A stretch of DNA of 64,000 nucleotides from Neoechinorhynchus agilis (taxonomy: Eukaryota > Animalia > Acanthocephala), in assembly GCA_051530055.1 (NCBI GenBank), contig CM121341.1, forward strand, positions 14,672,784 through 14,736,783. Reading direction: 5' to 3'. Position numbers and translations under genes: made by a program. Positions 1 to 64,000 of the stretch are shown here, in pieces. How positions within the stretch are numbered: position 1 is the first letter of the stretch; the number at the start of each line of letters is the position of its first letter. Below the pieces are notes generated by a model. The model was not told where the DNA came from, searched no databases, and saw only the letters and a list, made by a program, of their open reading frames with translations.

Positions 1-331
1 TAGCATATGGAAAATTTGCTTGTGATTTTTCTAAAGCACATAAATTTTAAAAGCGGTTGTGATATTTCAAAAGATTTGAGTCTTGTCTTTGTCCTAATAA
101 TATCATTTTCCATCATATAGTTCTGAAAAGATAATGCTTACTTAATTAATCAACGACATTTATATTTAAGAAAACTTTAAATTAGTGCCTTAAAAAAGGG
201 TTAATAAAGGAAGTTCGGTCTGTGAAGAAAAAATAATACCGTTCGCTAAATAGCACCAAACAAATCTGAGTCGTTAAAATTTCTTCATTTTATAAAATCA
301 CCTTACTGCAACGAGTAAAATACAGAAATTT

Positions 332-1084
332 TTACACTTGCTGGACAAGTCGACCTTCAAATTTCTCGAATTTGGGAACCTTCGAAGCTTTTACGGGTAT
401 CCACGTGGGACATACGATTTCATGATATCCTTCACTAGTTGGTAGATGTACACTGCAATATCCATGTGGAGCAAATTTTGATCCTCCGACATCACGATAT
501 ATTTCCATGAAAAGTCTTGGCCATCCTTCGAAAGGTGATTCAAAGAAAGATTTAGTTGCGATTACCTTGAATGGTACTGGTAACGAAATGGAGATCAAAT
601 GGGCAATTCCACATCGCTACTTTTCGATTGAATGCTGGAAGATCTAAGTGAGTTTGTCCTTGAAGATTACCTTGAACGCAATTCCATTCGGGTCCTGAAG
701 AAATGGAAAATGTTTAATAAACAGTTGGATGAGCAGAAGAAAAGAAAACCTATTCCTCTCATGGGTTATGATAGAGAAAGAAATAATGTTTCGTTTACTG
801 TTCGGGTGGAATTTCCGAACTCTCTTTCTCTCAATGATATTCTCCCTAAACGAACCCATAAGATTCTTGTACGACGATTTACTACGTTCAACAACTAAAC
901 AAGATGACGTGGACGAGATAAATAGGGACCTGTTATTTACTGGCTTACGGGAACTTCAAAACCTGTGTACCGTGATTGGTCGCTTACCTGAACTGATCGA
1001 CCATTTACAACATAAATTATGATTCCCACAAAAATTGAACGCTGAATGAATCGAACCGAAAAAGTGCAGTTGAGCAGCAGTCAT
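332..1084 (-). CDS. B9D2: B9 domain-containing protein 2 (ciliary transition zone)
   Basis: Exons 1084-988, 694-566, 525-332 joined by GT-AG introns (293 and 40 nt) give MTAAQLHFFGSIHSAFNFCGNHNLCCKWSISSGPEWNCVQGNLQGQTHLDLP...WNCPFDLHFVTSTIQGWPRLF...GYCSVHLPTSEGYHEIVCPTWIP, matching recalled B9D2 motifs (CKW, GQTQ, W..P.DLHF, QGWPRL, CPTW.P). The 3' end is uncertain and a further exon is possible. Confidence 0.88.
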
Positions 1085-2340
1085 CTTTTTATGAACACAA
1101 TGAAGTTTGAGGAAGCCAAATGCGCGATCGTTTGTAAGGCGTTGTGTTACTAATCGGAGAAATCGTGTAAGTTTTAGTGTTCGCGTGCCGATTAGCGTAA
1201 TCTGGCGCATTGGAAGCCTACATTGAGTTGTTCTATTTCTAACTTGTATGATACCACCAGCACGTGCTCCAGATCTATTGAAAATGTCACACAGTTTCGC
1301 GAATATTGAGGTCTCCTCGTGTACAAACGATACCTAACGAAATGCACTTGATAGAGTATGGAGATAATAACACGATTAAAAAAAGAGATAAATTCACTAT
1401 TCCTGAAGTGTGAGACCCATTGTTTAAAACTTCGATCATCGTTCCATATGATGAAATCTTGTCATCTTGACTGTAAAAGGACTTTTCAACTGAACTATGT
1501 GTTTAATCTTCAAAAAAGTGACTCATTTTCGAAATTTTTTTAGTTAAAATAACTATTGATGATACTTTGAACATTCAGAACGTTCAACTAAATTCAAGCA
1601 AACGTTTTCGATTGCAAGTAAAACACTAAGATCACAATGTTTTTCACAAATTAAACGCGTTTTAATTGTACTTCTGAAAGTTACAACGTTTCGCTATATT
1701 CTTGTGTTTATCTGAATTTTTCAACTTCACTGATAGACATTGAATGATGTGCGTAAGATACTTTTATGCCCCAATGTTGTCGTTAATCAACCTTATGCGA
1801 TGAGAATCGACAGGAAAAGTGTTCAATGGTTGATACTCGGTCATTGGTTCATTTAATGGGACATTTCAGTAATTGAAGTAAGTTTTTTTGAGAATTTAAT
1901 TTCACCAATTAGTAGATTGCCCATTGCATTGGAAATCAAATTCGATGCTGATTTTCGGTGCAATCTTTAAGCGTGGTAATTTTTTCAGAGAATCATCGAG
2001 ACCATATACAGCTCAATATATCATTCTTTACCTCAAACTTAGTTCCGACTAATTCAAACTTGACCTCAAGCTAATAGTTTAAAAGTCTTAAATGCGCTTT
2101 AATATGAATTCTAAGAAACGATATCTAAGTTTGCAACGCTCTTCGAGGATATTTTTACACAAGGCGAAGATGTATCAAACAATATAAAAAAGATTAAAAT
2201 TGCAAGTATGTTTGATTTTGCTTTTTCAATACCAATCAAATAAAAACTTATACAGTTTGAAATATTTAGATGATCAATCTTTAAGTTTATTAGCATTAGT
2301 CCAAAAAAGAGTAGGAGCAAGGAGCGAAATATTTTAATAC

Positions 2341-2402
2341 AATAATAACACGTTTATTTCTTAATCCACAAAGAATAGGGCCCATGTACCTTTGGGTCCT
2401 CA
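2341..2402 (-). repeat. Short 3'-tail remnant shared with 29821-29885
   Basis: CCATGTACCTTTGGGTCCTC and the adjacent AATAATAA.ACGTT..ATTTCTT segment recur at ~29821-29885. On the minus strand this reads as a 3' end with a (TTA)n-like tail. Confidence 0.45.
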
Positions 2403-3333
2403 TGAACACTCGAGTTCTGATTTGTTAAATGAATGTGGCTGTTGATTTTGGAGTGGATTACGGGTTCGATCCGGTGGGAATATATTTCTATCAATCGATT
2501 AATGCTCAACGAGTTGATTTTCGCACTGTTTTCAACATGTTTAACGAACTGACTTTTGGGTAAGTTTGAGTTTTAAAATGGAACATTATCTAACAGTTTG
2601 CTCGTGACTAATTTGTTTGTGGTCGCATGTTTCGATTAGTATTTTTTCATTGGATTGTGGCTTGCTTTCTGTTGGTGCAGAAAGTTGAGATAAACTATAG
2701 AAATGATCGCTATGAGTATGATCAGTTCCAACGGAGAATACACCATAATAAAACGAAAATCTGTGCTTCTTACCAATGCATTTCAGATGACAAAGTGATC
2801 TTGGCACTTTCAAAGAACTCAACTAATTGAGTGAAGATCTGATTAAATATCCTTTAAGATCGTATTATTAACATAAATTTTCAATGGGAACAAAAAACTC
2901 AAAATGGGTTGTGCATTTTGCAATAACAAGGACACACCAGAAATGTTTTTACATTGATTCCATCTTCAGTTGTACCTCAAATCGCTCTTTCGAGATTCCA
3001 GGTCACAGTCCATCCAGTGAGCGTAACAAAGGGTCCATCACCTTCATAAATAAGGATTCTTTAATCTTTCTGAATCAAAGGGGTAAAAATCCTATCACTA
3101 ATTCAAGGTTCAGCTCTTTTCTTTAACAGAGGTGAACTTCGCAAAACGTCAAGTGCTTTGCTCATTCATGTGTAGTAGTCAGCATTCTCGTTTCCCGAAT
3201 AAGTGGTTGTGACGAATTGCTAGCTGACGACTTTGTATGCTGGTTGTTGGTCCCGTCTCCTTTGTCTCCCCCAGAACCCTGGTTCCTTTCCTACGCATAC
3301 TTTCTCTATATAGAAACACAGAAACACTAGTAT

Positions 3334-6300
3334 ATGTCTCACCGAGAAACCAAGACATGCTTGTCAATGTCAACAAATGATCATTTTGTGGACGGAGCTC
3401 CTATACCCCTGGATCAGGTCGAGGAGCAGCTTAGCCTTCTTAAAAAGTCAATAGAACTAAGTCATGCCCGACTCGTGAAACTTGCCATTAACGACTTTTT
3501 TGTAAGAATGTTCATCAAGGAAATCAGGGAAACTGAAGATTACTTAATCCGCCTGATTGGACAGCAGATAATAATGAAAAGAAACACTGAATTGAATGAG
3601 ACCTCATCACTAATCGGAGGAAAAGAGTTCTTGGTGATTGTCGGAGTCGATCCTTTCACGATTGAAGTAAGTATTTTAATACACCTGATCTCCTTCAAAA
3701 TGTACCTTACTCACTATAGTCGATACCATTCGATATATCGGTGGATGAACTGATAAGTGACACTGACGCATTTTTTATTGAGCGAAATAATCTGAAAGGA
3801 CAAAACGCTAGGAAGGTCCTAGATGCCATTAAAATGCTCAAACTTTACCTTGCAGGTTTTTCTAATTTGATATCATATCTTCTGGCAAAAGATTAAAAAC
3901 TAGATTGTCAATCGAATAACTCACCTTCTTATAACAACTCCGCAATTGGGTTATACCATTGGGACTCGTTCAATACTGAGGCACTAAAATCACCATCGAT
4001 GTTAGGAGATGAACTCTTCAATTCTGCTTTTTTGAACAACGAAAAAGTGCCTTATCATCGATCTAATATTTCTCTTTATCAACGACCGGGAACCCCGATT
4101 TCGAGCGACGGAATGAATTTTGGATCAAGTACCGATCTAAGTACAAAGTCTGATAATTCTGGTGAGTTCAAGGTAGATGAAGCCTACTTTATTCGATTGA
4201 TGAATAGTCACTATAGTATCTTTTTTATGCAATACTTATATATAATGAATGATCGAGGAGAAACGAACGGTTCAACGAACACCTTGCGAAGCACTTTATC
4301 TGGGAACCTTAAAGTTCTAAAGTTTAAAAGTGTCAACGCCTTCCTAAATTAAGGCAATAGTGATGCTATTTCTCTTTTGCTAGATCCGGATAATTGTAAC
4401 TCGTCTTGGAAACCTTTAAATAGTGTTAATAGAATTTAATCTTGTCTTCAATCTATGGATAACATCTTTAGAATTTAAGCTCTTCTAAAAATTACATTTT
4501 CGCGTTATTAATTATATACTTTTATACCTATTGTCCGAAAGGACCTAATGCCACCTAGACAATAAATGGCTTTTATATTCATCTCTAGATCGCTTTTATC
4601 TAACTCCTACAAATTTAATTTGTTTCTTTGAGGCGAATTCGGCAGCAGCGATTGGATCTTTCGGTCAAAGTCTGAGAGTCCTCGTTCCGAAAACAAACTC
4701 GAAAAGTCCGACGAAACAAAAGGTACATTAAACCAAGGCATTGCTTCACAGACGGAACTGGTTTATAGAGAAATGTTGGCGGCGGAATACCAATTCCCAT
4801 AAATGGGGGTACGTTTGTAAAATAGCAACCTGTGACTATTGCCAACACCGAATATCGGTGTTGGGTTTAAGATGTAAGGAATGCAGGTACTTCATAAAAT
4901 GCATGATATGCTAATATTTTTGGGCGTGCCATTAGGCTACGGTGCCATTCAAAATGCGAAAAATTCATATCACCGACATGCGGTGCCAACAATTTACTAT
5001 ATCGCGATCAACGCCATGTATCATCTACACTACCGAATCGATGGATATTCAATCGGTATCGCAGTCAATTTTGCTCGGATATAAAACGAGGTATGAAAAT
5101 TTTCCCCATTAAATTTAATGTAGCACGAAAATAAACGGATATAGTGTAAATAGATTTCGTCAGGCATCGATTTTTATAATCATAGTAGGAAAGTTGGATT
5201 CTGAGAATCATCGTTTTTATTATTCTCTATATGTATTTAAAGTAAATTTAAGATGAAACTGCAAACACTTTTGGGCGCTACTTTTTCTATGATTTGATTG
5301 ATTTAATAACAAGCATTGTTTAGTTTAACAACCTTACTTGGCTCATTTAACTTTTATCCCATAGCAATTAAGAAGCCGGGCATCGAAGTAAATCACGATA
5401 TTCAACCAGGCATAAAATGTGAAATCGAGGATAATGTATTCGTCGAAAATGAGCCAAAGCCAAGCGTTCCTGGTATTGCACTAGTAAGCTCCTTGGAATC
5501 CCGAAGTAGCTAAATGATTTCGATGCCGAGTTAGTTTAGAAAACCACATCACGACGAGTTGTACCTAAGCCGACAGCATGCATCTGTCCCAATAATGTGT
5601 CAGATATCGATCGATTTGGACGATGGCAGTGCTTTACAACGGCAAGTGACTGTACGTTTTCTGATAGAACCAGTTGTTTAATTCTATGATGGTGCCCACA
5701 GTTGTCTACAAGCCTCAAGGAGTGGGATATTCCAATCGATACCATATTGATTGAAGAACGTGTATATCAAGGTGAAGTGAGCACCATTTATAGGCAGGTG
5801 AACTTCTTATGATGAACCTGCTTTGATGTGTTTTTTAAAGAGCTTCATGGTATGGACCAGTCGCGTTACGGTTAATCGATCTTAACACTTTCGGTCAATA
5901 TTTTGAACAAAAATTGAGGTTGTTCAAACTGGAGGTTTGTTAAATCGTATTCGAACTTCATCGCGGCATTTAGAAAAGGTTGCAACACTCAAAAAACTTA
6001 GGCATGAGAATTTGATCTTGTTCTGTGGAGCTTGTTTGCAGCCTCCTAGAATCGGTATTGTAACATCGTATGGATTTTTAGTTTTTATGGGAAAACTAAC
6101 TAGCAATGATCCGATATTTAGGTGGATAAATGGATGCAGTTTATTCCACAGACTTCACATCGCAAATGACGATCCACTTGAAGAAAATCATATTCTCAAC
6201 TTTGCACATCAAATAATCATGGTATGTTTCTCCAAGGAATCTATTGTTTGTGGGAATCAATTTGAGTATAATATTTCGAATCTTAAAAATCATATTCAAC

Positions 6301-7562
6301 TCAATTTTTACACGTTACCGTCTTAAAGTGAAGGGATATGTTACTTGCCTATCTTAAAATATAATCATTTGAGGTTATGACGGTTCTAAATATCTCACCT
6401 TATATTATTTTCGAATTGTATGCATATTCCATAAAACCAGACTCGTAGTTGTGGCTTCAGTTGCGCTCTTAGTCTCGAGAACATTCCGGGTTCACTTTTA
6501 AATCCCATTTGCTCACTAAAAACATCATGCCTGCATCGCAAAGTACTAATCTTTTCACGAAAATGCACTTTTACATCTCTTTTAATAGTCACAGGAAACA
6601 ATTGAGGAAGTCATATGAAGTTTAAAAGTGAACTCATGATCACTTAAAAGTGCAGTCATCGTCATAATTATTTCGCAAATGCGTTTATGTGGATAATCAT
6701 AAAAAGTGCCAAAATGCTCTTTTTCTAAAAACATTTGTATCCAAAATACGCAAATTGCGATCCTAATCTCTTGGTTTTTTTATTTCGCCACGGATCACTA
6801 TGTGGCTGAAATAATTCCGTAAAATAGTATGTCGTCAAGAATTCTCTATTCTACGCTGATCCCATGTTCTTGGATTCAAATCAGTTATGCCAAACACAAT
6901 ATCCTTCTACCTAGGCCCTTCGATATTTGCACTCCAAAAGATGCATCCACAAAGCGCTCCGAAGCAAGAACGTTTTCATTGAACACAACGACAAGGTTAT
7001 CGTAACCGATTATGGATTATCAATAAATAACAGAACATGTTCATCGGCAGAAAAGTATTTGGCAATTCCGACCTATTGGCTCCTATACTACGCCCCGGAA
7101 CTTATTGTAAAATTAACCGGTACGGGCAACACCGATATTTATCACACCAAGGAAAGCGACATTTATGCGTTCGGGTACGAGATCATATCTCTAGCAGCTT
7201 TCTTATATTTTTTAGGGTGATCTTTTACGAGATGATGACACAGAATATACCGTTTTACGGTATGAGCAATCATACAATAATTTGGAAGGTAGGTTCGGGT
7301 GAAACAGAGTCGGTCAAGTCTAATGCAATGTATAAATGCGTAAAGGTATAGACATTGCTAGTCTTAAGAAAGACTCCCTCGTCTTCATTAGGACATTATT
7401 TTTGAGTGTTGGAAATATGAACCTTCAAGAAGACCGACATTCATGGATTTATATATTCGAATGAAACGAATTCCTCGAAGAAGCCGAAATTTGTCCAGAA
7501 GTCCTTCGACGCCAAGCAAGTTCCATAACAGGCCAGTGGACATTGTAAATTATACATTTTGA
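3334..7562 (+). CDS. KSR: Kinase suppressor of Ras (KSR)-family pseudokinase, multi-exon
   Basis: N-terminal CC-SAM-like segment (EQLSLLKKSIELSHARL...IKEIRETEDYLIRLIGQQ; SIPFDISVDEL), then a Raf-like kinase domain: LKEWDIP, ASWYGPVALR, LRHENLILFCGAC, HKALRSKNVF, TDYGL, YYAPE, SDIYAFG, CWKYEPSRRPTF; TGA at 7560-7562. Start is ATG 3334 or 3367. Confidence 0.88.
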
Positions 7563-7599
7563 TGAGATTAAGCAAACACATAGTTGTTTTGATTGACAT

Positions 7600-10290
7600 T
7601 TAAGTTGCAAATAACAGCTTCATTGATTTGTATTTATAAAACTTATGCAAAATTAAGGATACATAATTTTTGGTAAATTTACAACAGCTACTATTTGTAT
7701 TGACTCTAAGAAGGTCGTGGATCTTGTAACGGTCTGAGCCTCTTAAATAATTATTGGTCCTTAAGTTACCTATTTGGTTAATAATCCATGTAAGTATGTT
7801 CTTAAGTAAATCCACCTTATTCGTGGGATTTTTGAGGAAAATGGGTATAAGTATACCTTTTGGTGTGAGCAACAATGTCTCGGTGATTCTATTCCTTGTC
7901 CCAATAAAAAGATATCCTAGAGTACTAAGACCTATTGTAGCTGCATTCGCATGAGGCGTATTGTCACATCGATGGAATCCCTCTACTTCGGAAAGATTGA
8001 GTATTAAGTTTATAAAAACGATCTCTTTTGTCCATTTTAAAGGTCCGTGCGAAGTATTCCTTTGCAAATGGACATATCCTGATCTTAAACACATCTGACA
8101 AATGACTAAATTAAAATCGTATAATGTGTCCTCAAATCTAAAAAAGTAACCCAATGAAAGTGTATTCGACGCCATGATTCGCAAATTATATCGGCAGTAT
8201 CCAACGGTATCGGGCAGAGAATCGCATAAGCCAAATAAGACATCCCTATTTCCTGTTCTATTTGTAGAAAATCGTCATTACCCAATTCTTTAGGATGGTT
8301 GAACGTAAGGAAAGTAACCATTCTGGATAGGCCCACAAAAGTTGTCTTTGGGCATCTGACTGATCAGATCTTTTCTCTTCGATTCATGGAATGCAAACAT
8401 CGCATGAAATTTTCTTAGAAAAAACTTTTTTATACTTTATACTCTATTGTCCTTTTTTTTAATGAGTAGATAATATGTATAGAATATCTTTGTGACTTTG
8501 GGCGCCAAAATGTTCCTAAGGATTTCTTGTTGACTTTAATCAAGAAATCCTTTCTCGTTGGATGCTTTGACATCGGGTACTCTTACTGACAATTTCACAT
8601 TTACTCTGGATAAACTAACCTTTTCCACTTCGTTCAATCATGTGGCTCAGGTAGAATCTTATCGAAAAAATCTTCAATCCTTTTGATTGCTGTTTTTAGC
8701 CGACATAGGGAACGAGCCGAATGCAATAAACAATCTACATTTAACAACTATTATGCACTCAATGACATGTATTCGTTATTTTCAGAAATCCCTCTGTATT
8801 TTATTTTGTAGCACAACTTAAAAATAATTAAACTAACAATAAAGATTTAAGTGCTTCTTATCACAATTTCTTATCTGCAGAAGGCCGAAGTGTATCTTTC
8901 CATTGTTCTTGTTCATTGTATCTGTCAAAAATGTTTTCAATATCAAGGTTCATTGCGTATCGCATTGCAAATTCGTATTGATGAGTGAAACCATTCTCTT
9001 GAGAGATTAAGCACAACATATCCTCAAGTTCACATTCATTACTATTCAATTCGCCAGACACTTCTTGAAATATGTCATGATGAACGTCTTTAATATCTTC
9101 TTGCAAGTCATGCACTATCCTTTCAATTTTCGGCTTTTCGCCCATTGTTTTTCTTTTCACTGTTTGATTGCCCTCTCGAAGTTGTTGCATATAAAAATCC
9201 CGAAGAGAGCAACCGGGATTTATTGTCAGTTCGTCAATAAATTTTCTTACTAATGGACTTTTAAATTGTGTTTCAGGTTCGATGATCATATTGGAAGAAC
9301 CGCTTACTACTGGTCTTTCTAAAACCATGTTTTCAATTCTATCAACAGTTTCCTTTAGATTTTCTACTGAACACTCTTTAAGAGGTTTAACTTCTTCAAT
9401 AATCTTCGATTCCATTGTACCCCTAGTAGCAGCGATGATCAAAGAGAGAAGCGAGTTTATTAGCCACTTAACAATTTTCAATGAAAATACCGAAGATCCA
9501 GCACAAAGGGATTTAGGCAAACTAAGCGAAAATGTTAGTTCAACATGTATCTAAGGTTTTACACTATGAATTTGAAGATTCCTCTGCAGCGATTTTTTGC
9601 AAAATTAAGCGGACCCTACACCTGAGAGGACTGCCAATACTCAATGGTGTACCTTGCAAAGCTTACAAATGATCGATCGGTGCAACTATTACTGTGGACT
9701 TCTTCTAAAACACCATCTTCTTCTTCGCTTTCACTATCCTGTATATTATCGTAAGATTCAATATCCTTGAATCTGCGAAATACCGGTCCCAAATCTTCCA
9801 ACTCATTACCTATTTCAAAAGTAATCGCCCTTAGCAATTCCAACCCTATAAAAGTTATATGATAAATTGCGAAATCACATGCGGATACCGACGTTCACTT
9901 TTTGCCAAAGGCTTTTTTTCTGACTTTTGGCTTCTCTCACTCTCTGTGCGTTCCACTTGTTCTTCCAATACGTCTAACTCACCGACACCCATTACTGGCG
10001 CTGCTGCATTCTTGTCGACTAAGCAGCTCAGATGTTTTCGTTGATCAATAGAAAAATATTTTATTTACATAGCCTATTTAATACTGGAAGGCAATATAGC
10101 GCAAGTAAAACTTTTAATGTATCGATCCAGTCCCCACTAACTCCATCCAATAATATATCAAGTGTATTTGCACTGAATGATCGATGATAATCGGCTAGCT
10201 TGTTGATTGACGGACTAAAAAGATTGGCAAATAACGAGCTTGACTTCCTAGATAAATATCGTTACCTTCTTACATCGAGTCTAAGCCGCC
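7600..10290 (-). CDS. Unidentified multi-exon coding region (one or two genes)
   Basis: Stacked minus-strand open frames (7600-8184, 8106-8336, 8861-9520, 9616-9843, ~10070-10250) with protein-like composition and short GT-AG gaps. No family recognised; boundaries approximate. Confidence 0.5.
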
Positions 10291-11039
10291 TATCATTCAT
10301 CAAAGTTCCTACGAATACTCCTGATTGACGAAAAATGCTGAAAATTTCAGGAAGGGTGAATTTTAATTGATGAAACAATTGTGCTCAAATTTATATAGAT
10401 CTCAAACTTAAATTTTACACGGACTAGGCGATGCCTGGATATCTCAGAGACATTTTATTTCCCAAGTTTTTCACAAACATTTAATATCTTTCTCGATCAT
10501 TAGCTTTTATTTCTAGCCGTAGGAGGCATTAGAATAAGACTAAAATATTGCACAAAATTTTCGCATTCTTTTTAGCTAAGTCACAAACTCTTCTTATGGT
10601 CATTCAAGATTGTTGAAAAGATAATTCATTGTTATTCAAGATTATTTGCTGGCAAGAAAACCAATACCGCAAAGACCTCTTTAACAATTAACCTAATGAT
10701 ACGACAAGCATTAGCATTGAGACTATAGCATTTGTAATACTTTTTAAGGAACAGGTTTTATCTTTAAATGGACACTTGGGAGGGGGCTGTTATATTGATA
10801 AAGAAAATTCTTAATTTTCGAGACAAGCAATTCTCGAGGAAGCCGTAAGACGACGAAAGCTCGAAAATAACAATTTTTCTTTATCATTACAACAGCCATC
10901 TCCAAAGTGCTCATTTAAAATGAAAACTTAATCATGTGGCTGGCTAATCAATAGTATTTCATATCATTTTAAAGAAACGATAAAACAATTACCAATCAAA
11001 ATGAAGTGTTACTAGAAAAAGGCAACTTTCGGTACTTAC

Positions 11040-14000
11040 TGGACATATCCGTCGTCACTAGCCGTGATTAACGAATGATTTTTTATGTCAAAAACTATTG
11101 ATGAAATCCGAGTAGAATGAGCACGGAATTGAAACAGCAACGGCGGGTAATTAATTTTTTTCTTTGTTTGATTTGCTACTTGATCAATTGAAAGGAGATC
11201 GAACTTTTTACGTCGGTTTAACTCGATTCGTTCCCGATAATTCTCGATTTCTAATCAAATTCTGCAGATTTGCTCAAGTAAGATGATGTACTTACTATCG
11301 TCATCATTCAAAATCCGATTATAGTCCATCGGTAGGCCATATTTTCCGGATCGGTGGGTAGACCGACGAGATTGTCGGATGCCGGTTTCTTCAACTGCGT
11401 AGGATTCAATGTACCATACGTAAACGCGACCAGAGGAATCTCCTATTTAAAAATAATTCTAAAATGGTTTTCCCAGCAGAACGTTTAGATGATTTATTAT
11501 ATAATTTTTTTAACACATTGAATAAATGATCACTGTATAAGTGTAGCTTCTACAAATCTACAAATAAACCTTTTCGTGTGCAAATTTGAGGAATGTATCG
11601 AAGCGTTTTAAGACGAAATTCAACGATACATGAAACGTAAAGAATTAAAGGATAATTTCAATTGAAAAGTTTACATTTTCACGAACCTGCGTAAAGAAGT
11701 TTATCGTTTTCGCTGGTACACAAAGCTTCCACATGGTGACCAATATCCGAAGCGGAATTAAAAAGACTGCAGAGTTCGCCACCCCCTTCGACACTCCAAA
11801 AAAAGATCCATCCAAACATTCCTACGGTTACGAAATTCGCCGTGTATTCCATGATTCGTTCTTGATTTTCCTGGTTTACCCGTGATTTAAGAAAAAGAAG
11901 ACATTTTAGTGCATAAATATCCAGTTCTTCATTATTGTCTTTTTTCACTATTGGTTTCATATTTCTAGGGAATCACAGAGCGAAGTTTTAAAATATATTA
12001 GAATATGATCATTCGATTTTTCGACGATCATTGAAATGAAACACAAATTTTTAATTGCTTAAATGCCCGAAATCTCCAATTAAGAAATGTGAAATTTCGG
12101 ACTATAAGCAAGGATAATATTTATGAAATTAGTACCTTTTCACCGTTTCTTCAAACCGATGTGGATCCGCCTCGAGCACAAGTCTCAGTTGCCTCTTCCG
12201 TTCATCCAAAAGCGGTGTTTTCATCATTTTGTCCTTCCTGCTTCCAATAAATTCAACTTGCAATCTTCGTTTCTTTAAAGAGGGCACGATTGTTGTCTTT
12301 ATTGATCCGTACGTATTTATTTTTAGCAAAGGCATTGCTACGTCGGCAAACCAAACAATCACTATTCCATCACAAGATGCACTTGTGAGATATTTATCGG
12401 ATGAAGCTAAGTGATTTATTGGTGATTCGTGGATGACCTCGAAATCAGTGAAGTTGTGAAGCCCAGTCAGCTCACAGAGAAAAACATGAACTTGTCGCGT
12501 GGTTCCAGCGATGAATACCTTCATCTTTCGAAAATGCAATGCCAGTGCGATTTCGGAGAGATCCCAGTCTAACTCTGATTGGCTTAAAAGTTTTCCTGCG
12601 TTTAAAAAAATGCATAAGTGTATAAAACAATTAAGATTACCGCTGTGGAGATTCCATATCGTGACCAAGTTACAAGTAGAAACCGTTAAAATTCTTCTCC
12701 CTGTATCGTCAATGGTGATCGCGGTGATTGATTCGTCCCAGAATTCAAAATCATCTAAGCTTGATGTCAGCTGTTTCCTCGAATATGCCAATTTCCCTTT
12801 TAACGGCAATCGAAGGTGAAAGAGAACTTTGGTTAAAAGGTCAATATCAGCCAAAGATTTGGTTGTCAACGAGACAGTCTTTTTTATTATTATGCTAACT
12901 AAAGCCACAGTGAAACCTTATTGTAAAATGTTTTCTAAAGCAATAGTACTATTAAATTTCGAACTTTAAAGATATAAAAATTCGTTTAAATCGAATAGTT
13001 TACTATCGGATCAGATTATAAATATGACTCTTTAGCTCCATAAGGGATCTCAAAAAATTGATTAAAGTTTAAACACGGATCTATAATTCATTGCGATTAT
13101 CTGTTAGTTATCGCTAATTTTAAATTAACATGTTAATCCAAGGAAATTCGGACACTTCAGTAGCAGGTATTTAAGAGAAAACCAACCGTTATTTGTACTC
13201 CACATTTTCGTCTCTGATTTCGCGTCAATAGTCAGTAAAATTTGGAAGTTTGAATCGTAAAATAAATTCCTAACACCTGCACTGTGGGTCCGTTTTGCCG
13301 ATTGTCTCACCGTTTGCTTGGATCGAGGTAGGTAACAAAGGTACTTGCTTCCAATAAAGACATTTTTTAATAGCGGATCGAATTTGAATATTGTTACTTC
13401 ACCAAACCCACTTAAGATAATGTGTTCATTAGCGATGGTTTGAAGAAGCTTATTGCTCACTAACGACCACAGATACACATCTAAAAATGGAAGATTAAAT
13501 ACGTTGGAATTAGTTATGGAAAATGTTATATGAAAAAAGTGGAAAATAGCTTTCGCTCGAATGCCAAAATTTTCTATGATACATCCACGGAAACAAAATA
13601 TTTTGCATGGCTTGAAATAAAAGTTAAAAATTTCATGTTATTAACAAAAAGCTTACAATGGTTTGAATGTAAGGCAAATAGAATCTGATTTTCCTCGTCT
13701 ACTGTCATTTTTTCCACGCTGTTGTTTTCAATGAAGCTCAATATTACAAATGGACTTGTGACACTTGATAGTCGATAGACATCGATTTCCCCTGTTGATC
13801 GTCCACATAATAATTTATTTGTTTTCTATTATCAGTCAGAAATAAAACCTCTTATACAGAAATGGCTTACTTTTGAAATTTGAAGACACGTTAAATGACA
13901 AAAGGTATTTCCGTATGAAACTTTACTTGTGTTTGTCTCAAATGTCATTAGCGTTGGCGATAAAGGTCTCGCTTCTTGAGAAGGAATGTTGGCACAGCAC

Positions 14001-15908
14001 GCAACGGTGTCATCCTGTAACCTAAATTAATTGATAATGAGTATTTTAGTTTTAGTTGGACTGGAGAAAGTAGAGCGAGGCACGGCAACTACTTTAAAAG
14101 ATGCGAATAAGACTATAGCCTGTCGATTTTTCAATTTAGGAAAGTTTTATTTGAAAACATTCGGGCTTGAAACATACCACATAAAATCAGATATTCCATT
14201 ACACATGAAACTGCAATGTATTTTTACATAAATATCTTTGTAATCTCCTCTAATAAGAGAACTCAACAAATACACTTTCTTTGGTTCGTGACCTTGGTCG
14301 AAAAAACCTTGACGATTGGATCTTCGACCGATTTCTGTTATCTCCCCATTTGAATGCATGAAATATAAGGTCGTGTTTTTACTTGCTTTATCGGATGAAA
14401 ATGAGCTATAGAAAATATTACCAATTATCATGTGGATGTTTTGCTTACCGACAATCGAACGCTACAACAAGTCTAATGCCTTCGATGTGCGCTGTTTGAA
14501 GTGCAAAATTATCCTTTTTCATATCATAGAACAAGAGATCGTCTCGGTTAGTAAAAACGACCAACATTTGTTCTGATTTGAGATATTTGGCCAATCTCAC
14601 ATTGATTCCACCCGGGGAGAATTTCTTATCTCCATTAGCTTTTAATATATAATTCTTCTTTTGACCGGACAAATGATTCCAGTTAAACACATGACCAAGT
14701 TTGTCTAACGCAAAGAACAAAAGTGGGTCGCTGGATTTTTGTCTCTTTCGATCAGTGAATAGAATAAACTGACTAGTGTAGGGATTCTTAATTTTAACTT
14801 CGACTGATGCTTCTTCGTAAATTCTCTCTTTCTTCATTTCCTCGATGCGAGATGTAAGTTCAGACATGTGAGCGTGATAGTCGAAGAATTCACTTAATTC
14901 GATAGTATTGCTCATGTCTGCGTCGATCTAATTAAATTTAATTGCGATAACGTGAAAGATATCGAGAAATACCTTGCAGAACGTATCAAAAATCTCCATG
15001 TCGGTGATGTTGGGATCTTTTTCGATCATCATGTCCATGAATTCTTGGTAGTCGAGATTACCCCCTGTATGCACATGATATTTATTAGGTGATTGTAACG
15101 GAACAATAAACACCGTCAGCATAACTAGTTACGAAACTCAAGTGCTTATTGACTTGCGAATTTTATGAATATCACTAGATTTCGACATTTATCTGCAGCG
15201 CCTTATGTAGTTTTACTGAAGAGTTAAACATGATTTTATGTATTTCTTATAAACTTTCCGGAATATTATGATTTCATTTAAATTTCTTAATCTTAAAGAA
15301 GAAATAAAATGCGTTTTAGCTTCCGCTAAATCCAAATAATGTAATATTAATCAGCGTTAAAAATAGCATTTGCTCAATTACCTTTGTCAACATCAGCCGA
15401 ATGAAAAGCTCGTATAAGGTCGCAAACAGGATCGCCAAACAAATCGTCTAGATCCTCTCTTTGTATCTTTCTTAATCCGAAATCCATTTCTGGCTTTTTT
15501 TCATATTTTTGTGTTAAACACTAAATTTTAATTTTCATTGACATTAAAAATAAGTTTTTACTTACATCGCGTCCCTTCATTGATGTTTTGAACCAAAGAA
15601 TATCCTTTGCATCCAATCCCTTCCCGAGTATTGTACGCCAAACTCTTTTGGTATCAAGTAAGGTAGAAAGCTTACTTAATTCAAATTCTTCATTATACTT
15701 GGAAATCTAGGTAGATACAGAATTTAAAGAATATTTTGTATATATGAATATTTACTGAAGTACAATCCGTTCCAGTCAGCTCTTTGAAAATCTCATTAAT
15801 TTTATCAGTTTTTTGTGTATCCAGTTCATCGGATTGAGGCGGAGGTTTTCCAGTAAGACCAAACATCTCATATAAGTCATCGCCATTTTTCAATTCCACT
15901 TTGTCCAT
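11040..15908 (-). CDS. EF-hand plus WD40-repeat protein (WDR49/WDY-like), multi-exon
   Basis: N-terminal EF-hand-like loops (GGNLDYQEF; DADMSNTIELSEF), then WD repeats (HSAGV...LLTIDAKSETKMWS; ILTVSTCNLVTIWN; HESPINHL...LTSASCDGIVIVW; GDSSGRVYVWYI; AHSTRISSI...LITASDDGYVQ). Both ends approximate. Confidence 0.7.
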
Positions 15909-16984
15909 GTATACACAGTGATATGTCCAAGTTTGCCATCCCACGGCCCATGAAACTACCTGCGGTTGTCATGGCAGCGATCAAAATATTTTTAAAACCC
16001 TTTGAGCATTTCATTACTCAAGACATTTTCATGAATTTTTCGTTTCGTAGCCGTAAAGGCAACCCTGAATGTTTCAAAACTCATCTACTATCTAGACTGT
16101 TGGAAATTTTACCCTCTTGACTTCGTATGTTATCCCAATTATCTGTTCTCTTTTTTAAAATCTCACTAATTATTTTGTATATTTTGATGCAATTTTTGTT
16201 CATGTTGCATTAGTGGGATTTTAAGTACCAGTCTTAACAAGCAAATAGTTCTTACTTTCTCAGGGTAAGTCGTTGTTTAAAAATGAATGCTTATAAAAAA
16301 TGTAAAAGCTGCTTGAAATTTGCTTCTCACAGTCGAATATTTGAAGCGATCGAGCTTTCGAGAATTCGGGCGTCGCTTTCCCCTTGAAGTGGTCGTTCAT
16401 CGAAACCAACTTTAATAAGAAAGTTGCCCTTTTATTTTTTCAAAAAGGAACCGTACGTTGCTCGAAATACATCGTTCAAGATGGAACACTCACATTTGTA
16501 GGGAATACCTTGAAAGCTCGTAAAAAATCTCGCTTTAAGCGAGTTTCGGTATCTCCCTCCAATTTTTTTATTGGCTAAAACTAAACCAGTTTTTCAACTC
16601 AACTAGTTAATACAAGAGGTAAGTAGAAGTTGACTTTAATATAAGTGCAATGCAACTAAGAGCTGCTATAAATTCCGTGAAAGCGTTTTATAATCGCACC
16701 TAATCGACCTCTTTACTTATGAACTTTTTGTTATTAGTAATGGATGTCGCAAAACTCCTTTTTTGTAATCAGAAGCAATATTTCTAGCTCGATCGGATTG
16801 TTTTTATGGATCCTAATATGATCTATACCTCGAATTCCGGTTGAACATACAAGACAATAACATTTTTTAAATGTATTACACAAGATGAGCGGTGATTTAT
16901 CGTTTTATGCGCTTCAGATTATAAGATAGTTCGCTGTTCCATTCAAGACAGTATGAATGTTTTTGTTTGAAGATTGAACTATTA

Positions 16985-17050
16985 ATGCTTGTTTATGGCG
17001 GAAAAAGTGAAGGAGTTTTTTAAAATCCGATATTTCGGCACCATCTTGTG
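16985..17050 (+). repeat. Dispersed short repeat (TTTATGGCG...AAAATCCGATATTTCGGCAC)
   Basis: Near-identical segment at ~25865-25930 (+) and a related inverted copy at ~28255-28310. Confidence 0.6.
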
Positions 17051-17885
17051 CCTTTATCAAATTTGTTTAAGTGAACAAACACAAATCATATCGAGAAAAT
17101 CCATCGGGATGGTAAATTTTGACTTGTGGTGAATATACTCGCCCGATTAAAAATCATTTTATTGCATTGAAATATTTCGAAAGAGGAAACCTCGCCTTAT
17201 CAATCATTGCTTGTAAGTTTTTCAACTGCGAATGCTTCCACAAGCAATGTCATCTATTGATAAGGCGAGGTTTACTCACGAAATATTTCAGTACAATAAA
17301 ATGATTTATAACCGAGATTAACTTCACCACAAGTCACAAACATAAATGTTTTTTTGAAGGTTGGCCAGCCGGTAACTTATTGAGTATCAATGTGTGGCCT
17401 TTTATCACGGCTGATAATTTTTTGGGCACACAGCCCACCGATCTGGCTCGGAGAAGTAATTAAATCACTCAATACACTGCTCCAAAACTACTCAAAACTC
17501 ACTCTCCATGTAGTTTTGATAAAAATATCTGATCTCTTGAATTTTAAAAACATGCACCTAATTGAATTTGTAAGTAATTTAAATCACGTAAATTGATTTA
17601 AAGTTGTCACGGCTAAGAATGATCGCTTTTCTTCATCAACTTAACATGATCTAATAATTCTAAAATTGATGCAGCGAACGATTAAGAACTCTTGGAACCT
17701 ATCATGTTCTTACCTCAGTCGTTATTTCAAATATAGTTGGATTTTAACGAAATCTTTACAAAACAAAATCTGCGCTAGCGGGTAGTTTCGAGAAAAGGAA
17801 TTAAAGATGCTCAAAATGTTCAAAAATAAATAAAATTCGCAAAATATACCAAATTTATTTTTATTAGTTTGTAGAATTAATTATT

Positions 17886-20686
17886 TTATGAGGCAACGTT
17901 CGTGAAAGCATTCCCATTGTTGAGTTTAAAATCTTTAAGGACGCTTGTGACATGAGTCCAACAATCGACTCCATTGGGTAATTGGGATTGAGCGAGTCGT
18001 TCGTCAACCTTAGTGAGAACAACTTGCCCCCGGTCAGTGCCAGCAGCCAATAGATTTCCCATTCGATGCCACTCAATCCTGTTGACCGCCATAACGACAC
18101 CTTCTTCGTTTAAATCGAGACTGGCACGCGGAACATCTACATTGTCTGGGTCAATGAGTTCCCAAAGACAGATTTTTCCAAAACTATTTCCGCTTGCAAA
18201 AAGTCCAAAATTTGACGGAGACCACTTCACGTCGAAAACAAGGTTACCATATCCACTTTGCTTGCTTCCTGAAGCGTCCTCGAATGAGTAACAGAGAGAC
18301 ATTGCGTTTAGATCCCACAATTTAATAGTCCAATCCAAGGCAGAACTCAGTACATAGTTCGGCGATCGAGGATGGGAGTGTAGAGCAGTGATTGGACCGT
18401 TATGAGCTAAGGAATCAGAAGGATTGAGCTGCTCGGCACGAAGGTGGCCGATGTGAAGGGCGTATTCCTCACTTCCAATTACGAATTGGCAATCGCCATT
18501 TACATTAGCGTTCGGATCTCTAAGAAGTTCAAACGCTGTCAATGAGAAGTTTGACGGATGTCGATGCTTAAGAATAGTCGAATATGTAGGCGGTTGTAGT
18601 AACATATCTGGTTGCCATAAATAGAAAAGCGCTCAAGCTGGTATGCTAAGAAACTATTTGAGCGTTTATCATACGCATAATCTTCCATCACTGGACACTG
18701 AAACTAATGAACTTCCTGAATCACTACCGACGAAATCAAAACTCACTATCGGATGGCTATGAGCATTTTGACTTGGTACTGTTCGTTGAACAGGCGTAGA
18801 TCGACTAGCTCGAGTGTCCCATACAACGAGTTGTCCGCAATACGTTCCGCCGATTATTAAGTAAGGCTGAAATGGAGAAAACCGAGCACATGTGACTTCG
18901 GATGGGCAATGGAATCGAAATTCGGGAGATCCTGATGGGCAATGAACGTTCCATATGTTGACAGTGCTTTGTCTACCACCGGAAAAAGACGCGAGAAGAA
19001 GCTCATTGAAATGAGGACTCCAGTTTAAAGAACTAACCAGCATTTGTTCTTGGTCAGCGTCGTCCAACCTTATTCGAGCTTGAACACTAATAAGATCATC
19101 GTCCGAAAATCCAGTGCTGCTTGATCCGGCAATGCTTCCTTTACGTATCTGACTCAGAGCAGTCTTGTAATCGGTGAACAGAAATTTGTCATTTGACGAA
19201 TTCAGAAGACGTTCCATTACACGAGTTGAACGATTAACAAATTTAGAAAACGAATCTGAGCGGATAATTTCAAGCCGTTCCTGCTCTGAAAGTTCGCGCT
19301 TTTTTCGATTGGCATCTTCGTCCCCAGTATCTTCATCATCTGAATGAAGCCTTTGAGATGTCCTTGAAGAATGCTGATGATCACGTGATATCGGGTCTGC
19401 CGTCTCCGAAAATTTAAGCATCTTCACTTTAGTGATAATTGGTCATAGTTTGCATGTAACAGACGTTAATTCCTTGAATTTAAAAGAACATTAAGGAATT
19501 TCTGACGAAATCAGATGCAATTCAGGTTTAAATTTGAGCAACTAAATTTGAGTTTCACAATGAAGTAAATGACTTGTACTCTGTTGAATCCGGCATCATT
19601 TGAAGCGAGAAAAAGACGAATTTTTGTGTTTTTTGAAATAGCAATGAAATTCGACGTGTGGTCGAAAAAGGACCGAAATGCTTTAAAATCGAGCGATTCA
19701 GTCTGTGATCTGCTAGTTCATTACTTGAATGAAAATGTTCATATATACATGTATTTTTTAGGTGATAAGAAAAAATCGATATGGATTTATTATTCTCAAT
19801 ATTTCGTCCGACTTCAGGTTTTTTGTTATTAAAAGACGTCATCTTGAGCGTATTTTAATAACAAACAACCTGAAGAAGTCCGACGAGACGGACGAAATAT
19901 TGCGAGCAATAAATCCATATTTATTTGTTCTTATCACCTAAAAAATACATATTGAGTGAAAATCTAACAATACGCTTTAAACAAACGTAGAAAATCGTTT
20001 CAACGCCTTCTATATTTCGGATTAATTCGAGAAATGTTGGTATAATGAATAATTGCTCCCAAAAAGTTTTCGGAAATCGATTATGAAAATCGGATGGTAT
20101 TAAAAAAATTTAAGCCCCACGTTATGGAGTCGAGCAGACAAACCAATCCATGTACAACATTTCCATCGTCATCAACATCATTATCGACATTGAACGCCAA
20201 TCTATGGTGATCGTTATGAGAGACTCGATGATGATCACTACCAGCTTGATCGTCCGTTATTGTGGTGTTCAAAAAATCATCATCGTCCCATTCAAGACCA
20301 TCCGCGAAGTGATTACTTGGTAAGATTATCTCCGTAGTTTGCGATTCCTTCTCGTAAGTGATTGGTCGACTAATAACTCCGATATCGACATGTTCAATAG
20401 CGCTGATCTGATACGAAGTGCTCGATTTAAGGTCTGCTGTCGTTGTGCTTGGCGCTACCTGATCTGAAGATGACGCCTGCGAGGTCGGTTCAATTCCCAA
20501 TGACCGAAGCATTTGATCGATATCATCAGTCTTAATCGAAGTCGTGTTCAGAACATTATCAGTTGCATCGCGACACGTTGAAAGACCTGTTGGAATAGTA
20601 GAAAATTCCGTGGCCTTCCGCCTCTTGGCTTCCCGCAATAAGCGAAGCTTCTCTCGTTTGCGGTCAAGTTCGGTCTTTATATCCAT
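17886..20686 (-). CDS. DYNC1I: Cytoplasmic dynein 1 intermediate chain
   Basis: MDIKTELDRKREKLRLLREAKRRK coiled-coil start, ITYEKESQT light-chain-binding motif, SFSKFVNRSTRVMERLL, and C-terminal WD40s (WSPHFNELLLAS, IIGGTYCGQLVVWD, HSHPI, FVIGSEE, LSSALDWTIKLWD, VFDVKWSP). Confidence 0.95.
19749..19950. mobile_element. Non-coding inverted-repeat element carrying a minimal hammerhead motif (family B), in a DYNC1I intron
   Basis: Arms ~19749-19834 and ~19853-19950 are reverse complements. The right arm has CTGAAGA-A-GTCCG-acgaga-CGGAC-GAAA-TATT (19870-19901); in the left arm stem II is deleted. Confidence 0.7.
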
Positions 20687-21129
20687 TCATACGGCAAATT
20701 ACGCTAAGGAAATCAATCTTGGAAATAATTATGTTAGATATTCTTTTGAAGCTTTGTCGCCGGTTTGAAGTTTTTGAACATTTGCGGCGTGATTCCGAGC
20801 AGTGGGTGCTGAAATAATGATTTTTGGGCGAAAAATTAAAACTACTATATGAATCGTTGTAAAGATTTCGTACGTTTACAAGCCACGCTTAAAGTATTCA
20901 ATTAAACGTCAACTGCTAATTTGTAGTAATATTTCATTGATAAATGGTTTTTAAAATTAGCACTTTTCCTTTCGTGAAAATTTCGCTATATTATCGCATC
21001 GTTAAAGAAGTATCATAAAATTTGCTAAATATCTGATGAATGAGATTTCGCATTTAACTTTAGGTATATTTTTAACTCTAAAAATTCTTTTTCACAAATG
21101 ATTTATAGTTGCTTTTTTCGATTGGTCGC

Positions 21130-21400
21130 AGTTTTACTCCCTCAGGGTCCTCCAAAACAATTTACAGAGGTAGTCTGAACAAGTAAATTAAGAAGCGACC
21201 CATTTCAATTTTCGCTCGCAGAATTACTGCTCATCTCGCAAGAGGTGAAACATTTGACTGATGGTCGTAGTGTTGAGTTGTATTGATTAACCAAAGGGAC
21301 GAGTTAGCCTCCTCATGGATCTTTTCTAATTATCTTTCTAGAGTGTTTTGTTATACTACGAAAAATGAGTAAAACTCCGAAATATTGGTCGAAAATAGAA
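21130..21400. mobile_element. MITE-like repeat family X, copy 1 (a second partial copy follows at ~21440-21570)
   Basis: Aligns with 31985-32360. Inverted termini GACCAATATTTTAGAGTTTTACTCC / GAGTAAAACTCCGAAATATTGGTC; no ORF. Confidence 0.7.
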
Positions 21401-22814
21401 CCTTTCGTTTCAATCGCTTAAATTGCAATAATCAGACTTTAGTATTACATCTCCAAGTACCTTTTCGGTTGTCTTTATTTTAGCTAATTACGCGGTTGAA
21501 ACGAATTTATTTTCGACCAATATTTTAGAGTTTTACTCCGTTTTCAGGGTCTTCACAAACAATCTACAAATGCAGTTTTGTTTGTTAGTCCGTTTAGCAT
21601 TGTACACATTAAATCTTCGATGAACTGTTTGTTTATTTTGACTGTACTATTTAAATTGTGATTGATACAACGACTTTAGCTAAATTGTAATTACACTTTT
21701 ACGGTTCAGAAAGAGTAACGTCGACCAGTTAATAAAAAAGCTTCTTATTTATAGACGATCATTTTTAGCACCTCCAGTCATGTTGTCCTTTTTTGGTATC
21801 TCGTTAATGTTGAAATTCCATATCACTCTAGCGATCAAGGCCAATGTGTAATTCAGAAAGGTCAACCCGACAATTAGGAATTTTATTTATTCGATAAAAG
21901 TTGATTTTAATTGTAAATTTCATAACATTTCATTTTTAATTGGAAAATTAAGTTTAAGGTAGTTTTACTCCTTTCAGCCATTAGTTCCATTTTGTATCCG
22001 ACATGGATTAAACAGTGTTGATCAAGCTCAACTTTTGTATTCCGAAAATCGCATTAAGTCATGCATAATAATCAATTCCTGCAGAAAAATTTAGCAGAAA
22101 CAATTCTCATTTTCAACTTTGATCGATGTATTAATTTTATTTTTGCTTCTTCAATAGATTGCTTCATCGTCGCATTCGTTCAACGTTCTGCTCTTTCATA
22201 CCGAAAATTCTTTTCTTTTTCACTATCGTAACATTTAAGTGATCGTAATTTTCTGTTTGTGTTCCAATTTGATCAGTTTTTTCTAAAGAATGTCATGAAC
22301 ATGGGCGCAATATTAGTAAATCATATTTATGAATCTGCCAGATATGTCCTGCAAATCACATTAAAGTAGCATTTTAAGGTTTGGGAACGAAACGATGTGA
22401 GTCTGTTGGAAATAAAATTGACATGTAAATCTCTGAATGTAATTACAAACCACTTTACGGTGCTTAATTTCGAAAAATTGTCTACATTGTACATAAATTT
22501 GCTGCTTGTGAACTAAGCGAATAACCCTCAAAATCCAAACGTGCGGACATATTAGTCTTTAAAGAAGTTTCGGAACAGGTTTTTAATCATTTTCAAAAAT
22601 ACTTGACGAAATCATCGACGTTAACAATTCAAATGGTTTTTTCTTTACCGAGCGTTATCAGCCAGAATTGTATTTTTTTCTTTTGATTTCTTTTTAGCTT
22701 AAGGCGAACGACCACCGAAATTAAATTTTAGCTCTGTTGAATTGTTGTCATAACAACTAAAATTGACGTGATTAGACTTATGTATAAAATCGAAGTCCAC
22801 AGTTGTCGGGGAAA

Positions 22815-23276
22815 ATGAGCGATTCATATGTTGTTTGTATATGCCCCGACGAAAACGCTCGAGATATTAGATGTCCTCTCCACTTCACTCAGCCGAATGC
22901 AGAGAATTCGAATTCAACGTCGAAGCGTCAGATAAAGAAATCGACTGGTCGTAAGACGACGAATTTAAAGCCAAAACCTTTTTGTCTGTTGTATGATGAA
23001 CGAAGGTCTAAGACAGAATTGGCTGTTAAGTGGAATATTGGGCGAGCATATGGCTTTGTAGAGACCGTAAAGTCACTTTTGCGGGAAATGTTTAATTCGT
23101 GCAAAAACATTATAGTTTGCGCTCTTACTTTTGGATATTTAAGGAGACCAACCAGTGCATCGGCATCGCTGATTTCTCCAGAATTCTTGAACGATTACTA
23201 CTTGAATTGGAAAGCGGACACTTTTGTCTTTGACTGCTGTGATGAAGATATGTGGGCACCGCCAAAACTAGATTAA
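22815..23276 (+). CDS. Single-exon orphan protein, 153 aa
   Basis: Uninterrupted ATG-TAA frame in AT-rich surroundings: Cys/His cluster (CICPDENARDIRCPLH), basic linker, acidic tail. No family recognised. Confidence 0.5.
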   Translation: MSDSYVVCICPDENARDIRCPLHFTQPNAENSNSTSKRQIKKSTGRKTTNLKPKPFCLLYDERRSKTELAVKWNIGRAYGFVETVKSLLREMFNSCKNIIVCALTFGYLRRPTSASASLISPEFLNDYYLNWKADTFVFDCCDEDMWAPPKLD

Positions 23277-23841
23277 ATGTTTTATGTTTATGTAGACGGA
23301 TATTGAACAGTATCAAAGCGGTTTTTCTTTGACCGTTTAACCAAAAACAATTTTGCATCGTAGTAGGTTAAAGTCAATACTTAAATAGCAATTGTTACAA
23401 TTTTTCTATTTATCCTAAAGCGATCACTGAATATTATCAAAAAAATTAAAAACGTTTGCGCTCCTCTCGCACTTTTTGTCGTGTTTTTATTGAGATAAAG
23501 ATGGAGATGGCTTCAAATGTAGTAAATGGTTTTACAGAGGCATTTTCGTGGATGGATTTAACCGCACTTCAAAGATAGAATCATCCACTTTTCAATTTAA
23601 AATTGAAATTTTTGAGTACAACTTCTTACTTGTAATGTCAGTATTAATTAGAGAGCATTTAAAAGGGACCTTGTTTAATGGTCAATGGTTTATTATGTTT
23701 TTGATTTGATCACTAATATTAAACATTTATTCAACTTACTTCTAAGAAGTTTTATTTTGAGCAGGGATGCGCACATCTAATGAACACACGACGTTCTTAT
23801 CAAAACAACAATGCCACTATCTTTTTTTTATTTAAATCCAT

Positions 23842-24120
23842 TCAAATATAGTTCCAGCTGATTCTTTTTCGAAGTTTGTACTCGTTACCGGCAGCATTAG
23901 CGACATTGTGTAGAAGGTTAATACAATAAGGTATATTACCGAACTCCAGCGTTTGTTCACTGGACTCCCAATACTTCACCAATTGCGGTTCCACGGTATC
24001 CATGCACTTTCCTTTGTATCGTCTTGAACATTGGACGTCGTTCATGACTCCGTTAGTCACTGCAACGACAAAAACTATCAGCAAACATAAGGGAAACCAT
24101 GAGATATGGATAAGTTTCAT
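23842..24120 (-). CDS. Small putatively secreted Cys-containing protein (may splice onward)
   Basis: MKLIHISWFPLCLLIVFVVAVTNG signal-peptide-like start, followed by C-x7-C and a third Cys; possible GT donor near 23892. Confidence 0.5.
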   Translation of the reverse strand: MKLIHISWFPLCLLIVFVVAVTNGVMNDVQCSRRYKGKCMDTVEPQLVKYWESSEQTLEFGNIPYCINLLHNVANAAGNEYKLRKRISWNYI

Positions 24121-24871
24121 GTTTCGAAGTTTTGGAATCAAACGAAGTTTAAAAATGGGTCCTCTCCTTTATAGTCCTTCTATATCATTGAATTATGCCT
24201 TCATGCGAATGCTGCTCCATCTTGGCAAACATAATTCCCACACACACATGCACTCAAATACACTTTGATCAATCTTGACTTTTGTATCTTAACCTCTAGG
24301 GGCATTTGAATGCATTGTATACAATAAATTTTATAGAAATAAACTTGGACGTGTGACATCTTCGAAAAATGCCATCTTACATGTATTTGCGAAAAATTCA
24401 TAATTCATGGACTTTGACTGATTCATTTTGACCGTGCAAGTTTTTAGGCATTGCGATTAAATTGCGGTGATATTTTATCTTTTAGATCTTTTGACATTAA
24501 TTTATGTGCATGAGTTTGACGGGTAAGAAGAGGTGCAATTTAGCAAATCGACTTTTAAATGGGAAATTCATGAGATCCGCTTGGAGGGAAGACTAATGCC
24601 AAGTCAGCAGTTGGAATATTTTCGCTTGGGAAGTGGGCATAGTTTGTTGCAGAAGCGAATACGCTCTCTCGATATCAAACTGTGACCAATCGATCAATAA
24701 TTCAATTTTTTGGTTAATAGTGGTATTGGCTTTTAACGATATTTTTATTAACGTACTTGGAGATCTAGAAATAAAATTCTAAAATTGAAAAATTATGGTT
24801 AACACTCAGAGCTGATTGCCCCCTTTTTTTATTAGAAATGGATATCTTGGTGTTGAAGTAAACATCCCTTA

Positions 24872-25259
24872 CACGGCTGATAATTTTTATTGGGCATGCA
24901 GCTCACCGGTCTGGGAAGTGATTGAGTCACTTAGACTGTGATGTATACGGTTATTAGTTTGTACATCCCCGGATTCTCAGATACCTCGCAAGGAGTCAGG
25001 ACTCATCATTGAGTATCCTCCTCCCGTGAGCGGTATTTCGTTCCCCCCTTGGTTATGTGTCATCGGTGATCGTAAATTTCAGGGTCAAAGGGTTCAAAAA
25101 CCATTATCGCCTGTGGCTCATAACTAAAGAGGATAAAATATCGCCCAGGGAGGAAACTCACTGGTGAGTCCCGCCTCCTCGGGGGTATCTGAAGATCCAG
25201 AGATATGTACAAAATCATAACCGTATGGTTCAGGGTCTCAGTGATTCAATCACTTCCCC
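24872..25259. mobile_element. MITE/foldback-like family Y with ~120-bp imperfect inverted repeats
   Basis: GGGAAGTGATTGAGTCAC... (from 24913) is inverted by ...GTGATTCAATCACTTCCC (to 25258), with further paired blocks inside. Related partial copies at ~17406-17470 and ~56355-56425. Confidence 0.7.
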
Positions 25260-25324
25260 AAAACACTTAAAGAATAAATATGCAACAAAGAAATGGATAT
25301 GGTAACCGTAAAGACTCATCGTTT

Positions 25325-25690
25325 AACGGATGGTCGTCGTCCGGATGACGTCATCGTATTCCCGTGGTGAGAAGAGGGACGCCACGTGTGTAGTTACGTT
25401 CGCGGCAAGTAACAGGAGGTTTGTGGTGCAGTCTCTAGGGGGAGCGGCTGCTGCGGACCCTTTGGAGTGGAGACTCTTGGCGTGCTCGGTAACTCGGCAC
25501 TTAGATTTACGAAGGAGTTATCGAGTAGACTCCAGGCCAAAACAGGAAATACAAAAGCTGGTGCCTTCCTAAGCTAAAACATTGGTCTCGCGATCCAAGG
25601 AGGAAACGCAGCGAGTAAGGTCGCGACCATTGAGGGGAGAGCGATGCCTCTTCGTGGACGGTGGTGATTGTTTAAACGTTTTATTGTTGT
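25325..25690 (+). mobile_element. Degenerate 3' fragment of a CRE-clade non-LTR retrotransposon
   Basis: Remnant frames DGRRPDDVIVFPW*...DATCV, similar to the intact fragment at 30749-31145; multiple stops and frameshifts. Confidence 0.65.
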
Positions 25691-26127
25691 GTCTGTCAAT
25701 TGCAGAATATAATAAATGGGTTGGCCACCTATTTCTTTAGCATTATTGAGCTATATAATCGTGTGATTAACGCATTTGGAGTACAATGAAATTTAAGGAT
25801 AATTTTATCAATTGCACCATCAGAAATGGACGATGTCAAAAACTTCAATATAATCGAGATTGGTTGTTTTATGGCGAAGAAATTAAAATAATTTTATTTT
25901 AAAATCCGATATTTCGGCACAATCTTGCGCCTTAAAAATAAAATCATTCTAATTTTTTCGCCGTAAAACAACCAATATGAACAGTTGAATGTTCAAACAT
26001 AATTGAGATTAAAATGTGATCATACGATTTCTAATGAAATTATTACGCATTGAGTTTTTGGTAGCACCGAAACCCAAAATATTCGTTCATATCGACTATA
26101 GAATTTACTTTAACCGGCTTTGTCGTC

Positions 26128-27801
26128 TTAGGCGTCATAAGTGGTTGCAGTAATATTCCCACCCTCTCCAGTCCAGTTCGTATGCCTGAACACATCCGGC
26201 TCCGCAGTGAGTTCATATGTGTGAGCTCCAAAATAGTCTCTCATGGCTTGGATTAAGTTTGCTGGCAATTGGTCGGCCCTAAGTGCATCAAAGAACGCAA
26301 GACTGCTACTAAAACACGGCACTGGAATGCCTCTGAGAATAGCCGTCGAAATGACAAGTCTCCACGATTCCTGATATTTTTCAATTTCACCAGAGAAGTA
26401 AGGATCAATTAAGAGATTGGCAAGTTGAGGTTGTTTATCATAAGCTCGTTTGATGTCGTTAAGAAATCCACTTCGTATAATACATCCGGCTCTCCATATT
26501 TGAGCGATTGATCCAAAATCAAGATTCCAATTGTACGATTTGGATGCTTCGGACATCAGCATAAAACCCTGAGCGTATGAGACAATCTTGGAGATGTAGA
26601 GGGCACGGCGAACGTGTTCGACGAGAGCTCGTGGGTCATGGGATTCAGTGCTAAGAATGGACGGCACTGCAGGACCTTTGAGGTACTTGTGAGCCAGCGA
26701 GCGTTGCTCAGTGAGCCCGGACAAACACCTTGCTTGTACAGCCTCCGCGACAACTGTCAATGGAACAAAAAGATCTAGACTGGCATTGACGGTCCACTTG
26801 CCAGTTCCCTTCTATTCTATGCGAGAAAGGAGATGATTTAAGCAGAATAGCCACATACCTGTCCAGCACGGTCACGGATTTTCGGAAGTAGAGGTGTTCC
26901 ATCATCGTCGACGAATGCAAGAACATCCTTGGTAATTTCGATCAAATACGAATTCAATTCCGTTCGGTTATAGCAGTCGAAAATCTATAGTCAAAAAAAG
27001 ATTTAGTGCTTTGTGGACGTCGGATTTTCTTTTACACGTCACCTCAGCAAGTTCCTTCATTGGTAACTTTAATACAGTCTTGAGAATGTCGTAAGCTTCA
27101 CATATCAATTGCATATCCGCATACTCGATTCCATTATGGACCATCTTGACAAAATGACCAGCTCCTTGTATCCCAATCCAGGTACAACAAGGCAGACCGT
27201 CTTCAGGAGCTTTAGCAGAAATAGCCATCATTGGTTCTTTGATGATTTCCCACGCTTCGCGTGATCCACCCGGCATCATTGAAGGACCATACCGAGCGCC
27301 ATTCTCACCTCCCGAAACTCCCATTCCAACGAAATGAATATTCTTCTCAGCCAATGAAAGCGCTCGTCTGTTCGTGTCCAAATAAAGAGAATTTCCTCCG
27401 TCGATTATCACATCACTCGGTTCAAGCAATGGCACCAGTTTATCAATGAAAGCGTCTACTGCTGACCCTGCTTTCACCAAAAGGATAATCCTTCGTGGTT
27501 TCGATAAAGACGCAATAAAAGAAGGGAGATCGTAAGCTCCGAATATCTTTGAATGATCTTTTACTGTTTTAGTGACAAAAGTTTCAGTTTTCTCCAGGGT
27601 TCTATTATAGACGATGACTTTGAAGCCGTGGTCAGCCAAATTGAGTACGAGGTTTTGCCCCATCACAGCCAGACCGATCAGGCCTACATGGGCGGGAAAT
27701 CGTGGGTCGTTTCTACATGGTGTGATCTTTTAAATTCCGAAATTAAGGATAGACACTTACTTTACGGTCGACGGTTCAGCTGATATGAATGGCTCGTTCA
27801 T
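26128..27801 (-). CDS. PGD: 6-phosphogluconate dehydrogenase, decarboxylating
   Basis: VGLIGLAVMGQNL, YNRT, IIDGGNS, GVSGGENGARYGPSMMPGG, GHFVKMVHNGIEYADMQLICEAY, WRAGCIIRS, NLIQAMRDYFGAHTYE. Short first exon from ATG 27801. Confidence 0.97.
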
Positions 27802-29819
27802 TTCTACAAAAAGGGAAAGAGTAAGTAGCTAGCGCAAAAGCGGAGTAGAGAAGCGAAAGGAATGAGTCAAATGGCTGAGTGACGATACTCAAAGAAACTC
27901 ATCATTGGTGACGCATTGTTCTTTACAATTTTTAAGTCCAAGAACAAATTGACGAATTCAAACAATAACATAACTGGTCACAAACTCTAAAATTTTTTTT
28001 TTGGAGGCCTTAATCTATTTTTGCTTCAATTTTAATTTTTCACCTTAAATGTCATCTAGTAAATCTATTTGAAACAAATGACGATTCCTAAATAGCCACG
28101 TTACTTTCCATGAGCTACATAGTGACGGGTTGTCTCAGAAAAATATTTTCGTGACGGTATAGCCTTTTAGGTATGAAAGAATCTAAAAAAAGGGTAACGT
28201 TCAAGTTCGAATTTAACACTTTAATAACCTTGATAAAAGCATGCAAACTTGCGGTTTCGAAATATCGGATTTAATAAATTCTTTTAATTTTTACGCCATA
28301 CGCAAACATGAAAAATTATAGTTTCAGACACATAGTCTCGAGTTAAACATCGCGGAACAGTTGCAGCGATGCCTTTTCGTATGGCTAAGCTCATGGTTTA
28401 ACTTTTTTTTCGGTTGGCAATTTTACGGGCAGAATTACCACGATCAATTCTTCGTATTTAGCCGATCGTCGTTTCTCAGCTTTCCACAATAGGCATTTTC
28501 CCTCGTTTCAGGGGAGGAAAGTGATCCCGCCGGGACGTTTGTCTTCTGAGCGACACAGTTGACTCGGTTCGAGAATTTTGGGGCGTATACCCAAGTCAGG
28601 ACTCTCCTGATGATGACGTTTAAAAAGAAAAAAGAAAAAAATATCGTGCTAAATTAACTTCGTTAGAATCGTTTTTTGTGATCTATACTAAAAACGAGTT
28701 ATAATTTGTAAAAATTACTTTTTAAAGGCCTTAAGAGTATTCAACAACTAATATCACAAACGTTTCGCCGCCTATTGAGACAAAGACCTCAAAAAATATT
28801 AAATCAATTTGAAGAGCAAATCTATGGGTAGAATATTGCCACTAAGGCTTCAGTAACAAGGAACGAGTCTTTTTAAAATCTAGAAACGAGTAATATTCAT
28901 TTTTAATTCAAATGTATATTTTTTAAAATATATTCGGTAAACCGTTTGGTTTACTCATTTTGAAATATGTCGAAAAAGGATTTAAATAAGAATCTTCATT
29001 GGTCTTCTGATTTTGCGTTCACTCTCTGCTTCATTGAAATTTTCGTCTCATAAGGAAGAGTAAGATATAATCGAAAATTTTCCGAGAGCCATCTTGAAAA
29101 ATGGATTAATCTTTTTTATAAAACAAAACTTTATCGATTTTTACTCTTTACAGAGTGACGAATTCAACCTTAGTAACTTTGTCATTTTTCACTGCATAGC
29201 AATCTTGCAGCAATTCGCATTCAACGCCAATTCTCACGCACAAACTCACTGTTTGATCGCAGGCAGCGTTCTTTTTACAAAAGGGTAGAATTTCATATCA
29301 AATTTCAAAGTGGTACAACGGAACGATGAGATAGAAACCGTTTCAGAGCTGCGAGTTCGTCTTGTACTTACTACAGAAATTTCGCTTGAAGATCTTAATT
29401 ATGTTTGGATCTCAATTGATGTAAGGAATCTGCGTGAAAACATCTCAATGGCTAAACCCCGTGGCTGAAAATCTTTGTCAAGCACAAAAAATAATGATAT
29501 TTTGTTTAAGGAGTAAGACTTTCCTCAGAAGATAAACATGGCTGTCCAGTGAAGGAACGCGGTCATGGGCACAACCCCTACCGGCGGCGAGAAATCAAAT
29601 GTATTTGTAGGCATTTGAGTTTATTGTTGAGGATCAAAGAAAATTTTATGAGCTTCTAAATATACGAATCTCGTAATCATCAAAAGAAAATTCTTCATTA
29701 TGATACAGTTAAAGTTGTGGTGATCATAATCTCCTTTCGAATAAAACGTATTTCATTGAATTGGAGTCATGTAATACAAAACAAATAAAAAACCTTTTTA
29801 GATTACTCATCTTTCGAAA

Positions 29820-30150
29820 TATAATAATAAAACGTTCAATTTCTTTGTTAGATTACAAGAGTTGGATCCATGTACCTTTGGGTCCTCTTTGTGACATTGC
29901 TTTTGATTCAGATCGGGTAATCGTTATTTAAGCGATAAACAATATTGGATTGAAAATGCGCATTTGGTGAGGTCGGGGAAGTCCGTTGAAGTGGGAATAT
30001 CCGGTATTGAGGGATGTCTGTTCTGGTGCAGGGGTTGTTAGGTTGGTCTTCCCTCAGGTCAATAAAATAATTTTTAACTCGGAGGGAGGAATATGACTAA
30101 CGCAAATCAGAATCTCGTAATATTGTGCTGCCCCATTTGGTTCTAATAAA
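29820..30150 (-). mobile_element. Probable 3' remnant of a LINE-like element
   Basis: GC-richer minus-strand segment with a WGST...FQSNIVYRLNN-like remnant frame, ending in the tail shared with 2341-2402. Confidence 0.35.
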
Positions 30151-30748
30151 AAAAATGACGACGCAAAAGTTCTGATATAAATATTGCTTGTTTCTGATAG
30201 TCTTAAACTACGTTAAAAAGCGTTTAAATTTTGATAATCCCGCGTCCGTTTTTATTGCTAAAATTGAAACACTCTAAAATGCACAATTTGGCTGCTCTTA
30301 AATATAGATTCCGCTAATCTAAGAATCCTTTATTCGATCATTTAATCGAAAAATCAAAACAAGCAAATTGAACTTTCAAGAATATCAATATCGTCCTTTG
30401 ACGATTGTAATGTAGACAGTCTTTTTGAAATGAAATCATACTCAAATATCTAAGAAGTCACAAGAATGCATAGCTGTTGTTTTAAGTCTCATACCTTAAA
30501 TATCTAGCAGCCGAAATCTAATATTTATTAGTCCCCTAGATATTGTTTTTAACATTCTGAAAGTGTGTGAAAATTGCAAAGTAAAATTCTTTTAAGAATA
30601 GATAAGGCATAAGAAAATAATGGGTTCAAAGACCGAAGCCAATTAAATGAAAATTTTAAAAGAAAAGATAGTTGCAGATTAAAAAACTTGCCTAAAAACG
30701 TTTAGTAAAAATGCGACTAAAATTAATAATTCTCACAATTATAACCAC

Positions 30749-31145
30749 GCCACGTGTGTGGACACCCTCGCAGCCAGCAACATCCCTTACTCCCTCGAAA
30801 TCGCTGGAGGTGCAGCCAGTGCAGCGGAAGGGAGGAAGTTACGAAAATATAGGGATTTAGCAAGGGCCCACAATTTTGTCCCCTTCGGAGTAGAGACGTA
30901 TGGAGCGCTCGGCAGCTTGGCACTCTCTCTGCTCCAGGATCTCTCGAAGAAATTGAGAGAGGCAACCGGAGACTCAAGAGCAGGCGTATTCCTTCGACAA
31001 AATATCTTGCTGGCAGTACAAAGAGGCAATGCTGCCAGCGTGATGGCGACGGTCGAGGAAGGACAAAAGCTGGAATTTGGCGGGAGGTGTTGAGTGTGTT
31101 TCAATGTTAAAAATATATATCTATAAAAATAAAAAATAAAAAAAT
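30749..31145 (+). mobile_element. 5'-truncated CRE-clade non-LTR retrotransposon (restriction-like endonuclease C-terminus)
   Basis: ATCVDTLAAS...AGGAASAAEGRKLRKY...FVPFGVETYG...TGDSRAGVFLRQNILLAVQRGNAASV. A-rich tail; 10-bp TSD TTATAACCAC at 30739-30748 and 31146-31155. Confidence 0.85.
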
Positions 31146-31984
31146 TTATAACCACAATCTTTGTTTCTTTGACTTATTTTAACTTTTTTTGAAGATGAGT
31201 ATTGTTACCACAAAGATGATATAAAATCATATTTACACTGAAGGTTTCACCAAATTTTTATCGAAGACTAAAAAATGGTAAAAAAATTGCTTGCCCTGAT
31301 TCTAGATTGAAATCTAAAAAGAAAATTTAGAAAATATTCGTTCGTTTTTAGAGTTAACGACTGGAAATTGATAATTGCTTTATTTTCAAAAGCAAATCCG
31401 TAAACATTAAACGCGTGGCCTTTGTGTTGACGGCAATATTTTAATTATGAATGGACATAGCCAATGGTTGCCGCTATTCAGACAACCAAAGAAGGAGACG
31501 CCTCTACTCTGCCTATGGTCGATACATTATCTGTCACCTACACATTATGTACACCACCACAAGCGCAGTCCTAGAAGTGCAACTGCACTTAAGGAAGAGG
31601 ACGAGAAGCGGTCGTTGAAGTGCGCGATCTGTCGCAGATCTACTGCACCTCCTCCTTCTCCTTGGAATTGCAACTTCTGTTAGCTCACAACCTGGACTTT
31701 TTTATCCCTTTATATTGATTGGTAAGTCTCACATCCGCTTCGATTTTTAATGGCGTTTATGGGTGACTTTACGAGAGAAGCGATATTTAATCCTTTTTCG
31801 TGGAATCATACAAAGTCTAGTAATTAGTAATCTTCTTTTAATAGATTCGCAAAAAATGAACGTCAGTACTCCATCGAATATTCTTGTTCATCTTGACTTT
31901 TAATTTCTACAACAAAACCTAAAAACAAGAGCTTATTTGAAGTTATTTGTGGTTTAATTATAAATGCTATTTAATTAGACTCTA

Positions 31985-32360
31985 GTATTACATCTTTAAG
32001 TACCTTTTCGGTTGTCTATATTTTAGCAAATTACGCGGTTGAAACGAATTCATTTTCGACCAATATTTTAGAGTTTTACTCCTTCAGTCCTCTAAAACAA
32101 ACAATCTACAACGGTAGTTTGAGCAAGTAAATTAGGAAGCGACCCATTTCAATTTTCGCTCGCAGAATTACTGCTCATCTCGCAAGAGGTGAAACGTTTG
32201 ACTGATGGTCGTAGTGTTGAGTTATGGATCTTAACCAAGGGGACTAGTTAGCCTCCTGATTAATCTTTTTCTAGCCACCTTTCTAGGTTGCTTTTGGAGG
32301 ACTGAAAAATTGGTAAAGCTCCGAAATATTGGTCAAGAATATATTTTGTTTCGACCACGT
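31985..32360. mobile_element. MITE-like repeat family X, copy 2
   Basis: Inverted termini around 32058 and 32334, extending outward (CGCGGTTGAAAC / GTTTCGACCACG); aligns with 21130-21570. Confidence 0.7.
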
Positions 32361-32609
32361 GAATCGCTTAAATAATGAGAATTTGAATGAAAACATTAGC
32401 TTGGGAAATCAGTCGACAATCTACCTACCGATCTCCGAGTACCTGTTAATAAGGTAAAAGCGTGACACTTTCTGGGAAAGTTTAAGTTGCAATTTAATCC
32501 GTATTTTAAAATACTTATGATTTTCGTGATTTTAATTTCTGAATACCTAGAAACTTCCATGGTTACCTATTCAGAGGACACATAAATTCATCAATAAATG
32601 GTATACCAT

Positions 32610-34133
32610 GTCTTTCTCTCGTTTGGAGCATAAGTGGAGAGATCAGTATTCTTCATAAGAACTGCGATACATTCCTCAACTCCTTTTTGTGATCCAATCT
32701 TTGAAGACATTGACGAGCAGGGCCCTATAGAGTGACAGAGTTGTTCCTTAGGGCACGAAAATTCTTCTTTTGTGATCTTTTGGCACGTTTTGTGGCAGGA
32801 GTTCTAAGCGTTACGAGTCTGAATGGATTCTGAAGACTTGCTGTTGTAAGTGCGCTCGACAGTTCTGTGGACGAGCTTAAAAAGATGTAATACATGCAAC
32901 TTTTTTCGCTTGATTTGTTGAAAGCAAAAACATTAGGGCAGTTATATTGTGATTCAGAAAGCTTTTATATCACCTATTTATCTCTGTATTTTTCAGGTCA
33001 ACTTCTACTGCAGAAGGATTTATAATTTTGTGTTTTTGTTGCCTAAGGTTCCCTCCGATATTATTTCCGGAAAGCGCGAGCGATTAGCGAAAAAATAAGA
33101 ACCAATTTTTACTGCTGAACGCTTGTAGTACCTTTTGCAGTACGAAATTTTTGTCTTAGTGCGTTTTTGGGCCTCTCTTTCCGTTAGCTAGCAAATTTTC
33201 ACAAGGATGGAAAATTGATTGAAATAATTTTTTTAATATGTTGCGTTTTTGGCGACAAAGATAACTTAGAATCTTCGTTTGCTAAAAAACCGAATTAATA
33301 AAATTTGAGCATTATATTGAGTCCTGTCAAAAAAAATATTTTAAGAGTTGTCGAATCAAGTCCGGATGTTATAAGTATTTTTCGCCTTTTTGAGATGAAA
33401 CGAAAAATAGAACGGAGCTAAAGAAAATGTAGTCTACTTCTAAAAGATTAATGGCGCTGTTGACCCTCTAAACCGATTAACAGAACTTTGAATCAAACCA
33501 TAAATCAAAATGCTATATACGTCGACCTCTAATGGTGTTTAACACTTGCTACTAAAACGACAAGCCATTACCGCGTTTCTCTACGTTGAAAAAAATGTAT
33601 CTCTGGGCGCGATTTCAAGTCGAAATTCAATATGAAATTCTATTACGCTGGTAGTCTATGGCTAAGTCAATGCCGGCGAAGGATACTTTAAAGAATTTAT
33701 GGCTTTCTATAGGACGCATTGCGAGTGATTCATTTTTCTTTGTGCCAAGCCTTTGTCAACATTTGTGCGAAGCGTGACAACGTTCACAGTCACTTCGATG
33801 TTTGCCTTCTGATTGAAATCATCCCAGTTGTTTTGCCTAGACCTTTTTTCTAAAGTCCAACCGTCACTTTGGCTGAAGATATGGTATGTCTTTATTGTCA
33901 CGTAAGTTAGACAGGTCTAGATCATAACTGCTGGCATAAACCTGAGACTCAGACAACCACTACAATGATGTAATTAGATTGGCAGATCTTTGTGAATATG
34001 GGTACTCCTGGTGATTACGGTCAAAGTTGTCTCGTTTCAAATGGGTGATTAATTAACGTCGAACGAGAATCTCCTTTTCATGTAGGTCCAATTTTGAAAT
34101 GTAGCGGTCCAGTCTGCTCATGAGATAGTTCAT
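32610..34133 (-). CDS. Possible unidentified multi-exon gene
   Basis: Exon-like frames MNYLMSRLDRYISKLDLHEKEILVR / NFDRNHQEYPYSQRS / SYDLDLSNLRDNKDIPYLQP / GPCSSMSSKIGSQKGVEECIAVLMKNTDLSTY, separated by candidate 27-33 nt introns. The model is not secure. Confidence 0.3.
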
Positions 34134-34902
34134 TTTTAGGCAAAAAGAAATAACTAAGTAGGTGTCTTATTCAAACATCTCCTATGTAACCAGTTGTGAC
34201 TTAGTGCCAGGCATTATCTGATGTCGGTCTAGCGAATAATCGACTTTTGATTCCGCGCAATGGGCTCCACAAAATATTACCTTTTTCATTTAAATCTAAA
34301 AAATAGATGGTTCTTTCTATGAAATGTCAATTTTATTTTGAAAGCACTAATCCCAATTACAACTAAGCACTTCATATCGAGTTCTTCGTAATATTCTTAC
34401 ACCAAGGCTAAATTTTTAGGGATTACGCCCAGCATTAGAAAATACGAAATTTATCTCCTCAAAAGTATTTTGTATAAGAGAAATATCACCTATTGCTTGT
34501 AACGAAATTTATTCCTTACGTCGATTCAAATGAATTTATTAGAAAGCTCCGTAGATTAAATTTTCAATTTGAATTTTTGCGTCAAATTAAGACTTGGGAA
34601 ATCCACAGCAATCGTTTTGGCAAAATTATTTTATTGATTTTCCTTTTTTGGACTTTTTTCGCTTTTCGCTTGTCGATAAATCGATTGAGACACCATTTGA
34701 CATGAGATAACAAAAGGAAACAATTATTTGATTGAAATCTAAACACCATTACGTTTGTTTATTGATAATGCTCAATATTTCGCTTCGACAAGATATTTTT
34801 CCGATCAATAGTTTATTTTAAACCTATTAAAGGAAAAATCGAAAGACTAGTTTACTCATTTTTAAATCCACAGACAAGCTTCCGATTTATTGCCTGGATG
34901 AC

Positions 34903-35784
34903 TTAAGCGATTTTGGCTCTAGCAGCGGCTCTTTTCCCGACTACAGCCTGGAATCCGGTTTTTATGCTGGCGACTGAACACCTCGCTCCACACATGTCAC
35001 ATTGTAAGAAAAACAATCGATCTTCTTTTTGTAATTGTGTTTGTGGCGACTTGCAAGTATGACAAGTAACGTATTCTCCTAATAATTTATGATGAACGAA
35101 TTTCACAGAACCGATTTTTCACTTATATAGTTGATAAGGACGTTCTCGATATGTTTAGATTGGAATTTTCCTTTGATGATGAGTGCTTTATTGGCGTCCA
35201 AAGATCCACTTCAAAAACAAAATGATTTTTCGTAAAAGTGGTGGTAGTCAGTGCTGGACGAACCTCGTTCCCAGTTCCGCCAGAATGTATTGCTGTAGAT
35301 GCCGTTCGGGTCTATGAAGCCTAAAGTTTCGTAGAAACTAGTAGCAATGCTGCATTCGCTTGTGTATGGGGAAGAGAAAGCGTCATGGCACCACCCGCCA
35401 TCACCACCACCACCACCACCGCCGCCTATACGCACAGTTTGCATATTTCGGCGAAATTGGTAAAAGAAGTCTTTTTGGTTCCGACTCGAGCGACTTGCGG
35501 TGGACGAATCACAAGCCTCTGTTGCTTTCCTTCTCCCAGATTCGGGTTACATTCTCTCATTATTGTATAGACTCGGTCAAGGAGTTCATCATAACTGTAT
35601 TCCTGACCAGCCAAATCTTGCCGAGCATCTTCACCAACTAAAAGCACCTCTTCGTTTGTCTATGTGAAAGAAATTTAGTACGAAAGAGAGGAAGATTTGC
35701 ACATACCTTAAGCTTCGGATTTTTCTTCTTTTTCCCCGCAAACATTTTCTTAAACTGGTCCTGTTGCTCCGTCGTCGATGACAT
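34903..35784 (-). CDS. EIF2S2: Translation initiation factor eIF2 beta, N-terminally shortened (~206 aa)
   Basis: Five exons (35784-35707, 35659-35436, 35320-35264, 35208-35123, 35078-34903; 621 nt, all GT-AG): [53 protein letters not shown]...CDMCGAR zinc finger. Confidence 0.95.
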
Positions 35785-35968
35785 CTATGGACTTTTCTGA
35801 TGCTGTTTTAGAGACGCACACACCAGCGCTGCTCCATCACCACCACAACGAACACAAAAGCGCAACAAGTGTGCGTGAGAGCGGCGGCGTCGTGTGCGCT
35901 TGTGTACGACGACGGCCTTAAAGCAAGAACGAATAGACGCAAAAAAACCCAGGGAAACTCAATCAATA

Positions 35969-38900
35969 ATGGACGACAACAAACGGAAACATAGTCGTCT
36001 AAGTCTCGAACAATGTTTCACAAATGTGTTTGGAGTGAGTTCAATCGAAAACATCAATTGGAGGTGTTTTGTAGCTGAAGATCAATCGTCTTCATACGAT
36101 GCCACCGGGAACAACACTCAACAAAACGACCTCATTCTAGACGCTTTCGCGTCTTGTCTTGAAAATAATGTATTGTCCGCATGGAAACGATCGTCCACTA
36201 CAAGTAAAGAACTGTGGGTCTTTTGGTTTGATAATGATGAACAACACATACAAGTACGAATCGATCCGAGCTTTAAAGTCAAATATGAAGGCAAATGGGC
36301 TGCGTCCAAAACTCTGCACAAAAGAGATATGGTAAACGCAACTACTACCACTAAACAGTCATTCCCAACGGGAACTTTTTCAATAAGTTGGGAATCGCTG
36401 TATTAATCCGTTTAAAACCCCACCAGAAAATGATTTCTCTTACGCCTGCCGAATTCAGCTCTTTAAGGCTTTTCATAATGCATTCGAACGTTCACTGTTA
36501 TTGAGTGGATTTGTTCGAATCGGACGATGGTTTGTTCAACCTGAGACCAAGTCTAACTTCAACAAACAAGCCTTTTCTTTCAACTTTTTCATCCATGGAG
36601 AATGCTGGCTTTGTTGCACCCTAGATGTTCGCAGTCGGATCCCAGTGCGCCGAGTTTCCTCCTATGGCGAAGTAATGCGACTAGCTCAGTCTGAAAACAG
36701 TGTTATTCTGTCACCTTATGGACTTGAAGCTGTAATCTCAAAAACACAACCAATTATGGTAGATAAAACATTTGAAGCTATCCGAGGTCGCACAATCCTC
36801 ACAGAGTTCGCCCGTTTCTATCCCCTCGATAAAATCCATCTTGATGAACTTGTACAAGTTGAGATTCCGGCAGATACCAGGAGGTGCACAATGCTTTATC
36901 CACGACAATATATCCTGTACGTACAAGATTCTAAACCAAAGATTTTCGCAAACTACTTTAAACTTCCCGATGATTTTTGTGAAATGCAGATGAACCGATT
37001 GTACACAAAAAGGACTTTGTCTCGTGGGGCAGCATCAGCTTCATGCGATCTCGTAAATCCACCACTAAGTGAATCATGCGGCACGATCACTCCTGCCACC
37101 ACGATTGAACAGACTGGTTCAATTATGAGACAAGAAATTGATGATAGGAAAAGGCGAGCTGAAGTCAGTCCTGAGATCTCGAATGAAGCAATGGAATGTG
37201 ACATTTCTGATGAATGTGTTTCAGTTGATGGAAAACGGCGGAGAGTAGAAGAAATTGTAAATGTACTTCATAATGAACCAACGATTAATCCGTATAATTT
37301 CGAAATTGATCCGTTCGCAAAGCCAGGGGTACCTCCAGAACAAACAACTTCAACGCTCTCACAACCGCCAACCTTAATGACAGTGCATTTTCAACCTCCT
37401 CCTTCGGTAAAACCACCAACAAACATATACAGTCGAATGATTGCATCGCTGGAAGCGGTTATATTAACACCGCCGGATAGTACTAAACAACCTTTTCACC
37501 ATCACCTCCAACGTGCCAGCGTAATGAACACTCTCTCACCCCAAGTACTTGCGGCCCGCGCTTTATCGCCAGAAACTAAAAAGACAACAGTGGTTCCGAA
37601 CGCAGTGGATAAATCGATTAAATCAACAAAAGTGATTGATTCGCCGCCGTTGTGCTCGACGTTGATTTCGTACAATCCGGAGAAAGGACGAATAATAGTA
37701 GCAAGTCTTAAGAAACCAAGTCGTCGAATAAAAACACAACGGAGACTAGTGGAATCCGTGGACCCACAGCCAAAACCTTTTGAACCAAATGCAGAGAAAA
37801 GCACTACTGTCGGTTTGAATAGTGTTGCGCTCAACATTCGATTGAGCGATTCAATCGTTAATCTTTGGAGAGATGTCAACTACGACACGTGTACCTCTTG
37901 CGCTTGCGGACGAAAGGAATCCACCGAATCTCAAGAAAGCCAGCTTTATTTGGGTCACCAAAGCAACACGAAATGGGCTTGTTCATGTGGATTCAGCGCA
38001 GTAGTACATCAGATTCGCATAAATGAATACTCAAACGGTCTATTTGAACGCGATCTCTCCGGACCGATTCCAAAAGTGGACATGGAACGACTTGAAGTCA
38101 TCCGTCAACAGCATTCCACACCTTTTGTCCTACATGAGTATGAAAAGAGTTCAGTTCAATTCTACAGTCCTACAAATAAAGTGATCGACAAAGCATGCGT
38201 ACAAACGGTCCTATCTCCAATCTACAGGGATTCTGATTGCTCCCAGAGTCCATTCCACTGGTGGACTAATACGAGGAAAACTGGTCCGTACACTCACGCT
38301 GAGGGAAATAAAGAAAAACGAATTGTTCAAATGGCATTTCACGTTGTTCGACTGCTTAAAGAATGCCTGGCGATAAAGCGGAATGTAAAGATGGTAGACA
38401 ACTGCTTCGTTGGGCCATTAACATGGACCCAATTTCATCACCTCATGAATACGAAACAACAAGACCGTCTCCAAAAAACCCAGACAGACGCAAACGATAA
38501 ACTTACGCAACAAAGCCCAACCCATCTACCAATTCCTCATCTACAATTCGGAGACTCAATCTGTGCTCCCGCGAAACAGCCAGGGTTTCGGAGCTATTTA
38601 AGCGCCTCACCGTTCATCCTTAAAGTTTGGGAAACCCTCGATCTCGAGCCTTACGGAGGAAGGCGCAACGTCGGTTACGTTGTAAGCAGCAAGCATTCTC
38701 GTAAACACGTCTACCACACTAGGGAATTCGGCTGTGAAGGAAAGAGACGGGGAAGCATGGGCCCTTTTGTGGTTGTTATTCTTGTCGTTTGAGAAAGAAA
38801 TAAAAGACACGCAACTTCCTTAGGAATTGAGACAATTCGTCATGCGCCCTTAGGCGAACCTGGATGCCGTGTCGGTTTCTATAAAGTTCCCCATTTTGAA

Positions 38901-41043
38901 TTCGGTGAACGGTAATTTTTGATCCAAGAATTCGTTCATGTTTTCTAATTTGTTTTTATTCTAATCGAAAGGAATGCAAATTTTGACCTAAACACGAGGG
39001 TCGTTCGTGAATTTTACCCATATTTAATTTTTATTATTTGTTTTTTCGTGATCGAGACTGTCTGCAATAATTTCTCTTTCGAGCCACACTGATGAACTTG
39101 TGATGTTCATAACAAATGTAAGCATCAAATACGAGCGAATGAACCTCGGTCTCCACCGAAAAGCAGTCCGAATATTTGACGGAATATGTGTTACCCAGCA
39201 TCAGCTCGCAAGTCTCCATCACAACCTCCGCTCTAACGCTCACCCGTTCGATTCCAATCTTTTTCACTTAAAAGACAAACCTGGCGATGGTCACAGTGAG
39301 CTCATTTGGTTGGTATTGTACATTGTGGTTAACAAAAGCGAGTCTAGCCAAAATGGTTTGTGGAAAGCGGTGATACAGTTCCAACTCATTCCTGGTGTCG
39401 TGGTGCATCTTCTCTACGCAGATAAAATCTGCTCAATAACAGAGAAAGACGATTATATTCTCAGGTCTAACGCATTGAGCGTTTACTCCCGTCTTGGCCA
39501 GGACTCATTTCCCATCACTAGTAGTGATTCGACTCAAAAACGAAAAAACACAAAGCGTCTGATAAACCTCATCGAAGATCCTAAGGACACCGCTGGGCGA
39601 CCGCCGCTTAAGCGATTCCGAACATTTCAATATAATCCGCCGTTTATATTATCAGAATTAAGTTTAGATCCGACGTTACCACAGACACCCCTATTTCATC
39701 CATCTTCGGATCTTAGTCCACTGCAAAATACATTGTTACGATGCAATCAATCTGAAGCATCTATCGATCGTCCTTGTCTTTTCTTTGCTTATTGTCTATC
39801 GTCAGATAAATCATGCGTTTTAGTAACTTGCTCAGATGAACGAGGCGAGCTTTTGGAGACTCGGGTGATCAACGCGACCTTCCGGCATGCTGTTCATAAT
39901 GCGAAATGCGCAATCAACGTGGATCGAATGTGGATGCACATTAGACGTGTTGCCATTAGTCGAATATGGCAGTTCATTGTTCAAACCGTAGTGAAAGTAT
40001 GCAGACCAGTACGGCTGATCATAACGAAAGCGGGAATTCTGGGATTTGGTGAACTTAAGTCATGGGCTTGTCTATTGTCTCGTCGGTCACTGCATCATTG
40101 GGCCCCTATATTAAGAGGAAAATGCCCCAAATGCAACCCAAAGGATACGGGAAAATTGCTACAAAACCACGCTCCATCGATTGTATCTGCTTGCTTGATA
40201 AGTCTCGAACCAGAGAGTTCAATTCGCCTCTATTCACAATCTATTGATCATTCTGCATCGGTTATTGATGTGAGCTGTACTCATATCCTTACGTATCCCA
40301 CGTCAGCTCTTTTATCCCGGCAGCTAAACTTATCCCGCGACGACACTCAAACCAATTTCGACATTATCTTTGATTTTGACATAATTGACACAGATTTTAA
40401 GCCTGTCGTTGGTTTGTCTAATAGTCCTGCGAACCCATACGGATCTAAGGAGGCAGAGGATGAGGTTGACGAGAATGCAGATATCTGTAAGCTTGCTTTT
40501 GATTATCTTCAACAACACGAAACCGAAGTCCGAGTGGACGAACAACCTCTTTCTGTTGGACTATACGTCTCAACGGCACCCGCTGTTGGTGTCCCTGAAT
40601 GGATGCTTGCTCGAAATCGATTCGATGATTTGGAAAAGTGCACTACTTTCAAAGTAACCCTCCATGTCAACGTACCCAATGAAGCTGAACCAGATCAGCT
40701 GTTTAGTACGCAAAGAACGAGTTCAAATAGCGCTCAGTCCAAACGAGCAGGTTTGGCTGAACAATGTGCTCAATGTGCAATGTCCGCACTTTTGAATTGC
40801 TCTTGCCCAGAGTCGAAAGCCAAGGTTGCCGAATCAATTCGGAATTCGTCAAGTGAAACACAACCGCCGCCACATCCCCTCGATTCGACGACGACCCATG
40901 CTTCACTCAAGTTCATTCTGGAGTGTTTCCATAGATTGTCGTGGCTTACGCTGAATGAAACTCTATCCGATAGGAAATCGTGTCTGCCACTTCCAATCGA
41001 TGTTCTCTTCAAAATATATCATGCAATTCACCAAAACTCGTGA
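35969..41043 (+). CDS. MED13: Mediator subunit 13 (kinase module)
   Basis: SLEQCFTNVF, INWRCF, ELWVFWF, FKAFHNAFER...FVRIGRWFVQP, LSDSIVNLWRDVNYDTCTSCAC, CSCGFSA, GPLTWTQFH, WETLDLEPYGGRRNVGYVV, DERGELLET, EQPLSVGLYVSTAP, RLSWLT...DRKSCLP. A few splice junctions are unresolved. Confidence 0.95.
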
Positions 41044-43039
41044 AACTCTCGGAAGTCTTTAAATTTATCCCTTGTGAAATTGAGACATAAAATAAGTATG
41101 AGTGTGACTATATATGTGTACAGTAAAACCTCCCATGGAGAATTGTGGTGCTTTGGCCAGAATGCTAACTGTACTTGAAAAACTTTTAAAATTGCATAAC
41201 TAAACACTAAATTTCTTCAAGGTCAACATTATTCTTGAGAAATCCGGATAAACAGTTACTATGCGAGCATTTTGCTGGAAATCCCACATCATCTTTAAAT
41301 AGCCAGTCATTATTTTTCCAAAATCGAACACAAATTCTCAATGCATTACTTTTAAATCTAATGATAATCTACAACGAATGTTGCGCATCGGATTTCCAAA
41401 TGCATAAAAGAAGATAAAAAAACTGATTTGAGAATCGGTTTTTTTGTCATTTCAAAAATATGGTCAAGTAATCTGAAAAAACTTTGTGTCGTCTGAATTT
41501 ATCTTTAATTTTTTCTTAAGGATACCTTTTGAAAATACTGAAATTCCATCTTTATGTTCTGAAAGTATAACAACTGAGCGAAGTTAAAAATTCGCTTTAT
41601 AGTTCGCCTCGATTGAGTAAAATCGAAAATGGTATCTGTACCAATCACTGCCATTTGAACAATAATCGCGATATTCTTGATTTTTAGAAGTCAAGATCAT
41701 GTTACAAAAATGTGCAATTTTCATTATTTAAAGAAACTCTCAAGTCTGTTCCCTGAAACAATAGAGTTACAAGGAGAATTGCTGATTGAAACACAAATCG
41801 TGTGATTTTTGGATCGATCTTTATTACCAATGCGAATGCAGAAAAGTAGGAATTAGAATGGGAGGGTAGGGACCAAGAAATTCGATTTAAGTGGATTGAG
41901 TACTGGAAATACGACGTTCTCTGTTATTGAGCCATAGACGTATTTGATAAATTTTGTTGACCCCGCTTAATCGTTCATTTGTGATACCGTTCATACATTT
42001 AAGATTGTTTAACTCAAACTGTTAGCATTGATTGTGGCTGCTCCTTGCCGTATACCATATAAATTGCATAAATGTTTTTTTATGCATTGCAACTTGATTC
42101 TAAGGCATGAATCTTTTCCAGAGCAAAAGAGCTACTCCCTTCCTTTCATTATCTACGGGCCATAACCACTCGACAACCGTGAAATGTCATCTTCGCCGTC
42201 CTGGTACTTTAGTAAAGAAATCATCTCCACTCTTTATTCGTTCTTTGGGTTAGACTCTCGAACATAAAATTTAATTGCTTTTGTTTTGACGGCTCGTGCA
42301 ATCAATGTGCTCACATACGGGGATGTATAACATATGAAGAGATAAACACAAACACCTCCTTGATGAAATCCCGTCATCGTTAGCTGTGCACTTACCCTAG
42401 ATTTTAACCCAATACTCAAAGCAACCCGCTCGATGGGTTCTAATTTGAAATACATCGAGATCGGGAAAGGCGATAATTGAGCCGTTTATTCGACTGAGCA
42501 GGGAAAATGCATCTCGCCCCATGGAACTCAATGGAGCGTACTTAATGGCGGTATCGTTTTTCAGTTAGGCGAGAAAAAGAGATTGCATCCGTAGGAAATA
42601 ATGATGCTTGTCTTAAATTTAGCCTAAAGGGCAAATCCGCAACACTTCAAACTCGATAACTTGACCGGACTAATCCGCAAATCCCCGCTTAATGAATTTC
42701 TGTGAAATTTGCTTACCAATATAAAAAATTGTCCATTTTCTACCATATTTCTCTTTTAATTTCTATAAAAAGGCCCAATATCTTCTGAATTTTTGAAAGA
42801 CGTCGCTCCTCGAGTCATATCTATACGAAAACTTCATTTGATCAATTTTATCTTCCCCTTTGTCCATTCTTAAATTTCTAAAGATCATCTTTGTACTGGT
42901 TTCAAATTGATACAAAAATGTTTCTTGGAACCATTTTAGTCTTCATCTCGATGAAAAAAGTCGAATATAAATCTAAAATACACTAAGAAAACTGCAACAA
43001 TTTGAATCATTTTGATTTATCTTTACTCTCTGATAGAAG

Positions 43040-43240
43040 CTGTCTTAAAACTGTTATTTAGGTCTTCACCCGGAAAAGACATTTCCATCATCAGTTATAA
43101 CAGATCTCTGGGTTTTTTTAGAACTGATGATGAACCCGACGATATTCGAAACGTCTTTACTGCAAAAAATTCTTTACCGCGTGAAGACTTCTAAATAACA
43201 CTTCTAATCATATACCCCGATATCTCCTCACATATCGGCA
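43040..43240. mobile_element. Mini inverted-repeat element with a minimal hammerhead motif (family A, locus 1)
   Basis: Right arm CTGATGA-T-GAA-cccgacgata-TTC-GAAA-CGTC (43124-43155), then an A-tract and TTTACCGCGTGAAGAC. Left arm (~43055-43096) is an inverted copy lacking stem II. Confidence 0.7.
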
Positions 43241-43666
43241 AAAGCTGTCTTAATTTTCCCTTTTTCCCTGCCCAATACATGTATCAGTTTTTGAACCTGG
43301 ACGAAGCGAAAAGAGTGTTCTTTAGTTTGCCCCCCCTTAAAAACTTAAACACCGTATAATTTTGCAACTTGTTTTTTAAAGACCACTCTTCCAAGAACTG
43401 CCATGTTTCCTCATCAAAATACGTGTATTCTCACAAACATCGGCCTACACTCAAGGTACCATAAATACAAATCATGGTTAAAGCTCTTCCTTTCCAAAAT
43501 CTCCATCGAACTTAGTTCCTTAGCGTCAATGCGGCGCCTTACTACTGCACCACCTCACGACAAAATGCGTTAATGATTCATATGCATCGAAGAAGACGGA
43601 GTTGTAGACAGCACACTCACTAGACTTTTAGAGAAATGAGGATTCGTTTTGTCAATTATTCTAGAT

Positions 43667-46600
43667 ATGTTAATAACATTTATTCTTGCTTTATTGCAAA
43701 TAAGTTTTGTTCATGGCACTAGCAATCTTGGGACTAAAGCTCGCTTTGATCAGTGTGCGCTGGACTGTATAATGTGAGTGGTCAAAAACCTTCTTTCAAA
43801 CTAATGAAACCCTTCACAGGCTTCAAGGAAACACGAGTTTCCGAACAACATCGATTCGATTTATGACGCTCAATGATGAGTATAAGAGACAGTACATTGC
43901 GTGCCGTAATGCAACTAGTTATTTTGATTTTCGAATCGAAATGAATTATTTGAGAACTGTGCAGCCCAATAAGTCTTCGACCACGTCAGAATTTCCATCA
44001 AACTATCAACTAAGCCTGTCAATCCAAAACAATGCGAGGTGCAATGCACTCGTAACCAGGACTTCGATTAAAGGAGACCATGTTATCCCGATTAGAAACT
44101 TCATTCCGATTCGAATACTGCCTAACGGATATTCAAACGTGCCAATAAGGTTTGTTTTGTGAAAGAAATTGCTTTGAAACGCTATTCAAAATATCTTTTC
44201 GATTTAATGGGACATACTGATTCAATTATCTTGCGGTCATAAAAAATCTTACAAATATAGACTTTATCCACGACGAATGAAATTTACGAAATTTTATAAT
44301 AGTAACTCTACAAATAATACATTAATCTCATATATCATTGTCCTCGGGGTGAATTTGATTGTGCGTTGGCGAATCCTGCCCCCGGTGCTTTCGTTACTCA
44401 TTTATATTCGAAATATTTCACAAGGTTTTCCTTGCCTCTTCAGTCGATATCTAAAATGGAGGATATGGACATCATGCACAGCCGGTCACGTCTGGGTGTA
44501 GCTCAGATCCGCGGGTTTGCTAATACCCGAAGTGTGGGGAGTTCCATCCGCGCACACCTCTTGCGGTTTGTTGCCGACTAATTTGCCCGTCATGCTACGC
44601 AACATTGGTAGCACCAGCGTATGGTTAGATTTGTTGCCTTCCATCGTCGAATTTCCTCGGATGTGAATGGCCTCCAGAATCAGTCTTCTCCTCAGATTCG
44701 GTTCCCTGGTTAGGAATGCCGCCTTTTCGAAATCTACCCTGTGCTGGATTGTTTGCTGGTGGTTCGATATGGCAGAGGATTTATCGAATGTCCTGCATGC
44801 TTGTTTGTGCTGCGAGATCCGCTTTCTGATCCCTTGCATGGTTTGTCCAATGTAGACCTTTGGGCATTCTGCACATGGGATTTTGTATATCCCTGATTTT
44901 GCCTCTTGACTGGGTTTCCTCTTGAGAATGCCCGCAATGGATGCGCCCCGTTTGTTGTAGATAAAGAGATTTGGAACGAGGTAGTTCAGGCGCCTCAGTT
45001 TTCCGGTCGCATTGTCACTTATGTGGTTGAAGCCAGCGTATTTGGGGGAGATGTTTGCGGTATCCTTCTTCTTGCGATGCCCGCTATGTGTTGCCTTTTT
45101 CAGGCTGATTTTGATGGCATATTCAGGGAAGCCTCGTGATCTGAGAACTTTTGTGATACTTTGTTTTTCTTCTTCCCAATCCCTGCTTTCTGAAGAAATC
45201 ATCCTGGCCCTCTTGAAGTAGGACGTTGCCGCTGTTATTTTATAGTGGAACGGTTGGTGGCTCGACCAGTGAGGTGGACCCCATGGTATACCTGGCTTGC
45301 GGTAGAGCTGTGTTTTGATGTTGCCTTTATCATCGTGTATTATCCTTACGTCCAAAAAGGAGATAGCCCCCTCTTCATCTTCCTGAGTCATTGACCACTG
45401 GATGTTTGGAGACTCAGGAAGATGAAGAGGGGGCTATCTCCTTTTTGGACGTAAGGATAAAACACGATGATAAAGGCAACATCAAAACACAGCTCTACCG
45501 CAAGCCAGGTATACCATGGGGTCCACCTCTGCAGGATCCAAACATCCAGTGGTCAATGACTCAGGAAGATGAAGAGGGGGCTATCTCCTTTTTGGACGTA
45601 AGGATAAAACACGATGATAAAGGCAACATCAAAACACAGCTCTACCGCAAGCCAGGTATACCATGGGGTCCACCTCACTGGTCGAGCCACCAACCGTTCC
45701 ACTATAAAATAACAGCGGCAACGTCCTACTTCAAGAGGGCCAGGATGATTTCTTCAGAAAGCAGGGATTGGGAAGAAGAAAAACAAAGTATCACAAAAGT
45801 TCTCAGATCACGAGGCTTCCCTGAATATGCCATCAAAATCAGCCTGAAAAAGGCAACACATAGCGGGCATCGCAAGAAGAAGGATACCGCAAACATCTCC
45901 CCCAAATACGCTGGCTTCAACCACATAAGTGACAATGCGACCGGAAAACTGAGGCGCCTGAACTACCTCGTTCCAAATCTCTTTATCTACAACAAACGGG
46001 GCGCATCCATTGCGGGCATTCTCAAGAGGAAACCCAGTCAAGAGGCAAAATCAGGGATATACAAAATCCCATGTGCAGAATGCCCAAAGGTCTACATTGG
46101 ACAAACCATGCAAGGGATCAGAAAGCGGATCTCGCAGCACAAACAAGCATGCAGGACATTCGATAAATCCTCTGCCATATCGAACCACCAGCAAACAATC
46201 CAGCACAGGGTAGATTTCGAAAAGGCGGCATTCCTAACCAGGGAACCGAATCTGAGGAGAAGACTGATTCTGGAGGCCATTCACATCCGAGGAAATTCGA
46301 CGATGGAAGGCAACAAATCTAACCATACGCTGGTGCTACCAATGTTGCGTAGCATGACGGGCAAATTAGTCGGCAACAAACCGCAAGAGGTGTGCGCGGA
46401 TGGAACTCCCCACACTTCGGGTATTAGCAAACCCGCGGATCTGAGCTACACCCAGACGTGACCGGCTGTGCATGATGTCCATATCCTCCATTTTAGATAT
46501 CGACTGAAGAGGCAAGGAAAACCTTGTGAAATATTTCGAATATAAATGAGTAACGAAAGCACCGGGGGCAGGATTCGCCAACGCACAATACATTAATCGT

Positions 46601-47760
46601 ATTTATTAGTGCATTTTAAAGCATTAAAAAACAATCGTAAATTAATCGTCTTATTAACACTTTATTTTTTAGATATCGAATTTCAGCTTAGTCAAGAGAC
46701 ACGAAAATACTTCATTTGAAGTCGGTCTCGATTTATTGAACGTTTTTAAACCTTGTATTTTCATAAATACAGCACAATCGAATTTATTCTCTATCAATGG
46801 AATTCGAAAAAAGTTCGAAAATGCGTTGATTTTCCTGCTAAAATCGACAGAGGTTGATGTATTTGTCTTTCCCCAATTGTCTTTTAACCGTTCAAAATGC
46901 CTCATAAATGTCTCATTCCATGAACAGACTCGTCTCTGAAATGGGACTAAAACGATGGGTTATACACGTCACTATGGAGATCAACGGTGCAATACTAGAG
47001 TTTAAACACTTTATATGGAATCCGGACATTGATCTCAGTGAGAATCGGTCGTTTCTTTTTATTAAGAACGCGAAGAAGCACCTTGCGTTTTTTGTTACCT
47101 TTATTTTTGGAATTATTATACTCAGTTTGGCACAGAATTCCTCTTGCAGGAAAACAAAGGAGGTGAGCTGTCTAAATACAAGGAGCGGTGCTCAAAGTGC
47201 GTATGTTCAAGGTGGCCACTACTTTGGAACAGAGGCCTAAAATCAGAGTCCACATGAAGGAAATGGTCAGCGAGTACAATAGGCGTCGTCCGAACACCCC
47301 GAATAAACGCATATTTAATGCTGTACAAAATATAAGGCCTTTAAATAAGCCTGTTTTGGTAACAGACAATGTGAAGAAGGATCAAATCGATAGGTCTACG
47401 AATTTCAACAAAAAACGAAAAGGGAAAAAGACCATTTTGAATGGAATGGTGTCCGATCAAGGCAATTGTACACACAAACCGAGACAAACGTTCACCGTTC
47501 AGCAACCTAGCACTTTAAAGATGACCGAGAAGAAGCTACCGCGGTTCGTGAAGTCAGAGTCGAACGAATCTTGTTCCGTTCGTTCACGAGAAAAGAGTCA
47601 CAATATTTGCGAAAGTGTTGGAACGAAAACAACGGATGAAATCGATTCTGCTGAGAGTTTGAAGAATTCGAAACATGTAGATATTGTTAAAGTTCAATAT
47701 TCACAAGAAGAAGCAGTCTCAGTTTATAGACCAAGTAAATTCATTACATCGTTTGCGTGA
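43667..47760 (+). CDS. Orphan type I membrane protein (~405 aa), four exons
   Basis: Exons 43667-43773, 43820-44149, 46928-47162, 47212-47760 join in frame with GT-AG introns: signal peptide MLITFILALLQISFVHG, N-x-S/T sites, TM-like LAFFVTFIFGIIILSLA, basic low-complexity tail. Intron 2 (44150-46927) contains the Penelope-like palindrome. Confidence 0.65.
44404..44450 (-). ncRNA. Minimal type I hammerhead ribozyme motif (inverted-arm copy)
   Basis: Exact reverse complement of 46497-46543. Confidence 0.8.
46497..46543 (+). ncRNA. Minimal type I hammerhead ribozyme motif in the Penelope-like 3' region
   Basis: ATATCGA-CTGAAGA-G-GCAAGG-aaaa-CCTTGT-GAAA-TATT-TCGAATAT: intact core, 6-bp stem II, bulged stem I, and a palindromic ATAT in place of stem III. 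Confidence 0.8.
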
Positions 47761-48070
47761 GTATATGACTACTTTAACTTGAATTTCCTAAGTTAGAATT
47801 TAGACATGAGATTAATCTAGCGGCAAATCGTTTAACTCCCGTCAATTTGGTGCAGTGTTGGAATTATCAGGAAACAAAACCAGCGGCAAAGTAACTTCAG
47901 CCAATCACTAAATCGTTTCTAAATTTAACGCATAGATTAAAATTGAACTCTAATAGTAAAGACCACATAACACAAAAAGGTAAAATCTTAACATATGTTT
48001 AAAATTTCATTTAAAAATAGGGATTCGGACAAAAGATTCTAGGCCCACAACCAGTACATTCGTCCATCAG

Positions 48071-48977
48071 ATGCCTTCCTACAGTCCAAGGTCAGTTTTC
48101 TTTTAACTCGCGTCATATAAAGATATAAATCAAAAATAGGTTAAGTTTGATGTTTATGGGAAATTATGCGGCGAATCTTGAAGTAATCCAGCCAAAGTGC
48201 GACATTTAAAGTATTTTTTCCAAATTCATATTTGTTTTTAGGTATATATACACTGGAAAAGCTGACAATCCTCTGATCAATGGCAAAAGGGAGAAGGCGC
48301 TAAATGGTTGTCCATTTGCGCCTTATCTGGAATCATGGTTTGTTTGTTTTCGTCTATTTAATACTGTCAATTATATCGGGACCAGGAGATGCTTTCAGAA
48401 GTTTCGCTATTTGCGAGCAGGTACAACATGATTCTTTTATTAAACCGCCGTGTGCTCATCCATTTTCTCTTCTAGTTTACGCGGGTGAAGACCCCTCTCC
48501 GCCGTGCTCTCCGTTTGAAAGCTACAGAGAGCCATGGGAAGACATTACAAATCCTAAAAACGTTCCCAGAGAAAACGAAATCCATCCCGATGACCCACGA
48601 CTAAAGAACTTCCTTCCACCCAAAGAACTCTGGTGAGTTCTCAGTTGTACTTTTTTGCCTAGTTCAACCAAAATTGTAAGGGCATACACAATCACTCCGC
48701 AAAGAACAGAGGAATCCGATTTCGATTTTTGGCTCAACAGAGATTTTTCAAGGGTATTTTTTTTATTATATTCATAGAAAAGCGAAACTTCCCCTCAAAA
48801 CAGATTAACCTAAGTCTCATGAAACCCCCATCACTGGACCAAGACCTGACCCAAAGTCAACTGTATCCAAGCGACGGTTACATGAGCAACAAAGACCGGA
48901 TGAGGGAACTTGAGAAAAAGCTAAACTACCCGGACTATCATCTTCCGGATCATTTATTACTCAGATCTAAAAAATAA
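48071..48977 (+). CDS. Unidentified small multi-exon, proline-rich protein
   Basis: Candidate exons join as MPSYSPRYIYTGKADNPLINGKREKALNGCPFAPYLESWRCFQKFRYLRAVYAGEDPSPP...DDPRLKNFLPPKEL...RELEKKLNYPDYHLPDHLLLRSKK with short GT-AG introns. Family not recognised. Confidence 0.5.
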
Positions 48978-49100
48978 TCAATGATGGAAGATGTTTTCAG
49001 AGTAGGTAGCAATACCCATCTGCTTATTCCCAGTCGCCATGAATAAATAAAATTTATATGCTCGTCGTACGGGTTTCGGTTGTCATCTTGATCTGTATAC

Positions 49101-51736
49101 TCATTCTGAGAAACTGGGCCTGCTTGTCGTCGCGGCCCTTTCTTTTTCGAATGTTTGATCGACATTTATGGTTGACACTTGCTGAGATTCTGCCGATGGA
49201 TTCACTGGTTGACCGAATGAGGACGAAGTTGGATATACGAATCGCATTAAACACGACGTATTGGGAGACACATTAGTTGGAAACATCATTGTCGAAAGGG
49301 CGGCATCGTATGCTGATGAACCCGACTGCTGTTGTGGCTGTGTAGACTGACTAGCCACTGGTGGTCGCGGTATCCGCCGTCCCAAAGGATTAAGGTTTCT
49401 AGCTCTAATCTGATCTTCCAAACCTGTGATCACTGTAACCGCTTGCTGCAAAATACTCAGCTTCGTTTGAGGGCGATCCGTCCTCACGTGCATCCCGCAC
49501 ATCCGTCCTAATTCTTTAAAGGCATCATTGATGTCCTTAACCCGTAGTCTGGAAAAAATGATGATTATTTTTAAAGGAAACCACAAAATACTAACCTTTC
49601 CCTTGCGTTATTAGCCGCTCGCCGGTTTCGTTCTCGAATTTCTCTCTCCTCGGGTGTTTCACCGGCAACTGGACTACTGTCATTACTCTCTCGGTGATGG
49701 TCACGCCCACCATCTAAGCAACCACTCTTACTTCTACCACTTCGATGACCAAGTGATTCTGGTAGAGGTTTCATGCTTTCAAAAGATCCACCGGCACTTG
49801 TACTATGAGACATAATGGGTGACACTTTAGCTGTCTTTGGGGATCTGTCGGAATTCTCAGGTTCTTGTTTCGTCACCGGACCTGATCTTGCACCCAGAAT
49901 ATGGGTATCAACAACATCAGACGAACTACCCATATTGGTTAAGACTGTGGGATTCTGAAGCTGGACGTGGGCTGCTTGAGAGCCGTAATAACTGGACTTC
50001 ATTTGGTTCTGAGCAGCAGCAACCGCCGCTTCATTTGATGAATCCACGGTGTCCGCCAGTGGTTGTTGGTACATTTGAGCAGGATGTTGCATGTACTGTT
50101 GTGGCAGCATTGTACCAACTTCATCTGGCCTTTGAAGCCCATCATAACCGTTCGGACAGCGATCTAATCTTTTCTAATTTTAAAGAAACAAAAACCGAGC
50201 TTGCATTCGTTTTGAAGCAACCGCTCAGATTATTAAAAATGAGTGATATTAATTAAGTAATCTTTATATTTTCTGATAGGCAATTTTTGTCTTTAAGGGG
50301 ATTTTTCGGCTAAAACCCTTTTCTCCCTTCTTATTTGAAGAATCAAACCCAAGAATGAAAGATGAGCCGCTGTACTAAATCGGAGTGGCATGTGCCTGCC
50401 ATTCTAAACTCGTGATTGGCTTTTTATAATCGCTTAAATAGTTCAATATTACCTGCATCTGGGAGATACATTGGCTGCAACTCATTAGGTCCTCCATATA
50501 ATCCATAGGGTGTTGTTGTTCCGTAAACATCGACTAAAGCTTGTTGTTGTGCATCAATATTTGCAGTTTGGTGGTACATGTAAGGATCGTAGACGAGTGC
50601 GTTAGCCATCGGCATAGTTCCGGAAGGGTCATAATAATCTGTAATAAGCGATTTAGGGGAAAAGATTGAGGTTATGGACACACGGACCTTGATAATACCC
50701 TCCGGTTTGTGCCATATACGCCTGTTGTGCATCATGGTGCTGTTGCTGCTGATGGTCAATTATTGGCGTTTGGAATCTCTGTTGATCGTCTGAGTTGTTT
50801 GGATTCATCATTGCTGCCATTATTTGATGTGTTGCTGATGGGTTATTTGTCGCAGCAGCAGTCATCATTAGCGTTGAGGGTTGTTGCTGATGGAGGTAAA
50901 ACGATGATGGGTTTGCCTGAGCGGTTCCTTCAAATTGAGTGTAAAGATTGGCTGTAGTGTTGGTTGGAACAGCAGCAGCAGCCGCAGCAGATGCAACTGA
51001 ATCATCGAGCGAAGGCGTACCTGATGGGCCATTTGTCGCCACTTTGCCGTAACTTCGATGCATCTGATGGAGATTGTCTTCTGAAAGTGCGTAGGTCTTC
51101 CTAATGGTGTTGGAGGTGTAAGAAACGAGAGCGGAAACGAGAGCATTAGTGGCACCTTCCTACTACAGCGCCGCTGACAGGAGAATCCTGCATTACAAAG
51201 TCGTGTCTTATAGAGGAAAATCACTATGAGGAACGGTGCTCAGGGATTAAAAAACCCGGAGGCTTATCCCCGAAAAACATCTTCAATTTGCTATTAGGTC
51301 CGGACAATGGATGACCTGAAATCATTTTTTAGGGAAGAAAAAACGTTAATAGAGGATTTGAAGTAGAGAAAAAGATTCGATTTCAGGAGGTAGTTAGAAA
51401 GCGTTCATTTCTAAGAGCACTGCGGTCGGGATAAGTGTTTGTGTTTCAGACATAAACTGAGCCTTAGTCTCATTAGTACAAGCCGAATTGTAGAAAGATC
51501 TAAGTGGCAATTGTTCTTCTGCTCAGTATTAGACCCAGAAACCTTCAAATATCGTCTTCAGTAAATCACTAGAGGCTGACCACGAATAGGAAACCCAATG
51601 CTAATATCACAAAAGTGCGGCCAAATTAAGGCTGTAATCAATATTTCCTCGTGGAAAGATCGCTAAGTGAAGAATAAGGACAAAAACCAAAGAGCCACTC
51701 ATTTGTTCCGTCTTTTTCTTCATCCACATCAGACAT
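49101..51736 (-). CDS. da/TCF4: Class I bHLH E-protein (TCF4/TCF3/TCF12/daughterless family)
   Basis: b[13 protein letters not shown]|[17 protein letters not shown]...[28 protein letters not shown] across a short intron; Q/A-rich N-terminal exons. The 5' exon (ATG 51736) is tentative. Confidence 0.88.
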
Positions 51737-52819
51737 CGAAGGCACCTCGTCTTCCGTATTTAAAGTAATTACAATAGAAATCATGAAATACAGTCGATTC
51801 CGAAGGGGGGTTTAATCGGGCCACATCGGGATGCGATCGGTTTGGTCCACTTTAACGGATTTGACGCTCATGTAAATACATTTGTTTCGATGCTTTTAAA
51901 ATTTGACCCTATAACCGACTGGTCCACTTAACCGGATTGGAGTTTAATTTTAAAGCTGCAAGCGAAATCAATAATTTAGTTTTGGTATTTTTGAACTTTC
52001 GAATTGAAAATTTCTAGTCGTTGATATTCGGACCAACCTTTTTTCTTCGTCGAGTGAAACCGACGTCTTCGCTCTCAAAGACGTTTTTGGATTTAATGCG
52101 GTTGATCGGCAAGATCGATTTTTCTGAAGGTGTTAAGCCTTAAAGGTTACCACTATGACCGGGAGATCCGTTCCATTTGCATCTTTCATGGCAGCGCTGA
52201 GTATAGTCGACGGTGCCGAAGATGTGCCATTTTGATAGCGATTATTATTCTTACTTGATGATATTTTGCATTTTTGAAGTACGTAAATATTTAATCCGGT
52301 GATCGGTCTCTATTTCGAACGCCATCTTTATCTTGGCACTTTTTTTCACTATTAAAAGTCAACAATACGGAACACTTTCCACAGAAAGTAAACAACGGTT
52401 TTGTAAAAATTGAAATGTTATGATGGTTAAGGAAAGAGACCTGACAAGCTTAATTTATACCTTGCGAATGAATCCTTATATGTTTGACGAAAAATACATT
52501 CTACACTGCTAGATTATGAAATTATTTTAGGGTAGTATAACACAATGCATTATTAAGTCCAAACGTATTGTTTAAGCGGAGTCACTGCTCCGATTATTTT
52601 GCATTCAATCACTTTAAATCTGAGGGTATTGTTGAGACGATCGCAAAGTCCAACAAGAGTTGCCAGATCTACTGATTTAAGAAGTTTGAAAATAATTTGT
52701 ATCGATATCTGCGTATTAGCTCTATTTTTGAACATCAGATAAATTTTTATCTGTATTAGATTCTTTTTCATTTCAATAAATTAAAAAATAAGCCGTCAAA
52801 TCGACGAAAGCGATGTGGA

Positions 52820-53045
52820 TCGATGCATATCGAGGTTCGTTGCAATAATTCTAACTTCCAATACGTTGATTTTTATATCTTGATACTAATAAGTTGCAAT
52901 CTATGCAAACGATCAAGTTTGGTTGCAATAAAAGAAAAAATCTTATTAATTTAAGACTATTGGATGGGAACAATCTCGATCAACGTCGATCGAGTTTTAT
53001 TGAATGAATTCTAACTTTCAATATGTTCATTTTTATATCTTTCCA
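52820..53045. repeat. Dispersed repeat family Z (inverted counterpart at ~56480-56840)
   Basis: TTCCAATACGTTGATTTTTATATCTTGATACTAATAAG and CTCGATCAACGTCGATCGAG blocks recur reverse-complemented at 56620-56835; internally repeated subunits. Confidence 0.7.
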
Positions 53046-53399
53046 CGAATAAGTGAAGAAGGTACTTTATGTTAAGATCCCGACTGGACGACGTGGCCAG
53101 TCCTGGATCTTTTCTAATTCTTAGTCTGGCGACTTTCGGTTACTTTATAAAATGTTTTCAACCTCTGAATTGCACATTAGAGCGATCTCAACGGTTCATT
53201 AAATGATATGCAGCGGACCGCCCTCGTGGTAATTTGTGATTCTTTAAGTTATTAAATTAAAATCCGATATATTTTCAATATTGTACTTGGAGCAGTGCCA
53301 TAAGTACCTTAGGAACGATTCTGTTTTCCAAGAGAACTAAAATTGTTTTGATTCCGGCCAAGACTATCGACGTGTGAGAGCAGAATAACCATTTAACGA

Positions 53400-53530
53400 C
53401 TTATATTTTAGAACTGATGATGAACCAGACAAGGTTCTAAAGGTTTTTAATAAAAAAATTATTTACCTGGTGAAGACCTCTAAACAATTAGTATAATTAT
53501 TTACCCCGGTACCTCACATATCGACAAACT
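53400..53530 (+). mobile_element. Family A hammerhead mini-element, locus 2 (solo, core mutated)
   Basis: CTGATGA-T-GAACC-agacaa-GGTTC-TAAA-GGTT (53414-53445), with the same downstream TTTACCTGGTGAAGACCTCTAAA...CTCACATATCG. Confidence 0.7.
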
Positions 53531-53905
53531 TGACCCTCATTTCCCGGCAATTCGGCAAATTAAATACAAATTCGAATTGTATAGATCGTTTCTAAAGAGA
53601 AAAAGTGCAAAACTTACAACATAAGACAGGGTCGTTTATGTCTGTGCATCTCCAGCACTGTTCGACAGAATCCACGCATCTACTTGGACTCGTACTTAGA
53701 CAATCAAAGTAACCAAGACGCGAATTGCATGTACCGCAGCATCCACTCGGAAACTTCACGCAGATTCCATTAGAGTCCGCACAGTGATTGCTTGCGTTTG
53801 AAAAACAAGAAACTAAAGTTACCGTCTAGAAATCTATTATACACGATTTTAATACGTACAACAATACTGACTGTCGAAGAAGTCGTTTCGAAGACATGAT
53901 TGGCA

Positions 53906-54588
53906 TCAGTTATCGACTGATCCGCAACCAGGAGATGTATGCCGTACTCCACAGGAAGGGTTGCCGCCACAGTTGCTATCAATTGTACCTTTATTTTTGT
54001 TCAAATGTGAGACAACTTCTGATGTAATGCCAACCACAAAGAGTGCCATATAATTTGGCAGATGGAGAACAGAGTGAAAATGCTCCGTTTTCGGCAAAGA
54101 CTGGGCATGTTAGTGTTTCTCCTGGGCACACTAATATCGCAAAAATACTTGGTTAAGCGATGGCATAGTATTGTGAGTCCTTACAGCATACGAGGGACTT
54201 TTTGATGCACATTGGAACCCCATTTGTTTGGCAGGTGGCGTTTCTGTACAGATAACTATTCTCTTGGGTCTCGCGGATAAAGAGTTAAAAGAAAAGAAAG
54301 CATACAGCAATTTTGAGATCCGACCTGTTGTATATTTGAACAGATTTGTTGAAGACGAGTTTAGGGAACACATGACTCATTAAACGGACGGTCGCAATGG
54401 AAGGTCGAGCTCGGACAAGCTATTTAAAACGGTGATATTTGTGTCGAATTTCGGGTAGGCGACAACTCACAGCAAACAGTATTCTGTGGAATAGTAATAT
54501 TCCTTCCTCCGTACAAGATGCAATCAAATGTCTGTCCAGTAACAACTGTCGTCAGGCAACATAGTGAAATTGTGAAAAAGGTCCTCAT
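53906..54588 (-). CDS. Orphan secreted Cys-rich protein, multi-exon
   Basis: MRTFFTISLCCLTTVVTG signal-like start. Short GT-AG introns join Cys-rich exons (SCPSSTFHC; ATCQTNGVPMCIKKSLVC; LCPGETLTCP...CSPSAKLYGTLC; CGGNPSCG...GCG). The last exon is uncertain. Confidence 0.55.
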
Positions 54589-54899
54589 TCTTTGTTTTAC
54601 TAAAGTAGCAATCTGGGGCGGGATGCATTTAAAATTGTGCAAAACTGACACATCTTCAATGCAGTCATTTGGAGTATAACAGCGGAGAAATCGTGTTTTT
54701 ATTACTATCGAGAATATAAAATTATTGAATGAAAGCACTCTCGGATTCACGATAATAATTCAATGCCCGGATAAGTTTTATATATGTTCAATTATTGCTG
54801 TTTCTCCCGTTTAAAATAGTTGTGTAATCCGTACCGAAATGAAGCCGCTTAGCTCTTTCGAATATCGTTTGAACTCTACGAAATTGGAAAGGGCAAAGC

Positions 54900-55620
54900 G
54901 GTTGTTTGGCGAGCGGGGGATTTGGTGAGCGCTTGATTTGACGAGCGGTTAATTTGACGAGCGAAGGATTAAGCGAGTGGTGGATTTGGCAAGCGGTGGA
55001 TTTGGCGAGCGGAGGATTTGGTGAGCGGAAAATTTGGTGAGCGTCTGATTTGGCGAGCGAGGGTCATTTGGCGAGCGGAGGATTTTGCAGGCGGGAGATT
55101 TGTCGAGTGGGAGATTTGGTGAGCAGAGGATTTTGCGAGCGAGGGTTATTTGGCGAGCGGACGATTTTGCGGGCGGGAGATTTGTCGAGTGGGAGATTTG
55201 GTGGACGGAGGATTTGGCGAGCGAGGACATTTGCCAATCGGGGATTTAGCAATCGGAGAATATGGCGAGCGAGTTATTTTTCGAGTGGAGGATTTTGCGG
55301 GCGGGAGATTTGGCGAGTGAGGACATTTGGCAATCGGGAGATTTGGCAATCGGAGAATATGGCGAGCGTGGCTTATTTGGCGAGTAAAGGATTTTACGGG
55401 CGGGAGATTTGTCGAGTGGAAGGTTTGGTGAGCGGAGGATTTGGCGAGCGAGGCTTATTTGGCGAGCGGGAGTAATTTGGTGAGTGTACAGTGGGGAATT
55501 CGACGAGCGAGGGCATTTGACGAGCGGGGGTTTGGCGAGCGGGGGATTTGGCGGGTGGGGGTTTGTTGAACGGGGGATTTGGCGAACGGGGCAATTGGCG
55601 AGCGGTTGATTTGTCGAGTG
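54900..55620. repeat. Degenerate G-rich minisatellite (TTGGCGAGCG / TTTGTCGAGTG cores with GGAGATT-type spacers)
   Basis: Dozens of ~18-20 nt units, with longer recurring blocks (GATTTTGCGGGCGGGAGATTTGTCGAGTGG at ~55081, 55163, 55390). The short ORFs here are repeat artefacts. Confidence 0.85.
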
Positions 55621-56479
55621 GGGGTGCGCTTATGAACTATGAATCTTGCGACAACCATAACAAATTTTAGAAAATTGAGTTCATTATGCTGATCGATGCT
55701 TGCGCAAAGCTCGTGAATCTTATGAGTATATTCTATAATTTCATGTAGTGTCAGTTGATTTGAGAATTAAAAGCGGCACGAAAATAAAATCTTAAAACGT
55801 CTCAGAGGAAGCAATGGCATCGCACCTGCACAAATCCAAACCTCTACAAAATTTCCATAGCGAAGAACAAGTTGTAAATGCAGAATAGAAGGCAATGTAG
55901 GTGGAGATTTAGAATAAAGCCAAGAGAGTAAATTAAGGAACAGTACCGTTAATAAATGTATCGAGAACACAATGAGAGATGTCGTTTTTTGCTACTATAA
56001 GAAACATGTGAGAATCGAACAGAAAATCACTCAAGCGTTGAAATCCAAAGATCACCATCCAATCACCAAAGAAAGATAATAAAGAAGCTAATCCAACAAA
56101 AAGTCAACTTATATGGACCTCTGGTTCATTCTGCCTGCTTAAAAAAGTTTGGGATTGAATGTTAACATTTTTACATTTCTCGAATTATCACGCAATTTTT
56201 GTCTTAAAATTCAACATCTTATTTTACGTGCTTCCCTAACTTATTCGCTTCAAGACATAAAAAAACTGCTTTTGATCGTATTTTTAGGACATCCCTTCCT
56301 CGGCTTTTTAGTTTTTCCTTTTTGACATGAAGCGACACAGATCCCTTGCATCAGATAAGTGATTGAATCACTTAGACTCTAATGCATACTTTAAAGAGTT
56401 TGTACAACCTTCCGGATTTTCAGGTCAGGCGAAATAAAGAAATATGATTTAATTTTATTAATATTTCGTTAAGAAGTTA

Positions 56480-56840
56480 AAACTATTGCAATAAAACTCG
56501 AACAACGTCGAATCCAATTGTTCTCGTTTATTTCAAGTTTTCAACCAATAAGGTTTTCTCTTTTAAATTCCTCAGCTATTTTAGCGTCAGTTCTTAGTTT
56601 ATTCATACAAGACATAAAAATGAGCATATTGAAAGTTAAAATTCATTCAATAAAACTCGATCAACGTTGATCGAGATTATTATTATTTGTTTCTAGTCTT
56701 AAGTAAATAAGATTTTTTTCTTTAAAATTCTTTAGCTAATTTAACCTGACTACTTAACTTATTAGTATCAAGATATAAAGGTCAACGTATTGGAAGCTAA
56801 AATTATTGCAATCAAACTCGAACAACGTCGATCAAGATCG
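56480..56840. repeat. Dispersed repeat family Z, inverted copy
   Basis: Reverse complement of blocks at 52820-53045; contains the perfect 20-bp palindrome CTCGATCAACGTTGATCGAG at 56656-56675. Confidence 0.7.
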
Positions 56841-56901
56841 TAATCCTAGGACGTTAGGGGAACTCATTTTTTTTTATTTATAACACCCTTATCGATCATG
56901 T

Positions 56902-58106
56902 TCAGTCCACGATCCATCTCTCGATCCATAGATCTAAACGGGCGTTATTCTCTTCATCGAATGATTCTCCGGTTTTCTTAACGTAGCCTTTAACGGCCTT
57001 AACTTTTAGTTTATCCAATTTTCCCCGGAGCTTCGGTTTCTTTTGCAAGATATCAAAAACAATCTCTTTCATAAGTTTTCTGGTTGATTTCTTTTTTACA
57101 GTTTCCACTCCACCATTTTGACCATTAACTAAATCTACATTTTTACCATCCTCTTCGTTATCACCGGGTCCAAACACGGTCTCTACTTTATTCTCGAGTG
57201 CACTCTTCCCTTCTGGAATCTGGGGTGTCCGAGCAGCATCCTCGATGAAATTCCAACATTTCTCGATGTCGGCCATGGAGTAACCGCGGATGCTGTTCCG
57301 GACAAAGTTTACGTACTTGGATTTTTTCCTCGGAGTATTTGGATAAAATCAACAAATCATTATGAGAAAAGATAAATGTTCCAAGAGTACAAAAACCTCC
57401 TCGAAAAAAGTCCAAAAAATCTTGGATCAAAGTAAATTTCCAAATGTCTATATGTGAGGATTAGAAGTGTCATCTAGAAGTCTTCAACCGATAAAGAACT
57501 TTTATTTAGAACGTTTCGAACCTCGTCGGGTTTATCATCAGTTTGTTAGTTATTGAAATAGTCTTAAGCGTTAATAAAAAATTCTTTACCGGCTGAAGAC
57601 ACCTTTCTGAGATTGAATAAAAATTTCCCGTTTAATTTTTACAGCGTCTTTTAGTAACAAACTGATGATGAACTCGACGAGATTCGAAAAGTCTTTAAAA
57701 AAACTTTACCGAGTGAAGATTCCTAAATAGAACTTCTAAGTGTAAATTTGCTTCCGAGCGCAAATGAGTAGTTGACAGAGTAATCGGAAAGGGCGGAAAG
57801 GAGTCGTTTGCAGCTTACAGGAGCACTCTCCTCTGCCATATTCACTGCACGGCTCACAATTCCGAACCAGTTTGATTGTTTTTGTTGATTTTTGGACATT
57901 TCGATTTTGGAGTTTCTATTGAGAGGGCCATACTTCTGCTCTTCTTTAAGACATTCACAATGAAGCTTATAATCATTATCCGTGAACTCCTTTCCGCAAC
58001 CAATGCATGAAAGCGTTGATTTCCTACACTTTAACCGTCCCAAATGACCATCGACCTGTTTTTTCTTTAACGTCTCACCACACGATCCACAGGAAAAGGA
58101 GACCAT
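56902..58106 (-). CDS. LYAR: LYAR nucleolar zinc-finger protein
   Basis: MVSFSCGSCGETLKKKQVDGHL...LSCIGCGKEF...YKLHCECLKEEQKYG tandem C2HC fingers, then PNTPRKKSKYVNFVRNS and a Lys-rich tail. The intron junction is unresolved (see findings). Confidence 0.85.
57440..57730. mobile_element. Family A hammerhead mini-element, locus 3 (inverted pair), in the LYAR intron
   Basis: Minus copy CTGATGA-T-AAACC-cgacga-GGTTC-GAAA-CGTT (57541-57510), plus copy CTGATGA-T-GAACTC-gac-GAGATTC-GAAA-AGTC (57662-57693), and a partial plus-strand tail at ~57570-57600. Confidence 0.75.
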
Positions 58107-58534
58107 AATTTATGAATGCGAATCTCCCGTCGAGTAGACGAAAACGAAGACAATTTGCGGTTCTTTCTTGCCTTCGACGATGCGAGGACATTGTGAGAAG
58201 TCAAGGAAGAGGTTAATCTTTAGTTTTTCCACTGACCTCTTAAACATACATTCAATATAGCAGAAAACAGGATGACTGGTTGTCGCTGACTTCGGTGGCG
58301 AAGTCCAATGAAATCAAAGCGTTCGAAGGCAACAAAATCAGTTTGGTATCGTATGTTTTTGTTCTATCTGTCACTGGAGTTTATTCGCCGTTCACAATTT
58401 ATCGATGATAAATGCTCATTAAACGTTGTTTATCCGCGAATTAATTGTGACCGGACACCACTCCGATACGAGATTTTTGAGGATAACCGAAACCCCGTTG
58501 GGAAGTATTCTAAGAAAAACGAAATTACGGTGGA

Positions 58535-58650
58535 ATTGTCGATATGTGCGATACCGAGGTATATGATTAGAATTATTGTTTAGGTCTTCACCCAGTAAAT
58601 AATTTTTTTTATTAAAAACGTTCTGCGAACCTCGTCTGTTTCATCATCAG
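58535..58650 (-). mobile_element. Family A hammerhead mini-element, locus 4 (solo, core mutated)
   Basis: Reverse complement reads CTGATGATGAAACAGACGAGGTTCGCAGAACGTTTTTAATAAAAAAAATTATTTACTGGGTGAAGACCTAAAC...CACATATCGAC, matching loci 1-3. Confidence 0.7.
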
Positions 58651-59340
58651 GTTGCTTGAGCTTTTTCGCTGCGAAGTCTCGGATACTCTTCTAGCAACAG
58701 AGGTTGAGTAAAGCATCAATCCGGATAATTGCCGTTCGGATAATCGTCGTTCCACTGCAATATTTAGTCTTAATGTCAAATCCATGATAGTCTGTTTTTT
58801 AGCATCGTATTACGAAAATTCTCATCTTTATTGAATTATTCGTTAACTCTTTAGCTTCGTTCGTGTAAAAAAATCTTCAGTAGTTTTTCGAAGCTTATCA
58901 TCGAAAATTCCCTAAGTTGTCTCATTGAAACGGTCACGAAATTCGCTTCCTATACCTTAGATGCAATTCAGTTTTGTCCCATTTCAAGGAGGCTTAAAAA
59001 CCGGTTTTATCTTTTATCCACAAACCCATCTCGGATCATCACGCTGTGTCCATTCGACATTCCGTTTGAATACACACCATTTTACTCATAAAGAGCAGGG
59101 CTCTTTCATGAAATAAGGTGTTCATTCGCTTTATTAAAGATTTTGCGATTTATAGCTTTCACTAAAAGAAAATCCGCACTTTGGTTCACCTGAATTTTAT
59201 TAAATGGATCCCTACTTCATTGTAAAGACTTAAGCGCGAATCACAGAACAGAAGGAACAAGCTGTCGCGAAGTTACACCATATTTTTTGATCGCCGTTTA
59301 GTTCAAATTTAAAAACATAAATTTTAGATTTGATTCAAAG

Positions 59341-60640
59341 ATGTTGTTCTTGGTGCTACCGTTCATTTTTGCCAATGTACTAAATGGAGACGAACAGTTT
59401 GACCGCTTAAACCCGGAGCAATTTGACACTTTACTCTCATCTTCCGAAACGCCACTCCATCTCGTTTATTTGTACAAGTCGAAGGTAGAATCAGAAAAAG
59501 TTATAAAAGAAGTATCTCGTGGATTGTGCGGCTTCGCTCAATTAGCTGTTTTTGACTTGGATGAATGCAAACAGAATTGTAACTGAAAAGGTGACATTGT
59601 GGCTGAAGACTAAAATTGAGTGGCACCTTTTCATCGATAAATCATTATCCATTCGGGATGAAGGATTTTATGTCATATTTAAAGGTCAAAACGCTAAATT
59701 CCCATTGGAAACATCAGCAGAGAATCTCCTTGAGTTTGTGTTTGACCAAAGCCGTAAATTTGCGTTGAAACAAGCTGGAATAAAAAAGAATTTCGGAAAG
59801 ATGATTGATCTCACAGATAAGACATTTGACAGAGAAATCAAACAATCTCCTCCTGGTACTATGTGGTTCGTTGAGTTCTTCGCTCCGTGGTGTGGACATT
59901 GCCAACGCTTAGCGCCAGAATGGAAACGAGCAGCCTCCTTAGTAGCCGAGAAGACCGACAAAGCAAGACTTGCGGCGGTCGATGCAACTAAGGAACATAG
60001 CGTGACGGGCAGGTATCGGATCCAAGGTTTCCCTACAATTAAGATATTCGGTCAGGATAATCCCAATGTGCCCCGTGGAGACTACGAAGGTCCTCGCTCT
60101 GCTGAAGGCATTCGAGATTGGATTGTGAATTACGTAGGCCAAAATGTTCCGCCTAAAATCCCAGAAGTCCTAGAACTTACCTCGCAAGAAATGTTCGACC
60201 AAGAATGTAAAGCAAAGACAATCTGTGTGATCGCTTTCCTTCCCGATCTCCTCGATTGTCAATCGGAATGTAGAAACAATTATTTGAGATTGTTGAAAGG
60301 TTCTGCACAAAAATACGCTAGGCAGGAATGGGGATGGTTGTGGTCCAGTGCTCTTTCACATTCAAAACTTGAAGATATTCTCGAGGTAGGCGGAAGTGGA
60401 TTTCCTGCCATGGTTGCTCTTGCAAGCAAGAAAAAAGCGTATGCGACATTCAGAGGGGCGTTCAGTGAGAGTGGCGTAGATGAATTCCTTAGAGATTTAT
60501 CTTATGGCCGCGGAGTTAGTGGAGAAATCAAGAAAGAGGTAGATAATCTTACAAAAGTCTCAGAATGGGACGGGAAAGACGCTACGATGCCCGTTCAAGA
60601 ATCTGACGAAATTCAAACCGATGAACACTCGGAGTTGTGA
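59341..60640 (+). CDS. PDIA6: Protein disulfide isomerase A6 (P5)-like
   Basis: Signal peptide, degenerate first thioredoxin fold, WFVEFFAPWCGHCQRLAPEWKRAA, IQGFPTIKIF, DYEGPRSAEGI, b domain (ICVIAFLPDLLDC, WGWLWS, GGSGFPAM, FLRDLSYGRG), ER-retention-like HSEL. Confidence 0.9.
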
Positions 60641-61115
60641 AAAAATCTTCTCTACGGATTACAGTGCCATTTCGGCGATTCTTTTAAATTGATCTTTCAC
60701 GTCTTTTTGTTCCTCAAGAATCGGTTATTATTTTCGAATCGGTTTTGTAATTGGGTCTTCTTAATCTCCAGCAACGACATGATGCTCACTAGGAGATTAT
60801 TTTAATTTCCTCGGCATCGTTTTACTTTTGCTCTTATAAACTAACCCTCAAAAACCGCGTTTTTCATTCTGACATCTTTGTGGACCGGCCAATCGTAAAA
60901 AAATTCGTGATGATTATTATGTGTTTTTTTTGCACAAGTCTTATTGTAAATCACAAAGAAGGCTGGATATATTGGAGGATGAGAATTCCGAGTAAGATAT
61001 AGAGAATTTTTATTTTTTGAGTGCAAACCTTTTAGTATAAAAATTAATGGGGCGTTTATGAAAAAAAGTTGAAAACATATTTTATGTCGTCGGAATCTGA
61101 GTACAATTGTCGTTA

Positions 61116-61908
61116 TCAATGACCCCTTCGTCTGTTGTTTGTCCATTTTATAACCTTGATAGGTGTTGGTTTATCGTCATCTACATTATGCTCTTGACTG
61201 TTCGTTTCACCGTCCATATCGACGTCCTCGTCACCAAAAGGCGACTCATGGATGCTCGTAAGTTTATTTGAAGTTGTCAATAGACAATTACGTTTTAAAT
61301 GAGCCACTGACCCGCACGAATGGCAGCAACCACCATCAGGATATATTGATCCATTGTTAGGTTTCTCAGGGCAGGACCTCGCAATATGACCGATCTTATT
61401 GCATAGGAAACACATTGCAAAATTGAAAGACTCTGAACTCGAATGACAATCTTTTGTCCTATGTTCTCCTGAACCACATTTAAGACATCCACATCCTTTT
61501 CCTTCGATTTTTGGACACTCGCTTAACATATGACCGCGTTGTCGACAACCAAAACAAACGCTCTTCTTGTTTCTCTTCCTACGAGCATATTGAGATGCTT
61601 TAAACTCCCCTGTTTGGTCACCTATTGTCAATCGATTAATCTGCTTTAAAGATAACCTTTTGGCGCAAGAATAAGTCATAAGGCAATCAACCTATCAATA
61701 CGCGCTCTCGACGTCCATGTTGACGGCGTAATCGCCGACGTTTTGGTTCTGTTTCTTTATAATTCCCATTTGCCAGCTCACGGCGCTTTCGACTCATTTT
61801 TAGACGATTAATGTCGTCCACGAGTTCGTCCAAATCCGACGAGGGTTGTGATTTCATTATGCTCGCTTTACGAACTTGGCGACGTTGTTTCCGAACTTTC
61901 AGAGACAT
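61116..61908 (-). CDS. ZCCHC9: CCHC zinc-knuckle protein ZCCHC9-like (probably two exons; the knuckle ORF alone is 61116-61679)
   Basis: Four CX2CX4HX4C knuckles with FAMCFLC...GHIARSCP...IYPDGGCC..CGSVAHLKRNC. The upstream basic ORF 61687-61908 can be joined in frame by a GT-AG intron. Confidence 0.8.
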
Positions 61909-62559
61909 GGGCTCAAAAGTAAGGTGCTCTTAAATTGTAACAAAAATCAATCAAATTCTTTTCTCAAACCAAAAATCATCTAGTTCAGTAAATTAGAGAA
62001 GTGATTGTATAAGGTCTAAAGACTATCGAGATCGATGTTCTAGTTAGAGAACACGTCCGCCAACAGACGCTTAAGTAGATTATATCATATAGATTTTCGG
62101 GCAATAATTAGGGTACACTTGAGAAAAATTATAGATGTTTTATGCTTGATTTTCAAAGGTCATGAAATTTTAGCATCATTTTTAAAAAGTATTGATTTCT
62201 CCCACGTTTATTGGCTAGAAACGATAAACAGTTTCGAATACGACAGATCTTTCAGTTATAAAAGTATAAAACGAAAAAAATTCAAGTTAATCGATTCAAC
62301 AATATGTCGCACTATCAATCTCAAAGCATCCATCTACTGAGACGTCATCATCAACCAAATATTGCAAAACATCTCCTGCAGCATTATTCTTTCGTATCTG
62401 TGTGTCATTAGAGCTGCTTTTAATAGCTAGATTGTTTCGACGCGTTTTACGATCACATTTAGAACGGTGATGTAGCGTTGTTGTTGAAGGTGATTTATTA
62501 GTCGTTTAGAAAACTATTAAGGAATTCAATTTAGTGTTTGTAAAAACTTCGACAATAAT

Positions 62560-63590
62560 TCCTCACACGTCACCCATCACATTCAACTGGACTTATCGGA
62601 AGCATTCGACTTCGTGTACCATTCACTCCTTCAAAAGTTACTTAAGTTGCCCCATTGCTCTCCAAGCTATAGCTCTCTGTCGGCTGACATCCGCACTCAC
62701 CTCAGGAACGACAGCTCCCAGATAGACATACCGCTCTATCTGTTTTAATTACTCAACGTCATTCGGCTCTTCGCCAGAGACTGTATGCGCGACATGAGGA
62801 ATCGTCAAGAATTCCGTCTTTTCCGAGTTGATGGTCAGACCAATCATACTCGCCCTCTCGCACAGTCTATTTAGCATGCGTTGAGCTCCTTCGACTGTTG
62901 AGGACATCAATACGATGTGGTCGGCATATGCCATGTAGGAGGCGCGTATCTCAGGATACCTGCGACCTCTTTTCCTCAACAGAAGAAATCCATCTTCATC
63001 ATTCGGTAGTGCCCATCTCATTACCCAATCAAGCACCAAGATGAAGAGGAAAAAAGCCAATGTGTCGCCCTGCAGAACAACTGAAGCGGTGGAAAAGTAT
63101 CTGAAAGCAGAGGACCTATTCCGTCGCCAATAATACATTCAATGTCGGGTTACCTCCTCGATCAGAATATTCCTCGAGTTGCTGCTCGATATTTTTCTAA
63201 ACGAACTTTAGCCTCTTCTCTAACTTTGCCGACGATCTCCCCCTCATTATAAAATCACCACCCCACGTCTCCCTCTCCTCAACATCTAACGAAATTATCC
63301 ACATGAAAGATTTCTGCAACAATCACAAAGTCCACTTGAATTTCTCTAAATGCTTCGAAATGATCCCTTCATTCTCCCGCAACTCCACACTCTCCCCCTA
63401 GCTTATTCTGGGTCTCCGATTTCAATCAAACCTGAAATGGGACCCGCACATTACCCTCTCCCTCACACGCAATACTTTTGTAGTTTACCTCATCAAACGC
63501 CTCCGACATTTAGGAATCTTTTCACCCGATCTCTCCAAATTTTACTATAGCTTTATTTTAACCTCCCTCAACTGCGGTTATCCCGTAAAA
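62560..63590 (+). mobile_element. Decayed CR1/L2-like LINE reverse transcriptase, interrupted at ~62735-63135
   Basis: LDLSEAFDFVYHSLL; after the interruption NVGLPPRS..LELLLDIFLNEL, FADDL, HLNFSKC, ILGLRFQSNLKWDPHI, YLIKRLRHLG, with stops and frameshifts. Confidence 0.75.
62740..63135 (-). mobile_element. RTE-like LINE reverse-transcriptase internal fragment
   Basis: VLQGDTLAFFLFILVLDWVMR...YADHIVLMSSTVEGAQRML...GLTINSEKTEFL; YADD is altered to YADH. Confidence 0.8.
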
Positions 63591-63640
63591 TTCCTCGCCT
63601 TGAAATGTTTCATTAAAGAGCATCTCAAATTTGCACACTA

Positions 63641-64000
63641 TACAGGGTGTAACACACCCATAGTACCCCCCCTCCACAAGGAAAACTATAACAGATATTC
63701 TGATGCGGCTTTCAGGGTTTGAAGGCTTATTTCAATACGCTTCTAACGATATATAACTTTGCCCACATTTGGCTGCATTCGACAGCGAGGAAGCGCGGCA
63801 CGCTGACCGTATCCGTGCCATCACGTCCCGGGAGGCCCGCGATGCCGGCGCCAAGTTCATCACTCGCCCCTGGGTGGCCAAGCGCATCAATCGCAGTGAA
63901 CAGTTCGTGAAGTGCAACTGGAATGGCGATGTGTACAACTGTGGAATGATTCAGAACTCTGTACTCGGCAGGCGCACCCTGTCCGACCAGTCGAAGGCGA
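63641..64000 (+). mobile_element. Left end of a Tc1/mariner-superfamily DNA transposon (runs off the window)
   Basis: TA followed by CAGGGTG (63641-63649). Open frame from 63769: AAFDSEEARHADRIRAITSREARDAGAKFITRPWVAKRINRSEQFVKCNW...GRRTLSDQSK, an HTH-type transposase N-terminus. The DDE domain lies outside the window. Confidence 0.7.

Follow-up and report, generated by a model that had tools for sequence, protein, structure and literature searches.

A recent head-to-head insertion of a Penelope-like element with nearly equal arms in Neoechinorhynchus agilis

A stretch of 64,000 nucleotides from the genome of the acanthocephalan Neoechinorhynchus agilis (hereafter, the window) contains a 2.26-kb palindrome made of two copies of a mobile element that point outward. 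The question raised by this locus is whether the two copies arrived in one integration event or in several, and which features, if any, set the arrangement apart from other insertions of the same family. We describe its anatomy, the family to which it belongs, the recurrence of its layout in the genome and the single duplication that flanks it. The palindrome is very probably the product of a single, recent retrotransposition of a Penelope-like element (PLE), which left a head-to-head pair of 5′-truncated copies whose 3′ ends face the host DNA.

Anatomy of the palindrome and identity of the element

A repeat search identified two inverted arms of 1053 nt each, at 44358–45410 (− strand) and 45537–46589 (+ strand), 126 nt apart. 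When the arms were compared base by base, a single mismatch was found (T at 45339 of the left arm, in element orientation, vs. A at 45608 of the right arm), and complementarity stopped at the arm ends, with no outward extension; the 2.26-kb palindrome with two 1053-nt arms and one difference, as given in the preliminary description of this DNA, is confirmed to the base. The whole pair is bracketed by a direct repeat, AATACATTAATC, with one copy at 44316–44327, adjoining the element tail, and the other at 46587–46598. This is the single 12-bp flanking duplication noticed previously, and its position around the pair as a whole supports the one integration event that had been proposed. The first 3 nt of the right copy are also the last 3 nt of the element (the terminal AAT), and 5 of the 6 last nt of the left copy resemble a continuation of the tail, so that, with microhomology at both junctions, the host duplication is read as 9–12 nt. 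The target is AT-rich, and the flanks are two different host sequences, each single-copy in the assembly.

The assembly (46,219,100 bases in 102 contigs) was searched with one arm as the query, yielding 57 matches with 84–100% identity; for the 1053-nt arm, a copy at C2:11805239–11806291 is listed at 100%. The search for a full-length, RT-bearing copy, suggested along with the preliminary description, succeeded: such a copy was found on another contig (contig 13) as a 2565-nt unit (L033:2322–4886), ahead of which lie a 156-nt pLTR and, in inverted orientation, a tailed 3′ fragment of 145 nt. By BLAST to this unit, the left arm (44358–45410, −) is 5′-truncated and corresponds to unit positions 1513–2565, comprising the end of the RT, the linker, the GIY-YIG endonuclease and the 3′ UTR, with an intact ORF of 301 aa that has a GIY-YIG match (44486–45391, −). 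The right arm is likewise 5′-truncated and ends in a short, tail-less 3′ end; it corresponds to unit 1506–2565 and occupies 45530–46589 (+), given that the 7 nt at 45530–45536 are genuine element sequence matching the full-length copy (L033:3827–3833), which places the beginning of the right copy at 45530. Each arm runs out to unit position 2565, and both junctions with host DNA are, as had been stated, 3′ ends of the element.

Between the arms, positions 45411–45529 (+) are a 119-nt sense copy of arm positions 22–140 (unit 1534–1652 by BLAST), which has the right-arm A allele at the variable site and is one half of a 119-bp inverted repeat, the other half being the innermost part of the left arm and the loop being 21 nt long. 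An ORF of 356 aa (45391–46461, +) links the inner end of the left arm, the 119-nt segment and the GIY-YIG ORF of the right arm in a single frame; this continuity, which reflects an offset of 147 nt, a multiple of 3, is probably incidental. Both junctions of the centre are unique genome-wide when searched in the assembly, and the palindrome is therefore without a source copy at another assembly locus. Duplication of the palindrome from elsewhere is ruled out within the assembly by the same result, the centre junctions being found nowhere else.

The 30 nt that separate the left arm from the 12-mer on its outer side (44328–44357, −) are equal to unit positions 1–30, in agreement with their previous reading as additional element tail. 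At other loci, the element end takes two forms, namely, the same last base followed directly by host DNA, or 30–35 extra nt, and in the full-length copy, the element end within the pLTR is succeeded by the same 30–35 nt, which lead into the 5′ region immediately ahead of the ATG. The 30 nt are the published PLE tail, a 30–40-bp extension that is often present at one insertion end only (PMC8557442) and has been explained by two adjacent internal RT start sites whose spacing equals the tail (PMC11167929). In the window insertion, the tailed end is on the left and the tail-less end is on the right.

The Penelope-like identity assigned in the preliminary description is upheld by the proteins. The full-length copy encodes an ORF of 826 aa (L033:2278–4758) with RVT_1 (E = 3e-11) and GIY-YIG (residues 691–728 of 826), and the two arm ORFs, which are intact and end at the natural stop, match PF01541 at 23.5 and 23.2 bits (gathering cut-off, 22.6). 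The YVDD motif is found in the full-length ORF, the window arms retaining only the part downstream of it, and DDKG is present in both arms as well as in the full-length ORF. In the translation, read by eye and not aligned to a reference PLE, GIY is followed by C-x2-C, YIG and then His residues; between the DKG motif and GIY, there is no Cys. A CCHH zinc-finger motif with two Cys between GIY and YIG is a criterion for EN+ PLEs (PMC8557442), as is a DKG motif after the RT core (Arkhipova 2006, cited in PMC8557442). By its sequence motifs, the element is a canonical C-terminal-endonuclease (EN+) PLE. A zinc-finger linker of the form CX2-5CxxC between the RT and the EN is found in Neptune and Nematis (PMC8557442), and its absence here points to the Penelope/Poseidon clade, an assignment by the motif criterion only and not by an RT tree. 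The 425 database relatives contain the same three Pfam families (best E = 1e-70, 23–33% identity) and are either unnamed or annotated as 'hypothetical protein'; a PDB sequence search with the full-length protein produced no match.

The arms are 99.6–99.7% identical to the full-length unit, an identity possibly inflated by short-read polishing across identical repeats, and this value agrees with the recent age that had been attributed to the insertion. Identities of 99.5% or more for several copies, together with an intact 826-aa ORF in one copy or more, show that the family is active or was so recently.

A hammerhead ribozyme motif in the pLTR is a further characteristic of EN+ PLEs. Rfam scans of window positions 43000–48500 (E up to 1) and of the full-length pLTR (E up to 10) detected no hammerhead and gave only spurious microRNA-type matches, which were produced by the hairpin itself; the 3′ UTR folded no better than shuffled sequence. 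By eye, blocks resembling a hammerhead core can be seen at 46504–46531 (mirrored near 44416–44443), consisting of CUGAAGA, a 6-bp stem with a 4-nt loop and GAAA; a near-palindromic stretch follows the GAAA, and no convincing helix I could be drawn.

Recurrence of the layout and the near-equal arms

The canonical insertion of an EN+ PLE includes an adjacent inverted, 5′-truncated copy (Craig et al. 2021, PMC8557442, fig. 2). When the unit was compared by BLAST with 39 fetched loci, about 28 of which were counted as independent (L020/L022 and L029/L030 are duplicates of one another), head-to-head pairs were found at about 17 of the approximately 28 independent loci. An inverted pair with at most one tail is present in the window and at at least 12 other loci, and none of the sampled loci has a pair tailed at both ends. 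A duplication of 8–12 nt around the whole pair was identified in 7 independent cases (the window, L011, L020, L029, L039, L040 and L042); in these pairs, the duplication touches the tail-less end and lies 23–35 nt past the core at the tailed end. One duplication round each pair implies one integration event per pair. The palindromic layout is thus no special case: it is what has been published as usual for PLEs, and most of the family in this genome shows it. The window structure is an already published, ordinary signature of PLE insertion, and only the near-equal arm lengths and the 119-nt central sense segment are unusual at this locus.

Several other loci of the family were of note in their own right. 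In one very young pair, whose arms are 99.8–100% identical to the unit, 578 nt of unrelated DNA lie between the arms (L039:2740–3317; G000:C2:14213239–14213816), and the last part of this enclosed DNA repeats, in inverted orientation, the host sequence immediately to the right of the insertion; this suggests that flanking DNA was captured, or that the template jumped onto the target, while the element was integrating. At G000:C2:12240000–12257000 (L005, L006, L009, L018, L026, L027 and L032), at least 5 nested or abutting copies in both orientations, several of them at least 99% identical to the unit, occupy about 15 kb, a cluster that may be either the source of other copies or a hot spot for homing. 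Two element pairs are doubled together with identical flanks and duplications (G000:C1:18676097–18677612 and C1:18738516–18740031, about 62 kb apart; G000:C2:9362933–9364238 and C2:9379486–9380870, about 17 kb apart); one of the two is inverted, and these segmental duplications post-date the insertions. Another young head-to-head pair adjoins a tandem array whose period is 69 nt and whose higher-order unit is 206–207 nt (L034:1–2600; G000:C1:1333000–1335600).

The arms of the window pair end within 7 nt of each other (unit 1513 vs. 1506), whereas in all other pairs sampled the arm lengths differ by at least 200 nt. In a model with two primings, such proximity of two independent cDNA ends is a coincidence without explanation. 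Unit position ~1506 lies just after the RT catalytic motif. At an independent locus (L036:2572–2635; G000:C2:1298571), a sense segment starts from exactly unit 1506 at a head-to-head junction, and at two others (L035:2344–2475, C1:10654843; L037:2055–3076, C2:15533374), similarity begins at unit 1504. The latter two represent a diverged sister family with a common upstream sequence that differs from the unit, and the case for a general 5′-truncation hotspot at unit 1504–1506 is weakened accordingly, 2 of its 3 supporting loci belonging to that family. Spliced-leader (SL) trans-splicing or a cryptic acceptor was also considered for the 1506 boundary and dropped, in view of the bases retained upstream of the candidate AG.

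Unit 1504–1506 could be either an RNA 5′ end or a recombination boundary. It is rather unlikely that both cDNAs stopped where a discrete element RNA, sub-genomic or cleaved, has its 5′ end near unit 1506. If they did, two-ended target-primed reverse transcription would be cleanly recorded in nature at this locus, which would also display the joining of the cDNAs, including the snap-back or re-copying of 119 nt.

Formation of the insertion and its host context

From the published biochemistry of another PLE, we infer priming on two strands, two start sites and a template switch in the centre. The GIY-YIG endonuclease would cut both target strands ~9–12 bp apart, and each 3′-OH would prime reverse transcription of the element RNA. 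Synthesis from the + strand nick, on the left, would start at the distal RT start site and yield the copy with the 30-nt tail, and synthesis from the − strand nick, on the right, would start at the proximal site and yield the tail-less 3′ end. The two cDNAs would grow toward each other and stop at unit 1513 and 1506, respectively; joining of the middle by template switching would add the extra 119-nt sense segment (unit 1534–1652), and fill-in of the staggered cut would create the flanking duplication. For the centre, there are two possible routes: the left cDNA may have snapped back on itself for 119 nt and then switched to the terminus of the right one, or the right cDNA may have copied the RNA from 1652 to 1534 a second time before switching to the left one. 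The second route is slightly favoured by the allele found in the 119-nt segment, which could equally be explained if the left arm underwent a point mutation after insertion.

Symmetry as close as that of the window pair also invites the explanation that one arm was made from the other, either as a cDNA snap-back hairpin or by later symmetrisation through replication template switching or cruciform processing. The lengths of the two arms (1053 and 1060 nt), set against differences of 200 nt or more in the other sampled pairs, are what such a process would leave, and the central 119-bp inverted repeat with its 21-nt loop has the shape produced by snap-back priming. However, each arm has private sequence: the left arm alone has the tail and the right arm alone has unit 1506–1512, so that neither arm can have been wholly copied from the other. 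Moreover, the tail-less end is at the same base as at other loci, which fits a defined RT start site and not a random join, and the 119-nt segment has the allele of the right arm and the RNA, although a mutation after insertion could have the same effect. We consider derivation of one arm from the other improbable.

Separate arrival of the two copies, the second landing by the 5′ end of the earlier one in the opposite orientation, is the least credible of the explanations. PLE endonucleases can target their own sequence (PMC11167929), and nested clusters do exist in this genome (e.g. C2:12.24–12.256 Mb), but each insertion would leave its own duplication, whereas the 12-mer is absent from the centre and a single one brackets the pair; the arms are, furthermore, equally young, with one difference in 1053 nt. 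Hardly more probable is an artefact in which the inverted arm arose from a fold-back (template-complement) nanopore read or from a mis-join. MaSuRCA was used to build the hybrid assembly from nanopore and Illumina data of ~50 pooled worms, and haplotigs were purged (PMC12690905); PLE structures have been reported as troublesome for assemblies (PMC8557442). Nevertheless, a fold-back read would mirror the flanks, which here differ and are single-copy, and the 12-nt repeat at the junctions is direct, not inverted, and located exactly at both. An artefact would also have to accommodate asymmetries specific to the element (the one-sided tail, the 7 extra nt, the 119-nt segment and the one mismatch) and the recurrence of the layout, the tail rule and the flanking duplications at many loci with other arm lengths. 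A search of the haplotig-purged assembly for an empty allele or a haplotig with both flanks found only the locus itself.

The preliminary description placed the insertion within an intron of a putative host gene at 43667–47760. GT and AG dinucleotides that fit the proposed phases do exist, but the ORFs on the two sides have no independent link, so that the insertion may be either intronic or intergenic. The candidate exons, examined singly and not as a joined model, had no Pfam match and no paralogue in the same genome. In a codon-usage test, the two ORFs flanking the insertion behaved like random ORFs: they scored 0.03–0.05 bits per codon, no higher than the median for unassigned ORFs, compared with 0.12–0.18 bits per codon for genes with domains. 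Of the ORFs in the proposed gene, only that of 190 aa (47188–47760) exceeds chance length (0.17 expected per window), and a word-index protein search found no database relative for it. The nearest well-supported gene upstream of the insertion is that for Mediator subunit 13, which ends at 41043; window positions 36501–41043 (+) contain ORFs of 763 and 647 aa, the second of which matches the C-terminal domain of this subunit. Within the ORF of the proposed exon 2, a 16-nt inverted repeat (43930–43945 and 44100–44115, 154 nt apart) is 94% complementary; the 428 nt around it occur only once in the genome.

Were the region transcribed, the RNA would be predicted to pair arm to arm, with 1051 mirror pairs, and it is only in that case that the 1-kb inverted repeat would matter for the host; the editing or dicing by ADAR or Dicer and the cruciform effects raised in the preliminary description are speculation.

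Comparison with known systems

The locus has little significance beyond annotation, as a well-preserved young example of a standard PLE insertion; the words 'Penelope' and 'transposable' do not occur in the paper describing the N. agilis assembly (PMC12690905). It could serve as a teaching or benchmark case in which tailed and tail-less 3′ ends are found together in one event. By analogy, two different 3′ ends in a single event fit the two RT start sites and the two-strand cleavage seen in vitro for another PLE.

The canonical insertion architecture of EN+ PLEs was reportedly set out by Evgen'ev and Arkhipova in 2005 and by Arkhipova in 2006. The window family shares with these elements the 5′-truncated copies with an inverted truncated copy at the 5′ side, which together form inverted repeats; a tail of 30–40 bp at one end and a target duplication of variable length; an RT with a C-terminal GIY-YIG endonuclease that has two Cys between GIY and YIG; and, in the full-length copy, a pLTR. 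Unlike the canonical case, both window copies are truncated near the same point, such that the pair is almost symmetric and lacks a full-length partner, and the extra 119-nt sense segment is found in the centre. In addition, the Rfam scans gave no hammerhead match for the element here.

The closest biochemical counterpart is PAc (Poseidon of Anolis carolinensis), a lizard element whose purified protein cuts the two target strands, extends each of them and starts RT at two adjacent internal sites (Frangieh et al. 2024, PMC11167929); its targets are AT-rich with a preference for ATT (PMC11167929). The window insertion is similar in that it uses a tailed and a tail-less end at its two junctions and has an AT-rich target. 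In contrast, PAc is a vertebrate element studied in the test tube, and the head-to-head product was neither reconstituted nor explained (PMC11167929); moreover, the protein of the window family has only about 25–30% identity to any database relative. With these differences in mind, we infer by analogy a link between the PAc reaction and the window locus.

Twin priming of LINE-1, as reportedly described by Ostertag and Kazazian in 2001, is said to involve priming by both nicked strands, with a second primer that anneals internally, so that the two segments are adjacent and non-overlapping and the inversion lies within one target duplication. The similarities with the window locus are a single event, priming from both strands, an inversion and a single target duplication. 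However, whereas only one junction of a twin-primed LINE-1 is a 3′ end, the arms of the window pair cover the same 3′ kilobase of the element, and both junctions are 3′ ends.
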